Shown here one piece after another: positions 1 through 64,000 of a DNA stretch of 64,000 bases. The DNA lies in contig JAMCQP010000039.1 in assembly GCA_023381695.1 (NCBI GenBank), forward strand, positions 2,151 through 66,150, read 5' to 3'. The translations under genes were made by a program, and so were the position numbers. Source of the DNA: Bacillota bacterium. Lineage in GTDB: Bacteria; Bacillota; UBA5301; JAMCQP01. How positions within the stretch are numbered: the stretch's first letter is position 1; the number at the start of each line of letters is the position of its first letter. The notes beneath the pieces were generated by a model that worked only from the letters and a program-made list of their open reading frames with translations, had not been told where the DNA came from and made no database searches.

Positions 1-1
1 A

Positions 2-238
2 TCGGGAGTGATCTACCAGGTAATCGACGGCTATTACCAGTACACCCCCGTTCTTAACGGCCAGATCAACCTGCCCGCCTCCAACTCTTCCTATCAGGCG
101 GCCAAGGATGCCTTGGCCGGGTCGGACCCCACCTATGGCGCCAATGGTTTCTACAACCCGGCAAAAACATGGGATCAGTGGGTGCGCAGCAATCCCGTGA
201 ACACTTCCATCGGGAACCATGTGTTCTTCACATCATAA
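2..238 (+). CDS. Cell-wall hydrolase, SleB/CwlJ family, C-terminal fragment (gene begins upstream of window)
   Basis: Frame is open from the window edge. The C-terminus ...GANGFYNP..W...IGNHVFF resembles the Hydrolase_2 family end. Confidence 0.5.
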   Translation, partial: SGVIYQVIDGYYQYTPVLNGQINLPASNSSYQAAKDALAGSDPTYGANGFYNPAKTWDQWVRSNPVNTSIGNHVFFTS

Positions 239-1486
239 CGGTGCGTCCGCGCCGGGGAACAGGTAGGCCCGATCTTCCTTGATTACCACTCTTGTACCAT
301 AAGATGCTGAATATGCCGAGAGGTTGCCGATAATCGCCCCGGCCCGGGAGCCGGTGGCGGGTTGGGGTTGCCCCATGGAAATGTAAATGGGCCAAAGCTC
401 CACCTCGGTAACCTCCCGGCCTTTAAATTTCAGCGTGGCGATCACCGCCTCCTTGGCGGGCTCGTTTCCCGGCGTATAGACAAAGTTGCCCAGGCTGTAA
501 AAGATGGGCCGGCCTTTATAGATCTCGATTCCCTGCAAGACGTGGGGGTGATGGCCGATCACCGCATCGGCCCCGGCGTCTATCGCCGCCCTGGCCAGCA
601 GCTGTTGGAAGGCGTTGGCCTTGTTCTGCTTCTCCTCTCCCCAGTGAAAACTCACGATCACCACCTCCGCCTGCGCCCGCGCCGCTGCCAGATCCTCTTG
701 CAGCGCCGCAATACCTGCCTTATCCGGCGCCAGGCTCTTGATGTTTCTGGCCGGTGCCACGCCAGGCTGGGTATCGGTTGCCCAGTAATTGGGCGGCAAG
801 ATGTAGGAAAATGCCAGGAAAGCCACCCGCAAGCCTTTGGCCACGGCAATTGCCGGGCGTCTAGCCTCCGCCAGGTTGGCCCCGGCGCCCACGCTCTTGA
901 TCTGGGCGTTCTCCAGCGCGGCAGTTGTTTCCAGAAGCGCCTCCGGGCCAAAGTCGAGCATATGGTTGTTCGCCAGGGCCAGGACGTCGAAACCCGCGGC
1001 TACCAGGCCGGGTATATCCTCGGGAGAACCTTTGAAGACATAGTCTTTCCCGGCCGCCACCGCCTCTTTGCGCTTGTGAGGCGTGGGCTGGCCGCCCCTG
1101 GCCAGCGGGGACTCCAGATTCCCGAAGGCCAGATCCGCCCTGCTCAAGATGGGGGCTACCTTTTCAAACGGATAGAACGGCCCGTATTGAGCAATCAGGT
1201 TGCGAACCCCTCCCACCAGCATGATGTCACCCACTGCCGCAACAGTCACGACAGTTTCTTCGGAAACCTCAACGCTCGGGTTTCCCGCCTGGTTGCTCCC
1301 GTCTCCTTGAACGCCTGGATTTTCCGGAGCAGTCCCTTCTCCCTGAACAGGTTGGCCTGCCGGGTTAACCTGGCGGCTTTGATCGCTCTGGCTGTCCTGG
1401 TCGCTTTCCAGAGAATCTGCGGCGGCAGGTATTGTAAACAGGGCCACCGCCGCAAACACTAACATGCAAATCAGAGATCTTCGCAT
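233..1486 (-). CDS. CapA-family (PGA_cap) metallophosphatase-like protein with signal peptide and low-complexity linker
   Basis: 417-aa ORF with a hydrophobic N-terminus. AVGDIMLVG, FGNLESP and ANNHMLDFG motifs are typical of CapA/YwtB proteins. Confidence 0.8.
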   Translation of the reverse strand: MRRSLICMLVFAAVALFTIPAAADSLESDQDSQSDQSRQVNPAGQPVQGEGTAPENPGVQGDGSNQAGNPSVEVSEETVVTVAAVGDIMLVGGVRNLIAQYGPFYPFEKVAPILSRADLAFGNLESPLARGGQPTPHKRKEAVAAGKDYVFKGSPEDIPGLVAAGFDVLALANNHMLDFGPEALLETTAALENAQIKSVGAGANLAEARRPAIAVAKGLRVAFLAFSYILPPNYWATDTQPGVAPARNIKSLAPDKAGIAALQEDLAAARAQAEVVIVSFHWGEEKQNKANAFQQLLARAAIDAGADAVIGHHPHVLQGIEIYKGRPIFYSLGNFVYTPGNEPAKEAVIATLKFKGREVTEVELWPIYISMGQPQPATGSRAGAIIGNLSAYSASYGTRVVIKEDRAYLFPGADAPL

Positions 1487-1551
1487 TCATCCACCCTCCT
1501 TGGGAAGGTTGATCATATTATCGACAAAGGAGTAAACTGGTAAACAGGTTA

Positions 1552-1580
1552 TTGACACATTTTGCCGGGCATGATACGAT
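1552..1580 (+). promoter_or_regulatory. Candidate sigma-A promoter (TTGACA-17-TACGAT with upstream TGn)
   Basis: TTGACA at 1552-1557, 17-nt spacer, TACGAT at 1575-1580, upstream of the MNT-type ORF. Confidence 0.35.
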
Positions 1581-1627
1581 GGCGTCGATCAAAACCTGGT
1601 GTGGAATAATTTCAGGTATGAAAGCAG

Positions 1628-2251
1628 GTGAAAAAAATGGGTGGCAGGCTGTCGGACAGCCAGATCGTACAACTCCAAAGCTTTTTTCATGGCCGGAACG
1701 AGGTGGAACTGGCATTTCTCTTTGGTTCGCAGGCACGGGGGACCGCCGGCCCTCTGAGTGACGTGGACATAGCGGTTTTAATCGCCGGCAACGCCGCAGG
1801 GGAAGGCCCGCTTAGCTATCGTTTAATCCTGATGGGTGATCTCGCCACATTGCTCCACAGAGACGACATTGATGTGGTAATGTTAAATCAGGCGTCGCCA
1901 TTGCTCAAGAACCGGGTAGCCAGAGATGGCCGGGTACTTTTCTGCAAAGATACGGGTATCAGGTGTGCAAAAGGTAGCGGGCATGGCGGGATTTCGCAAT
2001 GTCCTGGTTCACCAGTATCTGCAGGTCGATCTCAAAGAAGTCTACCAGATCCTGCAGAGCGGTTTGGACGATTTTCGCAGCTTCGCCGGTTATATAACAG
2101 ATTTTCTCGCCTCAAACAAGTGGTAACTAACTTCGATGGAATGGTGGAAAGACTATGCGGGCAGAATTATTGTCGGTGGGAACGGAGTTGCTTCTCGGCC
2201 AGATCGTGGACACCAACGCGGCCTACCTTGCGCAAAAACTGGCTCAGGTAG
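1628..2251 (+). CDS. MNT-type nucleotidyltransferase (antitoxin-like). Only the N-terminal ~100 aa are recognisable; the rest is read-through into cinA.
   Basis: FLFGSQARG...SDVDIAVL is a Pol-beta-type NTase motif, and ...ASPLLKNRVARDGRVLF follows it. Likely start is ATG 1637 after AGGTGA. The C-terminal half has no family signal and overlaps cinA out of frame. Confidence 0.55.
   Translation: MKKMGGRLSDSQIVQLQSFFHGRNEVELAFLFGSQARGTAGPLSDVDIAVLIAGNAAGEGPLSYRLILMGDLATLLHRDDIDVVMLNQASPLLKNRVARDGRVLFCKDTGIRCAKGSGHGGISQCPGSPVSAGRSQRSLPDPAERFGRFSQLRRLYNRFSRLKQVVTNFDGMVERLCGQNYCRWERSCFSARSWTPTRPTLRKNWLR
1926..2126 (+). pseudogene. HepT (DUF86/HEPN) toxin remnant, C-terminal half only
   Basis: 66-aa ORF carrying GFRNVLVHQYLQVD (HEPN Rx4H motif). 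The usual N-terminal ~60 aa are missing. It is out of frame with, and nested in, the MNT ORF. Confidence 0.6.
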
Positions 2252-3429
2252 GCATCGATCTATATTTCAAGACCACGGTGGGGGACAACTGGGACCGGAT
2301 CAGCCAGGCGCTCAAAAACGCCCTGGCCAGAGCGGATCTGGTGATCACCACCGGCGGCCTGGGGCCCACGGGGGACGATCTGACCAAGGAGGTGATCGCC
2401 GAGGTTCTCGACGCCGGGCTTATTCTCGATCAGGATTCATTGGACGCCCTGGAATCTTATTTTACCCGGCGGGGGATTGCCATGGCCCCCAACAACCGGA
2501 AACAGGCGCTGATTCCCGATTGCGCCCGCCCGATCCCCAATCCCCGCGGGACCGCTCCGGGGATCATCGCCCAGAAAGGTGGCAAAATGATCATCGCCAT
2601 GCCGGGTGTGCCGCGCGAGATGAAGGGAATGATGGAAGACACGGTGATGCCCTTCCTGGCGACCCTGCCAGAGCCGCAATCCGGGGCGAAGATCCTGAAA
2701 TCCCGGGTGCTGCGCATTGCCGGCATCGGTGAATCCTCGGTGGAGGACAAGGTGGCGGATCTCCTGGCCGCCCAGAACAACCCAACCGTTGCGCCGCTTG
2801 CTCAGACCGGCGAGGTGCACCTGCGGATCACCGCCAAAGCGGCCGATGAACAAGAGGCGGACGGCTTGATCGGGGAAGTGGAGGCCAGACTGAGGGAACG
2901 GCTGGGAGAGGCGGTCTTCGGCGTGGATGAGGAGACCCTGGAAGAGGTGGTGGGCCGGCTGCTCAGGCAACGCCGCCTGACCCTGGCGGTGGCGGAGTCA
3001 TGCACCGGCGGCCTGGTGGCGCACCGGCTCACCAACATCCCCGGCAGCTCCGACTACTTCCGCGGCGGAATCGTCAGTTACAGCGTGGAAATGAAGACGG
3101 GGCTGCTGGGCATCCCCGGAGAAGTCATCGGCAGGTTCGGAACCGTCAGCCGCGAGGTCGCACTGGAAATGGCCCGCGCCGCACGCCGGATTGCCGGCGC
3201 CGATCTGGCACTGGCGGTAACCGGAAACGCCGGTCCAGCCACCGAGCCTACCCCCGATGGCCGGGGGGAAGGAGAGGTGGGGCTGGTCTTTATCGGCCTG
3301 GCCACCCCGGATGCGCGGAAAGATGGCTGGCAAAGGTTTAATTTCGTGCAGGATCGTGCGACCAACAAGCAATGGGCGGCGCAGGCGGCGCTGAACATGC
3401 TGCGGTTGCGCCTGGATGATGGTGAATAA
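2155..3429 (+). CDS. cinA: Competence/damage-inducible protein CinA (MoCF-binding domain + PncC-type nicotinamide-nucleotide amidase domain)
   Basis: MRAELLSVGTELLLGQIVDTNAAYLA N-terminus, C-terminal ESCTGG motif, and position upstream of recA. Confidence 0.9.
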   Translation: MRAELLSVGTELLLGQIVDTNAAYLAQKLAQVGIDLYFKTTVGDNWDRISQALKNALARADLVITTGGLGPTGDDLTKEVIAEVLDAGLILDQDSLDALESYFTRRGIAMAPNNRKQALIPDCARPIPNPRGTAPGIIAQKGGKMIIAMPGVPREMKGMMEDTVMPFLATLPEPQSGAKILKSRVLRIAGIGESSVEDKVADLLAAQNNPTVAPLAQTGEVHLRITAKAADEQEADGLIGEVEARLRERLGEAVFGVDEETLEEVVGRLLRQRRLTLAVAESCTGGLVAHRLTNIPGSSDYFRGGIVSYSVEMKTGLLGIPGEVIGRFGTVSREVALEMARAARRIAGADLALAVTGNAGPATEPTPDGRGEGEVGLVFIGLATPDARKDGWQRFNFVQDRATNKQWAAQAALNMLRLRLDDGE

Positions 3430-5017
3430 CTGGAGGGCGCTTTTGAAGGAAAGGATGTTTCAAAACCGGCGGCGAATTTTGCCGCTTTTTCTGGCCATCG
3501 TCATGGCCATAGTCTTTGTCAATCTCTTCAGCAATTCGCTCTTCAACATCAGCGCTTTCCAGCTTCAGCTCAAAGCGCTCATCACCTTGCCCGCAGGTTC
3601 AAGACTGGTGATCCCCCCCGTGGGAGAGATTATCGCCCGGACCCATCATTTTCCGCTGGCCTTTGAAGTCACTCTGACCAACATCAACCTGGATGTGCTG
3701 AAAGGCTTCTTACAGAAGCCCATAGACAAGGCGCAGCTCATTGAATTGATCCGGGCGCAGGCGCCCCGGATCTTGAACGTCTTTATCATGAAGATCCTCC
3801 TCCTGGCGTTCCTGGGAGGGTTGACGGGAGCTTTTCTGGCAGGCCGGCGCCGGATCTTTCCTTTATTGCGAACGGCGGTAATCGCCTTGCTGGTGGTGGC
3901 CGCAATCGTGAGCGGGACCTATTATACTTACGATGTGACCGCTTTCCAACACCCGCAATACCGCGGCGTTCTGGAGGCCGCCCCCTGGATGGTGGGTTTT
4001 GTTGAGCAGAGCCTGGTCAAGGTCAATGAACTCGGCGAACAGATGGAGGTCCTGGCCGGAAACCTTTACAAGCTCTTTGAGCGGGTGAACAGCCTGGAAC
4101 CTCTTGGCACGGTGAACGGCGATCTGCGGATCCTGCATATCTCGGATATACATAACAACCCCGCCGCCCTGGGCTTTGTGGCGCAGGTGATCAAGAGTTT
4201 CGCCGTGGATGCCATCGTGGACACGGGAGACCTCACCGACTTCGGCACACCATTGGAAACCGGGTTGGTGAGCCGGTTGCGGCTCTTCAAGATCCCCTAT
4301 TTTTTTGTGGCGGGGAACCATGACTCCCCGGAGATCATCTCCTTTCTCCGCCGCCTGCCCAATGTCCGGCTTCTCAATAACCGGGTGGTGGATTTCAAGG
4401 GGCTGAAGATCCTGGGATCACCGGATCCCGGCGCGGCCAGCCTGTCTCCCGAACCCCCCACGCCGGAGGCCGCCAGCCAGAAGATCGCGGAGATCCGTGG
4501 CCTCCTGGACGCTCTGCATACGCCACCTGATCTCCTGGCCATCCATAATTACCAGATTGCCCGCAGCTTTATCGGACGGGTCCCGGTTATCCTTCACGGG
4601 CACGACCACCGGCTGAGAGTCTCGGTGGAAAAGGGGACCGCCGTCATTGACGCCGGCACCACCGGAGCAGCGGGAATCCGGGGGTTGCAGACGGTGGAGG
4701 AAGGTGTCCCCTATTCGGTGGCCCTGTTGTACTTTTCCCGGCGGTTGACCGACCAGGGGGGAGCAGCCGGCCAGGGGGCCCCGCCGGTCAATCCTGTCAA
4801 CCCGTCCAAACCATCCAAGCCATCCAAACTACCCAACCCGCCCCCCGGAGTTTCCTCAAACTACCGGCTCATCGCGGTGGATACCATCAGGGTCTACAGC
4901 CTGCAAGCCGGTTTCAGCCTGGAACGGATCCTGATTCCCGAACCCGGGGAAAAGGCCGCCCCCAGGATTTTGAGCAGCGAGGAACTCCACAGCCTGATGG
5001 CCAACCCTCTTCAATGA
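3416..5017 (+). CDS. Membrane-anchored metallophosphoesterase (calcineurin-like)
   Basis: N-terminal TM segments. ILHISDIHNN, DTGDLTDFG, VAGNHDS and LHGHDH motifs. A PVNPVNPSKPSKPSKLPNPPP insert lies near the C-terminus. Confidence 0.75.
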   Translation: MMVNNWRALLKERMFQNRRRILPLFLAIVMAIVFVNLFSNSLFNISAFQLQLKALITLPAGSRLVIPPVGEIIARTHHFPLAFEVTLTNINLDVLKGFLQKPIDKAQLIELIRAQAPRILNVFIMKILLLAFLGGLTGAFLAGRRRIFPLLRTAVIALLVVAAIVSGTYYTYDVTAFQHPQYRGVLEAAPWMVGFVEQSLVKVNELGEQMEVLAGNLYKLFERVNSLEPLGTVNGDLRILHISDIHNNPAALGFVAQVIKSFAVDAIVDTGDLTDFGTPLETGLVSRLRLFKIPYFFVAGNHDSPEIISFLRRLPNVRLLNNRVVDFKGLKILGSPDPGAASLSPEPPTPEAASQKIAEIRGLLDALHTPPDLLAIHNYQIARSFIGRVPVILHGHDHRLRVSVEKGTAVIDAGTTGAAGIRGLQTVEEGVPYSVALLYFSRRLTDQGGAAGQGAPPVNPVNPSKPSKPSKLPNPPPGVSSNYRLIAVDTIRVYSLQAGFSLERILIPEPGEKAAPRILSSEELHSLMANPLQ

Positions 5018-5258
5018 TCGCTGAAAAAATTCTTTGCACCAAAAGGATCTGATCTCTTTCTGGCGAATAAAAACTACGCCAGTGTTAGATCCTTCTGCCA
5101 TCATGCCTTCATTTAAAGCCCGACTTATACTCGAACCCGGCATCAACACATATGCTCCTGAGTTTGGTCACCTTCAACGCCCGGATACCTCTTCCAAAGG
5201 CGTAATCAGATCAACCAATTGAATATCGGAATATTGAAGATCGAAATGGAGAAGACAT

Positions 5259-5891
5259 ATGAAACCCAGAAGCGCTGCCCGATGGTCGACAGCAGGGGAT
5301 AGCCATGAAAATTCCGCCGTGCGTACCTTTATTTCCGTGCCGATCCCGGTTGTGGTGCAAAAGCAGGCGCGCCTGATGCAGGGGCGTTTGCAAGCCGCAG
5401 GAGGGGATGTAAAGTGGGTGGATCCTTCCCAGATCCACATCACTCTCAAATTTCTTGGCGACGTGGATTTTACGCTGCCAGACAAGCTGGGGGAGGCAGT
5501 GGCGGCGGCAATCCATGACGAGCCTCCTTTTTCACTGCGTTTGTCCGGGCTGGGAACCTTCCCCCTGGCAGGGGTTCCGCGGGTGATCTGGGCTGCCATT
5601 GACGGCGATCTGCGCCGTCTGCTTTCCCTTCAAAAGAAGGTGGAGGCGGCGGTGGTGGAACAGGGGTTTCCCCCGGAAGAAAGACCTTTTTCGCCCCATG
5701 TGACGCTGGGAAGGGTGCGTTCGCCTCGAAACACCGCCCAATTGAAAGAACTGTTGAAAGGGATGGAAAGCACTGAATTGGGCCAGTTTGCGGTGACGGA
5801 GGTGCGGGTGATGAAAAGCCAGTTGGCGCCTTCCGGTCCCCATTATACGATTCTTCACAGCGCAGGATTGCCCGTGCCACAAAGTTCTTGA
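5259..5891 (+). CDS. thpR: RNA 2',3'-cyclic phosphodiesterase (2H family, ThpR/LigT)
   Basis: Two HxT motifs (HITLKFLG and HVTLGR). GGAG lies 9 nt upstream of ATG 5259. Confidence 0.8.
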   Translation: MKPRSAARWSTAGDSHENSAVRTFISVPIPVVVQKQARLMQGRLQAAGGDVKWVDPSQIHITLKFLGDVDFTLPDKLGEAVAAAIHDEPPFSLRLSGLGTFPLAGVPRVIWAAIDGDLRRLLSLQKKVEAAVVEQGFPPEERPFSPHVTLGRVRSPRNTAQLKELLKGMESTELGQFAVTEVRVMKSQLAPSGPHYTILHSAGLPVPQSS

Positions 5892-5916
5892 CAACGGTGG
5901 CATACTCTGGTAAAAT
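5888..5916 (+). promoter_or_regulatory. recA sigma-A promoter (TTGACA-17-TAAAAT)
   Basis: TTGACA 5888-5893, 17-nt spacer, TAAAAT 5911-5916. The -35 box contains the thpR stop codon. Confidence 0.6.
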
Positions 5917-5922
5917 TCTTAT

Positions 5923-5936
5923 AGAACATCAGTTTG
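5923..5936 (+). promoter_or_regulatory. LexA (Cheo/DinR) box candidate, AGAACATCAGTTTG
   Basis: GAAC-N4-GTTT (one mismatch to GAAC-N4-GTTC) lies 7 nt downstream of the recA -10. Confidence 0.55.
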
Positions 5937-5955
5937 GAAGCGCAACGTAAATGCG

Positions 5956-7020
5956 ATGCGAGTTGAGAGGATGATCGCTTTGATGCAAGAAAAGCAGAAG
6001 GCCCTGGAAATGGCCGTCAGCCAGATTGAAAAGCAGTTCGGCAAAGGTTCGATCATGAAACTCGGGCAAGGGGCCGAGCAGTTGCAAGTGGAGGTCATTT
6101 CCACGGGCGCGATTACCCTGGATCTGGCCCTGGGGGTCGGTGGCGTTCCGCGGGGAAGGGTTATCGAGATCTTCGGGCCGGAGTCCTCGGGAAAGACCAC
6201 CGTGGCCTTGCATATCATCGCCGAGGCCCAGAAAGAGGGTGGGGTAGCCGCTTTTATTGACGCGGAGCATGCCTTTTCGGCCGAATACTCTCGTAATCTT
6301 GGCGTGGACCTGGACAACCTGTTGATCTCGCAGCCGGATACCGGCGAGCAGGCCCTGGAGATCGCCGAAGCCCTGGTGCGCAGCGGGGCGATCGATGTGG
6401 TCGTGGTGGACTCCGTAGCCGCCCTGGTGCCGCGCGCGGAACTGGAAGGCGAGATGGGGGATGCCCATGTGGGACTGCAGGCGCGATTGATGTCTCAGGC
6501 CCTGCGCAAGCTCACCGGCGCCATAGGAAAGTCCCGCACGTGTGCAATCTTTATCAACCAGTTGCGTGAGAAGGTCGGAGTGATGTTCGGCAACCCGGAG
6601 ACAACTCCCGGCGGCCGTGCCCTGAAGTTCTACGCCTCCGTGCGGCTGGATGTCCGCAAGACAGAAACTATCAAACAGGGCACGGACATGGTGGCTAACC
6701 GCACCAGGGTCAAGGTGGTAAAAAATAAGATCGCTCCGCCCTTCAAGGAAGCCGAGTTTGACATTGTCTACGGCGAGGGAATTTCCATTGCCGGCGCGAT
6801 CCTGGACATGGCCGCCGACCTGGATATCGTAAATAAGAGCGGCGCCTGGTACTCTTACGGTGACACCAGAATCGGGCAGGGGCGCGAAAACGCCAAAGAC
6901 TTTCTCAAGCAAAATCCCGATCTCGCCGCAGAGATTGAGGCCAGGATTCGGGAGAAGGTGGGCCTCCCGCTGGCCAAAAAGCCCATCAGGTCGGACGCCG
7001 CCGGTGAAAACGCTTCATGA
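5956..7020 (+). CDS. recA: Recombinase RecA
   Basis: [22 protein letters not shown] and Walker [10 protein letters not shown]. The true start may be ATG 5971 or 5983. Confidence 0.97.
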
Positions 7021-7481
7021 ACGAGCGGGAACGGGGGTTTGCCATCGCCCTGGAGATGATCTCCCGGCGCCGGCGCAGCGAGTACGAGGTCCGGGCGCGC
7101 TTCAGCCAGCGGGGGATTCCACCCCAGACCGGCGAGGAGATCATCTCCGCGCTGCGGGAGATGGGATACCTCAACGACCGGGCCTTCGCCGAAGCGTGGG
7201 TACGGGATCGGAAAATAACCAAACCCATGGGGCGTTACCGGCTGGCCAGGGAGCTGTCGGAAAAAGGCATCGAGCGTTCTTTGATTGATGAGGTGCTGGA
7301 TGGAGAGGAAGGCTGCCAGGATGAGCTGGCCCTGGCATTGGCTCTGGCCCGGACCCGGCTGACCAGCATCAAGGGGCGCCCCCCGGAAGTGGTGCAGCGG
7401 CGGATCGGCCAATTCCTCCTGAGGCGCGGGTTTTCGCAGGAGACCGCCGCCAGAGTAGCCTGGCAACTTACCCGTGATTAG
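7017..7481 (+). CDS. recX: RecA regulator RecX
   Basis: 154 aa, ATGA overlap with the recA stop, RecX-like helical repeats (RRRSEYEVR..., [13 protein letters not shown]). Confidence 0.85.
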
Positions 7482-7502
7482 CGCAAAATAGCACACAATC
7501 TT

Positions 7503-7571
7503 GAGGGTTTCGGTCTGCCGCCGTGGGATTCCCCCTCCAATAATCCCACAAGCCAGCAGGCTGAAACCCTC
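7503..7571. terminator. Nested hairpin between convergent recX and the permease gene
   Basis: GAGGGTTTC (7503-7511) pairs with GAAACCCTC (7563-7571). An inner hairpin GTGGGATT/AATCCCAC spans 7523-7549. Confidence 0.4.
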
Positions 7572-7628
7572 TTTTAGCTGAAACCCTCTTTTAGCTGAAA
7601 CTCTCTTTTAGCTGAAACCCTCCATTTA
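7561..7628. repeat. Four tandem copies of a 17-bp unit CTGAAACCCTCTTTTAG
   Basis: Copies at 7561-7577 and 7578-7594 are identical, 7595-7611 has 1 mismatch, and 7612-7628 has a degenerate 3' end. Confidence 0.9.
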
Positions 7629-7660
7629 TCAGGCAGCCATGATCTTCAGGGCATGGATCC

Positions 7661-9076
7661 TCAAGGCACGCGCAAAACCGTGAAGAACAGCCAGCTGATC
7701 AAGGCGCCGACCACCGACATGGAAAGGCCCCAGATCATCATTCCACGGAAGAGCTTGGTCTTGTCGGTTTCCGGTGCGGCACCGGCAATGAATACCGCTC
7801 CGGTGGTGGATAACGGGCTCATGTCGGTAAGATGGCCGGCTACCACAATCGTGGAGAGCAAGGCCATCAGGTCGCCGCCTCCGATCTTGGAAAGCAGCAC
7901 CGGCGCCAGAGGCAAGAAGGCTGGCAGGATCACGCCGGAGGTGCTGGCATAGGCCGAGATCAGGGCCGCGATAAAACCAATCACCAGGGTAGCTGTAAAC
8001 GGCGTAGAGAAACGAGCCATAATCGTGGCAAAAAGATCCATGCCACCGATCTTGCTCATCAACTGAACCAGCACGGTGACGCCGGTAACCATCATAATGG
8101 TGCCCCAGGGCATGCCCTTGATGCCCTTTGCCTCATCGGCGGCTCCCAGCAGGGAAAGGATCGCGCCGATCAGGAACGCCCCCAGGCCTACCTCCAGCTT
8201 GAAAAAGATCACTCCGAGGATCAGGACGGCGATCCCGGCGAGGGTGAGAATCTGATTGAAATTGAAGGGTTCCACCTGAATGTTTTTCAGACTCTCGATC
8301 TGGCTGGCGTCCTTCTTTTTCCAGAGCTTGAGACCGCCAAAGAGGAAATAAGCCAGGGCGGCAACCGCTATATGGGTAACCAGCATGTTCATCCATAGAG
8401 TTATGCCGACCGCATCGAGATTCGGAAAATTCATCTTGCTGAGTATGCCACGGGCAATGACGCCGGTGGGCGCGATGGGCGACATGGCCCCCGCCTGGGC
8501 GCCGTCGCCGACCACCAGGGCCATCAACAATGGGGAAATGCCGACCTCTTGCGCTAAAAGCATGGCGGGCGGGGCAAGGAGGGCGGCGATGGAAATATGT
8601 CCGGGTCCGATGGATGCCAGGACAAAAGCCAGGAAAAAGAGAACGATTGGCAGGAGGGCTACCTTGCCCCGGACCGCTTTGATACTATACTTGGTAACCT
8701 TTTCCAGAGTACCATTCACGTTGGCCAGTGAGAACAGATAGGTCACACCGGCCAGCATCAAGAAGAGGTTCACCGGGTAGCCGGAAATGATCTCCTTGAC
8801 CTTGACCCCGCCCAGGTAGTACCCTACCACCAGGGATAAGCCAAGGGCCATGGTCCCGATGTTCAAAGGTGTTGCAGAACTGACGATAACGGCAATTGTC
8901 AGAGCGATCAGGGAGATGACGGGCACATACTGGGGCGTGGTCGCCCTTTGGGCGAGGATATAGACCAGCAACGCCGTAACGAGAATGATCACGAGCCCCA
9001 CAACGGGCCATTGTGTTTTTTTCACAGCCGGCATCGGTTGCCCCTGCATCGGATTGGGGTTTTTTGCCTGTTCCAT
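7661..9076 (-). CDS. Polytopic anion/organic-acid permease (ion-transporter superfamily, SLC13/CitMHS/ArsB-like)
   Basis: 471 aa, about 12 or more hydrophobic segments, internal duplication-like architecture. Last gene of the sigma-54 operon. Confidence 0.6.
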   Translation of the reverse strand: MEQAKNPNPMQGQPMPAVKKTQWPVVGLVIILVTALLVYILAQRATTPQYVPVISLIALTIAVIVSSATPLNIGTMALGLSLVVGYYLGGVKVKEIISGYPVNLFLMLAGVTYLFSLANVNGTLEKVTKYSIKAVRGKVALLPIVLFFLAFVLASIGPGHISIAALLAPPAMLLAQEVGISPLLMALVVGDGAQAGAMSPIAPTGVIARGILSKMNFPNLDAVGITLWMNMLVTHIAVAALAYFLFGGLKLWKKKDASQIESLKNIQVEPFNFNQILTLAGIAVLILGVIFFKLEVGLGAFLIGAILSLLGAADEAKGIKGMPWGTIMMVTGVTVLVQLMSKIGGMDLFATIMARFSTPFTATLVIGFIAALISAYASTSGVILPAFLPLAPVLLSKIGGGDLMALLSTIVVAGHLTDMSPLSTTGAVFIAGAAPETDKTKLFRGMMIWGLSMSVVGALISWLFFTVLRVP

Positions 9077-9210
9077 TAGCTTTTAAACCTCCCTTGCAAA
9101 ATTGTGTCCCTACAGCTTTTTACATACTTGGACCTGTTTTGTAGGTTTTGCCCTGCCCAACTTGTCGTGCGACCCCTTGACCACCTCCTTTCACGTTATG
9201 CCTGGTCACG

Positions 9211-10383
9211 TTATACCTGGATTTCGCCGGCACAAGCAGCCAGGCCGGCGATCCGCGGTGAAGCCAGGAAAATTTCTGCCTGATCAGATCCCATCCGGCC
9301 GGGTGTGTTACGTACTGTTGCGGCCACGGCCCGTTCCCCAACCGCCAGAAGCCCGGCATGCAGGCCGGGGCATGGCCCGCACCCCGGACTGGTAATCACG
9401 GCCCCTGCCTTGCGCAGGTACCTGGCCAGCCCATCTTCCTCCATCTTGTTGGCTACCGCACGGGAAGCGGGCACTACCAGCAAGTTGACCCGGGGATGTA
9501 CCAGACGCCCTCCCAGAGCTGCCATCAGCGCTTCCATATCCTCCAACCGGCCACTGGAGCAACCTCCCACCAGGACCTGGGTGACCAGCGTGCCGGCAAG
9601 TTCTTTCGCCGGGCGGATGACGGGAGGCGATCCCGGACAGGCGATCAGCGGCGCCACCTTTGTGGCCTCCACCTTGAGCACCGGAGGATCCCCAACCGAT
9701 TCCGGCGGTACGATCAGTCCCGTGGCCGCTCCCATCTCGCCGGTCATGTTACACAGGGCCATCTTGCCTGCCTCGGAAAGGCCCCAGACCGCGGAGCCGG
9801 CTAAAGCCAGCACCTTGCCCTTTAGGCCGGTGGCGCCAAAATGATCGAGAAGCCAGAGGGCCAGATCCCTGGCCATCACCCCCGGTTGTAGACGGCCGGT
9901 AACCTCCACGGCAATTACTTCGGGAACTTCGAGCACCATCCGGCCGGTGGCCATGATTGCCGCCAGATCGCCGGGTTTAACCGAAAAGCCGAGGGCGCCA
10001 AAAGCTCCAGCGGTGGCCACATGGCCGTCGGCGGCGGCCAGGATCATCCCGGGCCGCGGCCGGTGCTCCTCCGCCACTACCTGGTGCAAAACCCCTTCCC
10101 CGCGATGGTAGATCAAAACGCTATTACGGCGGGCGAATTCTTGCATGCGCAGGTGCAAAGTCCGGGCTACCACCGTGGGAGCCGGCAGGAGGTGATCCAG
10201 GGTAAAGATCACCCGGCTGCCGTCGAAGACTCCCGGATAACTGCCGGCCTCCCAGGCATCCAGGACCTGCCCGGCGCTACCGTCATGGGCCAGAGCCAGA
10301 TCCACGGCAATTTCCAGGCGTTCGCCGGGGGAAACCTCCTTACGCTTGCCGGCATGGGCCAGTGCCTGGTGAACAAAGTTCAT
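9211..10383 (-). CDS. Aconitase-family dehydratase large subunit (LeuC/HacA-like), no small subunit nearby
   Basis: 390 aa. VGGCSSGRLEDM and SPGCGPCPG (Fe-S ligand Cys motifs of the aconitase family). ATGA overlap with the upstream gene. Confidence 0.7.
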   Translation of the reverse strand: MNFVHQALAHAGKRKEVSPGERLEIAVDLALAHDGSAGQVLDAWEAGSYPGVFDGSRVIFTLDHLLPAPTVVARTLHLRMQEFARRNSVLIYHRGEGVLHQVVAEEHRPRPGMILAAADGHVATAGAFGALGFSVKPGDLAAIMATGRMVLEVPEVIAVEVTGRLQPGVMARDLALWLLDHFGATGLKGKVLALAGSAVWGLSEAGKMALCNMTGEMGAATGLIVPPESVGDPPVLKVEATKVAPLIACPGSPPVIRPAKELAGTLVTQVLVGGCSSGRLEDMEALMAALGGRLVHPRVNLLVVPASRAVANKMEEDGLARYLRKAGAVITSPGCGPCPGLHAGLLAVGERAVAATVRNTPGRMGSDQAEIFLASPRIAGLAACAGEIQV

Positions 10384-10841
10384 TTTACCTCCCCCTCGAG
10401 GAGTCCCACCTCCACAAGTTTGCGAAGCACGGCCTCTTTCCTCTCGGCCAGAGGCGCCCGGGGCGCCACCTGTACCTGCCGAAAATCCATGCTGCTCTTG
10501 CCCCGGCTCAGACTCTCCGGTGCCGCTCCGGCCGCCATGACTATTCCTCCGGGTTTCAGCCCTTTGGTGACATCGGTTACGCCAAAGAGGCTGTTATCCA
10601 GGACCACCACCACATCCGGGGCGCTGCTTGCCGCGGAGCGCTGGCGGATGTAACGGTCGCTGATGCGGACTACCGTCTGCAATGGCGCCCCCGGCCGGTA
10701 GGGCGAAAAAGAGTCGAAGACCTGCGCGTATTTACCGCTCGCCATGGCGGCGCGGGCCAGGTTGGCGGCAAATCCGGCCACGTCCTGATCGTAACGCCCG
10801 TGAAAACGTACCTCTTTCATTTCCAACGACCTCCCTAGCAA
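10380..10841 (-). CDS. 2-oxoacid:ferredoxin oxidoreductase, gamma subunit
   Basis: EVRFHGRYDQDV...SFSPYRPGAP...VRISD...PDVVVVLD pattern of PorG-type subunits. Confidence 0.8.
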   Translation of the reverse strand: MLGRSLEMKEVRFHGRYDQDVAGFAANLARAAMASGKYAQVFDSFSPYRPGAPLQTVVRISDRYIRQRSAASSAPDVVVVLDNSLFGVTDVTKGLKPGGIVMAAGAAPESLSRGKSSMDFRQVQVAPRAPLAERKEAVLRKLVEVGLLEGEVK

Positions 10842-10844
10842 CGG

Positions 10845-11681
10845 TTAATTATGGTAGAGGGCAAGGATCTCTTCTTCCGCAAACCCCTGAAAACGCCCCT
10901 GGGGCCTCAGGTAATCGCCAGCCGGGATCCGTCTTTCCGGCCGGCAGGTAATCTTCTTTTGGCCATCGACCATTTCGTAGAGTTCCCACAGGCCTGATTC
11001 CACCGCCAGCCGGGCAAATTCCACCGTCCTGGCCGCGGGAATCTTCCACCCCCTGTAGCAAGGCGCCAGGATGTGGATGTACCGGAAACCTTTGATCTCC
11101 CTGGCCTTTTGGAACTTCGCCATCAGGTCCTCCGGATAGGCTACGGAAGCTGTGGCCAGATAGGCCGGCTGATGGGCGGCCATAATCGCCAGCAGATCTT
11201 TTTTGCGGGTGGGCTTGCCGGAAGGCGTGTCGGTGGTCCGGGCCAGGCCGGGCGTAAGACCCCCGGCTTGCCCGCCGGTATTCATATAAGCTTCGTTGTC
11301 GTAGCAGACATGGATAATATCTTCGCCCCGTTCCGCAGCCCCGGATAGGGATTGAAAGCCGATGTCGGCGGTTCCCGCGTCGCCCGCCCAGGAAATCGCC
11401 GCGATATCCCCGATTCCCCGGATATCCAACGCCGCCCGGATCCCGGAAGCCACAGCCGCGGAACACTCAAAAAGCGTATGATAAAACGGCACCTCCCAGG
11501 CGGTGGTGAGGCCGGAACCCCCAATGGTGGCCATGCAGGAGGCGGGAATAACGACCATGGTCCGGGAGCCCAGGGCCTTCAGCGCCTGGCGCGTGGCGAT
11601 AGCCGCGCCACAGCCGCGGCAGCCGCCATGACCTCCCGTAAAAAGTTCCTCCTCCGGCGTGGTCTGCAAGTTGTTAGCCAT
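10845..11681 (-). CDS. 2-oxoacid:ferredoxin oxidoreductase, beta (TPP-binding) subunit
   Basis: GGHGGCRGCGAAIA N-terminal Cys motif, GDAGTADIGFQSL TPP motif. Confidence 0.85.
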   Translation of the reverse strand: MANNLQTTPEEELFTGGHGGCRGCGAAIATRQALKALGSRTMVVIPASCMATIGGSGLTTAWEVPFYHTLFECSAAVASGIRAALDIRGIGDIAAISWAGDAGTADIGFQSLSGAAERGEDIIHVCYDNEAYMNTGGQAGGLTPGLARTTDTPSGKPTRKKDLLAIMAAHQPAYLATASVAYPEDLMAKFQKAREIKGFRYIHILAPCYRGWKIPAARTVEFARLAVESGLWELYEMVDGQKKITCRPERRIPAGDYLRPQGRFQGFAEEEILALYHN

Positions 11682-11706
11682 CTTCCTTCTTTTCCTCCTC
11701 CCTGCG

Positions 11707-12885
11707 TTAGCCCGTCAAACCGTACCAGGCGTATGGCGCGGGTTTCTTCCCGGAAGCCTGCGCCTGGCGGGCATCGTGGTACATCTTGACCAGATCGCCG
11801 GTGCCCACCTCCCGGCCACCGAGGCCGGCGATAAAACTGTACACGGGAGTATCGCTCTGGTGGCTGAGAACCGACCGGACTTCCCGGGCCAGGGCTCCCC
11901 CCGAGCCGTAGATGATATTCCGGTCGATAACCAGGACGGTCTGAACCCCTACCAGCATCCGGAGAATCCGGGGGGCCGGGAAGGGCCGGAAAAGCCTCAC
12001 CTTCAGGAGACCCACCTTCTGCCCCTCATCGCGCAACTGATCCACCGCCATCCGGGCCGTGGCGGCCATGGAACCCATGGTGACCATCGCTAGCTCCGCT
12101 CCCTCCAGGCGGTACCCTTCCGCGGCGCCGCCCCAGTCGCGCCCAAACCGGGCGGCAAATGCTTCGTTGACCTGGCCACAGACAGCCAGGGCACGCTGGA
12201 GGGCCTCATCTTGCGCGTATTTGTAATCCATGTAAAGCTCCGGACCGGTAACCACATTGATCCCCCTGGGATGTTCCACATCAAGCCAGGCCTGGAGTCT
12301 GCGCGGCAGGAAGGCGTCCACCTCCTCCTGCGCGGGAACTTCCACCACTTCGCGGGTGTGTGACTGGATGTAGCTTTCGTAATTTACCATGGCCGGCAGG
12401 CTGACCTGCTCGTCTTCCGCCAGGTAAAACGCCTGGAGAAGCGTATCCAGGACCTCCTGATTGTTTTCGCAGTATAACTGGATCCAGCCGCTGGCTTCCT
12501 GAGCCATGGCATCCCCGTGTTCGGGAAAACGGGAATGGGGCGCGGAAAGAGCCCGGTTCACCACGGCCATCACCACCGGTAAACGCAGCCCCGAAGCATG
12601 GTACAACAACTCGCTCATGTAAGCCAGCCCCTGGGAGTTGGTAGCCGAAAAGGTGCGCACCCCGCACAAGGCTGCCCCGATCAGGGATGCCAGCGCGCTG
12701 TGATCCGACTCCACCCGGATAAAGTTGCAGCGCAACTCTCCAGCGGCGATATGGCGGCTCAGCCCTTCCATAACCCCGGAGGCGGGTGTGATCGGGTAGG
12801 CGGCCATTACTTCAATCTTTGCCAGCCTGGCCGCCGCGGCGGCAGCTTCATTACCATTGAGTAACTGGCGGATCAAGTTATTCAT
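11707..12885 (-). CDS. 2-oxoacid:ferredoxin oxidoreductase, alpha subunit
   Basis: LNGNEAAAAAARLAK...AYPITPAS N-terminus typical of PorA/VorA/KorA. Confidence 0.85.
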   Translation of the reverse strand: MNNLIRQLLNGNEAAAAAARLAKIEVMAAYPITPASGVMEGLSRHIAAGELRCNFIRVESDHSALASLIGAALCGVRTFSATNSQGLAYMSELLYHASGLRLPVVMAVVNRALSAPHSRFPEHGDAMAQEASGWIQLYCENNQEVLDTLLQAFYLAEDEQVSLPAMVNYESYIQSHTREVVEVPAQEEVDAFLPRRLQAWLDVEHPRGINVVTGPELYMDYKYAQDEALQRALAVCGQVNEAFAARFGRDWGGAAEGYRLEGAELAMVTMGSMAATARMAVDQLRDEGQKVGLLKVRLFRPFPAPRILRMLVGVQTVLVIDRNIIYGSGGALAREVRSVLSHQSDTPVYSFIAGLGGREVGTGDLVKMYHDARQAQASGKKPAPYAWYGLTG

Positions 12886-13177
12886 CTCCTCCGATCAACC
12901 CCGGGTCTTTGGTATATTCCGGTTGCATCACAATCGCCCGGGCAGGGCACTCATTGGCGCAAATCCCGCAGCCCTTGCAGAAATCCAGGTTAGCCAAGAT
13001 CTCACGACCGCCCGCCAAAGCGCCCTCCGGGCAGTAAAACAAGCACCGGCCGCACAGATTGCAGAGGTCCATCTTCACCAGAGGCCGCTGTTCCCTCCAG
13101 ACTCTGGCCAGGGAAGAGCGCGCCATAGTGCCGGCCTCCGCCGAGGGAGTGCGCGGCAGGGTCAAACTCTTCGACAT
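12878..13177 (-). CDS. 2-oxoacid:ferredoxin oxidoreductase, delta subunit (2x[4Fe-4S] ferredoxin)
   Basis: CNLCGRCLFYCP and CKGCGICANECP. Start chosen at ATG 13177, preceded by AAGGAGG; the longer ORF reaching 13315 lacks an SD. Confidence 0.8.
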   Translation of the reverse strand: MSKSLTLPRTPSAEAGTMARSSLARVWREQRPLVKMDLCNLCGRCLFYCPEGALAGGREILANLDFCKGCGICANECPARAIVMQPEYTKDPGLIGGDE

Positions 13178-13208
13178 TTGTTTCGCCTCCTTTGGCTGAT
13201 CTAAATAA

Positions 13209-13223
13209 GCAATCTCCGTGCCA
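13209..13223 (-). promoter_or_regulatory. Sigma-54 promoter, TGGCAC-N5-TTGC
   Basis: The minus strand reads TGGCACGGAGATTGC, a perfect -24 GG / -12 GC element. It lies about 30 nt upstream of the delta-subunit start. Confidence 0.8.
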
Positions 13224-13335
13224 ACAAAGACCATTTGTCTTCCCAAAAATAAAGCGTGCGGTGTTTGACCTTTAAACCGCGCGCTTTGTTCAGAAAAGTA
13301 TGGCTTGAATCCCAAATAACCCGGTTCTCACCGAA

Positions 13336-13367
13336 GAAACCTGTTTCTGATCTGAAACACTGTTTCA
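13336..13367. promoter_or_regulatory. Two GAAAC/GTTTC palindromes, candidate enhancer (UAS) for the adjacent activator
   Basis: GAAACctGTTTC (13336-13347) and TGAAACactGTTTCA (13353-13367), about 115-145 bp upstream of the -24/-12 element. Confidence 0.4.
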
Positions 13368-13390
13368 AAGAAGAGCATGGGCCAGCGATC

Positions 13391-14965
13391 TCAGTTCAAT
13401 CTTCGCCACAGGGTGGTCCGGCTGATGCCCAACCGGCGGGCCGCCTCGGATCTGTTGCCGTTGGTTTCAGCCACCGCTTCCAGAATTACCTCTCGTTCCA
13501 GGCGTTCCATGGTGTCAAATAGGCGGCCGTCCGGCTTTAGGGCAGGCCCATTCAATGCAGCCAAACCTGCAATCCGGACAAGCTCCGCCCCGCTCACCTC
13601 CGGACCCTGGCAACGAAGCGCCAACCGCTCCGCGACATTGCGTAATTCACGGATATTTCCCGGCCAGGGATGGGAGGAAATCGCCCGTTGTGCCTCTGGG
13701 CTGAGGCGTGGCGGCTCTTTTCCGAGCTGCTTGCACAGAATTGACAGAAAGTATTCCGCCAGAAAGACCGCATCCCCGCCCCTCTCGCGTAAAGGTGGAA
13801 TCTCCAGAGGAAGCACGTTGATCCGGTAGTAGAGGTCTTTGCGGAAGGCTACATCCTGAACCATGAGCACCAGGTCACGGTTGGTGGCGGCGATCACCCG
13901 CACATCGATCCGGATCACCCGTTCATCCCCCAGACGCAGAATCTCGCCTTCTTCCAGCACCCGCAAGACCCTGGCCTGAAGGCGCGATGACATCTCACCG
14001 ATCTCATCCAAAAAGATCGTCCCCTGATTCGCCAATTCAAAGAGACCCGGCTTACCGCTCTTGCGGGCACCGGTAAAGGCTCCCTCCACGTACCCAAACA
14101 ACTCGCTCTCCAGGAGGTTTTCCGGCAGCGCGGCGCAGTTAACCGCCACAAAGGGCCCGGCTTTACGTGCTCCGGCCAGATGAATGGCATGGGCGAACAT
14201 CTCTTTTCCAGTCCCCGTCTCACCGCTAATCAAAACCGTGGAATTTACCGTGGCATACTCTCTCGCCTGGTAAAGCACCTCCACCAAACGGGGGTCTTCG
14301 CCCAGAATGTCGTCGAAGGTGTACTTGGCGATGTGGCCTTTTCCGGCCATAACCCGGCCTGCGACAGGTACAGGCACGCTGTAAACCGGTCTTTTCGCTG
14401 GCAGCCTGGTTGTCAAAACGCTTTTGGCCTCTCTGATGGCCTGAACGACCGCTTCTTTGCCGGAGGTGATGATTACGCCATTCATGCCCAGATTCTGGGC
14501 CTCCTGGGTCATGGCAATCTTTCCGATGACCACCCCGGCGCCGGCAGATTTTAAAGCCATGATGCCCTGGCCGATATTGTGTCCTTGCTCGTCCAGCGTG
14601 TATTTGATGAAATTTTCGCCCAGGTTCGCCTCCAGGCTCCTCGCAACCCGGATAACCTCCGGTATATCCACAATACCCACGCGATCACCAAACTGCTTGG
14701 CCTGGTAGTAAGCCCGCAAAAGATCCTCTCCCCAGATTGGCACATCCACTACCGGCAGGCTAACACCGGCGCGCTGGATTAGCCAACTGGTAACCCCCCG
14801 GCTGACGATCACCAGGTAGCCATTTTTGGCTGCCTTTTTCGCCAGTTCAACCCCTTTTTCCATCCGCGCAATACAGATTTCCGCATCCTCCCCGAGTTCA
14901 CGGCAGACCTCCTGAGCCAGGCTGGCCAGGCCATCATAAGGCGCAATGACAAGGATTCCGGACAC
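13391..14965 (-). CDS. Sigma-54-dependent transcriptional activator, PrpR-type N-terminal sensor + AAA+ + Fis-type HTH
   Basis: GETGTGKE Walker A, GAFTGA, ESELFGY, C-terminal RSEAARRLGISRTTLWRRL. Start is proposed at GTG 14965 (AGGGGG SD), because ATG 15022 lies inside the -10 box of the predicted promoter. Confidence 0.85.
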   Translation of the reverse strand: MSGILVIAPYDGLASLAQEVCRELGEDAEICIARMEKGVELAKKAAKNGYLVIVSRGVTSWLIQRAGVSLPVVDVPIWGEDLLRAYYQAKQFGDRVGIVDIPEVIRVARSLEANLGENFIKYTLDEQGHNIGQGIMALKSAGAGVVIGKIAMTQEAQNLGMNGVIITSGKEAVVQAIREAKSVLTTRLPAKRPVYSVPVPVAGRVMAGKGHIAKYTFDDILGEDPRLVEVLYQAREYATVNSTVLISGETGTGKEMFAHAIHLAGARKAGPFVAVNCAALPENLLESELFGYVEGAFTGARKSGKPGLFELANQGTIFLDEIGEMSSRLQARVLRVLEEGEILRLGDERVIRIDVRVIAATNRDLVLMVQDVAFRKDLYYRINVLPLEIPPLRERGGDAVFLAEYFLSILCKQLGKEPPRLSPEAQRAISSHPWPGNIRELRNVAERLALRCQGPEVSGAELVRIAGLAALNGPALKPDGRLFDTMERLEREVILEAVAETNGNRSEAARRLGISRTTLWRRLN

Positions 14966-15017
14966 GTCGATCCCCCCTGCTGTCTCTTTTGAAGGGCTAT
15001 TACTGGTTTTCACGTCT

Positions 15018-15046
15018 ATCATACCACCATGATTTCAGCTTATCAA
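15018..15046 (-). promoter_or_regulatory. Sigma-A promoter of the activator gene (TTGATA-17-TGgTATGAT)
   Basis: The minus strand reads TTGATA (15046-15041), a 17-nt spacer, then TATGAT (15023-15018) with an extended TGn. Confidence 0.55.
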
Positions 15047-15058
15047 GGCAAACAGGCT

Positions 15059-15069
15059 GGATTGCCCAC
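15059..15069. repeat. Target-site duplication, left copy (GGATTGCCCAC; 13 bp if the preceding CT is included)
   Basis: Identical sequence at 16684-16694, directly flanking the IS inverted repeats. Confidence 0.7.
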
Positions 15070-15195
15070 AGAGATTCCGCAGCTAACTTCTGAGAAGGCG
15101 GTGAGGCGGAAGCCCTAGGGGATAAGGGAAATGGTGCAAATTCGCATTTTTTGAGGCTGGAAAGCAGGGAAAAAGCAGTAAATGGCAAATAAAGT

Positions 15196-15240
15196 CTCCC
15201 GAGAGTAGCACCCCAGTAGTTAAACAGCTACTCTCGGGAG
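15196..15240 (+). promoter_or_regulatory. Perfect 14-bp stem hairpin sequestering the transposase SD
   Basis: CTCCCGAGAGTAGC (15196-15209) pairs with GCTACTCTCGGGAG (15227-15240). The 3' arm contains the GGGAGG SD for ATG 15250. Confidence 0.6.
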
Positions 15241-15249
15241 GTGACCACC

Positions 15250-16500
15250 ATGCGACGGTGGCTTAAAGAATATATTCGGTACATTAGCCGCGTTTTCCTG
15301 CCAAAAGGTTGGCTAGAGTGGGCCAAAGATCGCCGCGCGGCACCGGAAATTTCTCCAGGGACAATCTGGCTTACCTTGTTAATGGGCTTTAGTTTTCAGG
15401 TGGGCAGCTTGGAGGAACTGCACCGGCGGGGGCGGCAAAGCTTTCGGAAACTACTGCCTGGCGGTCAAAGGCCGCCGTCGGCGGATACGCTTGGCTACAG
15501 CCTGAAGCGGGCGGATCTGGGAGGGATCAAGCAGCTGTTTGTGGCGGTGATGCAGAAAGTACGCCGCAGCAGGATGGTGGGGTGGGTAGGGAACCTGCGG
15601 GTGGTAGCCATGGATGGGACCGGGCTATATAGCTCGGAGAGCCGGTGTTGTTCGCAATGCCAGCAGGTCGCGCATGGCGGTGGCCGGGTGGAATACCGGC
15701 ATGAAGCGGTATACTGCCAGACGGTGGGGCCAGAGCCGCGGGTGTTCTGGGGAGTGGAGCCGGTGGGGCCAGGCGAAGGGGAACAGACGGCGGCGCTGCG
15801 GCTGGTGGCTTGGCTGTGGCAAGCGTTTAAGCATTTTGCGGATGTGGTGGTGGTGGACGCCGGGTATGCCAAAGCTAAGTTTATAAACGCGGTGCGGGGG
15901 CTGGGCATCCATTTGGTGATCCGTTTGAAAGACGAGCGGATGCACCTGGTGCAAGACGCGCGGGGTTTATATGGGACGGGGGAACCTTCGGCGCACTGGA
16001 CGGAAAAGCAGGGCGGTTATGAAACGCAGGTCAAGGTGTGGGATGAAGAAGGTTTCCAGAGCTGGGATGGGGTGGAAGAACCCCTGCGGGTAGTGCGGAT
16101 TGTGGAGGAAAGGTCCGGCAGAAAAATCCGGGGTGGGCCAGGCCAGGCGGTAGTCGAGCAACGGGAGATCCTGGTGGCGACCACCCTGTCCAAACAGCAA
16201 AGCAAAGCGGAAGCCATCCGGGAAATTATCCATCGGAGGTGGGAGATCGAAAACAGTGGCTTTCATGAGGTGAAGGGCAACTGGCACCTGGAGCATTGCT
16301 ACGTCCATCAGGAAGTCGCGATTGAGGCTGTCTTGTGGTTAATGTTACTGGCGATTAACCTCTTCTGGCTTTTCTTGTACCGAAACCGCCGCAGCTTTGT
16401 GGGTAGCGACTACAGCGAAAGAGAAGTGGCGGAATGGCTGCGCAACGAGCTGGTGTTTAGCAAAGCCACCTTCTGGCGTTACTTCTGGGATACCAGTTAG
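15250..16500 (+). CDS. DDE transposase, IS4 superfamily
   Basis: VVAMDGT, VVVVDAGYA and HRRWEIENSGFHEVK (DDE plus YREK-like signature). The ORF track starts at GTG 15241. Confidence 0.85.
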   Translation: MRRWLKEYIRYISRVFLPKGWLEWAKDRRAAPEISPGTIWLTLLMGFSFQVGSLEELHRRGRQSFRKLLPGGQRPPSADTLGYSLKRADLGGIKQLFVAVMQKVRRSRMVGWVGNLRVVAMDGTGLYSSESRCCSQCQQVAHGGGRVEYRHEAVYCQTVGPEPRVFWGVEPVGPGEGEQTAALRLVAWLWQAFKHFADVVVVDAGYAKAKFINAVRGLGIHLVIRLKDERMHLVQDARGLYGTGEPSAHWTEKQGGYETQVKVWDEEGFQSWDGVEEPLRVVRIVEERSGRKIRGGPGQAVVEQREILVATTLSKQQSKAEAIREIIHRRWEIENSGFHEVKGNWHLEHCYVHQEVAIEAVLWLMLLAINLFWLFLYRNRRSFVGSDYSEREVAEWLRNELVFSKATFWRYFWDTS

Positions 16501-16683
16501 GCTAGCAGCGACTGCCAGGGAGGTAGCAGCTCCGGGTGAATGAAATAACCACCCCCCAACCTCTCGGTTGGAAAAAGGATGACCGAGAGGAGAGGAGGTG
16601 TCACTCTCTTTCCGCAGGCCCTGTTTCAGGAGGGAGTTTTGGAGTGGTGAACTGTATTGGCATTTTTTGGATGCGGAACCTCT

Positions 16684-16694
16684 GGATTGCCCAC
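16684..16694. repeat. Target-site duplication, right copy (GGATTGCCCAC)
   Basis: Identical to 15059-15069. Confidence 0.7.
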
Positions 16695-16701
16695 TTTTTT
16701 C

Positions 16702-16730
16702 TTGACAGCCCCGCGAAAAAGGAATAAAAT
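16702..16730 (+). promoter_or_regulatory. Sigma-A promoter (TTGACA-17-TAAAAT) upstream of rny
   Basis: TTGACA 16702-16707, 17-nt spacer, TAAAAT 16725-16730. Confidence 0.6.
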
Positions 16731-16826
16731 AAAAAAGGACATGGGTTTTGTTATGCAGGGATGGCTTTCGCCGCCTGTGGGCTGACGATGTGCAAGGGTT
16801 GTTCGTGCACTAAAGTCGCCTTGAGA

Positions 16827-16851
16827 GCCGAGTATTAACTCGGCTTATTCT
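16827..16851 (+). terminator. Terminator-like hairpin inside the rny 5' leader
   Basis: GCCGAGT-atta-ACTCGGC (7-bp stem) followed by TTATTCT. Confidence 0.3.
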
Positions 16852-16891
16852 GTAACTAAGCAAGTCTGCAGCTTGAAAACTGAATAAGGGG

Positions 16892-18439
16892 GTGAATATG
16901 ATTAATTGGCTAGTTTACGTGGCAATAGCGGTTGGAACTGGCCTGCTTTTCAGCCTTGGACAAGCCTGGCGCCAGCGAGTCGCGCGGGAAAAATTGGCCT
17001 CGGCCGATGAAGCTGCCAGAAAGATTATTGATGAAGCCACCCGCGAGGCCGAAAGCAAGAAGCGAGAAGCTTTGCTGGAGGCCAAAGAGGAGCTTCTTCG
17101 GGGCAGAAACGAACTGGATCGGGAAATCCGCGACAGGCGCAACGAGCTGCAAAAGATGGAAAAGCGGCTCATGCAAAAAGAGGAGTCTCTAGACCGGAAA
17201 AGCGACGCCCTTGAAAAGAAGGAAGCCGGCCTGCAACGTCGTGAAGACGAGATCACCAAGATGCAGGAGGATCTGGCGCAACTCCACGCCCAGCAGCGGG
17301 CGGAATTGGAGCGCCTGTCCGGTTTGACCTCGGAGGAGGCCCGGCAGCTCCTGCTCAAGGACATCGAAAATGAAGTCAAATACGATGCAGCAATGCTGAT
17401 CAAGGAAGTTGAAACCCAGGCCAGGGAAGAGGCCGAAAAACGTGCCAGGGATATCATCTCCCTGGCCATCCAGCGTTTTGCGGCGGACCATGTGGCCGAG
17501 ACCACGGTTTCCGTGGTGGCTTTGCCCAATGACGAGATGAAAGGGCGAATTATCGGGCGTGAGGGGCGAAATATTCGTACCCTGGAGACTTTGACCGGTA
17601 TTGACCTGATTATCGATGATACCCCGGAAGCCGTGATTCTGTCCGGATTTGACCCGGTACGCAGAGAGGTCGCCCGGATTGCCCTGGAAAAACTGATCAT
17701 TGACGGCCGGATTCATCCGGCTCGCATCGAAGAGATGGTGGCCAAAGCTGAAAAAGAGGTGGAAAACGCCATTCGCGAGGCCGGCGAGCAGGCGACCTTT
17801 GACACGGGCGTGCACGGCCTGCACCCCGAGCTGGTCAAACTGCTCGGGAGGCTTCGCTACCGCACCAGCTACGGCCAGAACGTACTCAAACATTCACTGG
17901 AGGTTGCTTACCTGGCGGGGGTGATGGCCGCCGAACTAGGTGTGGATGCCGTCCTTGCCAAACGTGCCGGACTTTTGCATGACATCGGCAAAGCAGTGGA
18001 TCATCAAATAGAAGGGTCCCATGTTCAAATCGGCGTTGAAATCCTGCGCCGGTATCGCGAGGCGCCGGCCGTTATACACGCCGTCGCCGCCCATCATGGC
18101 GACGAAGAGGCCAGGAGCGTGGAAGCGGTACTGGTGGCCGCGGCGGATGCTATTTCCGCGGCCAGGCCCGGAGCCAGGCGTGAAACCCTGGAAGCCTATA
18201 TCAAGAGGCTGGAAAAACTTGAAGAGATTGCCGACTCCTTTGAAGGAGTGGAGAAGGCTTACGCCATTCAAGCCGGCCGGGAGATCCGCATTATGGTTAA
18301 ACCCGACCGGATCGACGATCTGATGGCCGCACGCGTGGCTCGCGATATTGTCAAAAAGATTGAAGAGGAAATGGAGTATCCTGGTCAGATCAAGGTCACG
18401 GTGATCCGCGAAACGCGGGTAGTGGATTACGCAAAATAG
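16892..18439 (+). CDS. rny: Ribonuclease Y
   Basis: N-terminal TM helix, coiled-coil, KH domain ([12 protein letters not shown]), HD domain (LLHDIGKA). ATG 16898 is the likelier start. Confidence 0.95.
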
Positions 18440-18453
18440 GTGGTTGCAGAAGA

Positions 18454-18487
18454 CCGGGTGCCATCGTGGTGATGGCCCCGGTTTTTT
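18454..18487 (+). terminator. Rho-independent terminator after rny
   Basis: 11-bp GC-rich stem with one bulge (18454-18481) followed by TTTTTT. Confidence 0.7.
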
Positions 18488-18583
18488 AGTGGAAATTGCT
18501 GGTCCCCCGCAAATTTAGCGCCTTATCGGCAGGAAAACCAGTGCCGATGGAGAAAATGAAGACGAAGGGAAGGTGAACCCGCC

Positions 18584-19153
18584 ATGAAGAAGAGGACAGC
18601 GCACATTCATACGCCGGAAATTGTGGAAAGCGACAAGACCCAAAACAGCATTGGTCTTTTAATCTCCATCCTCGTGCGGTACCCGGAGGTGGGCACCATC
18701 AAATACGAGCCGGACCAGAAGGTGCTGAAGTTCACCTTTATCTTGAATAAGCGCCTGGGTTCCGAGCGTTTCAGGATCTTTACCAGAAAACTTGAGGAGA
18801 GCCTGGGAGCGCTGGCGGTGGTAACCCAGCGCGAGCTGGCGCTGGTTGCCGTGGAACGGTTTGATTACAAGCAATTCACCCTGATTGAGGTAAAGCGCGA
18901 CGTGGAAAGCCTCTCACAGGAGGAGATCTCCCTTTTGAGCAGCCTGGCTCGTGATTATTTCGGAAACAGCCTGGTCATGGAGGGCAACGAGCCCATCCAG
19001 GAAGAGGACCTGCTCTTGCAGGAAGAGCTTATCGACCACATGCTCGAAGACATCAAGGAAAACCTTGTGGAAAAGGATTTGATCGGCTTCAGGGAGGAGG
19101 GCCGGGTCTTCGTCTTCAATAAAAACGACGCCTGGCGCGATCCCAAAAATTAA
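18584..19153 (+). CDS. Hypothetical acidic protein (no family recognised)
   Basis: 189-aa ORF with GAAGG SD-like sequence upstream, between rny and the ymdB-like gene. Composition looks coding. Confidence 0.5.
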   Translation: MKKRTAHIHTPEIVESDKTQNSIGLLISILVRYPEVGTIKYEPDQKVLKFTFILNKRLGSERFRIFTRKLEESLGALAVVTQRELALVAVERFDYKQFTLIEVKRDVESLSQEEISLLSSLARDYFGNSLVMEGNEPIQEEDLLLQEELIDHMLEDIKENLVEKDLIGFREEGRVFVFNKNDAWRDPKN

Positions 19154-19298
19154 GAATCTTGGCAGGACATCTTTTAAGAATGGAGAATTACAGCCGCAGA
19201 TCTTTCTGCGGTTGTGGTTTGTCGGGGGTTCTCTCCTCAACAACCGTATTTTTGGGGGGAGATCGGGCAGCCTTTATAAAAACGGAGGAACCCACGAA

Positions 19299-20099
19299 TT
19301 GAAGAATTTTCTTCGCATCCTTTGCATTGGAGATATCGTCGGGAAGCCGGGCCGCCGGGCTGTCCGGTCCCTTTTGCCAGGCATAAAAGAACGTTATGGC
19401 GTGGACATGACCATTGCCAATGCAGAGAACGCCGCCGGAGGGATGGGCGTCACCGAGGAAGTGGTTCGGGAGTTGCGGCAGGCCGGTATAGATCTCTTCA
19501 CCACCGGAAATCATGTCTGGGACAAGAAGGAGACCCTGGACTTCATTGATCGGACCCCGGATCTCTTGCGGCCCGCCAACTACCCGCCGGGCGCCCCGGG
19601 TAAAGGAAGTTGTCTTTACAAGCTCAGCGAGACGGTGCAGGTCGGCGTGGTCAATCTTTCCGGAAGGGTTTTTCTCAAGGATCTGGACTGCCCGTTTCGG
19701 ATGGCCGAACAGCTGATCAAGCCCCTGGCCAGCCAAACCGCCGTGATCGTCATGGATTTTCACGCGGAAGCCACCTCGGAAAAAGTGGCCATGGGGTGGT
19801 TCGTGGATGGAAAAGTGAGCGCCGTGGTGGGCACACATACCCATGTTCAGACCGCCGACGAACGGGTGCTGCCGGCCGGCACGGCTTACATAACCGATCT
19901 GGGCATGACGGGGCCCATCGACTCGGTTCTCGGCATGGACACCGGCATAGTCCTCAATCACTTTCTGACTCAATTACCGGCAAAATTTGAGGTGGCAAAA
20001 CATAATCTGGTCTTGCAGGGCGTTCTCCTGGAAATTGATCTGATTACCGGCAAAGCCAGGCATATCGAAAGAATCAATGAACATTTATTGGAAAACTAG
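19299..20099 (+). CDS. ymdB: YmdB-family 2',3'-cyclic-nucleotide phosphodiesterase (TIGR00282 metallophosphoesterase)
   Basis: LRILCIGDIVGKPGRRAV, NAENAAGG, GNHVWD, VGTHTHVQTAD. TTG 19299 after GGAGGA is preferred over the upstream ATG 19212. Confidence 0.85.
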   Translation: MKNFLRILCIGDIVGKPGRRAVRSLLPGIKERYGVDMTIANAENAAGGMGVTEEVVRELRQAGIDLFTTGNHVWDKKETLDFIDRTPDLLRPANYPPGAPGKGSCLYKLSETVQVGVVNLSGRVFLKDLDCPFRMAEQLIKPLASQTAVIVMDFHAEATSEKVAMGWFVDGKVSAVVGTHTHVQTADERVLPAGTAYITDLGMTGPIDSVLGMDTGIVLNHFLTQLPAKFEVAKHNLVLQGVLLEIDLITGKARHIERINEHLLEN

Positions 20100-20217
20100 T
20101 CTCTTGAAAAAGAGGAATTTTAGTTAACCCAGATAATACATTATGGTGTGGGATGCAAAGGTAAGAATGCCATGAAGTGTTGGGAGCAACCGTGAAAAGA
20201 AGGGGGATAGCTTGCAC

Positions 20218-20478
20218 ATGGAAGTACTGAAGGTTTCAGCAAAGTCAAACCCTAACTCTGTGGCGGGAGCTTTGGCTGGCGTCCTCAGAGAGCGCGGGGG
20301 AGCAGAAATTCAGGCAATTGGAGCCGGCGCGATAAATCAGGCAGTAAAGGCAGTAGCGATCGCCCGAGGATTTGTGGCGCCCAGTGGGGTCGATCTGATC
20401 TGCATCCCGGCCTTTACGGACATCATGATCGATGGTGAAGAGCGAACGGCCATCAAGTTGATCGTTCAGCCGAGGTAA
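20218..20478 (+). CDS. spoVS: Stage V sporulation protein S
   Basis: MEVLKVSAKSNPNSVAGALAGVLRE...AINQAVKAVAIARGF, near-canonical SpoVS. Confidence 0.9.
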   Translation: MEVLKVSAKSNPNSVAGALAGVLRERGGAEIQAIGAGAINQAVKAVAIARGFVAPSGVDLICIPAFTDIMIDGEERTAIKLIVQPR

Positions 20479-20522
20479 TCTTGCACTGATTTGTGCCTCT
20501 TTTCATTTGCGCTTTACTGCTG

Positions 20523-20558
20523 GCCTGTCTTCTCTCTTGAGGAGACAGGCTAAATTTT
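20523..20558 (+). terminator. Terminator-like hairpin after spoVS
   Basis: GCCTGTCTtCTC...GAGGAGACAGGC stem followed by TAAATTTT. Confidence 0.45.
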
Positions 20559-20577
20559 GATCTGGGAGGAAAGAAGC

Positions 20578-21585
20578 ATGTCCACAGACGATCTTGCCGC
20601 AAAAATCCACCGCGGGGCCATGGTGGTCGACGCTCATGCCGACACACTGGCGGAGGTCGCGCATGGAGCTTTTGCGCTTGGCCGGGAAAACCAGGTCGGC
20701 CACTGGGATATCCCCCGGGCAAGGCTGGGAAATGTCGGGGTGCAGTTCTTTACCGTTACAGACTTTGCGCCACATGTCCCCCGGGCCATGGAACTGGTGG
20801 ACTTCGCCTACCGCCAGATTGCAGCCTTTCCGGAAGATCTGAGGCTGATCACCAGGTATGAAGACATCTTGGACGCCCGCAATGAAGGGAAGATCGGGAT
20901 GCTGCTCTCCATTGAGGGCGGGGAGGCGCTGGGCGGGGAGCTTGGCCTGCTGCGCAACTTCCACCGCCTGGGGGTCCGGGCGATGGGCCTTACCTGGAAC
21001 CGGCGCAATGAACTGGCCGACGGGGTTTTGGACGCCCGGAGCAAGGGAGGCCTGTCGGAGTTTGGGGCGCAGGTTGTTGCGGAGATGGAGTCGCTCGGCA
21101 TGCTGGTAGACGTCTCGCATCTTTCCGAGCCCGGCTTCTGGGACGTGGACGCCATCGCAAACAGGCCGTATATCGCCTCGCATTCCAACGCCAGGGCCTT
21201 ATGCGATCACCCGCGCAATCTGACCGATTCACAGATCAGAGCCATCGCCGCCAGGGGCGGCGTAATTGGGATAAATTTCTGCCCGGAGTTTCTTTCCGAA
21301 GAGGGCAACGCCACCATTGAGGACGTCATCTCCCATATCGATTATATCGCCCGCCTGGCGGGCGTTGAGCATGTCGGGCTGGGCAGCGATTTTGACGGCA
21401 TCAGCCACACGCCAAAAGGCCTGGAGAGCGTCGCCAGGCTTCCCCAGATCACCCGGGAGCTCCTGGGGCGTGGTTACGGCGAGGATGCCATCCTGGCCAT
21501 TTTGGGCGGGAACTTTCTACGGGTTCTGGAAGCCTGTATGAAACCGGCGGCGGCCGCGCATAATATCCCCAGCACCCATCAGTGA
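20578..21585 (+). CDS. Membrane dipeptidase (peptidase family M19)
   Basis: VVDAHADTL, SIEGGEAL, DVSHLS, GLGSDFDG motifs. GGGAGGA SD lies before ATG 20578. Confidence 0.85.
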   Translation: MSTDDLAAKIHRGAMVVDAHADTLAEVAHGAFALGRENQVGHWDIPRARLGNVGVQFFTVTDFAPHVPRAMELVDFAYRQIAAFPEDLRLITRYEDILDARNEGKIGMLLSIEGGEALGGELGLLRNFHRLGVRAMGLTWNRRNELADGVLDARSKGGLSEFGAQVVAEMESLGMLVDVSHLSEPGFWDVDAIANRPYIASHSNARALCDHPRNLTDSQIRAIAARGGVIGINFCPEFLSEEGNATIEDVISHIDYIARLAGVEHVGLGSDFDGISHTPKGLESVARLPQITRELLGRGYGEDAILAILGGNFLRVLEACMKPAAAAHNIPSTHQ

Positions 21586-21598
21586 AGGAGGAGTACAA

Positions 21599-21808
21599 TT
21601 GACTGTGGTCAAGGTGATCGAGGTATTGGGCGAATCAACCGAAGGATGGCAGGAAGCCGTGGAAAATGCCGTCCACGAGGCAACCAGGACCATCCACAAT
21701 ATCAGCGGCGTGGAGGTTTTGAATCTTACCGCCAACGTAAAAGAGGACCAGATCGTGGAATATAAAGCCGATGTGCAGATCGCTTTTGCCGTGGACGGAA
21801 AGGATTAG
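21599..21808 (+). CDS. Dodecin-family flavin-binding protein
   Basis: 69 aa. VVKVIEVLGESTEGWQEAVENAV...V..A.V.F fits the dodecin/DUF1458 pattern. Confidence 0.75.
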   Translation: MTVVKVIEVLGESTEGWQEAVENAVHEATRTIHNISGVEVLNLTANVKEDQIVEYKADVQIAFAVDGKD

Positions 21809-21913
21809 GGTCGCTACCCACAGACAAAGGGTCGCTTTTGATGACCATCCGGCGTTTGGGACGTAGTGCAAAGGAGAGGCACTGCGTCCTTTGTCACTCA
21901 GGAGGAGAATGAA

Positions 21914-22381
21914 TTGAGCCAATCGCAAGCTCAAAAAAAACAGGAACAAGACGCCTATAAAAAGCTTGCCCAGAAGCATCAGCCGAAACCGCCGTTGCTC
22001 AAGAACGTGATCATGGCCTTTCTGGTAGGCGGGGCCATCTCGGCGGTTGGACAAGCTTTTATCAACTATTTCGCCGCCAGGGGGATGCCCCCCGACAAAG
22101 CCGGCGCCCCGGCGGCAATCGTCATGGTCTTTCTCGGCGCATTGCTCACGGGGCTGGGGGTCTATGATTCCATCGCCAAGGTCGGGGGCGCCGGGGCCGC
22201 CGTTCCGATTACCGGGTACGCCAACTCCATCGTGGCCACGGCCATGGAATTCAAGCGGGAAGGCTGGATCATGGGGATGTCCGCCCGGATGTTCCAGATC
22301 GCGGGACCGGTGATCGTCTATGCGGTGGTCAGCGGCGTGGTGGTGGGGCTGATCCGCTGGTTTCTGGCAGGGGTTCAATAG
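21914..22381 (+). CDS. spoVAC: Stage V sporulation protein AC
   Basis: PLLKNVIMAFLVGGAISAVGQ...ITGYANSIV. TTG 21914 lies 7 nt after AGGAGGA. Confidence 0.85.
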   Translation: MSQSQAQKKQEQDAYKKLAQKHQPKPPLLKNVIMAFLVGGAISAVGQAFINYFAARGMPPDKAGAPAAIVMVFLGALLTGLGVYDSIAKVGGAGAAVPITGYANSIVATAMEFKREGWIMGMSARMFQIAGPVIVYAVVSGVVVGLIRWFLAGVQ

Positions 22382-22395
22382 TAAAGGAGGAGGCC

Positions 22396-23418
22396 ATGCA
22401 GGCCGTACAAACAGCCGCCAAAAAGGTCGGAAAACAGTCCATCGCGTTTCAAAACCCTCCGAAGATCGTCTCGACCTTTAGCATCGTGGGCCCCAAAGAA
22501 GGGCAGGGCCCACTGGGAAAAGATTTCGACACCGTTCTGGACGACAGCTACTATGGCGAAAAAACCTGGGAGAAGACTGAAGCCAAGATGGTCGGGGAAG
22601 CGGTGAACAACGTCATCCAGCGGGCCAATCTCAAGCCAGAGAATATCGACTACGTGCTGGCCGGAGATCTGCTGGATCAGATCATCTCCACCAACTTTGG
22701 GATTCGGGATACGGACATCCCCTTCTTCGGGCTCTACGGCGCCTGTTCCACCATGGCGGAGGCGCTCACCATGGGCGCCATCCTGGTGGACGGCGGCTAC
22801 GCCTCCCGGGTGATTGCCACCGCCTCCAGCCATTTTGATTCCGCGGAACGCCAATACCGTTATCCGGTGGAGCTGGGGGTTCAGCGCAAGCCCACCTCCC
22901 AGTGGACCGTCACGGGCAGCGGGGCGGCGCTGCTGGCCGCCGAAGGACAGGGCCCGCGCATCGTGGGCGCCACGGTCGGGAAGATCGTGGACATGGGGGT
23001 CAAAGATCCCAACAACATGGGTACCGCCATGGCGCCAGCGGCGGCGGATACGATTGCCGCGCACCTTCAGGACTTCGGAAAAAGCCCCCGGGATTACGAC
23101 CTGATCGTCTCCGGCGATCTGGGCGAGATCGGCCTGTCCATCACCAAGGAACTGTTGCAGAAACAAAAGATTGAAATCTCGGACCGGTTCTATGATACCG
23201 GCCTGATGATCTTTGACAGGGCGCAGGGTGTTCAAGCCGGTGCAAGCGGCGCCGGGTGTTCCGCGGTGGTCTTCTCTAGCCACCTGGTCAAAGAGCTTCA
23301 AGCCGGAAAATATAAGAGGATCCTTCTGGTGGGAACGGGGGCGCTTTTAAGCCCGGTGACCTACCAGCAGGGCGAGTCGATTCCCTCAATTGCCCATGCG
23401 GTTTCCGTGGAAATGTGA
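22396..23418 (+). CDS. spoVAD: Stage V sporulation protein AD (thiolase-fold)
   Basis: 340 aa. SIVGPKEGQGPLG..FD and GACSTMAE motifs of SpoVAD. Confidence 0.9.
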   Translation: MQAVQTAAKKVGKQSIAFQNPPKIVSTFSIVGPKEGQGPLGKDFDTVLDDSYYGEKTWEKTEAKMVGEAVNNVIQRANLKPENIDYVLAGDLLDQIISTNFGIRDTDIPFFGLYGACSTMAEALTMGAILVDGGYASRVIATASSHFDSAERQYRYPVELGVQRKPTSQWTVTGSGAALLAAEGQGPRIVGATVGKIVDMGVKDPNNMGTAMAPAAADTIAAHLQDFGKSPRDYDLIVSGDLGEIGLSITKELLQKQKIEISDRFYDTGLMIFDRAQGVQAGASGAGCSAVVFSSHLVKELQAGKYKRILLVGTGALLSPVTYQQGESIPSIAHAVSVEM

Positions 23419-23436
23419 ATAACAAGGAGCGCGAAG

Positions 23437-23787
23437 ATGAGTTACCTGATCGCTTTCGTGGTTGGCGGGCTAATCTGCGCCATCGGCCAGGTGATCCTGG
23501 ACAGGACGAAACTTACTCCCGGCCACGTGATGGTCATTATGGTGGTTTCGGGGGCGATTCTGGCGGGGTTTGGCCTGTACCAGCCCCTGGTGAAGTTTGC
23601 CGGGGCAGGCGCCGCCATTCCGGTTTCCAATTTCGGCTATGTGATTGTGGAAGGAGTCCTGCGGGAACTCAAGATGCAAGGAGCCTTTGGCGCTCTGACA
23701 GGCGTTTTCGAGCTGGCCGGAAGCGTGATCGCCGCCTCCATCTTCTTTGGATTCATCTTCGCCGCGTTCTTCAGGCCAAAAAGTTGA
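23437..23787 (+). CDS. spoVAEB: Stage V sporulation protein AE, membrane part (SpoVAEb)
   Basis: 116 aa, SpoVAC/AEb-type membrane protein (FVVGGLICAIGQVILD...). Confidence 0.85.
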   Translation: MSYLIAFVVGGLICAIGQVILDRTKLTPGHVMVIMVVSGAILAGFGLYQPLVKFAGAGAAIPVSNFGYVIVEGVLRELKMQGAFGALTGVFELAGSVIAASIFFGFIFAAFFRPKS

Positions 23788-23799
23788 CGAGGTGAAGAG

Positions 23800-24396
23800 A
23801 TGGGGCGAAAAAGACTGGTAATCCTGGTCACCGACGGTGACGGGGCGGCTCGGGCAGCGGTGGAGTGCGCGGCAAAGAATGTCGGCGGCAGGACGATCTC
23901 CCTCTCGGCCGGAAATCCAACCCCTCTTTCGGGCCGGGAGATCGTCCGGGAGATCAATAAGGCCGCGGATGAACCGGTGCTGGTCATGGTTGACGATCGA
24001 GGCGCACGCGACAAGGGCGCCGGAGAAAGCGCCCTGGAGGAGATCGCCAGGAGCCCCGACATCGAGATCCTGGGGGTGATCGCGGTGGCCTCGGACACCA
24101 GAAAGGTCGAGGGCGTGCCGGTGAATATCTCCATTGACAGAGACGGCGAGATTGTTCCCCGGCCGGTGGACAAACGGGGCAGGCCGGAAAAACCGGGGAG
24201 AGCCAAGGTGGAGGGCGACACGGTGGATATCTTAAACCGCCTGGATGTCCCCATGGTGGTCGGCCTGGGAGATCCGGGAAAGATGGGCGACGCTGATTCG
24301 GCAAGAAACGGAGCCCCGATTACCACCAGGGCGGTTCGCTACATCCTGGAAAACAGCCGTGCGATGGAGGGGAAAGAGAACGGTTCGGGAGGTTGA
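23800..24396 (+). CDS. spoVAEA: Stage V sporulation protein AE, soluble part (SpoVAEa-like)
   Basis: LVILVTDGDGAARAAVECAAKNVGGRTISLSAGNPTPLSG...VLVMVDD resembles B. subtilis SpoVAEa. The AEb-AEa order is conserved. Confidence 0.7.
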   Translation: MGRKRLVILVTDGDGAARAAVECAAKNVGGRTISLSAGNPTPLSGREIVREINKAADEPVLVMVDDRGARDKGAGESALEEIARSPDIEILGVIAVASDTRKVEGVPVNISIDRDGEIVPRPVDKRGRPEKPGRAKVEGDTVDILNRLDVPMVVGLGDPGKMGDADSARNGAPITTRAVRYILENSRAMEGKENGSGG

Positions 24397-24400
24397 CGTT

Positions 24401-25516
24401 ATGCCGCACAAGGTCGGGATTCCCCGGGCCCTTGTGTATTACAACTACTTTCCATGGTGGCGGGGTTTTTTCGAGGCCCTGGAGGCCGAGGTGGTGGTCT
24501 CCGGCGAGACGACCAAACAGACCCTGGATCACGGGGTGCGCCTGGCCGTGGACGAAGCCTGCTTGCCGGTCAAGGTCTTTTTCGGGCATGTTCTGGAGCT
24601 GAGCCGCCAGAAGGTCGATTTCATCTTTGTGCCCCGGATCGTCAGCGTGGAACGCAAAGCCTTTATCTGCCCCAAGTTCATGGGCCTGCCGGACATGGTC
24701 CGCAATGCGATCCCGGATCTTCCGTCGCTCATCGACGTTACCGTGGATCTGCGGCACCGGCCGAAAAGGCGGTTGTGGAAAGCCGCCCGGCAGGTTGGAA
24801 GACAGCTGGGAGCCAGCCCTTTTCGGGTAATCCGGGCGGTCTTTGGCGCCCAGAAGCGCCAGCGCGTCTTTCAAGATCTCCTGGTAAAACAGCTTACCCC
24901 GCCCGAGGCCCTGGCGGCGATGGAGGGGAAGAGCCGGCCAGAAGGCTCGGGAAAAGCCTTGAGCGGCAAGGCTGCCGAAAACAGGGACAACTGGCTTCCA
25001 CAGGAATATCCAGGCGCAAAGAGGCTTAAGGTGGCGGTCCTGGGCCACTCGTACAACATCTACGACCAGCTTGCCAGTCAAAATGTGATCCGCCGGCTGC
25101 GCGAGATGGGCGTCCAGGTGGTCACCGCGGACATGCTCCCTGCACCGCTCATCCGGGCCGGAAACCAAAAGCTTGCCAAACCGCTCTTCTGGACCTTCGG
25201 CAAGAAGATCGCCGGGGCGGCCTTTCACTGGCTGGGGAACGGAGGGGTGGACGGCATTGTCCACCTGGTCTCCTTTGGATGCGGGCCGGACTCCATGGTC
25301 GGCGAACTCGTGCAAAGGGAGGCCTGGCGTGGCAAGACCACGCCCTTTATGCTCCTGACCCTGGACGAGCATACCGGGGAAAGCGGGATTGTGACAAGGC
25401 TGGAGGCTTTTGTGGACATGCTCCGCCACCGGATGAGCCTGAAGGAAAAAGGCCATCCGGGGGAACAAGGAAACCCCGGGGGAGAAGACAAACCCCTTCA
25501 AAAGGGAGGCGTTTGA
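24401..25516 (+). CDS. Acyl-CoA dehydratase activase-related protein (DUF2229/COG3580-3581 type), no ATPase domain
   Basis: MPHKVGIPRALVYYNYFPWW..FF..L......DEACLPVK...FICPKFMGLPD pattern. ATG 24401 is preferred over the long upstream ORF, which overlaps spoVAEA. Confidence 0.6.
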   Translation: MPHKVGIPRALVYYNYFPWWRGFFEALEAEVVVSGETTKQTLDHGVRLAVDEACLPVKVFFGHVLELSRQKVDFIFVPRIVSVERKAFICPKFMGLPDMVRNAIPDLPSLIDVTVDLRHRPKRRLWKAARQVGRQLGASPFRVIRAVFGAQKRQRVFQDLLVKQLTPPEALAAMEGKSRPEGSGKALSGKAAENRDNWLPQEYPGAKRLKVAVLGHSYNIYDQLASQNVIRRLREMGVQVVTADMLPAPLIRAGNQKLAKPLFWTFGKKIAGAAFHWLGNGGVDGIVHLVSFGCGPDSMVGELVQREAWRGKTTPFMLLTLDEHTGESGIVTRLEAFVDMLRHRMSLKEKGHPGEQGNPGGEDKPLQKGGV

Positions 25517-25547
25517 TCTGGGCAACAAGAAGGTTACTTTTCCACAC

Positions 25548-26660
25548 ATGGGGACGCTGTATATCCCCATCAAGGCCCTGTTTGAGAATCTGGGGCTTTC
25601 AGTGGTGATCCCGCCGCCTCCCAGCAAGCGCACCCTGGCGCTGGGCGGCCGTTATGCTCCCGAATTCGCCTGCCTGCCCATGAAGCTGAACATCGGCAAC
25701 TACCTGGAAGCCCTGGAAGCCGGCGCCGAGGTGATTATCATGGGCGGCGGCACCGGGCCGTGCCGGTTCGGTTACTACGCCCAGGTGCAAAACGAGATTC
25801 TCAAGGACCTCGGCTACCAGTTCGAGATGATCGTGCTGGAACCCCCGCAAGGCCATGTGCTTGAGCTATACCGCAAGATCCGGGAACTGGTCGGCTCCCT
25901 TTCCCTGCGGGACCTCAAATACGCCATCCAGCTGGCCTGGGATAAGGTTCTGGCCATCGACCGGCTGCAAGTGGAGGTGCATCGCCTGGCCGGAAGGGAA
26001 GTGGAGAGAGGAAGGGTAAACCGGGAGTTTGAAGCCGGGCTGGGCGCCATCGATCGGGCCAATAGTTTCGCGGCGATTCGCCAGGCGGCGGAGGAGTCCC
26101 TTCTGAAGCTCAAGGCCGTAAAAGTGCGCCCTCCCGCCCAGAAGCCTCTGCGGGTTGGAATCATCGGCGAGATCTACATGGTGCTGGAGCCCTTCGCCAA
26201 CCTGGAGGTGGAAAAACACCTTGCAGAGATGGGGGTGGAGGTGGTGCGCAAGATCTTCCTGGGCGAATGGGTCCGGGATCACCTCTTCTTGAACCCCTTC
26301 CGCCTGGGGCGGGAGCGGGCCAGGCTGCTCAAGCTGGCCCGCCCGTATCTTGGCCATTTTGTGGGCGGCCATGGCCTGGAAACCATTGCTAACACCGTCG
26401 AGATGGCCGGGGAAGGGGTGGACGGGGTGATCCAGATTGCGCCTTTCACCTGCATGCCGGAGATCGTGGCGGAATCCATCCTGCCCAGGGTCAGCCAGGA
26501 CCACGGAATCCCTTCCCTGACGCTTTATCTTGACGAACAATCCGGCGAGGCGGGATTGCTCACCCGGCTGGAGGCGTTTGTGGATCTCTTGCGCCGACGC
26601 AACCTTGCCCCGCTCAACGCCAACCTGCATCGAGCGCCGATTGACCGCCAATTCCATTGA
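25548..26660 (+). CDS. Acyl-CoA dehydratase activase-related protein (DUF2229 type), second member
   Basis: YAPEFACLPMKLNIGNYLEALEAGA....GGGTGPCRFGYY and ...APFTCMPE motifs. Confidence 0.6.
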   Translation: MGTLYIPIKALFENLGLSVVIPPPPSKRTLALGGRYAPEFACLPMKLNIGNYLEALEAGAEVIIMGGGTGPCRFGYYAQVQNEILKDLGYQFEMIVLEPPQGHVLELYRKIRELVGSLSLRDLKYAIQLAWDKVLAIDRLQVEVHRLAGREVERGRVNREFEAGLGAIDRANSFAAIRQAAEESLLKLKAVKVRPPAQKPLRVGIIGEIYMVLEPFANLEVEKHLAEMGVEVVRKIFLGEWVRDHLFLNPFRLGRERARLLKLARPYLGHFVGGHGLETIANTVEMAGEGVDGVIQIAPFTCMPEIVAESILPRVSQDHGIPSLTLYLDEQSGEAGLLTRLEAFVDLLRRRNLAPLNANLHRAPIDRQFH

Positions 26661-26737
26661 CGTGGCACCCAAAATATGATACTATGGGAAAAAAGCAAGG
26701 GCGCTTTACGATTGACCGGAAAGGGCGAACTACGTCG

Positions 26738-28087
26738 ATGCACTTGTACGGGACCATGCGCTTCAACTCCAAAGGCCATCTGGAGATCGGCGGCTGTGAT
26801 ACCGTGGATCTCGCCAGGGATTTCGGTACGCCGCTTTACATCCTGGATGAGGCCGAGATTCGAGGAAAATGCCAGCTTTACCGGTCCAGCTTTGGAAAAG
26901 GGCCGGGTGAGTCGGAGATCGTCTACGCCGGGAAAACCCTGATGACCATGGCCGTCGCCCGCCTGATCGAGGAAGAGGGGTTAAGCCTCGACGTGGTTTC
27001 GGGAGGGGAACTTTACACCGCCCTGGCGGCCGGCTTCCCCGTGGAGAGGCTCTATTTCAACGGCAACAACAAGTCCCGCGAAGAACTCCGCATGGCGGTC
27101 AAAGCCGGAATCCGGCGGGTAATCGTCGACAATATTTCGGAACTGCACCTCCTGGATGAAGTGGCCAGGGAGTTGCATTCCAACATGAAGATTCTCCTCC
27201 GCGTCACTCCGGGGGTGGAGGCCCATACCCACGAATATATCCAGACCGGACAGCTGGACAGCAAGTTCGGCGTCGGGCTGGCCAACGGGCAGGCTCTGGC
27301 GGCCGTCCGGGAAGCCCTGGGGAAATCCGGCGTAACGCTGGTTGGTTTTCAATGCCACATCGGCTCCCAGATCTTCAACCTGGATTCTTACCGGGCCGCG
27401 GCGGGTCTGATGCTGGATTTTATCGCCAAGGCGGCGCGCGAAACCGGGTTTACCTGCCGGGAACTGGACATGGGCGGAGGCCTGGGAATACGCTATAACG
27501 ACCAGGATACTCCGGCCGGCGTTGAAGATTATGCGGCGGCGCTTTGGGACGCCGTCGAGGCGGGATGCCAAACCAGGGGGTTGAAGCCGCCAAAGCTCCT
27601 GGTGGAACCGGGCCGCTCCATCATGGGAGAAGCGGGGACCACCCTGTACACCGTCGGGAGCATCAAGGACGAACCCGGGATCAGAAAGTATGTGGCCATC
27701 GACGGAGGAATGACGGATAATCCCCGGGTGGCCCTCTACGGCGCGGTATATGAGGCGATCCTGGCCAACCGCTCCGCCGCCGGTTCATCCGAGTTGGTAA
27801 ACATTGCCGGCAAGTGCTGTGAGTCAGGGGATATGCTGATCTGGGATCTCCCGCTTCCGTCCATGCACCGGGGCGATCTTCTGGCCGTTCCTTGCACCGG
27901 TGCTTATAACTACTCCATGTCCAGCAACTACAACCGGCTGTTGCGGCCGGCCATGGTGCTGGTCAACGACGGGGAGGCGCACCTGATCGTCAAACGGGAG
28001 ACTTACGACGACCTGTTGCGGAACGACATCATTCCGGAGCGTCTCGAAAGGCAAACCCGGCCCAAGTCCATGGGGGTTGCACTCTAA
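26738..28087 (+). CDS. lysA: Diaminopimelate decarboxylase
   Basis: FGTPLYILDE, YAGKT (PLP Lys), GGGLGI, CESGD motifs. ATG 26738 is the preferred start. Confidence 0.9.
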   Translation: MHLYGTMRFNSKGHLEIGGCDTVDLARDFGTPLYILDEAEIRGKCQLYRSSFGKGPGESEIVYAGKTLMTMAVARLIEEEGLSLDVVSGGELYTALAAGFPVERLYFNGNNKSREELRMAVKAGIRRVIVDNISELHLLDEVARELHSNMKILLRVTPGVEAHTHEYIQTGQLDSKFGVGLANGQALAAVREALGKSGVTLVGFQCHIGSQIFNLDSYRAAAGLMLDFIAKAARETGFTCRELDMGGGLGIRYNDQDTPAGVEDYAAALWDAVEAGCQTRGLKPPKLLVEPGRSIMGEAGTTLYTVGSIKDEPGIRKYVAIDGGMTDNPRVALYGAVYEAILANRSAAGSSELVNIAGKCCESGDMLIWDLPLPSMHRGDLLAVPCTGAYNYSMSSNYNRLLRPAMVLVNDGEAHLIVKRETYDDLLRNDIIPERLERQTRPKSMGVAL

Positions 28088-28207
28088 AAGTGGCTACGGT
28101 TTTTCAAGAACAGGTCTATTCGCAAACCCCATTCTTTTGCGGATAAACCTGTTTTTTACGCGGGTCTTCTGGCGCAGGATGGATGAATTAGGAAAGGTGT
28201 GGCTGAC

Positions 28208-28840
28208 ATGGGGCTGGGAACGATTATATCGTACACATTTTACATCTTGGCGATCTTGTTTGCGCTTTCCCTGCATGAGTTTTCCCACGGGGCGGTGGCC
28301 AATCGCCTGGGCGATCCGACCGCCCGCTATTCCGGGCGCCTGACTTTAAATCCACTGGCGCACCTGGACCTTCTGGGAACGCTGGCTTTTATCATCAGCG
28401 CCGCCAGCGGCGTCGGCTTTGGGTGGGCCAAGCCGGTTCCGATCGATCCCCGCCACTTCAAGGATCAGCGGCGGGGAATGATGTATGTTGGGCTGGCCGG
28501 GCCCCTTTCCAATTTTACTCTCGCCGTGGCGTTGACCATCGTGTTGCGGTTGTTTTCCGGCTTCTTCATCAGCACTTACTGGGGGGAGATCGCCGGTCAG
28601 TTCCTGGCGCTGAACATCTGGCTGAACCTGACGCTGGCCGTCTTTAACCTTATCCCGCTGCCCCCGTTGGACGGTTCCAGGATCCTGGCGGGGCTTTTGC
28701 CCCCGCGCCAGGCTTACCAGTTCATGCGCCTGGAGGCCTACGGCCCGATCCTGCTCCTCTTCTTTTTGATGAGCCGGGCCAGTGATCTGCTCTTACAGCC
28801 GATCTTGGGTTTTTTGGGGCACCTTTTGGGAATACGCTGA
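28208..28840 (+). CDS. Site-2 protease family (M50) zinc metalloprotease, small membrane form
   Basis: HEFSHG HExxH motif in a TM segment and NLIPLPPLDGSR second motif. Confidence 0.75.
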   Translation: MGLGTIISYTFYILAILFALSLHEFSHGAVANRLGDPTARYSGRLTLNPLAHLDLLGTLAFIISAASGVGFGWAKPVPIDPRHFKDQRRGMMYVGLAGPLSNFTLAVALTIVLRLFSGFFISTYWGEIAGQFLALNIWLNLTLAVFNLIPLPPLDGSRILAGLLPPRQAYQFMRLEAYGPILLLFFLMSRASDLLLQPILGFLGHLLGIR

Positions 28841-28873
28841 ATGCGCTGAATCTGGCAACGGAAGGAGACCCCT

Positions 28874-29866
28874 ATGTCGTCGACAAAGAAAGGTAGAGTA
28901 TTTAGCGGAATGCGGCCCACCGGCCAGTTGCACCTGGGCAACTACCTGGGCGCTCTGGAGAACTGGGTGCGGCTGCAGGATGATTATGAATGCTTCTTTT
29001 GCGTGGTGGACTGGCACGCCCTGACCACCGGCTACGAGGAGACCGCCGGCCTGAAAGAAAATGTGCGGCAGATGGTGATCGACTGGCTGAGCGCGGGAAT
29101 CGATCCGGAAAAGAGCGTGGTCTTCCGGCAGTCGGATGTCAAGGAGCATGCGGAGCTGCACCTGCTCCTTTCCATGATCACCCCGCTCTCCTGGCTGGAA
29201 CGGAACCCAACCTACAAGGAACAGCTCCAGCAATTGGCCACCCGGGAGATCTCCACCTACGGCTTTTTGGGATATCCGGTGCTGCAGGCGGCGGACATCC
29301 TGGCCTACAAGGGGGATACCGTCCCGGTGGGAGAGGATCAGCTGCCGCATCTGGAACTTTCCAGGGAGATTGCGCGGCGGTTTAACTTTCTGTACCGGCC
29401 GGTCTTCCCGGAACCCCAGGCCAGGATGAATCAGGTAACCCTTCTGCCCGGCCTGGACAACCGCAAGATGAGCAAGAGCTACGGCAACTATATCGCGATG
29501 GCGGCTTCCGAGCGGGAGCTGGGGGATGCGGTCACCCGGATGATCACGGATCCGGCCCGGATCCGGCGCGACGATCCCGGCCATCCGGAGGTCTGCACGG
29601 TCTTTGCCTACCACAAGATCTTCAGCCCCGACGCGGTCGCCCGGACGGAAAGCGAGTGCCGCGCCGGCAAGATCGGCTGTGTGGCCTGCAAGAAGAACCT
29701 GTCCCAGACCATGAACCAATTCCTGGCCCCCATCCGCGAGCGGAGACAGGAGCTGGAAACCCATCCCGAAAGGGTGGACGAGATCCTGGCTCAGGGCGCC
29801 AGGCGTGCCAGGGCTGTCTCCAGCCAGGTTCTGGCGGAGGTCAGGGAAGCCATGCGCATTGAGTAG
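28874..29866 (+). CDS. trpS: Tryptophan--tRNA ligase
   Basis: SGMRPTGQLHLGNYLGA (HIGH-type) and KMSKS motifs, 330 aa. Confidence 0.95.
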   Translation: MSSTKKGRVFSGMRPTGQLHLGNYLGALENWVRLQDDYECFFCVVDWHALTTGYEETAGLKENVRQMVIDWLSAGIDPEKSVVFRQSDVKEHAELHLLLSMITPLSWLERNPTYKEQLQQLATREISTYGFLGYPVLQAADILAYKGDTVPVGEDQLPHLELSREIARRFNFLYRPVFPEPQARMNQVTLLPGLDNRKMSKSYGNYIAMAASERELGDAVTRMITDPARIRRDDPGHPEVCTVFAYHKIFSPDAVARTESECRAGKIGCVACKKNLSQTMNQFLAPIRERRQELETHPERVDEILAQGARRARAVSSQVLAEVREAMRIE

Positions 29867-29893
29867 AAGGGCGTTTTAAGGTGTGGTGGCGCG

Positions 29894-30667
29894 GTGAGCT
29901 ATAATGTGCAACTGGAGATCTTCTCCGGGCCGATGGATCTGTTGCTGCACCTCATTCAAAAGAATGAGATGAGCATCTACGACATCCCCATCGCCAGGAT
30001 TACCGAGCAATACCTGGAATACCTGGCCACACTGCAGGAACTGGATGTGGACATCGCCAGCGATTTTCTGGTCATGGCCGCCACGCTGATTCACATGAAG
30101 GCGCGTCTGCTCTTGCCCAAAGCTCCTCCGGCGGAAGGCGAGGAATCCGAGGAAGAGGAGCTGGACCCCCGGGAAGAACTCGCCCGCCGGCTGATGGAAT
30201 ACAAGAAGTATAAAGAGGCCAGCAACCTCCTCCGCGCTCTGGGGGAAAGCCAAAATCTGGTCTGGACTCGCGATATTCTTCTGGAGGCGGCGGGGCAACC
30301 GCCGTCCCAGGCAGAGGCTTTTCCGGCCCTGGAAGGGGTCTCCCTGGACGATCTGGTGGCCGCTCTGAAGAATGTCCTGGCCGGCCTGACGGAGACCGAG
30401 GAGACCTCATACCGTGTCCCCAAAGAACGTTTCTCCATCCGCCAGAAGATGCGGGATATCCTGCGGCTCTTGCGGCAGGAAAGGCGCCTCTCTTTCCAGC
30501 AGCTCTTTGGTTCACACCGGAGCCGGACGGAGGTCGTGGTCTCCTTTTTGGCGCTTCTGGAACTGATCCGGCTGGGGCTGGCGGCGGCCAGGCAAAGCCT
30601 GTCGTTTGGCGCCATCGAGCTCTTCTATGTGGAACGCACCCGGAAAAAAGGTGGTGCCGGCCATTGA
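29894..30667 (+). CDS. scpA: Segregation and condensation protein A
   Basis: LEIFSGPMDLLLHLIQKNEMSIYDIPIA...ASDFLVMAATL. Confidence 0.9.
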   Translation: MSYNVQLEIFSGPMDLLLHLIQKNEMSIYDIPIARITEQYLEYLATLQELDVDIASDFLVMAATLIHMKARLLLPKAPPAEGEESEEEELDPREELARRLMEYKKYKEASNLLRALGESQNLVWTRDILLEAAGQPPSQAEAFPALEGVSLDDLVAALKNVLAGLTETEETSYRVPKERFSIRQKMRDILRLLRQERRLSFQQLFGSHRSRTEVVVSFLALLELIRLGLAAARQSLSFGAIELFYVERTRKKGGAGH

Positions 30668-31218
30668 ATATTCATGAAGCCAAGGCCGTTCTGGAGGCGT
30701 TGATCTTTGCGGCGCCCGCGCCGGTCACCCTCCGGGAACTGGCAGGCATACTTCAGTTGCACGAAAACACGGTAAAGGTACTGGTGCAGCAGTTGAAAGA
30801 CGACTATCAGGCCAAAAAGTGCGGGTTCCTCCCGCAGGAGGTCGCGGGCGGCTGGCAATTCTGCACCAACCCCCAGTTTGCCCCCTATATAGCGCAACTT
30901 GGCCGCCCGCCCCGCAACAGCCCGTTATCCCAGGCGGCTTTGGAGACTCTGGCCATCATCGCCTACCGTCAACCGATCACCAGAACGGAAGTCGAGGCCA
31001 TCCGGGGCGTCAGGGTCGACAGCGCGCTGACCACCCTGGAAGAACGGCAGCTGATCTGCGAGGTGGGGCGAAAGGACGCGGCGGGCAGGCCCATCCTTTA
31101 CGGGACCACCGAGGCGTTTCTGCGCAGCTTCGGATTGCGGGATTTGAAGGACCTCCCCCCGCTCCCGGAAGAATTCGCTCTCCAGTTGGCGGCAGTAGAG
31201 GAAGAATATGATAATTAA
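30664..31218 (+). CDS. scpB: Segregation and condensation protein B
   Basis: LEALIFAAPAPVT...LSQAALETLAIIAYRQPITRTEVEAIRGV. ATGA overlap with scpA. Confidence 0.9.
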   Translation: MNIHEAKAVLEALIFAAPAPVTLRELAGILQLHENTVKVLVQQLKDDYQAKKCGFLPQEVAGGWQFCTNPQFAPYIAQLGRPPRNSPLSQAALETLAIIAYRQPITRTEVEAIRGVRVDSALTTLEERQLICEVGRKDAAGRPILYGTTEAFLRSFGLRDLKDLPPLPEEFALQLAAVEEEYDN

Positions 31219-31233
31219 AGCCAGGAAAGACTA

Positions 31234-31252
31234 CCCCGCGAAAGCGGGGTTT
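31234..31252 (+). terminator. Small GNRA-loop hairpin after scpB
   Basis: CCCCGC-gaaa-GCGGGG followed by TTT. Confidence 0.4.
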
Positions 31253-31257
31253 GGATT

Positions 31258-31962
31258 ATGATCCTGATTTTGGCGGCTCTCCTCCTTCTTCTTTTGCTGA
31301 TTGCCGGCATCCTGCTTCTTATTTTATCCCGGATGTGGCTCAGGCTGGAGTTCCATTACGAACGCCGGCCCGGTCATAACCAGCTCTTCCTGCAGATCAA
31401 GATCCCCCCGTTCTGGATCTACAAGCTCGAATCAAGACCCGAGGAAACGTCCATCAACCCGCCTTCCAAAGAAGATGTTGCGCCCGAATCATCCGCGCCG
31501 GAGAAAGACTTCTTTGAAAGACTGGGGGACGCCACGGGAGAGATTCAAGCCAAGTTCGCCGAGATCAAAGAGAGCGTGGATTTTGTCTGGTCGGTTCTCC
31601 ACGGCAGGCTTTCCGCAAGGGTCGTTGAATTGCCGGTGAGCGTCCCGGTGCGCTTTGCCATCGATTTACTGGACAGGGTGCCCCTGATTGCCGAGGAGTT
31701 GAACTGGTCCACCCGGATCGGCGGCGGCGAACCCGCGACGACCGGCGTCCTGGTGGGTCTGGTCTGGGTTGGAAAGGCTTTTCTCTTTGGACGGCTCACG
31801 GGGCACGTGAAATTTGCCAAGCCTCCCCGGCTGGCGGTGGTGCCAAATTTTGGCGGTTTCGACTTCAGCGTGGCCTTCAAATGCATACTCCGGGTGAAGC
31901 TTGGTGATATTATGGTTGCTGGCATCAAGAGTGCCCGCCTTTTGGCATTTCAAAGGGGGTAA
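31258..31962 (+). CDS. YtfI-like sporulation membrane protein (DUF2953)
   Basis: N-terminal Leu-rich TM helix, 234 aa, immediately upstream of a GerW/YtfJ homologue as in B. subtilis ytfI-ytfJ. Confidence 0.55.
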   Translation: MILILAALLLLLLLIAGILLLILSRMWLRLEFHYERRPGHNQLFLQIKIPPFWIYKLESRPEETSINPPSKEDVAPESSAPEKDFFERLGDATGEIQAKFAEIKESVDFVWSVLHGRLSARVVELPVSVPVRFAIDLLDRVPLIAEELNWSTRIGGGEPATTGVLVGLVWVGKAFLFGRLTGHVKFAKPPRLAVVPNFGGFDFSVAFKCILRVKLGDIMVAGIKSARLLAFQRG

Positions 31963-31968
31963 TGGCTG

Positions 31969-32631
31969 ATGGAGATCCATCCCATTGAAGGTTTGATGAA
32001 GACCACCATGGAAAGCATCAAAAACATGGTGGATGTGAACACCATTCTGGGGGATCCCGTGGAAACACCGGATGGGAACGTAATCGTGCCGATTTCCCGG
32101 GTGACCTTCGGGTTTGCCGCGGGAGGAACGGAGTTTGAATCCGAGATGGCCGGCGAGGGCGGCAAAGACGGCCATGGCGAAGGTGGCGGCGGCGGTGGAG
32201 GCGCCGGAGGGGGCAATGGCGGGCAGAAGAGATCGGCCGGGGGCCAGGAAAACACATTACCCTTTGGCGGCGGCAGCGGCGCCGGGATCTCCATCCAGCC
32301 GGTGGCTTTTCTGGTGGTCGGCCACCAGCAGGTCCGCCTGCTGCCGGTGGACGGGCGGGCCATCTACGACCGCCTGCTGGATATGGCGCCGGGGATTATC
32401 GATCAATTGCAGGCGATGCTGTCCAAGACCTCCGGCAAATTCCCTGGCCAGGCCGGGCCAGAGCAGGTCAAGGTCGGCTCCTCTTACCAGGGGGCAGGCG
32501 GGACTGAGCCGGCCACCGGCCAGTACCAGGGCTATGGCGCTGGAAACGCCGGAGGCGGTCCTGCAAGGGCCGGGTGGCGTTTTAAACGGCAACCGGGCGG
32601 ACAAACCCCGCCGCCCGAGCCGGTACAGTAG
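31969..32631 (+). CDS. GerW/YtfJ-family sporulation protein with Gly-rich insert and long C-terminal tail
   Basis: IEGLMKTTMESIKNMVDVNTILGDPVETPDGNVIVPISRVTFGFAAGG and GAGISIQPVAFLVV motifs. Confidence 0.75.
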   Translation: MEIHPIEGLMKTTMESIKNMVDVNTILGDPVETPDGNVIVPISRVTFGFAAGGTEFESEMAGEGGKDGHGEGGGGGGGAGGGNGGQKRSAGGQENTLPFGGGSGAGISIQPVAFLVVGHQQVRLLPVDGRAIYDRLLDMAPGIIDQLQAMLSKTSGKFPGQAGPEQVKVGSSYQGAGGTEPATGQYQGYGAGNAGGGPARAGWRFKRQPGGQTPPPEPVQ

Positions 32632-32697
32632 CTTAAGTTGGGTACCTGATGGGAAAGTCTCCTCTGTTGCTCCAGAAGCTCCTCGCCTACCAAAGGA

Positions 32698-32733
32698 AGC
32701 GTGAACACCGCGAACAGGTGTCACGCTTTTTTT
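32698..32733 (+). terminator. Rho-independent terminator
   Basis: AGCGTGAACACC...GGTGTCACGCT stem followed by TTTTTTT. Confidence 0.75.
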
Positions 32734-32789
32734 CCGCCTCCAACATATACTATACAAACCTCTATTCAAAAACCCACCGGAAGTGGGGG

Positions 32790-34079
32790 ATGACCATGGT
32801 GAGGGTGGTAGTTGCCGGAGGAGGCTGGGCCGGGTGCGCCGCGGCCAACGCCGCCAGAAAGGCGGGCGCCGAGGTCACGCTTCTGGAAAGAACGGACATG
32901 CTCCTGGGAACGGGTCTCGTGGGCGGGATCATGCGAAACAACGGCCGCCTCACGGCGTGGCTTGAGCTGGAAGCGTTGGGAGCCCCGGACCTTCTGGCGA
33001 TCATCGGCGCCATGACCCGGCACGCCAACATCGATTTTCCCGGCCACCGGCATGCCAGCCTGTATGATGTGGACCGCATCGAGCCGATGATCCGGGCTTT
33101 TTTGGAGGAAAGCGGGGTCGAGGTTCTCACCCAGACCCGGGCCACCGGCGTCCAGATGGACGGCCGGTTGATCCACAGCATCGTGGTGGAAGGGGAAGAG
33201 CAGATCCAGGGCGACGTGTTCGTGGACGCCACCGGCACGGCGGCCACCATGCGCAAGTGCATCCGACATGACGGGGTTTGCGTGATGTGCATCCTGCGCT
33301 GCCCGAGCTTCGGCCCGCGGGTGAGCATCGCCGCCCAGGCGGGGGTGGAAGAGATCGAGGGTGAATACATGGAAGCGATGAGCGGCTCGTGCAAGCTCAT
33401 CAAGGATTCCCTGGGCGCCTGGCTCGTCGAGCGGCTGGAAAGACACGGCGTGGTGGTGGTCCCCATTCCGAAATATGTGATGGCCAGGGACAATCTCCGG
33501 CGCAAGGCCTGCCAGCAGTACGCCCTCAAGGAATACGCCGACAACCTAGTGCTTCTGGACACCGGGCCGGCCAAATTGATGGCGCCCTTCTTCCCGCTGG
33601 AGAAGCTGCGGCTGATTCCGGGCTTCTCCTCCGCCAGGTACAACGACCCGTATTCCGGCGGAAAGGGAAACTCCATCCGCTACTCGATGATCACCCCTCA
33701 TGACAACACCCTGAAGGTCAGCGGCGTGGAGAACCTCTTTTGCGCCGGGGAGAAGACGGGCCTCCTGGTGGGCCACACCGAGGCCATCGTCACAGGCACC
33801 CTGGCCGGGCACAACGCGGTGAGGCTGGCGGCGGGAAAGCCGCTTCTGGATCTGCCCCGCTTCCTGGCCACCGGGGATATCATCGCCTATATCAACGAGA
33901 GCGTCCGGACCGAGGAGGGACGCCGGCGCAAGTATACCTTCTCCGGTTCCGTGTATTTTGAGCGAATGAAGGAGCTCAACCTCTATACCACCCAGCACCG
34001 CGAGGCCGAAAGGCGTGCCAGGCAGGCCGGGCTCAGCGGGATCTTCAGCCGGAAGATTGCCGGGCAGAAGATTGTTTGA
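32790..34079 (+). CDS. FAD-dependent oxidoreductase (GIDA/TrmFO-like fold, function unknown)
   Basis: VVVAGGGWAGCAAANAARKAGAEVTLLE dinucleotide-binding motif. The N-terminal 47 codons of the long ORF cross the terminator, so ATG 32790 is preferred. Confidence 0.6.
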   Translation: MTMVRVVVAGGGWAGCAAANAARKAGAEVTLLERTDMLLGTGLVGGIMRNNGRLTAWLELEALGAPDLLAIIGAMTRHANIDFPGHRHASLYDVDRIEPMIRAFLEESGVEVLTQTRATGVQMDGRLIHSIVVEGEEQIQGDVFVDATGTAATMRKCIRHDGVCVMCILRCPSFGPRVSIAAQAGVEEIEGEYMEAMSGSCKLIKDSLGAWLVERLERHGVVVVPIPKYVMARDNLRRKACQQYALKEYADNLVLLDTGPAKLMAPFFPLEKLRLIPGFSSARYNDPYSGGKGNSIRYSMITPHDNTLKVSGVENLFCAGEKTGLLVGHTEAIVTGTLAGHNAVRLAAGKPLLDLPRFLATGDIIAYINESVRTEEGRRRKYTFSGSVYFERMKELNLYTTQHREAERRARQAGLSGIFSRKIAGQKIV

Positions 34080-34168
34080 CGGCTCAAGATGTGGTACAAT
34101 AACCGGGAAGTACCAGAGGGTGGCATAGTGGGATACCCAAGACGCTGGCAAAAAGGGAGTAGCACAAG

Positions 34169-34912
34169 GTGTTGATTCGGCTGCAAAAGGCGCTCGCCGA
34201 TGCAGGGGTCGCTTCGCGCCGGGCGGGGGAAAAGCTGATCATCTCCGGCCGGGTGAGAGTAAACGGCCTGGTGGTCACCTGCCTGGGCGGCAAGGTGGAT
34301 CCCCGGACGGATACCATCGAGGTGGACGGGAAAGCCATCGAAAAGGCGGAGCGTAAACGTTACATCATGCTCAACAAGCCTGCCGGGTACGTAACCACCG
34401 TTTCCGACCCCCAGGGCCGCAAAACGGTGCTCGATCTTCTGGCCGGGGTGGAGGAACGCGTCTATCCGGTCGGCCGCCTGGACTATGACACCGAGGGGCT
34501 TCTGCTGCTTACCAACGATGGGCCGTTGACCTTCGCCCTTACCCACCCCAGCAGGGGGGTGGAGAAGCGCTACCTGGCGCTGGTGGAGGGAATCCCCGGC
34601 GACGAAGCGCTTGCCCGGCTAAAGGCTGGCGTGATCCTCGCCGACGGGCCCACCGCTCCCGCCAGGGTGAGGCTTTTACGCGCAAAAGAAGGACAGGCCC
34701 TCCTGGAGATCGCCATCCACGAAGGGCGCACCCGCCAGGTCCGGCGCATGTGCGAAGCCATCGGCCACCCGGTCCTGCACCTATCCCGGACCCATTTCGG
34801 CGGGTTAAGCCTGGGAAAGTTGCCGGCCGGCCGCTCTCGTGAGCTGTCGGAGAAAGAAGTCGGCCTGCTTCGCAAAAACACCGGCCTGAATACCGGGAGG
34901 GAGTCTACTTGA
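34169..34912 (+). CDS. rluB: 23S/16S rRNA pseudouridine synthase, RsuA/RluB family
   Basis: S4 domain (RLQKALADAGVASRRAGEKLI) plus GRLDYDTEGLLLLTNDG catalytic Asp motif. Confidence 0.85.
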   Translation: MLIRLQKALADAGVASRRAGEKLIISGRVRVNGLVVTCLGGKVDPRTDTIEVDGKAIEKAERKRYIMLNKPAGYVTTVSDPQGRKTVLDLLAGVEERVYPVGRLDYDTEGLLLLTNDGPLTFALTHPSRGVEKRYLALVEGIPGDEALARLKAGVILADGPTAPARVRLLRAKEGQALLEIAIHEGRTRQVRRMCEAIGHPVLHLSRTHFGGLSLGKLPAGRSRELSEKEVGLLRKNTGLNTGREST

Positions 34913-36219
34913 AGCCACGCGTAATTGTGATCGGCGCCGGCCCGGCAGGGATGCTGGCCGCCGGCAGGGCCGCCGAAGAGGGCGCAAATGTCCTGTTGCT
35001 GGAAAAGAACTCCCAGCCAGGCAGAAAGATTCTGGTGACCGGCAAGGGCCGGTGCAACCTCACCAATGCCTGTGACGCGGACGAATATATCGCCAATATG
35101 GTTGGGAACGGCTCTTTTCTCTTCAGCGCTTTCCACGCCTTTCCCAGCAGCGAAGTCATCCGGTTCTTCAACGATCTGGGGCTGCCCACGAAGGTGGAGA
35201 GGGGAAGCCGGGTCTTTCCGGTCAGGGACCGGGCCATGGATGTGGTGGACACCTTGCAGAGATACCTGAAAGGAGACAGGGTGGAGATCCGGTACCACAC
35301 CGCCGCGGATGGCATCCACGTTGAGAATGGGCGGGCGACCGCAGTCACCGCCACCACGGGCGAGCGCTTCCACGGAAACAGCCTCATCCTGGCCACCGGC
35401 GGCGCCTCCTATCCCGGCACGGGCTCCACGGGCGACGGCTACCGGATTGCCGAGGCTCTCGGCCACACCATCGTCCCGCTCAAACCCGCCTTGATTCCCC
35501 TGGAGGTCGTGGAACCATGGATCGGTCAACTTCAAGGGCTTTCCCTGCGCAACGTCCGGGCGACCGCCTGGACGGAGGCAAGGTCCGGCGAAAAGAAATT
35601 GGGCGAGGAGTTTGGGGAGATGCTCTTCACGCATTATGGGGTCTCCGGGCCGATCATTTTCACCCTGAGCCGGCCAGTGGCGGCCGCTCTGGCGAAAATC
35701 GAGCGCGAAGGCGGGGAGCGGAAAAGGGGAGGCCGGAGCCAATCAGCCGGGGTTTGGCTTTCGATTAACCTCAAGCCCGCCCTGAGCGAAGAACAACTGG
35801 ATTCACGCTTGCAGAGGGATCTAACCAGGTTCTCCCGCAAGCAATTTCGCAACAGCCTGGACGAACTGCTGCCGAAGAAGATGATCCCGGTCTTCGTGGA
35901 CCTATCCGGCATCCCGCCGGAGAAACCTGTTCACCAGATCACCCGTGGGGAGCGGCAGCGGCTTTTAGAGCTTCTGACGGACTTCCGGGTCACCGTCACC
36001 GGTACCAGGCCGTTGCGCGAGGCGATTGTGACCGCCGGCGGGGTCTCCGTCAAGGAGATCGACCCCCGGACCATGGAATCGAGGATGGTGCCGGGGCTCT
36101 TCTTCGCCGGCGAGGTGATCGACGTGGACGGCAACACCGGCGGGTTCAACCTGCAGACGGCCTTCTGCACCGGATACCTGGCCGGAAAGCATGCGGCGCG
36201 GGCCGCATCGCACCAATGA
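34909..36219 (+). CDS. NAD(P)/FAD-dependent oxidoreductase, HI0933/YhiN/BaiN family
   Basis: VIVIGAGPAGMLAA...GKGRCNLTN...GGASYP..GSTGDGY...GE..DVDG.TGGFNLQ. Confidence 0.8.
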   Translation: MKPRVIVIGAGPAGMLAAGRAAEEGANVLLLEKNSQPGRKILVTGKGRCNLTNACDADEYIANMVGNGSFLFSAFHAFPSSEVIRFFNDLGLPTKVERGSRVFPVRDRAMDVVDTLQRYLKGDRVEIRYHTAADGIHVENGRATAVTATTGERFHGNSLILATGGASYPGTGSTGDGYRIAEALGHTIVPLKPALIPLEVVEPWIGQLQGLSLRNVRATAWTEARSGEKKLGEEFGEMLFTHYGVSGPIIFTLSRPVAAALAKIEREGGERKRGGRSQSAGVWLSINLKPALSEEQLDSRLQRDLTRFSRKQFRNSLDELLPKKMIPVFVDLSGIPPEKPVHQITRGERQRLLELLTDFRVTVTGTRPLREAIVTAGGVSVKEIDPRTMESRMVPGLFFAGEVIDVDGNTGGFNLQTAFCTGYLAGKHAARAASHQ

Positions 36220-37596
36220 TCAAAGTTGTTCAATCGTCGCCCGAGAGGTTGTCAAACGCCAACTCAGATGGCCGTTGGGGTCCGCCAGGGTGAGAGTGAC
36301 GGCTCCTTGTGCCACCATGTCCAATAGTTCGTATCCCGACACCCGAGTGGCGGCCGGGTTCACCCCAATGCTCAACGCCGAGCAGAAGAGAGCCTGCTTT
36401 GACCCGATCACCTTTTTGATGAGCTCTTCTCCCTCGGTTGCCTCAATGGCGGCAACCTTTCCGGCTTCGATGCCGAGGCGAAGGTTTTTGACGGGATGCC
36501 CCGCATAAACGAAGTCATCCGGGGCAAACGTTCCATGCGCACTGGCGGGTTTTGCAGGCAAGCGTACCTCCCCGGCGGGCAAGAATCCCACCTGCCAGCC
36601 TTCCTCCCTGGTTCCACGGGGAAACCTGGTGATCACCCTGGGGGGTTCATTGATGGTGAATTGCACTTCCGTCCCACCACGCCCGCGCACCGTTAACTCT
36701 TCCCCCACTTTGAAACGGGAAACATGCTGTTCAGCCTCGCTCTCCAGTTCTTCCGGGCTAACCGCCATCGCCTTCCAAAAGGTGTCGTAAAGCTTGGTAT
36801 AGTCCGTGCTTGTCAGCGCCCCCAGTGCCGGAGTAGGAAAACCGATCCACACCGTACGGCCGGTACGATTCCGGAGGGCTTGCAAGGCTTGCCATTCCCG
36901 TCGACGCCAGGCATCAAACTGGTCTTCCGGTATATTTTGAAAGACCGTCTCATCTGGAAATGGGTCAAGAGAGATCCGGCAGTCAATAAGGCTGTAGAGC
37001 TCTTTTTTCAGGAAGGGTTCCTCCTCAAGAACTTTCGCCGGAAGCTCACCAAGCGCCCTGGCGATTAACTCATCGCTTGTCACTTCCAGGATAGCGTCTG
37101 CTTTTGCATTCCAGACCTCAAAGACGATAGCTTCCAAAAACTCCATCTGATGGGGACCGCCCTCAACCAGCACTCTTTCCCCAGGCTCGATCATCAAAGT
37201 TTCATTGACGACGGTATGCGCCACCTTTCGAAAATCCACCCCCAGAACGTTTTGGCGGCGCCATTTCAAAAGATCGTCCTCCGCTGCTTGTTTGGCGATG
37301 GTTTCCACGTCGCTGTACATTCCGAGGCCGAGACCAAGCAGAAAGGTTTTGGCCTTGGCGCGATAATACTTCTCCGCTGCTCCCGATCTTGGTGACTCCT
37401 TCACCATTTCGATGAACCCATTTCTCTCAAGCTCTTTTACATGGTAATAGATTTTGGCATGGGGCTCGCCTAATATCGAAGCGAGCTGACCGACAGTAGC
37501 CTGATCCCTCACAAGAATGTCCAGTAACCGGATGCGTTTTTCGTCAGCCATTGCCTTGATCCGCCGGGGGTCTTCCACTAATATGAAGTCTTGCAT
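36220..37596 (-). CDS. ArsR-type winged-HTH fused to an M29 (AmpS/PepS-like) aminopeptidase-like domain
   Basis: The N-terminal KAMADEKRIRLLDILV..QATVGQLASILGEPHAKIYYHVKELE is ArsR-like. The remaining ~350 aa resemble thermophilic metalloprotease M29; catalytic residues were not verified. Confidence 0.5.
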   Translation of the reverse strand: MQDFILVEDPRRIKAMADEKRIRLLDILVRDQATVGQLASILGEPHAKIYYHVKELERNGFIEMVKESPRSGAAEKYYRAKAKTFLLGLGLGMYSDVETIAKQAAEDDLLKWRRQNVLGVDFRKVAHTVVNETLMIEPGERVLVEGGPHQMEFLEAIVFEVWNAKADAILEVTSDELIARALGELPAKVLEEEPFLKKELYSLIDCRISLDPFPDETVFQNIPEDQFDAWRRREWQALQALRNRTGRTVWIGFPTPALGALTSTDYTKLYDTFWKAMAVSPEELESEAEQHVSRFKVGEELTVRGRGGTEVQFTINEPPRVITRFPRGTREEGWQVGFLPAGEVRLPAKPASAHGTFAPDDFVYAGHPVKNLRLGIEAGKVAAIEATEGEELIKKVIGSKQALFCSALSIGVNPAATRVSGYELLDMVAQGAVTLTLADPNGHLSWRLTTSRATIEQL

Positions 37597-37602
37597 CCGA
37601 AT

Positions 37603-38838
37603 TCACTCCCTGGAAACTTCAAAGGTGGTCTTATTTAGTTCTGCGTAGGAAGGCGATTTCCTTCCTAAAATTCCTACTAGGCAAACGATGACTCCGATGC
37701 TCCCCATTATATTGTGCGCGCTAAATAGAGCCGCTAATGGGCCTGCAACAGCCAGACCCACGATACCGCCCAGCCGCCCCAGGGCGTTAATCGCGGCAAA
37801 AACGCGTCCCCGCATTTCAAGAGGAACGTGTGTCAATAGCAAAGTGTTAATTGGTATATCACTCAGCCCATCGGCGGCACCGATGAACCAGGCCCAAAAC
37901 AATACCACTCCGTAGCCTGGTCTTGTGAAGTAGAGAATTGAGGCGAGGCCCAGGCCGGTTATGGAGTTAAGAATCAACTTTCCCGGCTTCAATTTCTGGC
38001 CGAATTGCCCCACCAGGGCGGTGGAAAGGATTAAACCGGCGGATAAGACGGCTTCCACCAATCCGAATTGTTGGGGAGAGACCCGTAACCCATTCCGAAG
38101 GTAATCCACCATGAGGATGCTGCTGCTACCCATTACTAAAATAACGGGCGTATAGATTCCAAAGATGAACCGTAACTTCGGCTCATTCCAAATCGCCGAG
38201 GCCCCGCTGACAAGCTGGTTACGAAAGCTGGAACTGCGCCGCTCCTGCTTTTGTTCGGGAATAGGAAGAAAAAGGATTGACAACGAGGAAGCCAAAAATG
38301 TGGCTGCGTCCACCAGAAAGGCGCTTTTTACCCCCCATAGCCCAACAATCAAGCCTCCTGTGGCCGGCCCAAGAATCATCATCCCTTGCGTGGTCACCTG
38401 GATCAGGCCAACAGCGGCCATGTAGTTCTCCTTGCCCGCCATCTCGGGCATGACGGCCGAACGGGCGGGGTTGAAAACTGTCCCAAGCATGCCCAGGGCG
38501 AAGGCCAGCAGGTACAAATATGTGAGCGAGGGTGCCCAGATTACCGCGGCGATGAGCGTAGCGCGCAACAAATCGGCAACCACCATGATTGTTTTACGGT
38601 TAAACCGATCTACTAACACGCCTGCAACGGGGCCGAATATAATAGCCGGGATCGCCTGGCAAAAAGCGATGATGCTTAAGGCTACCGGCGAACTGGTCTT
38701 TTCGGTAACGAGGAGTAACAGGGCGATACGGGCGACCCCGTCACCAAAGTTGGAAATCGCCTGGGCAAACCACATGGTGATGAAGGTTGGCTTTCTGAAC
38801 AAGGGCAGATATCCCGCTTTCTGGATCATAGTGGACAA
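37603..38838 (-). CDS. MFS transporter
   Basis: 411 aa, 12 predicted TM segments, GVLVDRFNRK loop 2-3 motif. Confidence 0.8.
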   Translation of the reverse strand: MSTMIQKAGYLPLFRKPTFITMWFAQAISNFGDGVARIALLLLVTEKTSSPVALSIIAFCQAIPAIIFGPVAGVLVDRFNRKTIMVVADLLRATLIAAVIWAPSLTYLYLLAFALGMLGTVFNPARSAVMPEMAGKENYMAAVGLIQVTTQGMMILGPATGGLIVGLWGVKSAFLVDAATFLASSLSILFLPIPEQKQERRSSSFRNQLVSGASAIWNEPKLRFIFGIYTPVILVMGSSSILMVDYLRNGLRVSPQQFGLVEAVLSAGLILSTALVGQFGQKLKPGKLILNSITGLGLASILYFTRPGYGVVLFWAWFIGAADGLSDIPINTLLLTHVPLEMRGRVFAAINALGRLGGIVGLAVAGPLAALFSAHNIMGSIGVIVCLVGILGRKSPSYAELNKTTFEVSRE

Positions 38839-38897
38839 GGGATTCCCTCCTCGCTAAAAAAATTTTTCATATACCAGGTCATATGCCAATATATGCG

Positions 38898-39503
38898 TTA
38901 CCCGCACAGATCTTTTGCGTAGATCTGGGCTAATTTTTTTTTGGCAATGGTAAGCCGCGACTTCACCGTGTTTACAGGAATCATGGTTACCCGGGAAATT
39001 TCCCGAAGGGACATCTGTTCAAAGTAACGGAAATAGACAATCTCGCGATAACATTTCGCAAGCTGCTCCAATATCTCTGTCATATAAAGGCGCTGGATCG
39101 CTTCAGAAAGGCCTAACACATCATTTTGTGGCAGTGTCTCTTTCAAATAGATCAATTTTTGAGGTTCAACCAGCATATAACTAAATTTGTTCTGAAACCT
39201 GTAGGTGTCAATCAATTTGTTTCGCAAAATTCGCCTGAGCCAGAAAGTAAAGCTCGCGGCGTCCCCTTGAAATTTTCCGGCATGCTGAAAAACAGCCATG
39301 AGCGTATCCTGGACGATTTCTTCGACGACAAAGTGATCAGATGTAAGGTTAGTTGCGTACTTAAAGATTTGTGGCCTGAACATTTCTACGAATTCTTCAA
39401 AGGCGTTCAAGTCCCCATTGGTAATTTGATTCAATAACCTCTCGAAATCTTTCGTGGCTTCGAACGGTTGAGCGGTTCTGGCAAGGTCAGGAAAATTTTT
39501 CAT
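38898..39503 (-). CDS. ECF-type RNA polymerase sigma-70 family factor
   Basis: Region 2 (IFKYATNLT....EEIVQDTLMAVF) and region 4 HTH (MSLREISRVTMIPVNTVKSRL). The sequence is AT-richer than its flanks. Confidence 0.8.
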   Translation of the reverse strand: MKNFPDLARTAQPFEATKDFERLLNQITNGDLNAFEEFVEMFRPQIFKYATNLTSDHFVVEEIVQDTLMAVFQHAGKFQGDAASFTFWLRRILRNKLIDTYRFQNKFSYMLVEPQKLIYLKETLPQNDVLGLSEAIQRLYMTEILEQLAKCYREIVYFRYFEQMSLREISRVTMIPVNTVKSRLTIAKKKLAQIYAKDLCG

Positions 39504-39521
39504 AGCAACCGCCTCCTTTGG

Positions 39522-39550
39522 TTGAACCTACGAAAAACTTTACATAAAAT
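39522..39550 (+). promoter_or_regulatory. Candidate sigma-A promoter (TTGAAC-17-TAAAAT) facing the MFS/peptide operon
   Basis: TTGAAC 39522-39527, 17-nt spacer, TAAAAT 39545-39550. Confidence 0.4.
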
Positions 39551-39681
39551 GTGCAGATCCTTTTGCCGTTCTTAACCGTCTTAATTAGTGAGTATACATT
39601 TTAATAAAATCTTCTGGGTGTTAAAGTGTTTTCCTGCTAATTTATCATCTGTCAAAAAAATTTTTTTAGCCAAACAATGAG

Positions 39682-40947
39682 GTGAAGGCGCTAATGGCCC
39701 TGATGATGATGGTGCGTTGGTTGATACGTAGGGAGAATAACCGTTTTTTTCTCCTGTGGGTGAGCAAGGCATTATCTGAAGCTATTGATTGGATTCATTA
39801 TTTCGCTCTCATCTTTTATACCCACGCTCTGACTGGCTCCATGCTGGCGACGGGAATGGCGTTGGTTTTCGGTTCAATTCCTTCGTTACTTTTAAGCCAT
39901 GGGGGAAGTGTATTAGCCAGCCGGCGAAATTGTAAATTTATTATTATGGTAAGCAATTTTTTGAGTTTCTTTCTGGCTTTGTTTATTGGTTTGAGGGCTT
40001 TCCATGGTTCACCCACGGTTTATGAAATTTACGTGGTGGCATTTCTGATGGGGGGTTGTAAGGCGTTCTTTCGATTGGTATTGGCTATAAGCATATCAAT
40101 CGTCGTTCCCGCCAATGAGTTGAATATAGCACACTCCCTAGCCAGACTGGCTTCCAACATCACCGAGATCGCCGGACCTCTGGTTGGGGGGGCGGTGATT
40201 GCTTTGTACGGGGCACCCATGGCTTTCGTTGCCAATGGGGTGTTATTCTTGGCGGCCGCCGTTACAGGAGCATTTATTAGCATCCCGCACCAGATCGACT
40301 TTTCTGCCCGCGGTAATTTATTGAATTTAAGAGAAAACCTTAAATACATAAAGAAAAACCAAACAGTGCGGCCAATAATCTTTGTGATGATCATGGTGGT
40401 GTTTTTTGCCCGACCTATGCCCATGGTCCTAAAAGTTTTGTTACATGAGTATTACCAGATTGGAAGCTTGGGTTTGGGTTTTCTGGTTGGCGCCAGCGCC
40501 ATTGGAACTCTTCTGACCACAAGTTACCTTGTAGCCAGGCCGACATGGTTGGGGCGAACGTATATGTTCCTGGGTTTTCCGGCTGTGTCAGGAATTATCC
40601 TTGTACTTGTTGGATGGATTCAAAACTTTTATGTGGCGATAGGGTTGATGTTCTTAGAAGGACTCGTTGGAGGCCTGGGCGAGATAACGTTCAGCATACT
40701 GATTCAGCTTGCGGTGCCAGATCAAATGCAGAGAAGGGTTTTCAGGTCCTTTTCCACGGTGACGGCGATGGTTACTCCATTATCGTTTGCGGTTGCGGGT
40801 GTTGCCCTGGAAAAAGTTGGGGTCCAGACGATCTTGAGTATCGGCGGTTTCGCTCTTGTAGCGGGAGGATTGACATTGTTTAAGAATGCCTTGCAAACTA
40901 TGTGGCGAGGAGGAATCAGTTCCCTTATTTCCACGAGCAAGAGCTAA
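39682..40947 (+). CDS. MFS transporter (EntS/MFS_3-like), putative exporter of the cluster
   Basis: 421 aa, 12 TM segments. ATG 39694 after GAGGTGA is an alternative start. Confidence 0.8.
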   Translation: MKALMALMMMVRWLIRRENNRFFLLWVSKALSEAIDWIHYFALIFYTHALTGSMLATGMALVFGSIPSLLLSHGGSVLASRRNCKFIIMVSNFLSFFLALFIGLRAFHGSPTVYEIYVVAFLMGGCKAFFRLVLAISISIVVPANELNIAHSLARLASNITEIAGPLVGGAVIALYGAPMAFVANGVLFLAAAVTGAFISIPHQIDFSARGNLLNLRENLKYIKKNQTVRPIIFVMIMVVFFARPMPMVLKVLLHEYYQIGSLGLGFLVGASAIGTLLTTSYLVARPTWLGRTYMFLGFPAVSGIILVLVGWIQNFYVAIGLMFLEGLVGGLGEITFSILIQLAVPDQMQRRVFRSFSTVTAMVTPLSFAVAGVALEKVGVQTILSIGGFALVAGGLTLFKNALQTMWRGGISSLISTSKS

Positions 40948-41035
40948 ATAGATCTGGTAGAAATGCGCGTTTCATGTTTCATGCCATTTTTCCCGGAGGA
41001 GGGGAGAAATAATGGGGTGAGAAGGAGGTGAGAAC

Positions 41036-41119
41036 ATGAAGTATGCAAAGCCAGTGCTGCGGGAGGTAGTTGTCACGCTTACGGCGGATAAGTGGTTAAT
41101 CAGTATCAAGGCCGAATAA
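41036..41119 (+). CDS. 27-aa candidate RiPP precursor peptide MKYAKPVLREVVVTLTADKWLISIKAE
   Basis: AGGAGG (41023-41028) lies 7 nt before the ATG. TAA stop at 41117-41119. Located directly upstream of the rSAM/SPASM gene and too short for the ORF track. Confidence 0.6.
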   Translation: MKYAKPVLREVVVTLTADKWLISIKAE

Positions 41120-41155
41120 TAAGCCTGGAAAGCTCTTGAAATTCAGAGGTCAAGG

Positions 41156-41178
41156 ATCCCCTCTCCTCCGGGGATTTT
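41156..41178 (+). terminator. Weak hairpin plus T-run after the peptide ORF (possible attenuator)
   Basis: ATCCCC (41156-41161) pairs with GGGGAT (41170-41175), with an 8-nt loop, followed by TTT. Confidence 0.3.
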
Positions 41179-41235
41179 CAGCAGTCAAGCGCGCAAAGTT
41201 TCTGTTTTGTTGCTCAAGAAAGGGGAGCGTTTTGG

Positions 41236-42348
41236 ATGATAGATAAAAAAAAGCTGTCGGTTGTCCGGTGGGATATCACATCGAAATGTAACTTTAATTG
41301 CAGTCATTGCTATGCAAGCAGCCTGCATCGATCACAATCCTCCGACCTGTCGCTGGAAGAAGTTCAAGTCGGGATCAAAAACCTCGGAGATCCGGGTGTC
41401 TCAACTGTAATGTTTTACGGAGGAGAGCCACTTTACAGGGACGATATTGTAAAAGTTGTCGAGGCCTGTACAGAGCAAGGCATTCAGACCTACATCACCA
41501 CCAACGGCTATCTGCTGGACAAGAAATGCGCGGCTCTTGTTCAAGCGGGGCTGAGGGGATTTGGTGTGAGCTTGGACGGGGCGACGGAAGATGTCTATGC
41601 GTATATCAGAGGAGGCAACAGATATGAACAGGTCATTGCCAATTTTAAGGAATTATCGAAACTGCACGTCGCTTCGAGGGTGATAGTGATGGTCCTTATG
41701 AAGGAAAACGCCGCTGACGCCTCCAAAATGATCAGACTTGCGCGCGATCTGGATGCCACAGGGGTGATTTACGAAGGACTTGCCGTTGACGGCAACGCCC
41801 TGGTTTCCAAAAGAAGCACGCCGTTGGAACCGGGGGAATACGTGCGGGTTTTCGAGAGTATCGTGGAAGAGACGCTTCGAGTGGGATTTCCAGTGGAAGC
41901 CATCAATCTGCGAATGGCTCCCCCTAAAGTAGTCCAGCACTTGAACAGCAAATACAACGTCGGGTTGGATGTGGAGCAAGGAACGTGTCGGGCAGGCATG
42001 AACAGCGTGTTTATAGATTCCCGGGGATTGGTCTTCCCATGCAGAGGGGTGCATCCCAGGATGACCATCAAGACCGGATTCAAATTAAAAGGGCTAAGCG
42101 TAGTGCAAAACACCCTTCACGATATTCTTCGCTCCGATGAATTTTCAAGTTTCTTCATGCTGGGGGATATCCGAAAGCCCTCAAACGACCTGGTGGGATG
42201 CAGAGGTTGTTCCCATTTGTTTCATGATTGCCACCCCTGCCCGATTGCGTTTGCCACTCAGCAAAGCGCGCATGTGGAGGGGTGCATCAATTACCCGCTG
42301 GGCGCCATATGCCAGGCTTCAAGCGAATCAGGCTTGAACATAGCTTGA
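41236..42348 (+). CDS. Radical SAM enzyme with C-terminal SPASM-type auxiliary-cluster domain
   Basis: C18-N-F-N-C22-S-H-C25, GGEPL, CRAGMNSVFIDSRGLVFPC (Gx4C), CRGCSHLFHDCHPC, and two further C-terminal Cys. Confidence 0.9.
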   Translation: MIDKKKLSVVRWDITSKCNFNCSHCYASSLHRSQSSDLSLEEVQVGIKNLGDPGVSTVMFYGGEPLYRDDIVKVVEACTEQGIQTYITTNGYLLDKKCAALVQAGLRGFGVSLDGATEDVYAYIRGGNRYEQVIANFKELSKLHVASRVIVMVLMKENAADASKMIRLARDLDATGVIYEGLAVDGNALVSKRSTPLEPGEYVRVFESIVEETLRVGFPVEAINLRMAPPKVVQHLNSKYNVGLDVEQGTCRAGMNSVFIDSRGLVFPCRGVHPRMTIKTGFKLKGLSVVQNTLHDILRSDEFSSFFMLGDIRKPSNDLVGCRGCSHLFHDCHPCPIAFATQQSAHVEGCINYPLGAICQASSESGLNIA

Positions 42349-42386
42349 ACTTATTCCAAAATCATGGTTCAAGGGAGGAGAGCATC

Positions 42387-42665
42387 ATGGATCTTCACGA
42401 CAAACCCCAAAAGCTTGCCATGGTTTACGCTCGTCGCCAACAGGATGGTTATGGGCTTTTCAACACTGAAACAGCGCGGTTTTACATCATAAACGAGATC
42501 GGTTACGAGGTGTGGGAAAGATGCACGGGAAGCAATACGGTGCAACAGATAGCCCAGGCCTTGTTCGAGATCTTGTTGGATCCACCTGAGCCCGATGCTG
42601 TGGAAAAGGATGTCCTGGAAATATTGGATCAGATGCATCAAAACGGACTGGTATCCGTGGCCTGA
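42387..42665 (+). CDS. PqqD-family protein (stand-alone RiPP recognition element)
   Basis: 92 aa. ...GYGLFNTETARFYIINEIGYEVWERCTGSNTVQQIAQAL.......VEKDVLEILDQMHQNGLV fits the PqqD pattern. AGGGAGGAG SD. Confidence 0.8.
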   Translation: MDLHDKPQKLAMVYARRQQDGYGLFNTETARFYIINEIGYEVWERCTGSNTVQQIAQALFEILLDPPEPDAVEKDVLEILDQMHQNGLVSVA

Positions 42666-42678
42666 GAGGGGTATTTTC

Positions 42679-44046
42679 ATGGCGTCTATAACCATTGTCA
42701 ATTCAGCCTTTCCCTCCAGGCGGCCGTATTTTCCCATCGGCTCCCTGATCGTCGCTGCTTCGATTGAACATGCGGGGTACCGGGTTAATTTCCGTGACTA
42801 TCAGCTTGCCACCGGGGAAAATTACGCGTCGCCAACCGCATTTGCAAAATTTCTCGTGGAATGTGGCTCGGAAATCGTGGGGATTACCGTCTTCGCCAAT
42901 ACGTTACCAACCGTGTTGTTGGGCATCCAGCTCCTAAAAGAGCGATCGCCCGACGTCAAGGTCGTTCTTGGAGGGCCGGGGGTATCCGGGCTTTCGGAGA
43001 GGATTATGGCGTTATCGCCGGTTGACGTGGTGGCCAGAGGCGAAGGCGAGTATACCGCGCCGCGGGTTGTAAGAGCATTCCTTGGAAACGAAGAGTTCTC
43101 TAGCATATCCGGAATAACGTACAGGCAGGGTTGGGACGTCATTAGCAACCCGGATTCTCCCCGGGCAAAAAACCTGGATCTTCTTCCATTTCCTGGTTAC
43201 AACCTGGTCAATCTGGTGGATTACGGCAATGAAGTGGGCATCATAACCAGCCGCGGATGTCCTTACCAATGTTCATTCTGCGCCAAGCCAATCTGGGAAC
43301 ATGGCGTCTCTTTCCGGACGATCCCCAACGTGATTTCGGAGTTATCTGCTCTCAAGGGCACAATTAGAAAACTTTACATTTCCGACGATTCCTTTGTCAG
43401 CGTGAGAGAGAGAGTCCTCCAGTTTTGCAGCGATTATCTGGGAAGCGGGATCGCCACCGAATGGGAGTGTACTGGCCGAGTGGGGCTGGTCGATGACACA
43501 TTGCTGTCCTTGATGGCCGCGGCTGGTTGCACGGACATCTTCTTCGGAATCGAGTCGGGTTCTAACCGAATATTGAGCAGAATTTCCAAGAAATTCGTGA
43601 TCGAAGATGCAAAACGGGATTTATTGCTTGCCTCCCAAAAGATCCGGCGCGTGCACGTATCGTTTATCTGGGGGTTTCCGTTTGAGGATCTGGATGACTT
43701 TCAGAGGACGATTTATTTCATCCTGGAAAACACGGCCAGGAATCCTTTCAACCCGGTGATGACGCTTGCCACCCCGTTTATTTCTTCGCCGCTATACAAC
43801 GAATTCAAGGACAGGCTCGTCTTCCTTCCGGACAACCATTATAACGGGTCAACCCTCGGGCGGGGAGAAACTCTGGAAAAGTACCCCGAGATGCTTGATT
43901 TCGTGAAAAGACACCCGGATGTGTTCCCATCCTTTTTATACTTTGATCACGCTGATTTTGGAGAGAAACGTGATATTGTGGACAGAATCATCGCCAACCA
44001 AAAAATTGGGGAGGGATCGAGACATGGCGGACGTGACAATCGTTAA
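42679..44046 (+). CDS. B12-binding-domain radical SAM enzyme (class B), paralogue 1
   Basis: N-terminal Rossmann-like cobalamin domain (VVLGGPGVS), rSAM motif SRGCPYQCSFC. Confidence 0.85.
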   Translation: MASITIVNSAFPSRRPYFPIGSLIVAASIEHAGYRVNFRDYQLATGENYASPTAFAKFLVECGSEIVGITVFANTLPTVLLGIQLLKERSPDVKVVLGGPGVSGLSERIMALSPVDVVARGEGEYTAPRVVRAFLGNEEFSSISGITYRQGWDVISNPDSPRAKNLDLLPFPGYNLVNLVDYGNEVGIITSRGCPYQCSFCAKPIWEHGVSFRTIPNVISELSALKGTIRKLYISDDSFVSVRERVLQFCSDYLGSGIATEWECTGRVGLVDDTLLSLMAAAGCTDIFFGIESGSNRILSRISKKFVIEDAKRDLLLASQKIRRVHVSFIWGFPFEDLDDFQRTIYFILENTARNPFNPVMTLATPFISSPLYNEFKDRLVFLPDNHYNGSTLGRGETLEKYPEMLDFVKRHPDVFPSFLYFDHADFGEKRDIVDRIIANQKIGEGSRHGGRDNR

Positions 44047-45376
44047 CAGCGGCTTGTTGCTTCACCGGACAGACATCCCCACCGGACCCTTGATCGTTGT
44101 TTCGGTGCTGGAAAAGGCTGGCTTTGTCGTGGAATTCCGCGATTATCAAGGTGTGGCGATTCCCAAACGCCCGTCCCCCCGGACGTTCAAGGCCTTTCTT
44201 GACGATTGCGCTGATCTTCTCGGAATTTCGGTCATGAGCAATTCACTCCCCACCGTCCTGGGCGCCGTCAGGTTGTTGAAAGAGGAGAAACCCTGGATCA
44301 AGGTGTTTCTGGGCGGGCCGGGCTGCCGGGAGTTGGCGTTTGACATTCTGCAAAAATTCCCCGTTGACGCGATTGTTTTGGGCGAGGGGGAGATTACGGC
44401 CCCCGAACTGGTCATGGCCCTCAAAAATGATTCGGATCTGCGACGGGTGGCTGGAATCGCGTATAAAGAAGAAGATCAGGTGATCTTTACAAAAGAACGC
44501 CCCTTGATTGACGACCTGGACTCGATTCCGTTCCCAGCCTACCACCATATCAAACTGGAATCGTATAACAATGTTGCCACAGTTATGACCGCTCGCGGGT
44601 GCCCATTTAGATGCAAGTTTTGCAGCGCGCACTCGGTTCCCCAGCGAAAGATGCGATACCGCAGCATCCCCAGTATTATGGAGGAATTGTCGCTTCTAGC
44701 GCCACAAGCCCGATATGTTGCGTTCCTGGACGATACGTTCATCCTTAGCAAGGCGAGAGCATTGGAAATCGCCCGCAACGTCCAGAATAGATTCGGCTTG
44801 CGATATACATGCAACGCGAAGATCTCATTGATGGACGACGATTGGCTGAAAGCTCTTGCGGATACCGATAATTTTCTGGTTTTCTACGGCGTGGAGTCCG
44901 GGTCAAACAGAGTCTTGGAACGGATAGGCAAGGGACACACCTTGGAGGAGGCGCGGAAGGTAATCAGAAAAACTGCTGACTCCATCGAGAAAGTCCGGAC
45001 GTCTTACATCTGGGGATACCCGTTTGAGACGCTGGAAGACTTCTTCGACACGGCCATGTCCTTGAGGCAAGACATGCAGCAACCAAATGTACTCAGCCAG
45101 ATGTCGCTGTTGTCGCCACTTCCCGGCACCGAGTTCACGGAGGAGTTTAAAGACATTATGTCGTTTTCCCCGGCGATTCAATCAAGGGCCGGTGGGCTGC
45201 CGGTGAACGAAAATATATCAGACTACCCTGAGCTGATAGAACTGATCACCGGGAATCCTGGCTTGTTTTCTTCCTTTTATTACTTTGCCCATGAGGGCTT
45301 CGAGTCCAAATTTAATGCCATTAAAAGGATTGACTGGATTTACGACGATCAAAAGAAAAGAGCATACGGTTATTAG
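44024..45376 (+). CDS. B12-binding-domain radical SAM enzyme (class B), paralogue 2
   Basis: MADVTIVNSG... parallels MASITIVNSA... of paralogue 1. VFLGGPGC, ARGCPFRCKFC. 23-nt overlap with the upstream gene. Confidence 0.85.
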   Translation: MADVTIVNSGLLLHRTDIPTGPLIVVSVLEKAGFVVEFRDYQGVAIPKRPSPRTFKAFLDDCADLLGISVMSNSLPTVLGAVRLLKEEKPWIKVFLGGPGCRELAFDILQKFPVDAIVLGEGEITAPELVMALKNDSDLRRVAGIAYKEEDQVIFTKERPLIDDLDSIPFPAYHHIKLESYNNVATVMTARGCPFRCKFCSAHSVPQRKMRYRSIPSIMEELSLLAPQARYVAFLDDTFILSKARALEIARNVQNRFGLRYTCNAKISLMDDDWLKALADTDNFLVFYGVESGSNRVLERIGKGHTLEEARKVIRKTADSIEKVRTSYIWGYPFETLEDFFDTAMSLRQDMQQPNVLSQMSLLSPLPGTEFTEEFKDIMSFSPAIQSRAGGLPVNENISDYPELIELITGNPGLFSSFYYFAHEGFESKFNAIKRIDWIYDDQKKRAYGY

Positions 45377-45395
45377 GATGAGAGGGGGGAGGTAG

Positions 45396-46283
45396 GTGAA
45401 CCTGAGTGTTTTCCAGGCGATTGCACGATTCTTTGGATCCTTGTTGATACATCCCATATGGGGAAGGATGGTGGGCGCGATCGCGGTCGCGGCGCCGTTG
45501 TCGCTCCTTGGGTGGCCGCGCATGTGGCACCTGTTCCAGCAACCCGCTCTTTTCGGCATCCTGGCATTGCCCACGGTGTATTTGATGTTGTTTTTCGGGG
45601 CGCTGACTCATGAGCTGGGGCATATCGTCGTCCTGCGGCTGATGGGCTGCAAAAGCACGCTGCAAATCATGAAACATTCACATTCTCGCCTGATCCCCTT
45701 CAACATGAAGACGTCCATTGCCGGTGACTCTCCCGCCTATTCCACTTCCAACCGGTTGTTGGCACGGGGACTGGCGGGATTCGGGGCCAACTTGACCACG
45801 GATGCAATCTTAATGGTGTTGAGCGTAGCGATGCACAATCCCTGGTTGGCTTTGTTCGCGGCCGTCCAGGGCTTCTCCGGGCATGGGGCGACTTCCTGGT
45901 CCAGGTTGGATGGGGACACTGACGTGAGAACTATCCGCGAGGCACTGGCGTTCAAGGACTCTGTCTCGACCCGCGGAAGTGAGTCGGATGGCCAGCTAGA
46001 CCTGGATTTAATTGTGGACCTGGAAATATCGCAAAATGTTGTCACCCCGTATTGGGTAATGGTGGCGGGTATTGCCGCGGCGGATGCAGATTGTGAGGGC
46101 GAATTTCTGTCTTTCAACGCCGGTAATGCCCTTTTGATGATTTTGCCGCGCGCACAAACCGGTAGGCATGTGGCGCATGTCCGTGGCAGAAAAGTCGGGC
46201 CGGTCTCTCTGACTACGAAGACTGGTTATAACGAAAGATACCCTGCGCCCAAGGAAGGCCCGAGGGGTGCTGTGGGGATCTAA
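45396..46283 (+). CDS. Membrane zinc metalloprotease-like protein (M50/site-2-protease-like HExxH + LDG) with unknown C-terminal domain
   Basis: Hydrophobic N-terminal half with LTHELGHIVV and SRLDGD. GGGGGAGG SD before GTG 45396. Confidence 0.6.
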   Translation: MNLSVFQAIARFFGSLLIHPIWGRMVGAIAVAAPLSLLGWPRMWHLFQQPALFGILALPTVYLMLFFGALTHELGHIVVLRLMGCKSTLQIMKHSHSRLIPFNMKTSIAGDSPAYSTSNRLLARGLAGFGANLTTDAILMVLSVAMHNPWLALFAAVQGFSGHGATSWSRLDGDTDVRTIREALAFKDSVSTRGSESDGQLDLDLIVDLEISQNVVTPYWVMVAGIAAADADCEGEFLSFNAGNALLMILPRAQTGRHVAHVRGRKVGPVSLTTKTGYNERYPAPKEGPRGAVGI

Positions 46284-46299
46284 GGTGTAGTTTCCGATA

Positions 46300-46400
46300 C
46301 TATTTCAAATCCACGCCAAAATACTCGCGGATCAATACGTCCCTCATCCCGGCGATTTTATGCCAGGGGACATGGGGGGATAAGGTTTCTTTAGGGCTAG
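46300..46400 (-). pseudogene. HepT (DUF86/HEPN) relic
   Basis: The minus-strand frame reads ...SPKETLSPHVPWHKIAGMRDVLIREYFGVDLK*. No start codon, truncated at both ends, and the catalytic His of Rx4H is replaced by Arg. Confidence 0.45.
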
Positions 46401-46460
46401 AAAGCAATTGCAGGCCACCATCTTCAAAAGCAGTCCGCCCAGGTGGCCATAAAAAACTTG

Positions 46461-46489
46461 TTGCATAACAGTGGATTCCGTGCTAGAAT
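46461..46489 (+). promoter_or_regulatory. Candidate sigma-A promoter (TTGCAT-17-TGcTAGAAT) of the hutP-like/aro operon leader
   Basis: TTGCAT 46461-46466, 17-nt spacer ending in TGc, TAGAAT 46484-46489. Confidence 0.5.
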
Positions 46490-46544
46490 GAAAAGAAATT
46501 CAGTTGGGATGTAGAACGGTAGCACGGAGTCCAACGAAAAGAAG

Positions 46545-46599
46545 CACCGGATGGGGCGGTCGCCATGGCGATCGTACTGTTTTTGGGCGGTGTGTTTTT
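46545..46599 (+). terminator. Leader hairpin 1 with U-run
   Basis: CACCG (46545-46549) pairs with CGGTG (46588-46592), enclosing a GGTCGCC/GGCGATC hairpin, followed by TGTTTTTG. Confidence 0.35.
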
Positions 46600-46610
46600 G
46601 TATCTCTGTT

Positions 46611-46636
46611 AACGTCCTACACGGGGGCGTTTTTTT
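46611..46636 (+). terminator. Leader hairpin 2, intrinsic-terminator-like
   Basis: AACGTCC...GGGCGTT stem followed by TTTTTT, 54 nt upstream of the hutP-like start. Confidence 0.5.
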
Positions 46637-46689
46637 CATAGCGTTTTTTACTAAATCTTTACCTGAATTGTATGTGAGGGGGTGAGAGG

Positions 46690-47115
46690 TTGTTTAAGCT
46701 CTACACGGAGGGCAGCAAAGGGGTGGCCCAGGCGGCGCTGCTTCTGGCCATGACCACCGACCGGGACGACGAGGATCAACTCAAGGCCACGCTGGATCAG
46801 TTGCACATCAAAGCCGCGGCCGCCGATTACGGGGGAGAGTTCGTCACCTCCGTCAAAAAGATTGTGGAGCGGGCGGTGGTGGCCGCCAAACGCGAGGGAG
46901 TCATCAAAGAGACCCACACGGATGAGGGAGCGGTGGCGGGCGCCGCCCATGAAGCTCTGGCCCAGATCATGAGCAAGGCCATGGGATGGAACGTGGGCGG
47001 CAAGATTGGGATCGCCCGCAAAGGGGATCACCTCGCCGTAGCCGTCTTTTTTGCGGTGGGATTGCTGCACTTAAACGACATCACCATCGGCCTGGGGCAC
47101 CGGGCGGTTCCTTGA
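46690..47115 (+). CDS. HutP-family RNA-binding protein (antiterminator-like)
   Basis: 141 aa. [11 protein letters not shown]..., [24 protein letters not shown] and [10 protein letters not shown]...IGLGHR are collinear with B. subtilis HutP blocks. Confidence 0.7.
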
Positions 47116-47158
47116 ACGGCCGCATCAACCCCAGCCCCGGCCGGGTTCTGGATGGAGG

Positions 47159-47620
47159 ATGAATCACATCATGGCTCAAACAGTCTGCGCTCAAACAGTC
47201 TGCAGGGGAATCCGGGGCGCCACCACCGCGGAAGTCAATACCCCGGAGGCTATTCTGGCCGCCACGCGGGAGTTGCTGGTAAGGATTGCGGCTGAAAATG
47301 AGATCTCCCCCGAGGAGATCGCCAGCATCTTTTTTACAGTCACCCCCGATCTGGACGCCGAATACCCGGCGGTGGCCGCCCGCAACCTGGGGTGGTCCCA
47401 GGTTCCCCTTCTGAATTCCGTGGAAATCCCAAGAGTGGGCGGCCTGCCCGCTTGCATCAGGGTTCTGTTCCATGTGAACACTACCAAAAAGCAAAACGAG
47501 ATTAAACATATCTATCTCCGTGAAGCTGTGCGGCTCAGGCCAGATCTGGCAAGCGAAGACAGCGAATACCCGCAGCATCGTGGCGGCGATGCCGGCAAGA
47601 AAGAGGGGGCGGAAAATTGA
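47159..47620 (+). CDS. aroH: Chorismate mutase, AroH class, with N-terminal 5-aa tandem duplication and C-terminal extension
   Basis: [26 protein letters not shown]...FTVTPDL...IRVLFHVNT. Confidence 0.8.
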
Positions 47621-48759
47621 AAGAATCAAGAGCAAAAGAGTTGAAAGCGCCAAAAGAACTGGCGGAACTGGCCAGGCCGAGCATCTTCCAGATCAAGCCC
47701 TATGTGCCCGGCAAGCCCATCGAAGAGGTGCAGCGGGAATTGGGGCTGGCGGATGTGATCAAACTTGCGTCCAACGAAAACCCGCTGGGTCCCGCGCCCG
47801 CGGCAATCGAGGCCCTGAAGGAGCATGCCCCGGGAGTGAGCCTGTACCCGGACGGAGCCTCCTTTGCGCTGAGGAAGGCCCTGGCGGCGCACCTGGGGAT
47901 AGATCCGGAATTTCTGATCATTGGAAACGGTTCCGACGAGATCCTCAAGCTGCTGGCCGAGGCCTTCCTGTCCCCTCAGGATGAGGCAATAATCTCGTCG
48001 ACCACCTTCGGCGAATATGCCTACGCTTCCCATCTCATGGGAGCCAGGATCGTCACCGTTCCCACCCGTGAATATACTTACGACCTGGAAGCGATGGCCC
48101 AGGCCGTGACGCCAAAGACCAGGATCATCTTCGTCTGCAACCCCAACAACCCCACCGGAACATACGTGAACGGGAACGCCGTGGAAATGTTCATGCGCCG
48201 GATCCCCGAGGAGGTCATCGTGATCTTTGACGAGGCTTATTACGAATATGTGGAGGCGGAGGATTTCCCGGCCACCCTCGAGTATGTGAAGGAAGGGCGG
48301 AACGTGCTGGTGTTGCGCACCTTCTCCAAGATCTACGGGCTGGCCGGCCTGCGGGTGGGCTATGGCATCGGCCGTCCGGAGCTGATCGATCTCATCTCGC
48401 GGGTCCGGGAGCCGTTCAATGTGAATCTTTTGGCCCAAAAGGCCGCCGTCGCCGCCCTCGGGGACGCCGGACACGTCCGGCGCAGCCGCGAGACGAACCA
48501 CGCGGGGAAGCAATTTTTGAGCCAGCGCCTGGCGGACATGGGCTTTAACCCGTTACCGTCGCAAGCCAACTTTCTGTTCGTGGACGTGCGGACCGACGCA
48601 CAGCAACTGTTCAAGGCCATGCTGAAGCAGGGCGTGATTGTCCGGAGCGGGGAGATCTTCGGGGAACCGGCCTTTATCCGGGTGACCATCGGCGCCCCGC
48701 CGCAAAATGAAAGATTCATCCAGGCGTTAACGGTTTGTCTGGGAAAGGAGAACGAATAA
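47617..48759 (+). CDS. hisC: Histidinol-phosphate/aromatic aminotransferase
   Basis: [31 protein letters not shown] (PLP Lys). Confidence 0.9.
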
Positions 48760-49772
48760 TGATTGTCGTGATGGAGCCCCAAGCCACCGAGGCCGATATA
48801 GCGGCGGTAATCGCCCATTTGCGCAAACTGGGTTTTGGTATTCACCTCTCCAGGGGTGTGGAACGAACCATTATCGGGGCCATCGGCGACAAGAAGGTAC
48901 TGGATGGCGATTCGCTGGAGGCGATGCGGGGCGTGGAGAAGATTGTCCCGATTCTGCAGCCCTTCAAACTGGCTGGCAAGGAATTTCATCCGGAACGCTC
49001 CCAGGTCAAAGTGGGTCCCGTAACCTTAGGCGGCAGCGATGTGGTGGTCATCGCCGGCCCTTGTTCCGTGGAAAGCCGGGAACAGATCATGGAAACCGCC
49101 GGGGTGGTCAAGGCCGCGGGCGCCACGATGCTGCGCGGCGGCGCTTTCAAACCCAGGACCTCTCCCTACTCATTTCAGGGCCTTGAAGAAGAGGGCCTGA
49201 AGTTTCTGGCGGAAGCCCGGGAAGAGACCGGCCTGCCGGTGGTCACCGAGGTCGTCAACCCCAAGGATGTGGAGATGGTGGCCGGTTACGCCGACATGCT
49301 CCAGATCGGGGCGCGAAACATGCAGAACTTTACCTTGCTGCGTGAAGCGGGGCGTACCATGAAACCGGTGCTGCTCAAGCGCGGGTTGGCCGCCACGGTG
49401 GAGGAGTGGCTGATGGCCGCCGAATACATACTGTCGGAGGGCAATTACCAGGTGGTGCTTTGTGAACGGGGGATCCGGACCTACGAGACCGCCACGCGCA
49501 ATACCCTCGACCTGAGCGCCGTGCCGCTGGCGCACGAACTCAGCCACCTGCCGGTAATCGTCGACCCCAGCCATGGCACGGGAAAATGGCGGCTGGTGTC
49601 GCCCATGTCCCTGGCGGCTGTTGCGGCGGGCGCCGACGGTTTGATCATCGAAGTCCATCCCAGGCCGCAGGAGGCGCTCTCCGACGGCGGACAGTCCTTG
49701 ACCCCGGCGAATTTTGAGAGCCTGATGTCGCGGTTGACGGCGGTGGCCTCCGCGGTCGGCCGCAAACTGTAG
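48759..49772 (+). CDS. aroF: 3-deoxy-7-phosphoheptulonate synthase, type I-beta with N-terminal ferredoxin-like regulatory domain
   Basis: MIVVM...IAGPCSVES...[16 protein letters not shown]...DPSH. The ATG shares one base (the final A of TAA) with the hisC stop codon (TAATG). Confidence 0.9.
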
Positions 49773-49787
49773 AGGAGTGGGGGCAGG

Positions 49788-50936
49788 GTGGAGCAGAATT
49801 TTGGCGCACAGGCCGGAGAGCTTTTGTCAGGGAAAACGGTGGCCATCATGGGGGTCGGCCTGATCGGCGGCTCCATCGGAGCAGCCCTCAAGCAGGACGG
49901 TTCGGTCCGGAAGGTGCTGGGCTTCGATCTCTCCCGGCAGGCCATCGACCAGGCTATCGAGATGGGGATCATCGACGCCGGCGATGTGGCCCCTTCCGAT
50001 GCCCTGCAGGAGGCTGACCTGGTAATCGTCTCCGTCCCGGTGGAACAGATTCCGGGGGTAATCGGGGAAACCATCCCCTTTCTGCCGGATGGGTGCGTGA
50101 TCACGGATACCGGGAGCACCAAGGCCGGAATTCTGAGGAAAATGGAGGAGATCCTGCCCGGACGCCTAATATTTATTGGCGGGCATCCCATGGCCGGTGG
50201 AGAGCAGGCCGGCGTGGCGGCGGCGGATCCCTACCTGATGCAAAACGCCGTTTATGTCATCACCCCGCCCAAAAGCGCGATGGATCGCCGGATCCGCCGG
50301 GGGCTGGAATTGGTGAGCGCCCTGGTGGAGGTCTTGGGCGCCCACCGGTATATCATCTCCGCCGGAGAGCATGATCGAATTGTAGCCGCGGTGAGCCATC
50401 TGCCGCACCTCACGGCCGTGGCGCTGGTCAATGCGGTGGGCAAGCTGGCCGAAAGCGACGAGCGGTTTTTGGCCTTCGCCGCCGGCGGGTTTCGCGACAC
50501 CACCAGAATCGCCAGCAGTAGCGCCCTGATCTGGCGGGATATCTGCCTGAGCAACCGCGCGCCGCTTCTGGAGATGATCCGGCTTTTGCAGGCCGAACTC
50601 GGTGAACTGGCGGCAACCCTGGAAGGCTGCGACGCGGAAAGGCTGGGGGAGCGCCTGGAGAGGGCCCGGCAAGTGCGGGCCACAATTCCGGCCAGGCGAA
50701 AAGGAATTTTATCCCCGATGCGCGAAATTGTTATACAGGTCCAGGATCGGCCCGGCGCCATCAATGAGGTCACCAGCCTTTTGGCGGCTGAAAAGATCAA
50801 TATCCGGGATATCGAGATCCTCAGAGTAAGGGAGAGAGAAGGCGGCAGCCTGCTTTTGGCCTTTGAAGGGGAGGAGCCCCTGGAAAAGGCGGTCTCGCTC
50901 CTCAAAACTCACGGTTTTTCGGCAAGGAGACGCTAA
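49788..50936 (+). CDS. tyrA: Prephenate dehydrogenase with C-terminal ACT domain
   Basis: [26 protein letters not shown] motifs. C-terminal ACT-like domain ([12 protein letters not shown]). Confidence 0.85.
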
Positions 50937-50941
50937 ATAAA

Positions 50942-52252
50942 ATGGAATTCAGGGTGCATCCCGCCAAAAGAGGGCTAAGAGGCGAGATCCAGGTGCCCGG
51001 AGATAAATCGATCTCCCACCGGGCGCTCATGCTGGGAGCACTGGCCGAAGGGATCACGGAGATCGACAACTTTCTGGCGGGGGAGGATTGCCTGAATACC
51101 GCCAGGATCCTCCGGCAGTTGGGGGTGAAGATCCGGCAAACCGGGCAGACAAGGTTGATCGTCCACGGGCGAGGGCTCCACGGGCTGACGGAAGCCGGTG
51201 ACGTTCTGGACGTGGGGAATTCCGGCACTTCCTTGCGGTTGTTGCTGGGAATCTTGTCCGGGCAGCCTTTTTACTCGATACTTACCGGGGACGAATCCAT
51301 CCGGCGTCGTCCCATGGGGCGGGTAGTGGAGCCTTTGCAACGCATGGGGGCAAGGATCGCCGGCCGCAATGGCGGCAAACTTGCTCCTCTTACGGTGCTG
51401 GGGAGCCCGGCGGGTTTGCAGCCCATAACCTTCTCCTCGCCCGCGGCCAGCGCCCAGGTGAAATCCGCCGTACTTCTGGCGGGTCTGTATGCGCTCGGGG
51501 AGACCACGGTGAAAGAACCGGCGAAATCCCGCGATCATACCGAACGAATGCTGCAAGCATTCGGCGCCGATGTTAAGATGGAAGGGCTGTCTGCAAGCTG
51601 CCGGGGAGGCCCGCGCCTGGCGGGGCAAAAACTGGCTATCCCGGGAGACATCTCGTCGGCGGCGTTTTTTATTGTCGGGGCCACAATTGTAGAAGGATCG
51701 GACCTGGTGATCCGGGGGGTCGGGCTGAACCAGACGCGAACCGGCCTGCTGGACGCCTTAAAAATTATGGGCGCCGATATCTCCATCTTGAATATTCATG
51801 ATCAGACGGGCGAACCGGTGGGGGATCTCCGGGTGCGGACCGCAAACCTGCACGCCACCGAGATAAGCGGCGAGCTCATCCCGAGGTTGATCGACGAGAT
51901 CCCGATCCTGGCGGTGGCGGCTTTATTTGCCCGGGGCGCCACGGTAATCCGGGACGCGGCCGAGCTCAGGGTCAAGGAGAGCGACCGCATCGAGACTCTC
52001 CATCAGGAGCTTTCCAGATTGGGAGGCGAAGTTGAGGTATTGCCCGACGGCCTGATCATCCACGGAGGCCGCACCCTGGCCGGCGCCGGCTGCGACAGCC
52101 ATGGCGACCACCGGATTGCCATGGCCGCCGCCATCGCCGGTTTAAAATGCCAGGGCCAGACGACGGTCCGGGACGTGGGATGCATCGGCACCTCCTTTCC
52201 CGAATTTGGCAGCCTGTTGGCCGATCTGGCCGGCGGTCTGGAATATTTATGA
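50942..52252 (+). CDS. aroA: 3-phosphoshikimate 1-carboxyvinyltransferase (EPSP synthase)
   Basis: VPGDKSISHRALMLGALA, LDVGNSGTSLRLL, RVKESDR motifs. Confidence 0.95.
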   Translation: MEFRVHPAKRGLRGEIQVPGDKSISHRALMLGALAEGITEIDNFLAGEDCLNTARILRQLGVKIRQTGQTRLIVHGRGLHGLTEAGDVLDVGNSGTSLRLLLGILSGQPFYSILTGDESIRRRPMGRVVEPLQRMGARIAGRNGGKLAPLTVLGSPAGLQPITFSSPAASAQVKSAVLLAGLYALGETTVKEPAKSRDHTERMLQAFGADVKMEGLSASCRGGPRLAGQKLAIPGDISSAAFFIVGATIVEGSDLVIRGVGLNQTRTGLLDALKIMGADISILNIHDQTGEPVGDLRVRTANLHATEISGELIPRLIDEIPILAVAALFARGATVIRDAAELRVKESDRIETLHQELSRLGGEVEVLPDGLIIHGGRTLAGAGCDSHGDHRIAMAAAIAGLKCQGQTTVRDVGCIGTSFPEFGSLLADLAGGLEYL

Positions 52253-52274
52253 GAGGGGTTCAACTTAGTGAGAG

Positions 52275-53012
52275 GTGTTCAACCAATTGCCCGATAAATC
52301 AAAGCGCCTGGTGATTGCCATCGATGGCCCCGCTGGAGCGGGCAAGAGCACGGTGGCGCGCATAGTGGCGGAAAAATTAGGGTACCTTTACATTGATACG
52401 GGAGCCATGTACCGGGCTTTGACGCTCAAAGCCCTCCGGGAAGGAGTTCCCCTGGATGATCCGGCCGCGCTTGCCAATCTGGCGCATCATTCCGAGATTG
52501 AGCTTATCCCTCCCGAGATGGTGTCCGGGCGATCCAGCAGCCAGCAACAAGGCGCCCAGGTATTTCTGGACGGACAGAATGTTACGGACGCCGTTCGCTC
52601 GCCGGAGGTAAATGCCGCGGTATCGCTGGTGGCACAGGTTCCGGGGGTTCGCGAGCATCTGGTTGCGCTCCAGAGGCAGATGGCTCGCAAAAAGGGCGTG
52701 GTCATGGACGGACGGGACGTTGGCACCCACGTGCTCCCCGGGGCGGACTTCAAGTTCTTCATCACCGCATCGTTGGAAGAGCGGGCCAGACGCCGCTATG
52801 TCGAGCTCAGGGAAAAAGGTTACCCGGCGGACGAGAAGGAGATCCTGGCCAACATTGTCGGCCGGGACAAGATCGACAGCCAGAGGGCGGTGGCGCCCCT
52901 TAAGATGGCCGAGGACGCCATCCCTTTTGACACCACCGGCAAGCCTGTGGAGCAGATTGTGGAAGAGATCCTCGAAGTATGCGGCATGGGGGCGGAGAAA
53001 GATGTTCTATAG
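52275..53012 (+). CDS. cmk: Cytidylate kinase
   Basis: IAIDGPAGAGKSTVA, YIDTGAMYRA, MDGRDVGT. Confidence 0.9.
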   Translation: MFNQLPDKSKRLVIAIDGPAGAGKSTVARIVAEKLGYLYIDTGAMYRALTLKALREGVPLDDPAALANLAHHSEIELIPPEMVSGRSSSQQQGAQVFLDGQNVTDAVRSPEVNAAVSLVAQVPGVREHLVALQRQMARKKGVVMDGRDVGTHVLPGADFKFFITASLEERARRRYVELREKGYPADEKEILANIVGRDKIDSQRAVAPLKMAEDAIPFDTTGKPVEQIVEEILEVCGMGAEKDVL

Positions 53013-53616
53013 GTTCGTGCGGGCGCTGATTCGTCTTCTGGCCGTAATCTTCTTTCGCTGGGAGGTCAAGGGCGCCGATCATATGCCTCGGGCCGGCGGC
53101 GCTATTCTGGCAGCCAATCATGTCAGCCTGTTGGATCCCCTCTTTGTCGGAACAACCGTGAAGAGAAAAGTACACTATATGGCCAAAGAAGAACTTTTTA
53201 AGATACCGGTTCTCGGCGGGGTGATTACCGCCCTGGGAGCCTTCCCGGTGCGAAGGGGCGCTGCGGACCGGCAGGCGATCCGCGAAGCTCTCCGGCTTCT
53301 GGAAGCCGGTGAAGTGGTGGGGATCTTTCCGGAAGGAACCCGCAGTATCGATGGCGAACTACAAAAAGCGCAGAGTGGCATCGCTTTGCTGGCCACCCGG
53401 GCAAATGTGCCGGTGGTCCCGGCATTGATTGTCGGTAGCGAAAAGGTGATGCGCAAGGGATCCCGCCTGCCGCGGCCCGCCAAGATCCGGGTCTTTATCG
53501 GGCCGCCGGTCAAGCTGACCGTGGAAGACGGCAAGGGCGCCGAAAAAGACAAACTGGAGGTGCTCAGCGTCCGGATCATGGAGGCGATCGCCACGTTGAA
53601 GAGCCAGATTGGTTGA
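53002..53616 (+). CDS. plsC: 1-acyl-sn-glycerol-3-phosphate acyltransferase
   Basis: ANHVSLLDP (HX4D) and IFPEGTRS motifs. ATG 53002 is preferred; the upstream part of the long ORF overlaps cmk out of frame. Confidence 0.85.
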   Translation: MFYRFVRALIRLLAVIFFRWEVKGADHMPRAGGAILAANHVSLLDPLFVGTTVKRKVHYMAKEELFKIPVLGGVITALGAFPVRRGAADRQAIREALRLLEAGEVVGIFPEGTRSIDGELQKAQSGIALLATRANVPVVPALIVGSEKVMRKGSRLPRPAKIRVFIGPPVKLTVEDGKGAEKDKLEVLSVRIMEAIATLKSQIG

Positions 53617-53647
53617 CCACCCGGGTGATGAGTCAAGATGGGGCGGC

Positions 53648-55807
53648 ATGTCGGGGGGAGGCGGATCTTTGGAGGTATTTGTGGCCAGGAACGCCGGTTT
53701 TTGCTTCGGGGTACGGCGGGCGATGGAATTGGCCATGCTGACTGCCGAAAATTCGGAAGGGAAAAAGGTCCATTCGGTGGGGCCGCTGATCCACAACCCG
53801 CAGGCGGTGGAAAAACTGGTCTCATTGGGGATTGGAGCCGTGGAGAGCCTTGACGGAGCGGAGCCGGAGAGCATCTACATCGTCAGAACGCACGGGCTGC
53901 CACCCTCCATTATTGAAGAGGCCCGGCGGGGTGGCATAAACATTGTGGACGGCACTTGCCCGTTTGTGGCTCGTGCGCAGCAATGGGCAGCCTCCCTGAA
54001 AGCCGACGGGTATCAGGTGATGGTGGTAGGGGATCCCGGGCATCCAGAAGTCATGGGTATCGTGGGGGCCGCAGATCATGAGGCGCTGGTTTGCCGGGCT
54101 CCGGAGGATCTGGATGGTATGGATCTTCGCCGGCGGGTAGGGGTGATCGCTCAGACCACTCAGACTTTTGAAAATTTCCGGCGATGTGTGGATATCCTAC
54201 TTGAAAAGGCTGAAGAGTTGAAGATCTTCAATACGATCTGCACCGCCACCGCCCAGCGGCAGGAGGAGGCCGTCCGGATGGCCCGGGAGTATCCGGTGAT
54301 GGTGGTGGTGGGGGGGAGAAATAGCGCTAATACTACCAATCTTGCTGAATTGTGCCGCAAAGCAGGTGCTCGCACCTACCATGTGGAAACAAAGGATGAG
54401 TTAGACCCGGCGTGGTTCAAGGGCGTCAAAAATGCGGGCGTAACCGGTGGTGCTTCCACGCCAAGCTGGATAATCGAGGGGGTTGTCAACAAGATGAACG
54501 AATTCGAAAACGAAGCTTCTGGAGTTGGGACAGAGGAGACTTCAAAAGCATCCGAGCCAACTGCCGAACCCGTAACCGAGTCTGTCGCAACCGAGTCAGC
54601 CGTGCCTGAATCCGCGGCCGAAGGCGGGAAAGATATCTATAGCGAGACCTTTCGCAATCTATCGGTGGGCCAGATCATAAAGGCCAAAGTCGTCCAGGTG
54701 CAAAGCGAAGAGGTGCTCGTGGACATCGGTTACAAGTCGGAGGGGGTTATCCCCCTGGCGGAACTCAAAGACCCCTCACCGGCCGCTCCTTCTGACGCCG
54801 TTTCCGTGGGCGACGAGATCACCGTCTACGTGGTGAAGCTTGATGACGGCGAAGGCAATGTGGTGCTTTCCAAACGACGGGCGGATGCTCACCAGGCCTG
54901 GGAATACCTTCGCGAGGCAAAGGCGAAGAACGAGACCATTGAAGCCACCGTGCGGGAACGAACCAAGGGCGGATTGCTGGTGGATCTGGGGGTTCGCGGT
55001 TTTGTGCCGGCCTCCCATGCCTCCCGGGAATATGTGGAGGACCTCGGCGTTTTGGTGGGCAAAAAGCTGCCTTTCAAAATCATTGAACTGGATGAGGGGC
55101 GGCGCAACATTGTCCTCTCCCACAAGCTGGTGGAAGAGGAAGAGTACCAGGAGACCAAGAAGGAGACCTTTGCCGGCCTGCAGGAAGGCGCCGTCCTGGA
55201 GGGGGTGGTGAAACGCCTCGCCAATTTTGGCGCTTTCGTGGATATCGGCCACGGCGTGGAAGGACTGTTGCACGTCTCCGAGATTGCCTGGAGCAGGGTA
55301 AAACAACCCTCGGATATTCTTTCCATCGGGCAAAAGATCCAGGTAAAGGTGATTGGCGTTGATCGGGAGAATGAAAGGATCTCGCTGAGCCTCAAACAGG
55401 CGATGCCGGACCCCTGGTCGACGGTGGGCGAAAAGTTTCAGACCGGACAGATTGTCCATGGCGAGGTAACGAGGGTGGTGGACTTCGGCGCCTTCGTGCG
55501 GATTGCGGATGGCCTGGAAGGGTTGGTCCACGTCTCGCAGTTGGCTGACAGGCATGTGGCCAAACCTTCCGACGTGGTAAACGTGGGGGAGCCGGTGGAG
55601 GCCAAGATCCTGAATATCGACCCGGCCGCCCACAGAATCAGCCTGAGCATCAAAGAGGCGCATGGCGCTGCTTCTCCGGAGGCAAAGCCGGAGAAGGATG
55701 TGGGAGAAGGGATGGTTACCGAGGTAGCGGCTCCCAATGACCATAATTTTACCTCACTGGGGGAGATCGCCGGCAACATCGAATTGCCCAAATCCGACCG
55801 CGAGTAG
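53648..55807 (+). CDS. ispH: 4-hydroxy-3-methylbut-2-enyl diphosphate reductase fused to four S1 RNA-binding domains (IspH::RpsA-like)
   Basis: FCFGVRRAM, GPLIHNP, CPFV in the N-terminal ~290 aa. An acidic linker follows, then repeated S1 modules (G.V....FGAFVD...GL.H.SE). Confidence 0.85.
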   Translation: MSGGGGSLEVFVARNAGFCFGVRRAMELAMLTAENSEGKKVHSVGPLIHNPQAVEKLVSLGIGAVESLDGAEPESIYIVRTHGLPPSIIEEARRGGINIVDGTCPFVARAQQWAASLKADGYQVMVVGDPGHPEVMGIVGAADHEALVCRAPEDLDGMDLRRRVGVIAQTTQTFENFRRCVDILLEKAEELKIFNTICTATAQRQEEAVRMAREYPVMVVVGGRNSANTTNLAELCRKAGARTYHVETKDELDPAWFKGVKNAGVTGGASTPSWIIEGVVNKMNEFENEASGVGTEETSKASEPTAEPVTESVATESAVPESAAEGGKDIYSETFRNLSVGQIIKAKVVQVQSEEVLVDIGYKSEGVIPLAELKDPSPAAPSDAVSVGDEITVYVVKLDDGEGNVVLSKRRADAHQAWEYLREAKAKNETIEATVRERTKGGLLVDLGVRGFVPASHASREYVEDLGVLVGKKLPFKIIELDEGRRNIVLSHKLVEEEEYQETKKETFAGLQEGAVLEGVVKRLANFGAFVDIGHGVEGLLHVSEIAWSRVKQPSDILSIGQKIQVKVIGVDRENERISLSLKQAMPDPWSTVGEKFQTGQIVHGEVTRVVDFGAFVRIADGLEGLVHVSQLADRHVAKPSDVVNVGEPVEAKILNIDPAAHRISLSIKEAHGAASPEAKPEKDVGEGMVTEVAAPNDHNFTSLGEIAGNIELPKSDRE

Positions 55808-55839
55808 CATCTCTGATCAAGAGATTTATCAAGAGATTG

Positions 55840-55887
55840 GCCGCCGGGGAAATTCCAGGTGATCATGGAATTTTCCGGTGGCTTTTT
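55840..55887 (+). terminator. Rho-independent terminator after ispH::S1
   Basis: Long stem GCCGCCGGGGAAATTCCA...TGGAATTTTCCGGTGGC followed by TTTTT. Confidence 0.7.
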
Positions 55888-55965
55888 CCTTTCCCTCATC
55901 CGTTGTATAATCGCCGGCGGCGGAGGGTAAGATAACCGCGAATTGGAGCCGGTGGAGGTGTCAGG

Positions 55966-56718
55966 ATGTCGTCCGGATTGATCCTGCTGCTGGTGACCGC
56001 GGCGCTGGTCTACTTCGGGGTGGCCCAGAGGGTTCTGGATCGGATGCGGTTAACCGACAGACAAGCCCTGTTGTTTATCGCGCTGATCATTTTGGGCAGT
56101 TTCTTTGATATCCCTCTCACCCGCGGAGGGGCCGTGACCATAAATATCGGCGGGGCGATAATTCCCATGGCCCTGGCCGTCTGGTTGATCGCCACCGCCG
56201 ACACCGGGCGGGAGAAGTTGAGGGCCGTTGCGGCCTCGGCCGCCACCGGAGCGGTGCTGTACGGGGCGATAAAAGTCCTGCAGTTTGAAGAGATGCACAC
56301 GGTGATCGATCCCATCTATATCTTTGGCATTGTGGGTGGACTGGTGGCATATGTGATGGGGCGCTCAAGGCGTTCCGCATTTATCGCGGGCATCTTCGGG
56401 GTGGTCCTGGTGGATGTCGCTCACCTGGTTGAGGTGGCTGTCCTCCGCATCCCCGGCGGCGCAGCCATCGGCGGCGCCGGAGCCCTGGACACCACTGTTC
56501 TGTCCGGCCTGGTGGCCGTCAGCCTGGCGGAGATCATCGGGGAAACCAGGGAGAGAATCCAGGGTGGACCGGAGCAGGGAGAAGACCGCCCGGAAGGCCT
56601 GAAAAACGCAGACTTCACAGTCCCCGCCGGCAACCCGGACGAGGCGGCGGAGGACGCCGGGGAGATGCACGAGGTTCCAAGCGGAGATGGGGAGAAGGGC
56701 CAGGATCAGAATGGGTGA
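55966..56718 (+). CDS. Integral membrane protein (possibly DUF1614 family)
   Basis: 250 aa, several TM helices, acidic C-terminal tail, GGAGGTG SD. Confidence 0.45.
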   Translation: MSSGLILLLVTAALVYFGVAQRVLDRMRLTDRQALLFIALIILGSFFDIPLTRGGAVTINIGGAIIPMALAVWLIATADTGREKLRAVAASAATGAVLYGAIKVLQFEEMHTVIDPIYIFGIVGGLVAYVMGRSRRSAFIAGIFGVVLVDVAHLVEVAVLRIPGGAAIGGAGALDTTVLSGLVAVSLAEIIGETRERIQGGPEQGEDRPEGLKNADFTVPAGNPDEAAEDAGEMHEVPSGDGEKGQDQNG

Positions 56719-58036
56719 GGTGAAAGGCGTGAACTGCTCCAGTGCAAGGTTGCTGCTGATCTTGACAGTTATCGGGATCACCATGGGAATCATCTGCCCC
56801 GTTCCAACCCCGGTTCTGGCCAAAACCGCGGAAGAGGAGGCGGCCGATGGTTATTACTCCTTCGTTACCAATTCCAACGAGGTGGTCTTTGTCACCTCGT
56901 TGAAGGTGACCGTGGGCGACCAGTTCATCGCCGAGGACAACAAGCAATACACGGTTACCAGCCTCCAGGGCAAGATCGCCCACGTCAAATTTGATGGGAA
57001 GCTGGACCTGTCCGGGTACTTGCCGCCGGAGAAGGGGATCCTGGCCGCAACCTGGGAGAAATTCCTGGCGGCGCTCTTCCCGTCAAAGACCGGCACCGCC
57101 GGCAAACAGACCATCGCCATCTACCACACCCACAGCGATGAATCTTACGTGCCCACCAGCGGCGTCTCCAGCAAGCCCTGGGGTGACATCTACAAGGTGG
57201 GCAGGGTCCTCAAGGATACCCTGCAAAAAGAAGGATATAACGCCATTCAGTCCCTCGCCAACCACAACCCGCACGATGGGGCGGCCTATGAACGCTCCCG
57301 GCGGACCGTGATGAAACTGTTACGCGACCGGCCGGTCACCCTCTTTGACGTCCACCGGGATGCGGTGCCCGCCAAATTTTATACCGACACCATCTCCAAT
57401 ACACCCGTAGTCAAGATTACCCTGGTGGTCGGCCGGGAGAACCAGAACCGGTCGACGATTCTCGAGTATGCCAAGACCATCAAGGCCCAGACCGATCAGA
57501 AGGTCCCGCGGCTGATCAAGGGGATCTTCAACGCGGCAGGCGATTATAATCAGGATGTCCTCCCGCGGGCATTGCTTCTGGAGTTTGGTTCACACCTCAC
57601 CAGCCTCGAACGGGCCGATAACGCCGCCAAATTCTTTGCGAGAATCATGCCCGGCGTGCTGGCCAGCGCCGGTATCAAGCCGCCGGCCGGGCAACGGGTG
57701 ACGGTGAGATCCGCCAGGGAGGCCGGCAGTCTGGGCGCCAGGGAAACTTCCGCGGCCACAAGGACCGCTCTGATCCTGGTGGTGATTGCCGTGGCGCTGG
57801 CGGCCCTCTTCCTGATCCTCAATGCCGGGAGCTGGGAGGAACTGCGCAGCCAGCTGGCCAAATTCTTCGGCCGGGAGTTTACAAACGCCATGGGGGCCAG
57901 GCCGCCCGAGCCGGAAAAGAAACAGGATCTGGAAGAGAAGCCGGCTGTGGAAATCAAGGTTGAATCCAGGGTTGAACCCAAAGATCGCCAGGAAGACAGC
58001 GAACAAGGCCACGGAGGTTCGGACCAATCCGAATGA
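56711..58036 (+). CDS. spoIIP: Stage II sporulation protein P with extra C-terminal TM segment and charged tail
   Basis: IAIYHTHSDESY, LFDVHRDA, VVGREN, LLEFGSH motifs of SpoIIP. The start is uncertain (56687/56711/56729). Confidence 0.8.
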   Translation: MGEVKGVNCSSARLLLILTVIGITMGIICPVPTPVLAKTAEEEAADGYYSFVTNSNEVVFVTSLKVTVGDQFIAEDNKQYTVTSLQGKIAHVKFDGKLDLSGYLPPEKGILAATWEKFLAALFPSKTGTAGKQTIAIYHTHSDESYVPTSGVSSKPWGDIYKVGRVLKDTLQKEGYNAIQSLANHNPHDGAAYERSRRTVMKLLRDRPVTLFDVHRDAVPAKFYTDTISNTPVVKITLVVGRENQNRSTILEYAKTIKAQTDQKVPRLIKGIFNAAGDYNQDVLPRALLLEFGSHLTSLERADNAAKFFARIMPGVLASAGIKPPAGQRVTVRSAREAGSLGARETSAATRTALILVVIAVALAALFLILNAGSWEELRSQLAKFFGREFTNAMGARPPEPEKKQDLEEKPAVEIKVESRVEPKDRQEDSEQGHGGSDQSE

Positions 58037-58545
58037 TGATCGTTTACCATTGTTACGGTGGCACCCATTCCTCTCCCGTAGCCGCCGCCATCCATCTGGG
58101 CTTTCTTGATCCCCACCGGTTACCCCAACCACGGCAGCTCGTTGAGCTGCCGTTTTATGACCGCATCTCCCCGAGCGGATATGGCGCTTTGCGGTATATG
58201 GGACAGGATGCGGCCAAAAATCAGATCTATGTAATGGGCGTCGGCTACCATCGCGATTTAATGAGGAGGTTGGTGCCGAAAGTTGCGGGAATCCTGGGCG
58301 GGAATCCCGATCACCTGCTTTTAGTCGACGTATACCCTCATGTCAACTGGTATATGAAAGTGGGGGGGTTCATCTCACGCCGGTTGGGCCTGGTCGCCAT
58401 CGGCCGTCCTCTGGTAATCCTGGGAACCCGGCGCGCCTATCCAAAGCTGGCGGAAGCGGTAAAAGAGGTATGGAGAAATCTGGCGCGCAACACCGTCTCC
58501 CGGCTGCCGGAGAAAGTCCAGGTGAAACGGGGTTTAATGGATTGA
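58033..58545 (+). CDS. DUF3189-family protein, copy 1
   Basis: MMIVYHCYGGTHSSPVAAAIHLGFL N-terminus. Confidence 0.5.
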   Translation: MMIVYHCYGGTHSSPVAAAIHLGFLDPHRLPQPRQLVELPFYDRISPSGYGALRYMGQDAAKNQIYVMGVGYHRDLMRRLVPKVAGILGGNPDHLLLVDVYPHVNWYMKVGGFISRRLGLVAIGRPLVILGTRRAYPKLAEAVKEVWRNLARNTVSRLPEKVQVKRGLMD

Positions 58546-59039
58546 AGAAGATCATCTACCATTGCTACGGAAGCTCCCATTCATCCGTCACCGCCGCGGC
58601 CATTCATCTGGGAATGTTGCCGAGAAACCGGCTCCCGACTTCGGGGGAACTGCTTTCCATCCCTCATTTTGATCGGACCACCTCCAGGGAAGTGGGCACG
58701 CCTTTCTTCATGGGAACCGATCACTGGGGCAACGAGGTCTACATCCTTGGACGGGGCCGCGCCAAAAAGTTCATGAAAAACGCCGTGAAAAGCCTTTGCC
58801 GGATCCATGGGTTTCCGGAGGAAGATCTATTGTTGGTGGACGCCCTCTCCATTTTAAACACCACCACCGTGGTGGGGGGCACCTTATCCCGGGGGTTGGG
58901 GTTGGTGAGTCTGGGGCGTCCCATTGCTGCGTTGGGCATCCGCCTCTCCTACTTCAATTTTGTGCGGTTGGTGGAAAAGATCGAGAGGTCCGTCCGCAAA
59001 GAAAAGGAGGAGATCGACTCGCCAAAAGAGAATAAGTAG
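58542..59039 (+). CDS. DUF3189-family protein, copy 2
   Basis: LKKIIYHCYGSSHSSVTAAAIHLGML. TTG 58542 overlaps the stop of copy 1 (TTGA). Confidence 0.5.
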   Translation: MKKIIYHCYGSSHSSVTAAAIHLGMLPRNRLPTSGELLSIPHFDRTTSREVGTPFFMGTDHWGNEVYILGRGRAKKFMKNAVKSLCRIHGFPEEDLLLVDALSILNTTTVVGGTLSRGLGLVSLGRPIAALGIRLSYFNFVRLVEKIERSVRKEKEEIDSPKENK

Positions 59040-59064
59040 CAGGCCAAAAGGCAGGTGGTTTGCT

Positions 59065-60405
59065 GTGACGGCTCGAGACCCGGACACCGGCGTGGAGATC
59101 AAAGGGGTGGCGGGAGGCAGTATCGCCGAGGAGCTCGGATTGGCCCCGGGAGATAGGCTGCTGGCCATCAACGGGCAGCCGGTGGAAGATCTGATTGACT
59201 ACAAGTTTCTCTCTTCCGATGAGGAAATAACGCTCTCCGTCCGCAAAGCCGACGGGAAGCCATGGTCTTTCGATATCGAGAAGGACTATGACGCCGACCT
59301 CGGCCTGTCCTTTGACGAGGTGGTCTTTGGGGGAATCCGGCGTTGCGCCAACCGCTGTCTGTTCTGCTTCGTCGACCAGATGCCGGCCGGGATGCGCTCT
59401 TCCCTGTATGTCAAAGACGATGACTACCGCCTCTCCTTCTGGCAGGGAAACTTCGTCACCCTTACGAATCTCACGGATCAGGATCTGGACCGGATCCGGC
59501 GGCTTCGTCTGAGCCCGCTTTATGTCTCCATTCACACCACCGATCCCCGGTTGCGGGCCGGTCTGTTAAGAAATCCCCGGGCCAGAGGGCTGATGGAACA
59601 ATTGTCCGCGCTTGGCAAGGCCGGAATCCAGATCCATGCCCAGATCGTGCTCTGCCCGGGCTTCAACGACGGCCCCGCCCTGGAGAGGACGGTCCATGAT
59701 CTGGCCGCAATCTGGCCGCAAGTCCAATCCGTGGCCGTGGTACCCGTGGGCCTGACCGGTCACCGGGAGGGGCTGGCTCCTTTGCGAAGCTTGACCGGGG
59801 AAGAGGCTTCCGCGCTCTTGACCAGGCTGGCCGGATGGCGGAAGGAATTTCAAAAGAGACTGGGGACCCGTTTCGTCTACGCTTCGGATGAGATCTACCT
59901 GACCAGCGGCGCCCCGATTCCTCCCCGGGAGGCTTATGAGGAGCTTCCCCAGACGGAGAACGGCGTCGGCCTGGCAAGACTTTTCCTGGATGATTTTAAC
60001 GCGGCGATGGATTCCTTTCCGAAGAGATTGGCCGTCCCGCGGAAGTTTCTTCTGGTCACGGGGGTGCTGGGCGAAAAGGTCATAAACTCCCTGGTGGCCC
60101 GGCTGAACCAGGCCGAAAACCTGGCGATTGACCTCTGTGTCGTCGAAAATCGCTTCTTTGGGGGCGGGGTCACCGTTACAGGTCTTTTGACCGGCGCCGA
60201 TATGATCCGTGGTGTAAATGATCATCTTCGCCGTCGCCCTTCCGGGTTTGACGCGGTCCTGGTTCCGGAAATTATCTTTCGCAGCGGCGGGGGAATAACC
60301 CTGGACGATTTTACGCCGCAGGCCCTGGAAGATGCCGTCGGGTTACCGGTAAGGGTAGCCCCCATGCAACCCGAGGAGTTCCTCGATCTTCTGGCAACCG
60401 AGTAG
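59065..60405 (+). CDS. PDZ-domain / radical-SAM-like DUF512 protein
   Basis: PDZ (GSIAEELGLAPGDRLLAINGQPV), CANRCLFCFVDQ, SIHTTDP. Conserved position upstream of der. GTG 59065 is preferred. Confidence 0.7.
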   Translation: MTARDPDTGVEIKGVAGGSIAEELGLAPGDRLLAINGQPVEDLIDYKFLSSDEEITLSVRKADGKPWSFDIEKDYDADLGLSFDEVVFGGIRRCANRCLFCFVDQMPAGMRSSLYVKDDDYRLSFWQGNFVTLTNLTDQDLDRIRRLRLSPLYVSIHTTDPRLRAGLLRNPRARGLMEQLSALGKAGIQIHAQIVLCPGFNDGPALERTVHDLAAIWPQVQSVAVVPVGLTGHREGLAPLRSLTGEEASALLTRLAGWRKEFQKRLGTRFVYASDEIYLTSGAPIPPREAYEELPQTENGVGLARLFLDDFNAAMDSFPKRLAVPRKFLLVTGVLGEKVINSLVARLNQAENLAIDLCVVENRFFGGGVTVTGLLTGADMIRGVNDHLRRRPSGFDAVLVPEIIFRSGGGITLDDFTPQALEDAVGLPVRVAPMQPEEFLDLLATE

Positions 60406-60417
60406 GAGGCGATTCAT

Positions 60418-61734
60418 GTGCGAAAGCCACTGGTAGCCATCGTGGGCCGCCCCAATGTGGGAAAGTCGACCCTTTTCAACTGTATTGCCAGGGCCCGGAT
60501 CTCAATCGTTGAAGGAACCCCCGGTGTAACGCGCGACCGGATCTACGCCGACTGCGAGTGGCTCAGCAGGGAATTCACGCTGATCGACACCGGCGGCATT
60601 GAGATGGATGCCACGGAGGACATCGCGGCCCAGACCCGCCATCAGGCGGAGATCGCCATTGCCGAAGCCGACGTGATCTTGCTTGTCGTCGACGGCAGGC
60701 AGGGGCTGGTGCCCGCGGATCAGGAGGTGGCCGATCTCTTGCGGCGGGCCCGCAAACCGGTGATTGTCGTGGTAAATAAGGTCGAGGATCGGAGCGGGGA
60801 AGAGGCGGTCGCCGAATTTTACGCCCTGGGCCTCGGCGATTTGCAGGCCGTCTCCGCGGCTCACAGCCTGCAGATCGGGGATCTATTGGACAAGGTCATC
60901 GCCCATTTTCCCAAAGAACCAGGCCAGGATTACGACGAAGCGGTAATCAAGGTAGCGGTGATCGGCAGGCCCAATGTCGGGAAGTCATCGCTGGTCAACG
61001 CCATTTTAGGGGAGGAGCGGGTGATTGTCAGCGACATTCCCGGAACCACCCGCGACGCCATCGACACCTTCTTCACCCGCGGCGATCGATCTTTTGTGAT
61101 CATCGACACCGCGGGGATGCGGCGAAAAGGGAACATCTCCGACCCTCTGGAGCGTTACAGCGTCTTGCGGGCTCTACGGGCGGTTGACCGCTGTGACGTC
61201 GCCCTGCTGTTAATCGACGCCACTTCGGGTGTCACGGAGCAGGACACCAAAATCGCCGGTTACGCCCACGAAGCCGGACGCGGGATCGTGATTGCGGTAA
61301 ACAAGTGGGATCTGATCCCCAAGGACGAGAAGACCATGCAAAGTTATCAGGCAAAAGTGCGGCAGCAACTGGCCTTCCTGGATTACGCCCCGATCACTTT
61401 CGTCTCGGCGTTGACCGGAAAGCGGGTGCAGGAGGTGGTAGATCTCCTCGAGTTCACCGCCGAACAGCACGCCGCCAGGATCCCCACCGCAAATCTCAAC
61501 GAAGTGCTCGAGGCGGCGATGGCGGCCAACGAACCGCCCACCGACAAGGGGAAACGGCTGAAGATCTTTTACATAACCCAGGTGGGGGTCAAACCGCCCG
61601 CCTTTGCCATTTTTGTGAACACCCCATCTCTTCTCCACTTCTCTTACCGGCGGTTTCTGGAGAATAAACTCCGGGCGGCCTACGGATTTCAGGGAACGCC
61701 CCTGATCTTTCACGTCCGGGAAAGGGAGGGATGA
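60418..61734 (+). CDS. der: Ribosome-associated GTPase Der (EngA), two G domains + KH-like domain
   Basis: GRPNVGKST twice, DTGG / DTAG, NKVE / NKWD. Confidence 0.95.
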   Translation: MRKPLVAIVGRPNVGKSTLFNCIARARISIVEGTPGVTRDRIYADCEWLSREFTLIDTGGIEMDATEDIAAQTRHQAEIAIAEADVILLVVDGRQGLVPADQEVADLLRRARKPVIVVVNKVEDRSGEEAVAEFYALGLGDLQAVSAAHSLQIGDLLDKVIAHFPKEPGQDYDEAVIKVAVIGRPNVGKSSLVNAILGEERVIVSDIPGTTRDAIDTFFTRGDRSFVIIDTAGMRRKGNISDPLERYSVLRALRAVDRCDVALLLIDATSGVTEQDTKIAGYAHEAGRGIVIAVNKWDLIPKDEKTMQSYQAKVRQQLAFLDYAPITFVSALTGKRVQEVVDLLEFTAEQHAARIPTANLNEVLEAAMAANEPPTDKGKRLKIFYITQVGVKPPAFAIFVNTPSLLHFSYRRFLENKLRAAYGFQGTPLIFHVREREG

Positions 61735-61737
61735 CGG

Positions 61738-62379
61738 GTGCCAGCGTGGCTTCTGGTAGTGTGGCCTTTGGTTGCGGTGGGGGCAAGTTATCTCCTGGGC
61801 AATGTCCCCTTTGGGCTTCTGGTTGGAAAACTTTTCTACAAGATCGACGTGCGGCGCTATGGAAGCGGCAATATCGGGGCCACCAACATCTTCCGCACCC
61901 TGGGACCCGGCCCGGCGCTCGTGGTGTTGATCGGCGACGCCGGAAAAGGCGCCCTGGCGGTTCTCCTGGGGTGGCTGGCCGGCCGGGGAAGCCCGGAGTG
62001 GATGTTTCTGGCCGGAATCGCCGCCATCTCAGGGCACAACTGGCCGGCGGTGCTGGGCTTCAAGGGCGGCCGGGGGATTGCCACCTCCCTGGGAGTAATC
62101 GCCACCCTGATGCCGCAGGTCACCCTGATTATTGTGGGGATCTGGCTGATGGTGCTGGCTTTCAGCCGGTATGTTTCTCTGGCCTCCATCTCCGCGGCGG
62201 TTGCCTTGCCGGTAACTCTGCTCTTTTTCCCCCAGCCCGGGATCTATGCGTTGGGCAGCCTGATCCTTTCCGCGTTTGCGCTCTACCGGCACATTCCCAA
62301 TATGAAACGCCTCATGGCGGGCAAGGAGTTCAAGATCGGCCAGAAGGTCTCCGCCGAAGACAAAGATCGTGAACCATGA
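61738..62379 (+). CDS. plsY: Glycerol-3-phosphate acyltransferase PlsY
   Basis: GSGNIGATN, DAGKG, GHNWP..LGFKGGRG motifs. Confidence 0.9.
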   Translation: MPAWLLVVWPLVAVGASYLLGNVPFGLLVGKLFYKIDVRRYGSGNIGATNIFRTLGPGPALVVLIGDAGKGALAVLLGWLAGRGSPEWMFLAGIAAISGHNWPAVLGFKGGRGIATSLGVIATLMPQVTLIIVGIWLMVLAFSRYVSLASISAAVALPVTLLFFPQPGIYALGSLILSAFALYRHIPNMKRLMAGKEFKIGQKVSAEDKDREP

Positions 62380-62433
62380 TGGGTTACCGCCTGAGGGTAT
62401 TTTTTCTGTATTCTTTAAAGCTCAAAGGAGGCA

Positions 62434-63480
62434 ATGGAATTGCAGCGCGTGGCGGTGATCGGCGCAGGAGGATGGGGAACGGCGCTGGCGGCATTACTGG
62501 CAAAAAAAGGTTGTGAGGTAATACTTTGGGCCCGGCGGGCAGAATTGGCAGAGGTGATCTCCACCCGCCACACCAACGAAACCTACCTTCCCGGTGTAAC
62601 CCTTCCCTCCAGCCTGAAGGTCTCCTCGGATCTGGAAGAGGCGATTTACGGCCGGGAAGCGCTCGTCTTTGCGGTTCCGTCCCAGCAGATCCGCGCCATT
62701 GGCCAACAACTGGCCCGGTTTCTTTCCGTTTCCGGCTCCCTCCCGGTCTTTGTCAGCGCCAGCAAGGGGTTGGAAAAAGGGTCGTTGCTCCGCATGTCCG
62801 AGGTAATCAGGGATGAGATGCCACAGGGCCGGGAGTGCCACGTGGTTTCCCTTTCCGGCCCCAACCATGCCGAGGAGGTGGGCAGAGAGATTCCCAGCGC
62901 CTCGGTGGTTGCTTATTCGGACAAAGGCGTGGCGGAGGCGGTACAGGATCTTTTCATGACCCCCGCCTTCCGGGTCTACACCAACCCCGATCAGACCGGG
63001 GTCGAGATGGGCGGCGCTTTGAAGAACATCATCGCCCTGGCGGCGGGAATCTCGGATGGCCTGGGGTTTGGCGACAACACCAAAGCGGCCCTGATGACAC
63101 GGGGCATCGTGGAGATCGCCAGGCTTGGCGTCGCCATGGGGGCCCGCCCCATGACCTTTGGGGGGCTCTCCGGCACCGGAGATCTCATCGCCACCTGCAC
63201 CAGCAAACACAGCCGCAACGCCTGGGCGGGCGCCCAGATCGGGGCGGGTAAACCTTTGAAAGAGGTACTGGGATCTACCAAGATGGTGGTGGAGGGCGTC
63301 TTCACGACCTCCGCGGCTCGCGAACTGGCACTGGCCCGCAGGGTGGAGATGCCGATTGCCAACATTGTTTATGAGGTCCTGTTTGAGGGGCTGGACCCGA
63401 TGAAAGGGGTGGCGGCGCTCATGGAACGCGGCGCCACCGTGGAAAGCGGGCAAAAAGTTTGGGAGATCAACCTGGACTGA
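62434..63480 (+). CDS. gpsA: NAD(P)H-dependent glycerol-3-phosphate dehydrogenase
   Basis: VIGAGGWGTALA, SGPNHAEEV, GALKNIIALAAG, SRN...G motifs. Confidence 0.95.
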   Translation: MELQRVAVIGAGGWGTALAALLAKKGCEVILWARRAELAEVISTRHTNETYLPGVTLPSSLKVSSDLEEAIYGREALVFAVPSQQIRAIGQQLARFLSVSGSLPVFVSASKGLEKGSLLRMSEVIRDEMPQGRECHVVSLSGPNHAEEVGREIPSASVVAYSDKGVAEAVQDLFMTPAFRVYTNPDQTGVEMGGALKNIIALAAGISDGLGFGDNTKAALMTRGIVEIARLGVAMGARPMTFGGLSGTGDLIATCTSKHSRNAWAGAQIGAGKPLKEVLGSTKMVVEGVFTTSAARELALARRVEMPIANIVYEVLFEGLDPMKGVAALMERGATVESGQKVWEINLD

Positions 63481-63549
63481 TTCTCCTTGAAAAGTAGGCG
63501 CCACTTTTTCAAGGAGAACAAAAGGTTGATCAAGCCATGCCTGAATCAG

Positions 63550-63586
63550 GAAAGATCGGGCCGATGGAGAACCGGCCCGATCTTTC
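63550..63586 (+). terminator. Rho-independent terminator after gpsA
   Basis: Perfect 13-bp stem GAAAGATCGGGCC/GGCCCGATCTTTC, 11-nt loop, T-rich tail. Confidence 0.7.
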
Positions 63587-63590
63587 TGTG

Positions 63591-63618
63591 TTATATTTGT
63601 CTAGGCACGTCATATATA
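63591..63618 (+). promoter_or_regulatory. Possible sigma-E-type promoter for spoIVA (TTATATT-13-CATATATA)
   Basis: Partial match to ATAxx-N14-CATACAxT. Spacing is off by one and there are two -10 mismatches. Confidence 0.25.
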
Positions 63619-63686
63619 TGTAGTGCCAAAAAACCGTTGTCTTACTTTTTTGGGGGCAGGTCAAAAAAAGGGAGGGAAAAGACGGG

Positions 63687-64000
63687 ATGGAACGGTTTGA
63701 CATCTTCAAAGATATCGCCGAACGTACCGGGGGCGACATCTACCTGGGCGTGGTGGGCCCGGTGCGGAGCGGCAAATCAACCTTTATCAAGCGTTTCATG
63801 GATCTTCTGGTTTTGCCCAAGATACAGGACGCCAATGTTCGCGAGCGCACCAAGGATGAGTTGCCTCAAAGCGGCACGGGCAGGACGATCATGACCACCG
63901 AGCCGAAGTTCATTCCCGACGACGCCATCGCCATCCAGATTCAAAACCTTTCCCTGAGGGTCCGGCTGGTGGATTGCGTGGGTTATACGGTGCCCGGCGC
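63687..64000 (+). CDS. spoIVA: Stage IV sporulation protein A, N-terminal part (runs off the window)
   Basis: MERFDIFKDIAERTGGDIYLGVVGPVRSGKSTFIKRFM... (Walker A). GGGAGGG SD. Frame is open to position 64000. Confidence 0.9.
   Translation, partial: MERFDIFKDIAERTGGDIYLGVVGPVRSGKSTFIKRFMDLLVLPKIQDANVRERTKDELPQSGTGRTIMTTEPKFIPDDAIAIQIQNLSLRVRLVDCVGYTVPG

Follow-up and report, generated by a model that had tools for sequence, protein, structure and literature searches.

What kind of product could come from a compact, AT-rich cluster that encodes three radical SAM enzymes, a PqqD-family protein, a membrane protein with a metalloprotease-like motif and a 27-codon ORF, and does it belong to any named RiPP class? 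The cluster lies in a 64,000-nucleotide stretch of a Bacillota bacterium contig (the window), and the original prediction held that the small ORF encodes a Cys-free peptide tailored by the three enzymes and fits none of the named classes. We conclude, with a probability of about 0.75, that the window contains a member of a previously undescribed RiPP gene cluster family that works by the pathway proposed here. Most likely, a conserved 27-residue peptide is methylated, further modified and exported by the cassette, giving a product of an undescribed type. The reading as an unclassified RiPP is supported by the fact that no curated family reached its cut-off for any cassette enzyme and that the peptide motif was absent from the literature searched.

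In the proposed pathway, a perfect Shine-Dalgarno site would drive rapid translation of the peptide, and the PqqD-type chaperone would bind its N-terminal Y-x-K-P-x-L-x-E strand and deliver the peptide for modification by the radical SAM enzymes. The two anciently diverged B12 paralogues would each methylate unactivated side-chain or backbone carbons in the hydrophobic C-terminal half (T-A-D-K-W-L-I-S-I), while the SPASM enzyme would act on A-D-K-x-L-x-S, either forming a C-C cross-link (Lys-Trp in the Trp-type peptides) or performing another hydrogen abstraction. Leader cleavage by the HExGH protein at the membrane would be followed by export through the MFS pump. Each chemical step is proposed by analogy with known systems, and the biological function is inferred as well.

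A conserved cassette with an adjacent peptide gene

All ORFs on which the original prediction was built are present where it placed them (Table 1), and Pfam confirmed their domains, with PF13186 and PF02163 falling below cut-off. The transporter gene proposed at 39682-40947 does encode an MFS protein, although its start is more likely the ATG at 39694 selected by the gene caller, with GAGG ~12 nt upstream. Similarly, the AT-rich shift is real, with a GC of 0.41-0.54 in the island versus ~0.60 outside and a GC3 of 0.50-0.67 versus 0.77-0.79 in the flanks, but it starts at 36220, earlier than had been said, taking in the first two genes of Table 1 (GC3 0.61-0.62). The ECF-type sigma gene is the most AT-rich in the island.

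Table 1. Features of the island in the window
Feature	Position	Strand	Basis and remarks
HTH_20-M29 aminopeptidase fusion	36220-37596	-	Pfam; same strand as sigma gene, within low-GC3 island
Second MFS	37603-38838	-	Pfam; same strand as sigma gene, within low-GC3 island
ECF-type sigma factor	38898..39503	-	Sigma70_r2 + r4_2; divergent; possible local regulator; outside conserved cassette
MFS_3/EntS-like transporter, putative exporter	39694..40947	+	Pfam (MFS_1, MFS_3) and NCBIfam
Extended Shine-Dalgarno AAGGAGGTGA	41022..41031	+	4 nt before precursor start codon
Precursor peptide gene, 27 codons	41036..41119	+	MKYAKPVLREVVVTLTADKWLISIKAE; conserved in every cassette locus covering the region
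Hairpin, 8-9 bp stem GGAUCCCC/GGGGAUUU, then UUUUC	41153..41182	+	Just past precursor gene; weak
Radical SAM enzyme, SPASM-type C-terminal domain	41236..42348	+	PF04055, 102 bits; CxxxCxxC at residues 18-25
Stand-alone PqqD-family peptide chaperone (RRE)	42387..42665	+	PF05402, 51.1 bits vs cut-off 23.4
B12-binding radical SAM, paralogue A; putative peptide C-methyltransferase	42679..44046	+	PF02310 and PF04055
B12-binding radical SAM, paralogue B; putative peptide C-methyltransferase	44024..45376	+	Pfam
Membrane protein, 295 aa; HExGH in predicted TM helix, C-terminal beta domain; putative leader peptidase	45396..46283	+
Terminator-like hairpin and T-run	46611..46641	+	Downstream of last cassette gene

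Six genes, for a SPASM radical SAM enzyme, a PqqD protein, two B12 paralogues, a ~290-aa HExGH protein and an MFS transporter, recur at at least 10 divergent loci, with enzymes that share 31-53% identity with the window copies. The order rSAM-PqqD-B12-B12-~290aa-MFS is found in L002-4, L008 (a Clostridia MAG), L088 (Clostridium sp. 19966), L090 and L176, and also in two MAGs labelled archaeal, L091 (Theionarchaea) and L094 (Methanofastidiosia); L093 and L175 are expanded cassettes with 5-6 B12 enzymes. The MFS gene, part of every complete cassette, lies upstream of the precursor in the window and last in all other loci that reach beyond the ~290-aa gene, and the window copy is 31-36% identical to its counterparts. 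The cassette is very rare, occurring in anaerobic bacteria and MAGs labelled archaeal, with anaerobes as hosts throughout. Its flanks differ at every locus, and in the window and L002 it is AT-shifted relative to the host, which fits a mobile biosynthetic island. The sigma factor (TIGR02937, 83 bits against a cut-off of 43), once taken for a dedicated regulator, turned out to be lineage-specific rather than a conserved part of the cassette; HTH-TPR or LuxR-type regulators stand elsewhere (HTH_3+TPR or response-regulator/GerE genes), and two loci carry an apparent quorum-sensing regulator pair.

Homologous clusters consistently include the small ORF: it is present in every cassette locus covering the region, giving 12 distinct peptide sequences from 10 loci. 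The co-occurrence of a YxxPxL-type ORF with SPASM and B12 radical SAM enzymes, which the original prediction had raised as a question, is likewise seen in the cassette loci, and the motif is exclusive to them, with no instance in ~160 unrelated SPASM loci. The peptides are 26-29 residues long and share a gap-free 22-residue block, Y-x-[KR]-P-x3-E-x6-A-D-K-[W/I]-L-x-S-x, conserved as much as the enzymes or more (15/22 residues against the Theionarchaea copy). Within this block, which has no indels, pS is 0.35-1.07 versus a pN of 0.02-0.41, with pN/pS of 0.05-0.56 and synonymous sites near saturation; the ORF is under purifying selection. The strong Shine-Dalgarno site foreseen for the window gene exists, and the 9 precursor genes examined all have a GGAGGTGA ribosome-binding site 5-8 nt ahead of the start, the L175 version being GGGAGGTGA. 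The position of the ORF varies: in L002 the rSAM and PqqD genes flank it, and at the other loci it lies upstream of one or the other of these two. The precursor is unannotated in the NCBI record of the MAG, where the accessions of its neighbours have no room for another gene between them.

The N-terminal YxKPxL segment is a putative RRE-binding leader and the A-D-K-W-L-x-S segment a putative core, the boundary between them being provisional. All ten Trp-type peptides have K-W, for which L093 and L175 have K-I. The claim of a Cys-free peptide is right for the window copy, and the conserved blocks of the L002, L091, L094 and L093 peptides also lack Cys, but the remaining peptides carry a single Cys at a non-conserved position, in L175 within the variable tail. 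The A-D-K-[W/I]-L-x-S core is nearly unchanged in Clostridia, Syntrophothermus-like Bacillota and the MAGs labelled Theionarchaea and Methanofastidiosia, and a core so uniform in bacteria and archaeal-labelled MAGs alike would be an oddity in an antibiotic RiPP, which counts against the main reading.

Predicted roles of the cassette enzymes

The PqqD-family protein, whose gene position is conserved across all cassettes, is a putative RiPP recognition element for the peptide; its best NCBIfam matches are lasso chaperones, below cut-off. The SPASM enzyme carries CNFNCSHC at residues 18-25, as had been noted, and its PF13186 match lies just below cut-off (20.5 versus 21.5 bits). An alignment of 10 orthologues gives the auxiliary ligands as [C/H]251, C269, C322, C325, C332, C335, C350 and C359, in agreement with the SPASM motif CX9-15GX4C...CX2CX5-6CX2-3C...C ([C/H]251-x12-G264-x4-C269, C322xxC325x6C332xxC335, C350, C359). 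The top TM-score matches of its AF2 model are SuiB and anSME (0.66), and the model also fits the fold of PqqE and CteB; its sequence resembles characterised enzymes over the generic radical SAM core and nowhere else. By analogy, this enzyme would catalyse one further step beside methylation.

Two paralogous B12-binding radical SAM enzymes had been predicted, and both domains are indeed found in each (PF02310, 58 and 47 bits against a cut-off of 32; PF04055, 49 and 76 bits against 29.5). They are 36% identical to each other and fit class B (cobalamin-dependent) radical SAM enzymes by their domains, from which cobalamin binding is predicted. Paralogue A belongs to an orthogroup spanning bacteria and archaea and has ApyD as its nearest curated family, far below cut-off; paralogue B is 48-53% identical to its orthologues and has QCMT (9CCB) as its nearest solved structure. 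Each of the 22 B12 paralogues examined has CX3CX2C. How many B12 enzymes a locus carries goes with its core type, 2-3 accompanying TADKWL[IL]S and 5-6 accompanying KADKILMSI (L093 and L175). C-methylation would be the expected reaction by analogy, but B12 radical SAM enzymes are also known to catalyse non-methylation reactions, which counts against this reading. For none of the three radical SAM enzymes did an NCBIfam model reach cut-off, and a grouping with characterised non-RiPP families was not seen.

The HExGH protein had been assigned M50/site-2 protease motifs. HELGH is present, but LDG is unconserved, orthologues having IHS, MNG and others in its place, and the family shows neither the second M50 motif NxxPxxxxDG (LDG) nor an above-cut-off PF02163 match. 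The Peptidase_M50 match of the window protein is weak (E 1.3e-3, 18.6 bits versus 27.2), and seven of eight orthologues give sub-threshold PF02163 matches (best E 3.1e-4, below the gathering score). HExGH itself is invariant in 13 members and lies inside a predicted helix (residues 50-82); the invariant residues are H72, E73, G75, H76, R124, G128, N132, T166, D176, D188, Y219 and W220, with 44 residues separating N132 and D176. Its AF2 model had a poor pLDDT of 61, and the fold search was uninformative. The family has 18 representatives among 1.84 billion proteins, and an exhaustive HMMER search found no bridge from it to M50. We would tentatively regard it as a new small family with a weak resemblance to M50, whose motif hints at a protease role.

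Comparison with named RiPP classes

The claim that the cluster fits no named class held against every class that could be tested. The generic features of an RRE-dependent RiPP are there, namely a conserved adjacent short precursor and a PqqD-like RRE with predicted peptide binding. Streptide-type systems (StrB/SuiB/AgaB; Lys-Trp), WgkB and WprB resemble the cassette in having a short precursor, with Lys and Trp in the core in the case of the Trp-type peptides, a SPASM maturase and a dedicated exporter. SuiB is a top structural match of the SPASM model (TMq 0.66), and two cassette loci are apparently under peptide quorum-sensing control. In contrast to streptide-type systems, the cassette encodes its RRE as a separate protein instead of an enzyme domain, Lys and Trp are direct neighbours with no spacing, Trp varies across the wider family, and 2-6 B12 radical SAM enzymes come in addition. 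The maturase is outside the StrB/WgkB family (NF050035 for WgkB, 78 bits versus 650), and the SuiB sequence match (E 4.6e-6 to 2e-10) is generic. The suggested analogy to a streptide-like Lys-Trp link is not general, given a sister subfamily with Ile for Trp; since both loci with this replacement retain the SPASM enzyme, such a link cannot be family-defining.

Among characterised enzymes, both B12 paralogues are closest to ApyD and QCMT (PDB 9CCB), each of which methylates a peptidyl sp3 carbon, ApyD as a Tyr C-beta methylase and QCMT on a glutamine of methyl-coenzyme M reductase. However, ApyD has 645 aa with a fused RRE, unlike the paralogues here, QCMT acts on a folded protein rather than a peptide as proposed here, and the gene contexts of both are unrelated. 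Aminopyruvatide was rejected (NF050148, 157-161 bits versus 750; no MNIO or P450). Polytheonamide proteusins (PoyB/C) and clavusporins (MpcB/C) share with the cassette B12 enzymes whose expected reaction is C-methylation of hydrophobic residues at unactivated carbons; a proteusin assignment fails on the missing NHLP/Nif11 leader (TIGR03975, 54 and 68 bits versus 282). The Y-x-x-P-x-L leader and the PqqD protein's best curated matches recall lasso leaders and B1 RREs, and a lasso peptide was rejected, with no transglutaminase-like (B2) protease or Asn-synthetase-like cyclase in 36.2-46.6 kb or called elsewhere. Sactipeptides and ranthipeptides were rejected as well, with no conserved core Cys donors and StsB, PapB and CteB-type models far below cut-off.

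Whether the family founds a new RiPP class, defined by a minimal precursor, a new SPASM clade, 2-6 site-specific B12 C-methyltransferases and new intramembrane HExGH peptidases, is close to an even call, to which we lean slightly against committing. If it does, the near-identical core would imply a conserved role in anaerobes, such as that of an ionophore, a metallophore or a cofactor-like molecule, and not a strain-specific antibiotic.

Alternative products and minor features

An unlikely alternative is that the SPASM enzyme epimerises the peptide or catalyses some other reaction that makes no cross-link. The product would then be a hydrophobic linear peptide with many C-methyl groups and some D-residues, active on membranes like a small polytheonamide or epipeptide, or a surfactant resembling the clavusporins. 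In YydFGH systems a radical SAM enzyme is paired with a membrane metalloprotease, a pairing that the cassette recalls. Also in favour of this reading, the core is short and hydrophobic, the SPASM enzyme is retained where Trp is lost, and B12 enzymes rise to 5-6 in the subfamily with an all-aliphatic core. Epipeptide clusters (YydF/YydG/YydH/YydIJ = EpeXEPAB) likewise combine a small precursor and an export system with a membrane HExxH metalloprotease and one radical SAM enzyme that has an auxiliary cluster, but the cassette differs from them in its MFS rather than ABC transporter, in its PqqD and B12 enzymes and in its distinct protease family. Moreover, the profile match to YydG structures (8AI1-6; E 5e-5) is limited to residues 8-102, ~95 residues of generic core, the NHLP/Nif11 leader is absent, and, because all eight auxiliary Cys/His residues fit cluster ligation, it is hard to see which conserved Cys would be left to donate hydrogen. 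Clavusporins, poly-C-methylated peptides exported by an MFS pump, provide a precedent for such a product (PMC10849626). However, MpcB carries a CX7CX2C motif and depends on both a DUF5825 partner and an S9 peptidase (PMC10849626), whereas the enzymes here have CX3CX2C and Pfam found no DUF5825 or S9.

It is improbable that the peptide gives rise to a small PQQ- or mycofactocin-like cofactor or metallophore, with the conserved D-K-W/I segment excised and elaborated, and not to an antibiotic or a signal. The precursor is similar in size to PqqA, and the stand-alone PqqD and SPASM enzyme acting on a ~25-residue peptide do resemble the PqqA/D/E system, in which PqqA is paired with PqqD and PqqE. 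A nearly invariant core beside enzymes that fell to 31-53% identity, and exclusively anaerobic hosts, would suit this reading too. Against it stand the exporter in each complete cassette, the patchy, island-like and extremely rare distribution, the quorum-sensing regulator pair at two loci, PqqE and MftC models far below cut-off (TIGR02109, 68.6 versus 381; TIGR03962, 84 versus 265), and the absence of PqqB/C/F or MftD/E/F-like genes and of a cofactor-dependent dehydrogenase. A reading outside RiPPs, with a chance ORF and with a lipid, cofactor or protein as the substrate of the three radical SAM enzymes, is very improbable: the best SPASM-enzyme profile matches do include GDGT-MAS, MoaA and heme-pathway enzymes, and B12 radical SAM relatives are called BchE- or YgiQ-like in the literature, but these matches cover the shared core alone, far below family cut-offs, the PqqD chaperone is always present, and the ORF is conserved, selected and preceded by a strong ribosome site at each covering locus despite its moving position.

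Two minor features of the window deserve mention. The hairpin just past the precursor gene, seen in the MFE and centroid folds and unreported by the terminator scan, is possibly a leaky terminator, the whole intergenic fold being no better than shuffled sequence (z = +1.19). The HTH_20-M29 fusion and second MFS, missing from the other cassette loci, may possibly serve in accessory trimming and in export or immunity.

Distribution of the cassette

The finding is real, and the reading of this cluster as an unclassified RiPP system is supported. The cassette is mobile and conserved, and it encodes a selected peptide of 26-29 residues and an RRE, together with one SPASM and at least two B12 radical SAM enzymes, a membrane protein bearing HExGH, and an MFS transporter. 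In the window, every ORF named in the original prediction was found where it had been placed, and Pfam agreed with the domains assigned to the sigma factor, the MFS transporter and the radical SAM (rSAM), PqqD and B12-binding radical SAM proteins. The exporter had been started at a GTG (39682); the ATG at 39694 is more likely, being the gene caller's start (417 aa) with GAGG about 12 nt upstream. The compositional island is also real (GC3 0.50-0.67 for the genes at 36220-46283 versus 0.77-0.79 on either side), but the interval first drawn was too small, as an ArsR/HTH_20-M29 (thermophilic) aminopeptidase fusion and a second MFS gene on the sigma gene's strand have a GC3 of only 0.61-0.62. These two genes were not found in the other cassette loci, and could be accessory genes for trimming and immunity, or an unrelated portion of the same insertion.

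Features of the window in and around the low-GC island
Feature	Coordinates	Strand	Basis or remark
HTH_20-M29 aminopeptidase fusion, then second MFS	36220-38838	minus	within island
ECF-type sigma factor	38898-39503	minus	Pfam
MFS_1/MFS_3 transporter	39682-40947		Pfam
Small ORF, 27 codons	41036-41119	plus	
Radical SAM enzyme (SPASM)	41236-42348	plus	Pfam; SPASM match near threshold
PqqD-family protein	42387-42665		Pfam
B12-binding radical SAM proteins, two	42679-44046 and 44024-45376	plus	Pfam
Membrane protein, 295 aa	45396-46283		Peptidase_M50 match sub-threshold only
Terminator-like hairpins with T-runs, three	46556-46641	plus	overlapping or adjacent

The hairpins lie in the 400 bp that separate the cassette from hutP, and no Rfam match to a known RNA was found anywhere in the window. 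One of the 90%-identity cluster mates of the HutP protein is from Syntrophothermus sp. The public proteins of the window, in a MAG labelled Firmicutes/Bacillota bacterium, are MCL4515137-149, an accession run with no free slot for the 27-codon ORF, which is thus unannotated in the public record.

A word-indexed search of 5.8 billion proteins with the SPASM enzyme returned one copy at 99% identity, three relatives at 34-38% and a next match at 27%; this count of four is a lower bound, because orthologues that came to light afterwards, by way of the B12 enzyme and the ~290-aa membrane protein, had escaped the search. Tracing loci first from the SPASM relatives, and then from B12 paralogue B and the ~290-aa protein, we arrived at ten divergent loci that carry this cassette, each with different flanking genes. 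A scan of 185,579 species representatives in a genome collection yielded a single true orthologue (L008), the other matches being unrelated SPASM enzymes. A metagenome scan with patterns back-translated from the rSAM alignment, which were too generic, gave distant SPASM enzymes and no new cassettes among the matches listed.

An MFS_3/EntS-like transporter is present in every cassette whose contig extends beyond the ~290-aa gene; its gene comes last in the other cassettes, and in the window it precedes the precursor gene. Regulators vary by locus: the window has the ECF sigma factor that had been proposed as a dedicated regulator, L008 and L090 have HTH_3+TPR proteins beside a 44-aa signal-peptide ORF, and L093 has a GerE-domain response regulator, so the sigma factor is at most a local acquisition. 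In the two Clostridia loci the divergent HTH_3+TPR gene and the conserved 44-aa ORF precede the cassette (L008 543-2256, L090 223-1932). This ORF encodes a signal peptide and an SYAEEDEQN motif, and its C-terminus varies (IFFITNVEDL or LLTITNISEW); the two genes look like an RRNPP-type regulator/pro-peptide quorum-sensing pair controlling the cluster.

In L002 (1035-7918) the cassette adjoins BREX-type defence genes (N6_N4 methyltransferase, PglY/BrxC-like ATPase) and is AT-shifted (GC 0.36 versus 0.46 for the locus), which together suggest that it is located in a variable genomic island. The archaeal-labelled loci L091 (1-5504, 12675-14018) and L094 (10001-11344, 18171-20671) carry an extra opposite-strand B12 radical SAM gene and GNAT acetyltransferase genes, two of which flank a second precursor copy in L094. 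L091 also has, upstream, genes for a SPASM enzyme fused to PqqD and for a radical SAM protein of 583 aa, which possibly belong to a second RiPP cluster.

The small ORF and its peptide

A small ORF of the same architecture, as a precursor gene should be, is present at every cassette locus.

Cassette loci and the peptides encoded by their small ORFs
Locus	Source	Peptide	Remark
Window		MKYAKPVLREVVVTLTADKWLISIKAE	
L002-4		MYVKPMVKEISIGITADKWLISLKEA	peptide of L002
L008	Clostridia MAG	KYVKPSIKEISVCITADKWLLSLKQLAD	GTG start
L088/L089	Clostridium sp. 19966	MRYIKPMVKEISVCITADKWLLSLKNQ	peptide of L088
L090		KYIKPSIKEISVCITADKWLLSLKQVQAS	start uncertain
L176		MKYAKPAVNEVAICITADKWLLSIKSQN	
L091/L092	283-kb contig labelled Theionarchaea archaeon	MYAKPRLEEITVRITADKWLISLPAVPY	peptide of L091
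L094	142-kb contig, proteins named Candidatus Methanofastidiosia archaeon	MYSKPKLEEVNVRITADKWLISLPEMQA	copy 1
L094		MYAKPKLEEVNVRITADKWLISLPNYT	copy 2
L093		MVYEKPRLEVVEVRVKADKILMSIKAE	expanded cassette
L175		TYERPTLNEVEINIKADKILMSIHVCN	expanded cassette; GTG start

The peptides align without gaps over 22 residues, from the Tyr through the residue after the Ser, with Y, [KR]-P, E, A-D-K, L and S invariant. Among nine copies compared, pS is 0.35-1.07 (near saturation), pN 0.02-0.41 and pN/pS 0.05-0.56. In all nine copies examined GGAGGTGA precedes the start codon by 5-8 nt, the L175 copy is preceded by GGGAGGTGA, and T-tracts follow the three copies on archaeal-labelled contigs. The ORF lies between the rSAM and PqqD genes in L002, upstream of PqqD in L093 and L175, and upstream of the rSAM gene in the remaining loci; it has been relocated between loci and yet lost from none. 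As a negative control, the peptide motif was not found among ~160 unrelated SPASM loci. At the level of sequence comparison, these observations are evidence that the small ORF is a translated gene under selection. A hairpin does follow the precursor gene, but it has no statistical support as an attenuator.

The near-identity of the core in bacterial and archaeal-labelled loci argues for a constrained target or function, although the constraint could also arise from five proteins recognising one very short peptide.

Radical SAM enzymes and the membrane protein

The SPASM enzyme carries CxxxCxxC at residues 18-25, and its C-terminal pattern [C/H]251-x12-G-x4-C269, C322xxC325x6C332xxC335, C350, C359 is kept in ten orthologues, constituting a full SPASM signature. 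Its AF2 model (pTM 0.74, with a poorly modelled Cys-rich tail) comes nearest by TM-score to SuiB and anSME (TMq 0.66); BlsE comes first by E-value, and SkfB, CteB and PqqE match too. Grouping with non-RiPP families, which would have told against the RiPP reading, was not seen, because no NCBIfam model is near cut-off for any of the ten orthologues, all scoring far below, and matches to MoaA, NirJ, GDGT-MAS and similar sequences cover the shared core only. The reaction itself cannot be read from the sequence. First-ranked is a cross-link, and in the Trp-type peptides (TADKWL[IL]S) a Lys-Trp cross-link is possible, since K and W are adjacent and the fold is SuiB-like. Epimerisation, or another reaction needing no partner residue, ranks second; the retention of the enzyme in the Ile-type loci (KADKILMSI) speaks for it, and the lack of a spare conserved Cys speaks against it. 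The GYW motif described for cyclopropyl synthase (PMC10878394) is not present in the enzyme, and this activity was rejected.

The two B12 radical SAM enzymes are indeed paralogous (36% identical), and every B12 enzyme combines a B12-binding domain with CxxxCxxC. The orthogroups of paralogues A and B both span bacterial and archaeal-labelled loci, so the duplication is older than the cassette's spread; in the tree, the third copy of the archaeal-labelled loci and the six L093 copies fall on the B side. Of the curated families, ApyD comes nearest, at 157-161 bits against a cut-off of 750; it methylates a tyrosine of a peptide at C-beta (10.1101/2023.10.30.564719). Among solved structures the closest is 9CCB, that of QCMT, which C-methylates a glutamine of methyl-coenzyme M reductase (PMC12931638). 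Since each of the two methylates an sp3 carbon of a peptidyl residue, C-methylation is the simplest prediction.

The eight Trp-type loci have two B12 enzymes, with a third nearby in the two archaeal-labelled ones, and the two Ile-type loci have six (L093) and five (L175), a suggestive correlation between enzyme number and core type. The Ile-type loci (L093 1316-12473, L175 2894-13449) form a sister subfamily on GC-rich contigs in which Ile replaces Trp, and their gene order is rearranged to PqqD, three to four B12 genes, SPASM rSAM, one to three B12 genes and the ~290-aa protein.

The ~290-aa protein had been taken for an M50/site-2 protease. Its HExGH stands, being common to 13 members together with R124, G128, N132, T166, D176, D188 and Y219-W220, but membership of M50 is not established. 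PF02163 matches, centred on HExGH in seven of eight orthologues, are weak and sub-threshold, and the LDG motif is a coincidence of the window copy, absent from the residues that the 13 members share. When 1.84 billion representative proteins were searched exhaustively with HMMER, only 18 matched, each with E <= 1e-10, and nothing linked the family to M50. In a poor AF2 model of the 295-aa protein (pLDDT 61), the HExGH-bearing helix is followed by a beta hairpin, more helices and a C-terminal beta domain; Foldseek against the PDB gave generic beta-sandwich matches to this last domain only, and a profile search against PDB sequences gave Ste24 at best (E 0.15). That the protein is a membrane zinc peptidase is a reasonable inference.

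Proposed pathway and relation to known systems

We propose that the Y-x-K-P-x-L-x-E strand would be the leader bound by the RRE, because it matches lasso YxxPxL logic and the best curated matches of the PqqD protein are lasso chaperones. The B12 paralogues would methylate separate carbons of the hydrophobic core and the SPASM enzyme would work on the invariant A-D-K-x-L-x-S segment, after which the membrane peptidase may remove the leader and the MFS transporter export the product. A lasso-like cleavage rule (Thr at -2) was discarded, as the spacing from Pro differs and the Thr is Lys in Ile-type peptides.

The cluster resembles PqqD/PqqE-type or streptide-type systems in its SPASM part, polytheonamide-, clavusporin- or ApyD-type systems in its B12 C-methylation part, and epipeptides in its membrane protease step. 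The view that no named class fits is borne out for the systems compared, since the cluster falls short of each on the testable features of membership. It belongs with the radical SAM-tailored RiPPs, and will probably count as a new class once its product has been determined. The surprise is tempered by the large number of radical SAM RiPP families that are still uncharacterised.

The literature searched contained neither ADKWL, DKWLIS nor TADKW as a peptide motif nor a description of the cassette; work on B12/SPASM/RRE and archaeal RiPPs concerned other systems (aminopyruvatides, biphenomycins, clavusporins, cyclopropyl synthases), and the large radical SAM RiPP atlases were beyond this search's reach. 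The family could be an uncharacterised node in the Clark & Seyedsayamdost 2022 atlas.

With a precursor conserved in bacterial and archaeal-labelled loci, a varying dose of B12 enzymes and a new peptidase family, the cassette is a better-than-average target. If our reading is true, it would be a compact system for enzymology, made up of a single 27-residue substrate, a chaperone and three radical enzymes, in which to follow how several B12 radical SAM methyltransferases share out the sites of one peptide; the variants found in nature, with two, three, five and six such enzymes, would be built-in comparisons. It would also offer a SPASM enzyme whose chemistry is yet to be read and an unclassified membrane metallopeptidase family. 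The sharing of one RiPP core by bacteria and archaea would be unusual and a test of cross-domain exchange, bearing on how far natural-product cassettes move between domains and on the roles of such peptides in anaerobic communities. To judge by its record name, one host, Clostridium sp. 19966, seems to be a cultured isolate, in which case native-producer experiments would be possible. In its locus (L088 12243-20867), cobalamin nucleotide-loop/salvage genes directly follow the cassette (His_Phos_1/CobC-like, CobU, CobS, CbiA-family amidase, CobD/CbiB, aminotransferase), along with a BtuF/C/D-like transporter, an arrangement that fits the cluster's demand for B12 or may be coincidental.

Follow-up and report, generated by a model that had tools for sequence, protein, structure and literature searches.

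Tandem, overlapping B12-binding radical SAM paralogues in a rare peptide cassette: candidate C-methyltransferases of a 27-residue precursor

In a low-GC island of a Bacillota genome, two overlapping genes, here called A and B, are judged with slightly better than even confidence to encode intact, non-redundant class B radical SAM enzymes (B12-rSAMs), each of which would methylate its own carbon of the 27-residue peptide encoded in the same island. The stretch of DNA that was analysed (the window) comprises 64,000 nucleotides of contig JAMCQP010000039.1, and the island within it carries, in this order, genes for an MFS protein, the 27-aa precursor, a radical SAM/SPASM enzyme, a PqqD protein, A, B and an M50-like protease (Table 1). 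This gene set represents a real, rare and uncharacterised cassette, which is a variant of RiPP tailoring. Functionalising unactivated carbons, as class B radical SAM enzymes do, is difficult by chemical synthesis. To our knowledge, few RiPP-acting members of this class have been characterised and the basis of their site selectivity is poorly understood.

Table 1. Features of the cassette and of the island edge, in positions of the window.
Feature	Position	Strand	Length	Remarks
ECF-type sigma factor, island edge	38898-39503	-		Sigma70_r2 and r4_2 domains; inside the low-GC stretch; link to the cassette uncertain
MFS exporter candidate	39682-40947	+	421 aa	MFS_1 68 bits, MFS_3 61 bits
Cys-free precursor peptide	41036-41119	+	27 aa	MKYAKPVLREVVVTLTADKWLISIKAE; ribosome-binding site GGAGGTGAG; near-identical peptides in related cassettes
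Radical SAM/SPASM enzyme	41236-42348	+	370 aa	PF04055 102 bits; SPASM 20.5 bits, slightly below the cut-off of 21.5
Discrete PqqD-type RiPP recognition protein	42390-42665	+	91 aa	PF05402 51.1 bits, cut-off 23.4
B12-rSAM paralogue A, class B radical SAM	42679-44046	+	455 aa	N-terminus MASITIVNS; PF02310 and PF04055
A/B gene overlap, probable translational coupling	44024-44046	+	23 nt	read from the sequence
B12-rSAM paralogue B, class B radical SAM	44024-45376	+	450 aa	N-terminus MADVTIVNS; PF04055 and PF02310
M50-like membrane metalloprotease candidate	45396-46283	+	295 aa	weak PF02163, 18.6 bits, below the cut-off

An earlier note on this DNA described two tandem B12-rSAM paralogues of ~450 residues, collinear from their start, sharing GGPG, GEGE and RGCP(Y/F)xCxFC blocks and encoded by genes that overlap by 23 nt, and this description was borne out in every point. 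With the reading frames as given, BLASTP aligned A and B collinearly from residue 1 across 438 residues (36% identity, 56% positives, 3 gaps, E value 4e-103), a similarity between the two paralogues that lies well above chance level. In this alignment, LGGPG and GEGE are common to both, and RGCPYQCSFC of A is found opposite RGCPFRCKFC of B. A Shine-Dalgarno-like GGGGAGGGA lies immediately 5' of the ATG of B. According to gene calls, the two genes also overlap elsewhere, by 20 nt in locus L077 and by 8 nt each in L001, L002 and L083, and the overlap is kept in all five of the two-copy cassettes. Regarding the start of A, a longer frame from 42595 was considered and rejected, as it would run into the PqqD gene and none of the 25 aligned homologues has such an extension; the start at 42679 was preferred because all 25 begin at M-x-D/S-I/V-T-I-V/I-N.

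Both proteins passed the gathering cut-offs of the B12-binding domain PF02310 (58.3 bits for A and 47.4 bits for B, against 32.1) and of the Radical_SAM domain PF04055 (49.0 and 76.3 bits, against 29.5). The CxxxCxxC motif is present in both, reading CPYQCSFC in A, and its cysteines C193, C197 and C200 are invariant across 25 cassette paralogues; in the alignment, the whole CxxxCxxC, GGP, GEGE and DYQ blocks are likewise invariant in 25/25. An AF2 model of B (pLDDT 90.5, pTM 0.90) had as its best Foldseek match MgmA/QCMT (9CCB; E 4e-23, TM 0.66/0.71), followed by the methyltransferases TsrM, CysS and TokK, with OxsB and AprD4 also among the fold matches; the top set of MgmA, TsrM, CysS, TokK and OxsB spans E values from 4e-23 to 1e-18. 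By PF02310, PF04055 and CxxxCxxC for both proteins, and by the modelled fold for B only, the pair is assigned to the class B (cobalamin-binding) radical SAM enzymes, cobalamin binding being a predicted property. Additionally, the source genome carries CobS, which points to cofactor supply, and in Clostridium sp. 19966 the cassette adjoins cobalamin genes. Since A and B keep every catalytic motif, neither of them resembles a pseudo-enzyme.

The same cassette was found in about nine lineages, Clostridium sp. 19966 among them, and contains 2, 5 or 6 copies of the B12-rSAM gene. The SPASM enzyme, PqqD, the B12-rSAM array, the M50-like protein and the MFS protein recur in L001, L002, L077, L083/84, L003/4, L078 and L079/80; no cassette lacks the SPASM enzyme or PqqD, the HExGH and TD motifs of the M50-like candidate are invariant across 7 cassette homologues, and in the other cassettes an MFS_3 gene is placed after the M50-like gene. 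The ECF-type sigma factor had no conserved counterpart beside the other cassettes, and a promoter and terminator scan of 39400-46800 yielded counts no different from those of shuffled sequence. A search with the M50-like protein against 5.8 billion proteins, which requires shared words, returned two matches, of which one came from Clostridium sp. 19966, and a literature search recovered only analogues and no account of a cassette with this gene set or peptide.

The cassette peptides are near-identical and 27-30 aa long, following the pattern Y-x-K/R-P...A-D-K-x-L-x-S, and a conserved small peptide ORF was found in every cassette for which upstream DNA is present. The peptide is conserved over its full length, which is atypical of a RiPP core, and its conserved core, VVVTLTADKWLISIK, is rich in aliphatic residues. 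When metagenomes were searched from the peptide, by means of a degenerate DNA pattern, five matches were obtained, and in all five cases PqqD and a B12-rSAM array followed immediately downstream. This constant company of a precursor gene and an RRE (PqqD), wherever upstream DNA exists, marks A and B as candidate RiPP-tailoring enzymes. The earlier note had proposed that the peptide connection would fall if the pair clustered with lipid or cofactor enzymes and occurred elsewhere without a peptide gene, and neither situation was encountered.

It is very improbable that A and B act instead on a non-peptide substrate, such as a lipid, a cofactor or a sugar, with the peptide genes as mere neighbours. 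HpnJ, BchE, a ladderane-lipid enzyme and BzaD do appear among the weaker HMM matches, and the wider family at 30-38% identity, found in MAGs, mostly occurs without PqqD and the peptide. A GTDB genome scan with protein A delivered 72 such loci, at 30-38% identity, in none of which a scripted check detected PqqD, an M50-like gene or an ADK-type peptide; these loci therefore represent the wider B12-rSAM family rather than the cassette, and were used as outgroups only. The context and the tree speak against a non-peptide substrate. In the cassettes examined, the B12-rSAM genes were without exception accompanied by the peptide and PqqD, the five peptide-first matches included. The phylogenetic tree, which covers the cassette B12-rSAM copies with the wider-family GTDB loci as outgroup, places all cassette copies in a single clade separate from the wider family (support 96/91). 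Moreover, around the cassettes examined no lipid or cofactor genes were conserved, and hopanoid, chlorophyll or B12-ligand genes flanked none of them. For HpnR, BzaD and the ladderane rSAM, A and B reached neither the family cut-off nor a matching pathway context.

Within the cassette clade, A groups with members from L077, L001, L002 and L083 in one orthogroup (support 100/99) and B belongs to another (100/100), and the two orthogroups have identical, congruent internal topologies. In the cassettes with 5-6 copies, every array position constitutes its own orthogroup (support 98-100). A branches outside the clade that unites B and all paralogues of the 5-6-copy cassettes (95/87), and the latter cassettes have no A-type member but retain B-like copies. 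In this tree, the A and B orthogroups are old and each is conserved in its own right, and this separation, together with the per-position orthogroups, argues for non-redundant, site-specific roles. Certain positions, flanking the cluster loop or in the C-terminal region, are also fixed differently in A and B.

The congruence of the two trees would also agree with an obligate heteromer of A and B performing a single joint modification, in which one subunit would have no site of its own and would chiefly provide a scaffold or bind the substrate. The overlap kept in 5/5 two-copy cassettes, which suggests translational coupling, is consistent with such a complex, for which the clavusporin enzymes offer a precedent, since the B12-rSAM MpcB requires a partner, MpcC, that resembles the C-terminal part of MpcB. 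However, every catalytic motif is kept in A, in B and in all 25 cassette copies, and the retention of B-like copies in cassettes devoid of an A-type member indicates that B-type enzymes are independent of A. An obligate heteromer is thus considered unlikely, and two separately acting enzymes are the preferred arrangement.

The closeness of A and B to characterised class B enzymes was judged by HMM scores, PDB sequence matches and fold ranks. The best NCBIfam match of both is ApyD (NF050148), with 157.6 bits for A and 161.0 bits for B, which do not reach the cut-off of 750, and PhpK, which is likewise a methyltransferase, HpnJ and MgmA follow in the ranking. The cut-offs were likewise not reached for the MgmA/QCMT model TIGR04014 (101.4 and 118.0 bits, against 360), the RiPP C-methyltransferase model TIGR03975 (rSAM_ocin_1; 54.1 and 68.5 bits, against 281.85), HpnJ TIGR03471 (113 and 126 bits, against 578) and BchE TIGR02026 (100 and 102 bits, against 481). 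As A and B fall short of every curated family cut-off, homology does not allow a function to be assigned to them. The best PDB sequence match of A and B is 9CCB (60 and 73 bits, respectively, ~21% identity), which corresponds to QCMT (PMC12931638). On these rankings, the closest characterised relatives are peptide or protein C-methyltransferases, namely ApyD by HMM and MgmA/QCMT by sequence and predicted fold.

Neither relative is a close counterpart. MgmA/QCMT resembles A and B in its ~450 residues, N-terminal Rossmann B12 domain, radical SAM barrel and lack of a fused RRE, and its methyl acceptor is an sp3 carbon in a polypeptide, but its substrate is the large enzyme MCR in methanogens and not a small precursor accompanied by PqqD. 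ApyD is a RiPP B12-rSAM that methylates the unactivated C-beta of Tyr to give beta-methyltyrosine in aminopyruvatide; however, it has 645 aa and a fused RRE, whereas A and B have 455 and 450 aa and no N-terminal extension, and its cluster is centred on an MNIO and a P450, both absent from the present cassette. PoyB/PoyC, BotRMT1-3 and MpcB/MpcC follow the same logic, in which a ribosomal peptide is C-methylated at aliphatic residues by one or more class B radical SAM enzymes. In bottromycin biosynthesis, three paralogues serve different methylation sites, and clavusporins are hydrophobic peptides bearing several C-beta methylations introduced by a B12-rSAM. Compared with the polytheonamide, bottromycin and clavusporin systems, the present cassette has no DUF5825, YcaO or NHLP leader, the pair is accompanied by a discrete PqqD, a SPASM enzyme and an M50-like protease, and the copy number of 2, 5 or 6 is combined with a near-constant peptide of 27-30 aa. 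The PQQ (PqqA/D/E), SCM, GeoRSP and YydF/G/H systems share the short conserved precursor, the discrete PqqD and the rSAM/SPASM enzyme, and in the YydFGH epipeptide system a radical SAM enzyme is paired with an M50 membrane protease; nevertheless, no NCBIfam model of these systems reaches its cut-off here and none of them has B12-rSAM arrays.

The earlier note took duplicated class B enzymes in RiPP pathways as a usual sign of several regiospecific C-methylations. The several sites are favoured by the tree and the 5-6-copy arrays; as to methylation itself, the nearest characterised relatives are methyltransferases, but every family score lies far below its cut-off. C-methylation by A and B is thus a predicted chemistry, which we infer from the relationships described above. 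The caveat in the same note, that class B enzymes also perform other chemistry, still stands, as illustrated by PbsB, a B12-rSAM that joins two ortho-tyrosines by a C-C cross-link in a RiPP (PMC12257519). At least one of A and B could, although this is rather doubtful, perform a reaction other than methyl transfer on the peptide: it might form a C-C or C-heteroatom cross-link, cyclise or rearrange the peptide, or abstract an H atom and thereby cause an epimerisation. Besides the PbsB precedent, QCMT, whose structure is the closest one solved, is reported to epimerise peptides in vitro as well. In addition, the fold matches include OxsB and AprD4, and the HMM matches include BchE and HpnJ. The features peculiar to A point in the same direction: its cluster loop has one residue deleted just after the third cluster Cys (FC-AKPIW, against FCSAHSIW in all other cassette paralogues), it branches outside the remaining cassette paralogues, and it is found only where the cassette peptide has Thr14 and Trp18. 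Positions 14 and 18 are Thr and Trp in the A-bearing cassettes and Lys and Ile in those with 5-6 copies, and a Lys-Trp cross-link at the ADKW motif was rejected as a general feature because of the replacement of Trp18. On the other hand, methyltransferases make up most of the characterised relatives ranking high by every measure, the SPASM enzyme is already at hand for a cross-link or an epimerisation, and Val, Ile, Leu and Thr, which abound in the core, are residues typically methylated in polytheonamides, bottromycins and clavusporins.

In the preferred pathway, with methylation by both A and B, the discrete PqqD would bind the peptide at the N-terminal segment Y-x-K-P-x-L and hand it to the three radical SAM enzymes. 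A and B would each take H from a different unactivated carbon in the core and move a methyl group from methylcobalamin to that carbon, one site per enzyme, while the SPASM enzyme would additionally either cross-link or epimerise the peptide. The M50-like protease may then trim the product and the MFS pump export it, in this presumed order, and cassettes with 5-6 paralogues and nearly the same peptide would modify more sites. A more far-reaching and only tentative proposal is that the cassette defines an undescribed RiPP class, in which a short Cys-free peptide near-invariant across phyla, together with 2, 5 or 6 positional B12-rSAM orthogroups, would constitute a one-enzyme-one-site alkylation code, and in which A, early-branching, with its loop deletion and its restriction to Thr14/Trp18 peptides, would perform a chemistry new for class B enzymes on peptides.

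The cassette constitutes a natural series, in which nearly one 27-30-aa substrate meets 2, 5 or 6 paralogues that have long been distinct, and it is therefore well suited for mapping enzyme sequence to the site and type of modification. The system is also tractable, given a cultured carrier, Clostridium sp. 19966, compact proteins of ~450 aa and an RRE that is a separate small protein. As predicted from the genes, the product would be a hydrophobic, exported and probably multiply alkylated peptide, and the conservation of this peptide from Clostridia to unrelated high-GC lineages may reflect a conserved biological role.

Genes A and B lie on the same strand, and their products are collinear from residue 1 with 36% identity over 438 residues (BLASTP, E 4e-103); the two tandem paralogous genes described in the earlier note were therefore recovered, together with the 23-nt overlap (44024-44046) and every one of the GGPG, GEGE and RGCP[Y/F]xCxFC blocks it had quoted. 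A purine-rich ribosome-binding site lies 5' of the ATG of B, and in both proteins the Pfam models for a B12-binding and a Radical_SAM domain score above their gathering thresholds. In NCBIfam, ApyD, whose product is beta-methyltyrosine in a RiPP, was the top match for A and B (158 and 161 bits), followed by PhpK, HpnJ, MgmA and BchE, all far below family cut-offs. Among solved structures, 9CCB, which is MgmA/QCMT, the glutamine C-methyltransferase that acts on MCR (PMC12931638), is nearest in sequence; it was also the best fold match (E 4e-23) of the AlphaFold prediction for B, whose pLDDT is 90.5, ahead of TsrM, CysS, TokK, OxsB and AprD4. A and B have the same compact class B architecture as MgmA, with no fused RRE. 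Taken together, these rankings identify them as canonical class B radical SAM enzymes, compact and MgmA-like, that belong to no curated family.

Features of the window and of related loci (L, other contigs; G000, own genome)
Feature	Coordinates	Strand	Remarks
ArsR/HTH_20-M29-like gene	36220-37596	-	458 aa; N-terminal DNA-binding domain, peptidase M29-like body
Second MFS gene	37603-38838
MFS transporter	39682-40947	+	window cassette
27-codon ORF MKYAKPVLREVVVTLTADKWLISIKAE	41036-41119	+	strong ribosome-binding site
Radical SAM/SPASM enzyme	41236-42348	+	window cassette
PqqD	42390-42665	+	window cassette
Gene A	42679-44046	+	455 aa (ORF list, sequence reads)
Gene B	44024-45376	+	450 aa (ORF list, sequence reads)
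Membrane protein	45396-46283	+	HExxH motif, weak peptidase M50 similarity
Short ORF	46300-46407	-	C-terminal end …HKIAGMRDVLIREYFGVDLK
ECF sigma factor	left edge of stretch	divergent
Distant B12-rSAM genes, G000	C78:14254-15249; C59:91598-92650; C120:122052-123092; C16:34043-34990
Five/six-copy sister cassettes	L003:4189-14961; L078:1301-12473; L079:2888-13449		paralogues placed around SPASM gene
Two-copy cassette and cobalamin genes	L083:5859-20867		cassette, then His_Phos/CobC-like, CobU, CobS, CbiP/CobQ, CbiB, aminotransferase, BtuFCD-like ABC uptake system
B12-rSAM and opposite-strand set	L081:9986-16697		535-aa rSAM, MFS, two SPASM-like genes, 186-aa PqqD-domain protein
25-aa Cys-containing ORF MIFEDPVVEKVACVPCMSNPMSVVD	L081:16620-16697	-	upstream of PqqD
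Five tandem B12-rSAM paralogues	L021:1-8140		Aminicenantes MAG; wider non-cassette family

The plus-strand genes of the window cassette are closely spaced, and around A and B the GC content is 47-53%, against about 60% for the genome (a MAG of 3.76 Mb, 89.6% complete). No orthologue of protein B was found in 60 relatives, members of the same genus among them, which is consistent with a horizontally acquired island. The short ORF downstream of the membrane protein gene has an end similar, in our reading, to the C-termini of HepT/DUF86-type toxins, and appears to be what is left of a gene at the right-hand border of this low-GC island; the ArsR/HTH_20-M29-like gene adjoins the second MFS gene and the ECF sigma factor gene. 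Since the host genome encodes CobS, cobalamin supply is plausible. The same MAG carries four further B12-rSAM genes, which are more distant and share 28-33% identity with A.

When A was used as query against a collection of 5.8 billion proteins, only five clusters were found at 43% identity or above, the next matches reaching at most 39%. Among the contigs read, which carried these clusters and the next-ranked matches, the cassette gene set recurs in several lineages. Besides the window, two-copy cassettes occur on L001, L002, the truncated contig L077, and L083/L084, in the order SPASM, PqqD, A, B, M50-like, MFS, and the A and B genes overlap in all five, by 23 nt in the window, 20 nt in L077 and 8 nt in each of L001, L002 and L083. 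Five copies are found in L003/L004 and L079/L080 and six in L078, ordered PqqD, (B12)n, SPASM, (B12)m, M50-like, then MFS in L003/L004 and in L079; L078 is cut off by its contig end before this point. L083 derives from a cultured isolate, Clostridium sp. 19966 (GCA_032335695.1), in which the cassette lies immediately upstream of cobalamin genes, an arrangement that may tie it functionally to cofactor supply or may be coincidental.

Every cassette having upstream DNA carries a short ORF built on one common pattern, listed here with the conserved Tyr as first residue or else as it was read: MKYAKPVLREVVVTLTADKWLISIKAE (window), YIKPSIKEISVCITADKWLLSLKQVQAS (L001), YVKPMVKEISIGITADKWLISLKEA (L002), YIKPMVKEISVCITADKWLLSLKNQ (L083), MSYEKPTLCEVEINIKADKILMSIHVAA (L003), MVYEKPRLEVVEVRVKADKILMSIKAE (L078) and TYERPTLNEVEINIKADKILMSIHVCN (L079). 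Counting that Tyr as 1, Y1, K/R3, P4, A15, D16, K17, L19 and S21 are invariant and positions 6, 9, 11, 13, 20 and 22 stay aliphatic; the peptides of the five- and six-copy cassettes (…KADKILMSIH/K…) nearly match the window peptide in pattern and length. In the reverse direction, the motif was back-translated into a degenerate DNA pattern and a metagenome collection was scanned, and each of the five matches was immediately followed by PqqD and a B12-rSAM array. Enzymes and peptide are thus linked from both directions, and occurrence without a peptide gene, which in the earlier note would count against its reading, was not seen in the cassettes with upstream DNA. The association of A and B with the peptide is well supported, and a non-peptide substrate for them is highly improbable. 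The precursor is conserved over its full length across a low-GC Clostridium, a 60% GC MAG and high-GC metagenome contigs, and in this it is closer to PqqA- and MftA-type precursors than to a typical variable RiPP core.

A tree computed from 27 cassette paralogues, with 11 outgroups from the wider family in GTDB genomes (IQ-TREE, LG+C20, 1000 ultrafast bootstraps and SH-aLRT), with which a quick version agreed, placed the cassette enzymes in a single clade (96/91). A and B form separate orthogroups of five lineages each (100/99 and 100/100) with identical internal topology, (window, L077), (L002, (L001, L083)), so their duplication is old. The paralogues of the five- and six-copy cassettes fall into one orthogroup per array position (support 98-100), with one extra, lineage-specific duplication in L078. 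The co-inheritance of A and B as distinct proteins argues for non-redundant functions, a reading that is well supported; that they form an obligate heteromer making a single modification is improbable. The CxxxCxxC triad and the GGP, GEGE and DYQ blocks are retained in 25/25 aligned paralogues, so none resembles a pseudo-enzyme. Where A and B are fixed for different residues, the positions adjoin the cluster loop or belong to the C-terminal region, and A lacks one residue just past the third cluster cysteine (FC-AKPIW vs FCSAHSIW); these features may reflect differences in substrate positioning.

A B12-rSAM of L081, an archaeal-looking contig (GCA_015665585.1), also falls inside the cassette clade, and its gene arrangement differs. 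No ADK-type peptide, the conserved precursor with the A-D-K motif, was found at L081; the 25-aa ORF there has a similar F-x-x-P-x-V-E leader. The five-paralogue array of L021 is interleaved with two ORFs of ~255-288 aa resembling class I SAM methyltransferases, and no PqqD was detected at that locus.

On balance, A and B would be two site-specific peptide C-methyltransferases. The discrete PqqD would present the peptide to them, each would methylate its own site in the conserved aliphatic-rich core, and the rest of maturation, along with export, would fall to the SPASM enzyme, the M50-like protease and the MFS pump. Methyl transfer itself would be expected by analogy with the nearest relatives and with precedent. 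It is possible, if rather unlikely, that at least one paralogue performs non-methyl chemistry, for which A is the better candidate: it stands apart by sequence and in the tree, where B and every paralogue of the five- and six-copy cassettes form a group without it (95/87), and it is present only with Thr14/Trp18 peptides. The RiPP enzyme PbsB forms a C-C cross-link in place of methylation (PMC12257519), and QCMT is also capable of peptide epimerisation in vitro, whereas in the clavusporins, hydrophobic RiPPs, a B12-rSAM methylates several C-beta positions.

No published description of this cassette was found in the literature searched. The cassette is a real variant of RiPP tailoring by B12-rSAMs, both rare and uncharacterised, whose series of two, five and six copies is informative; its value lies in being a good lead for experiments, not in being of a surprising kind.
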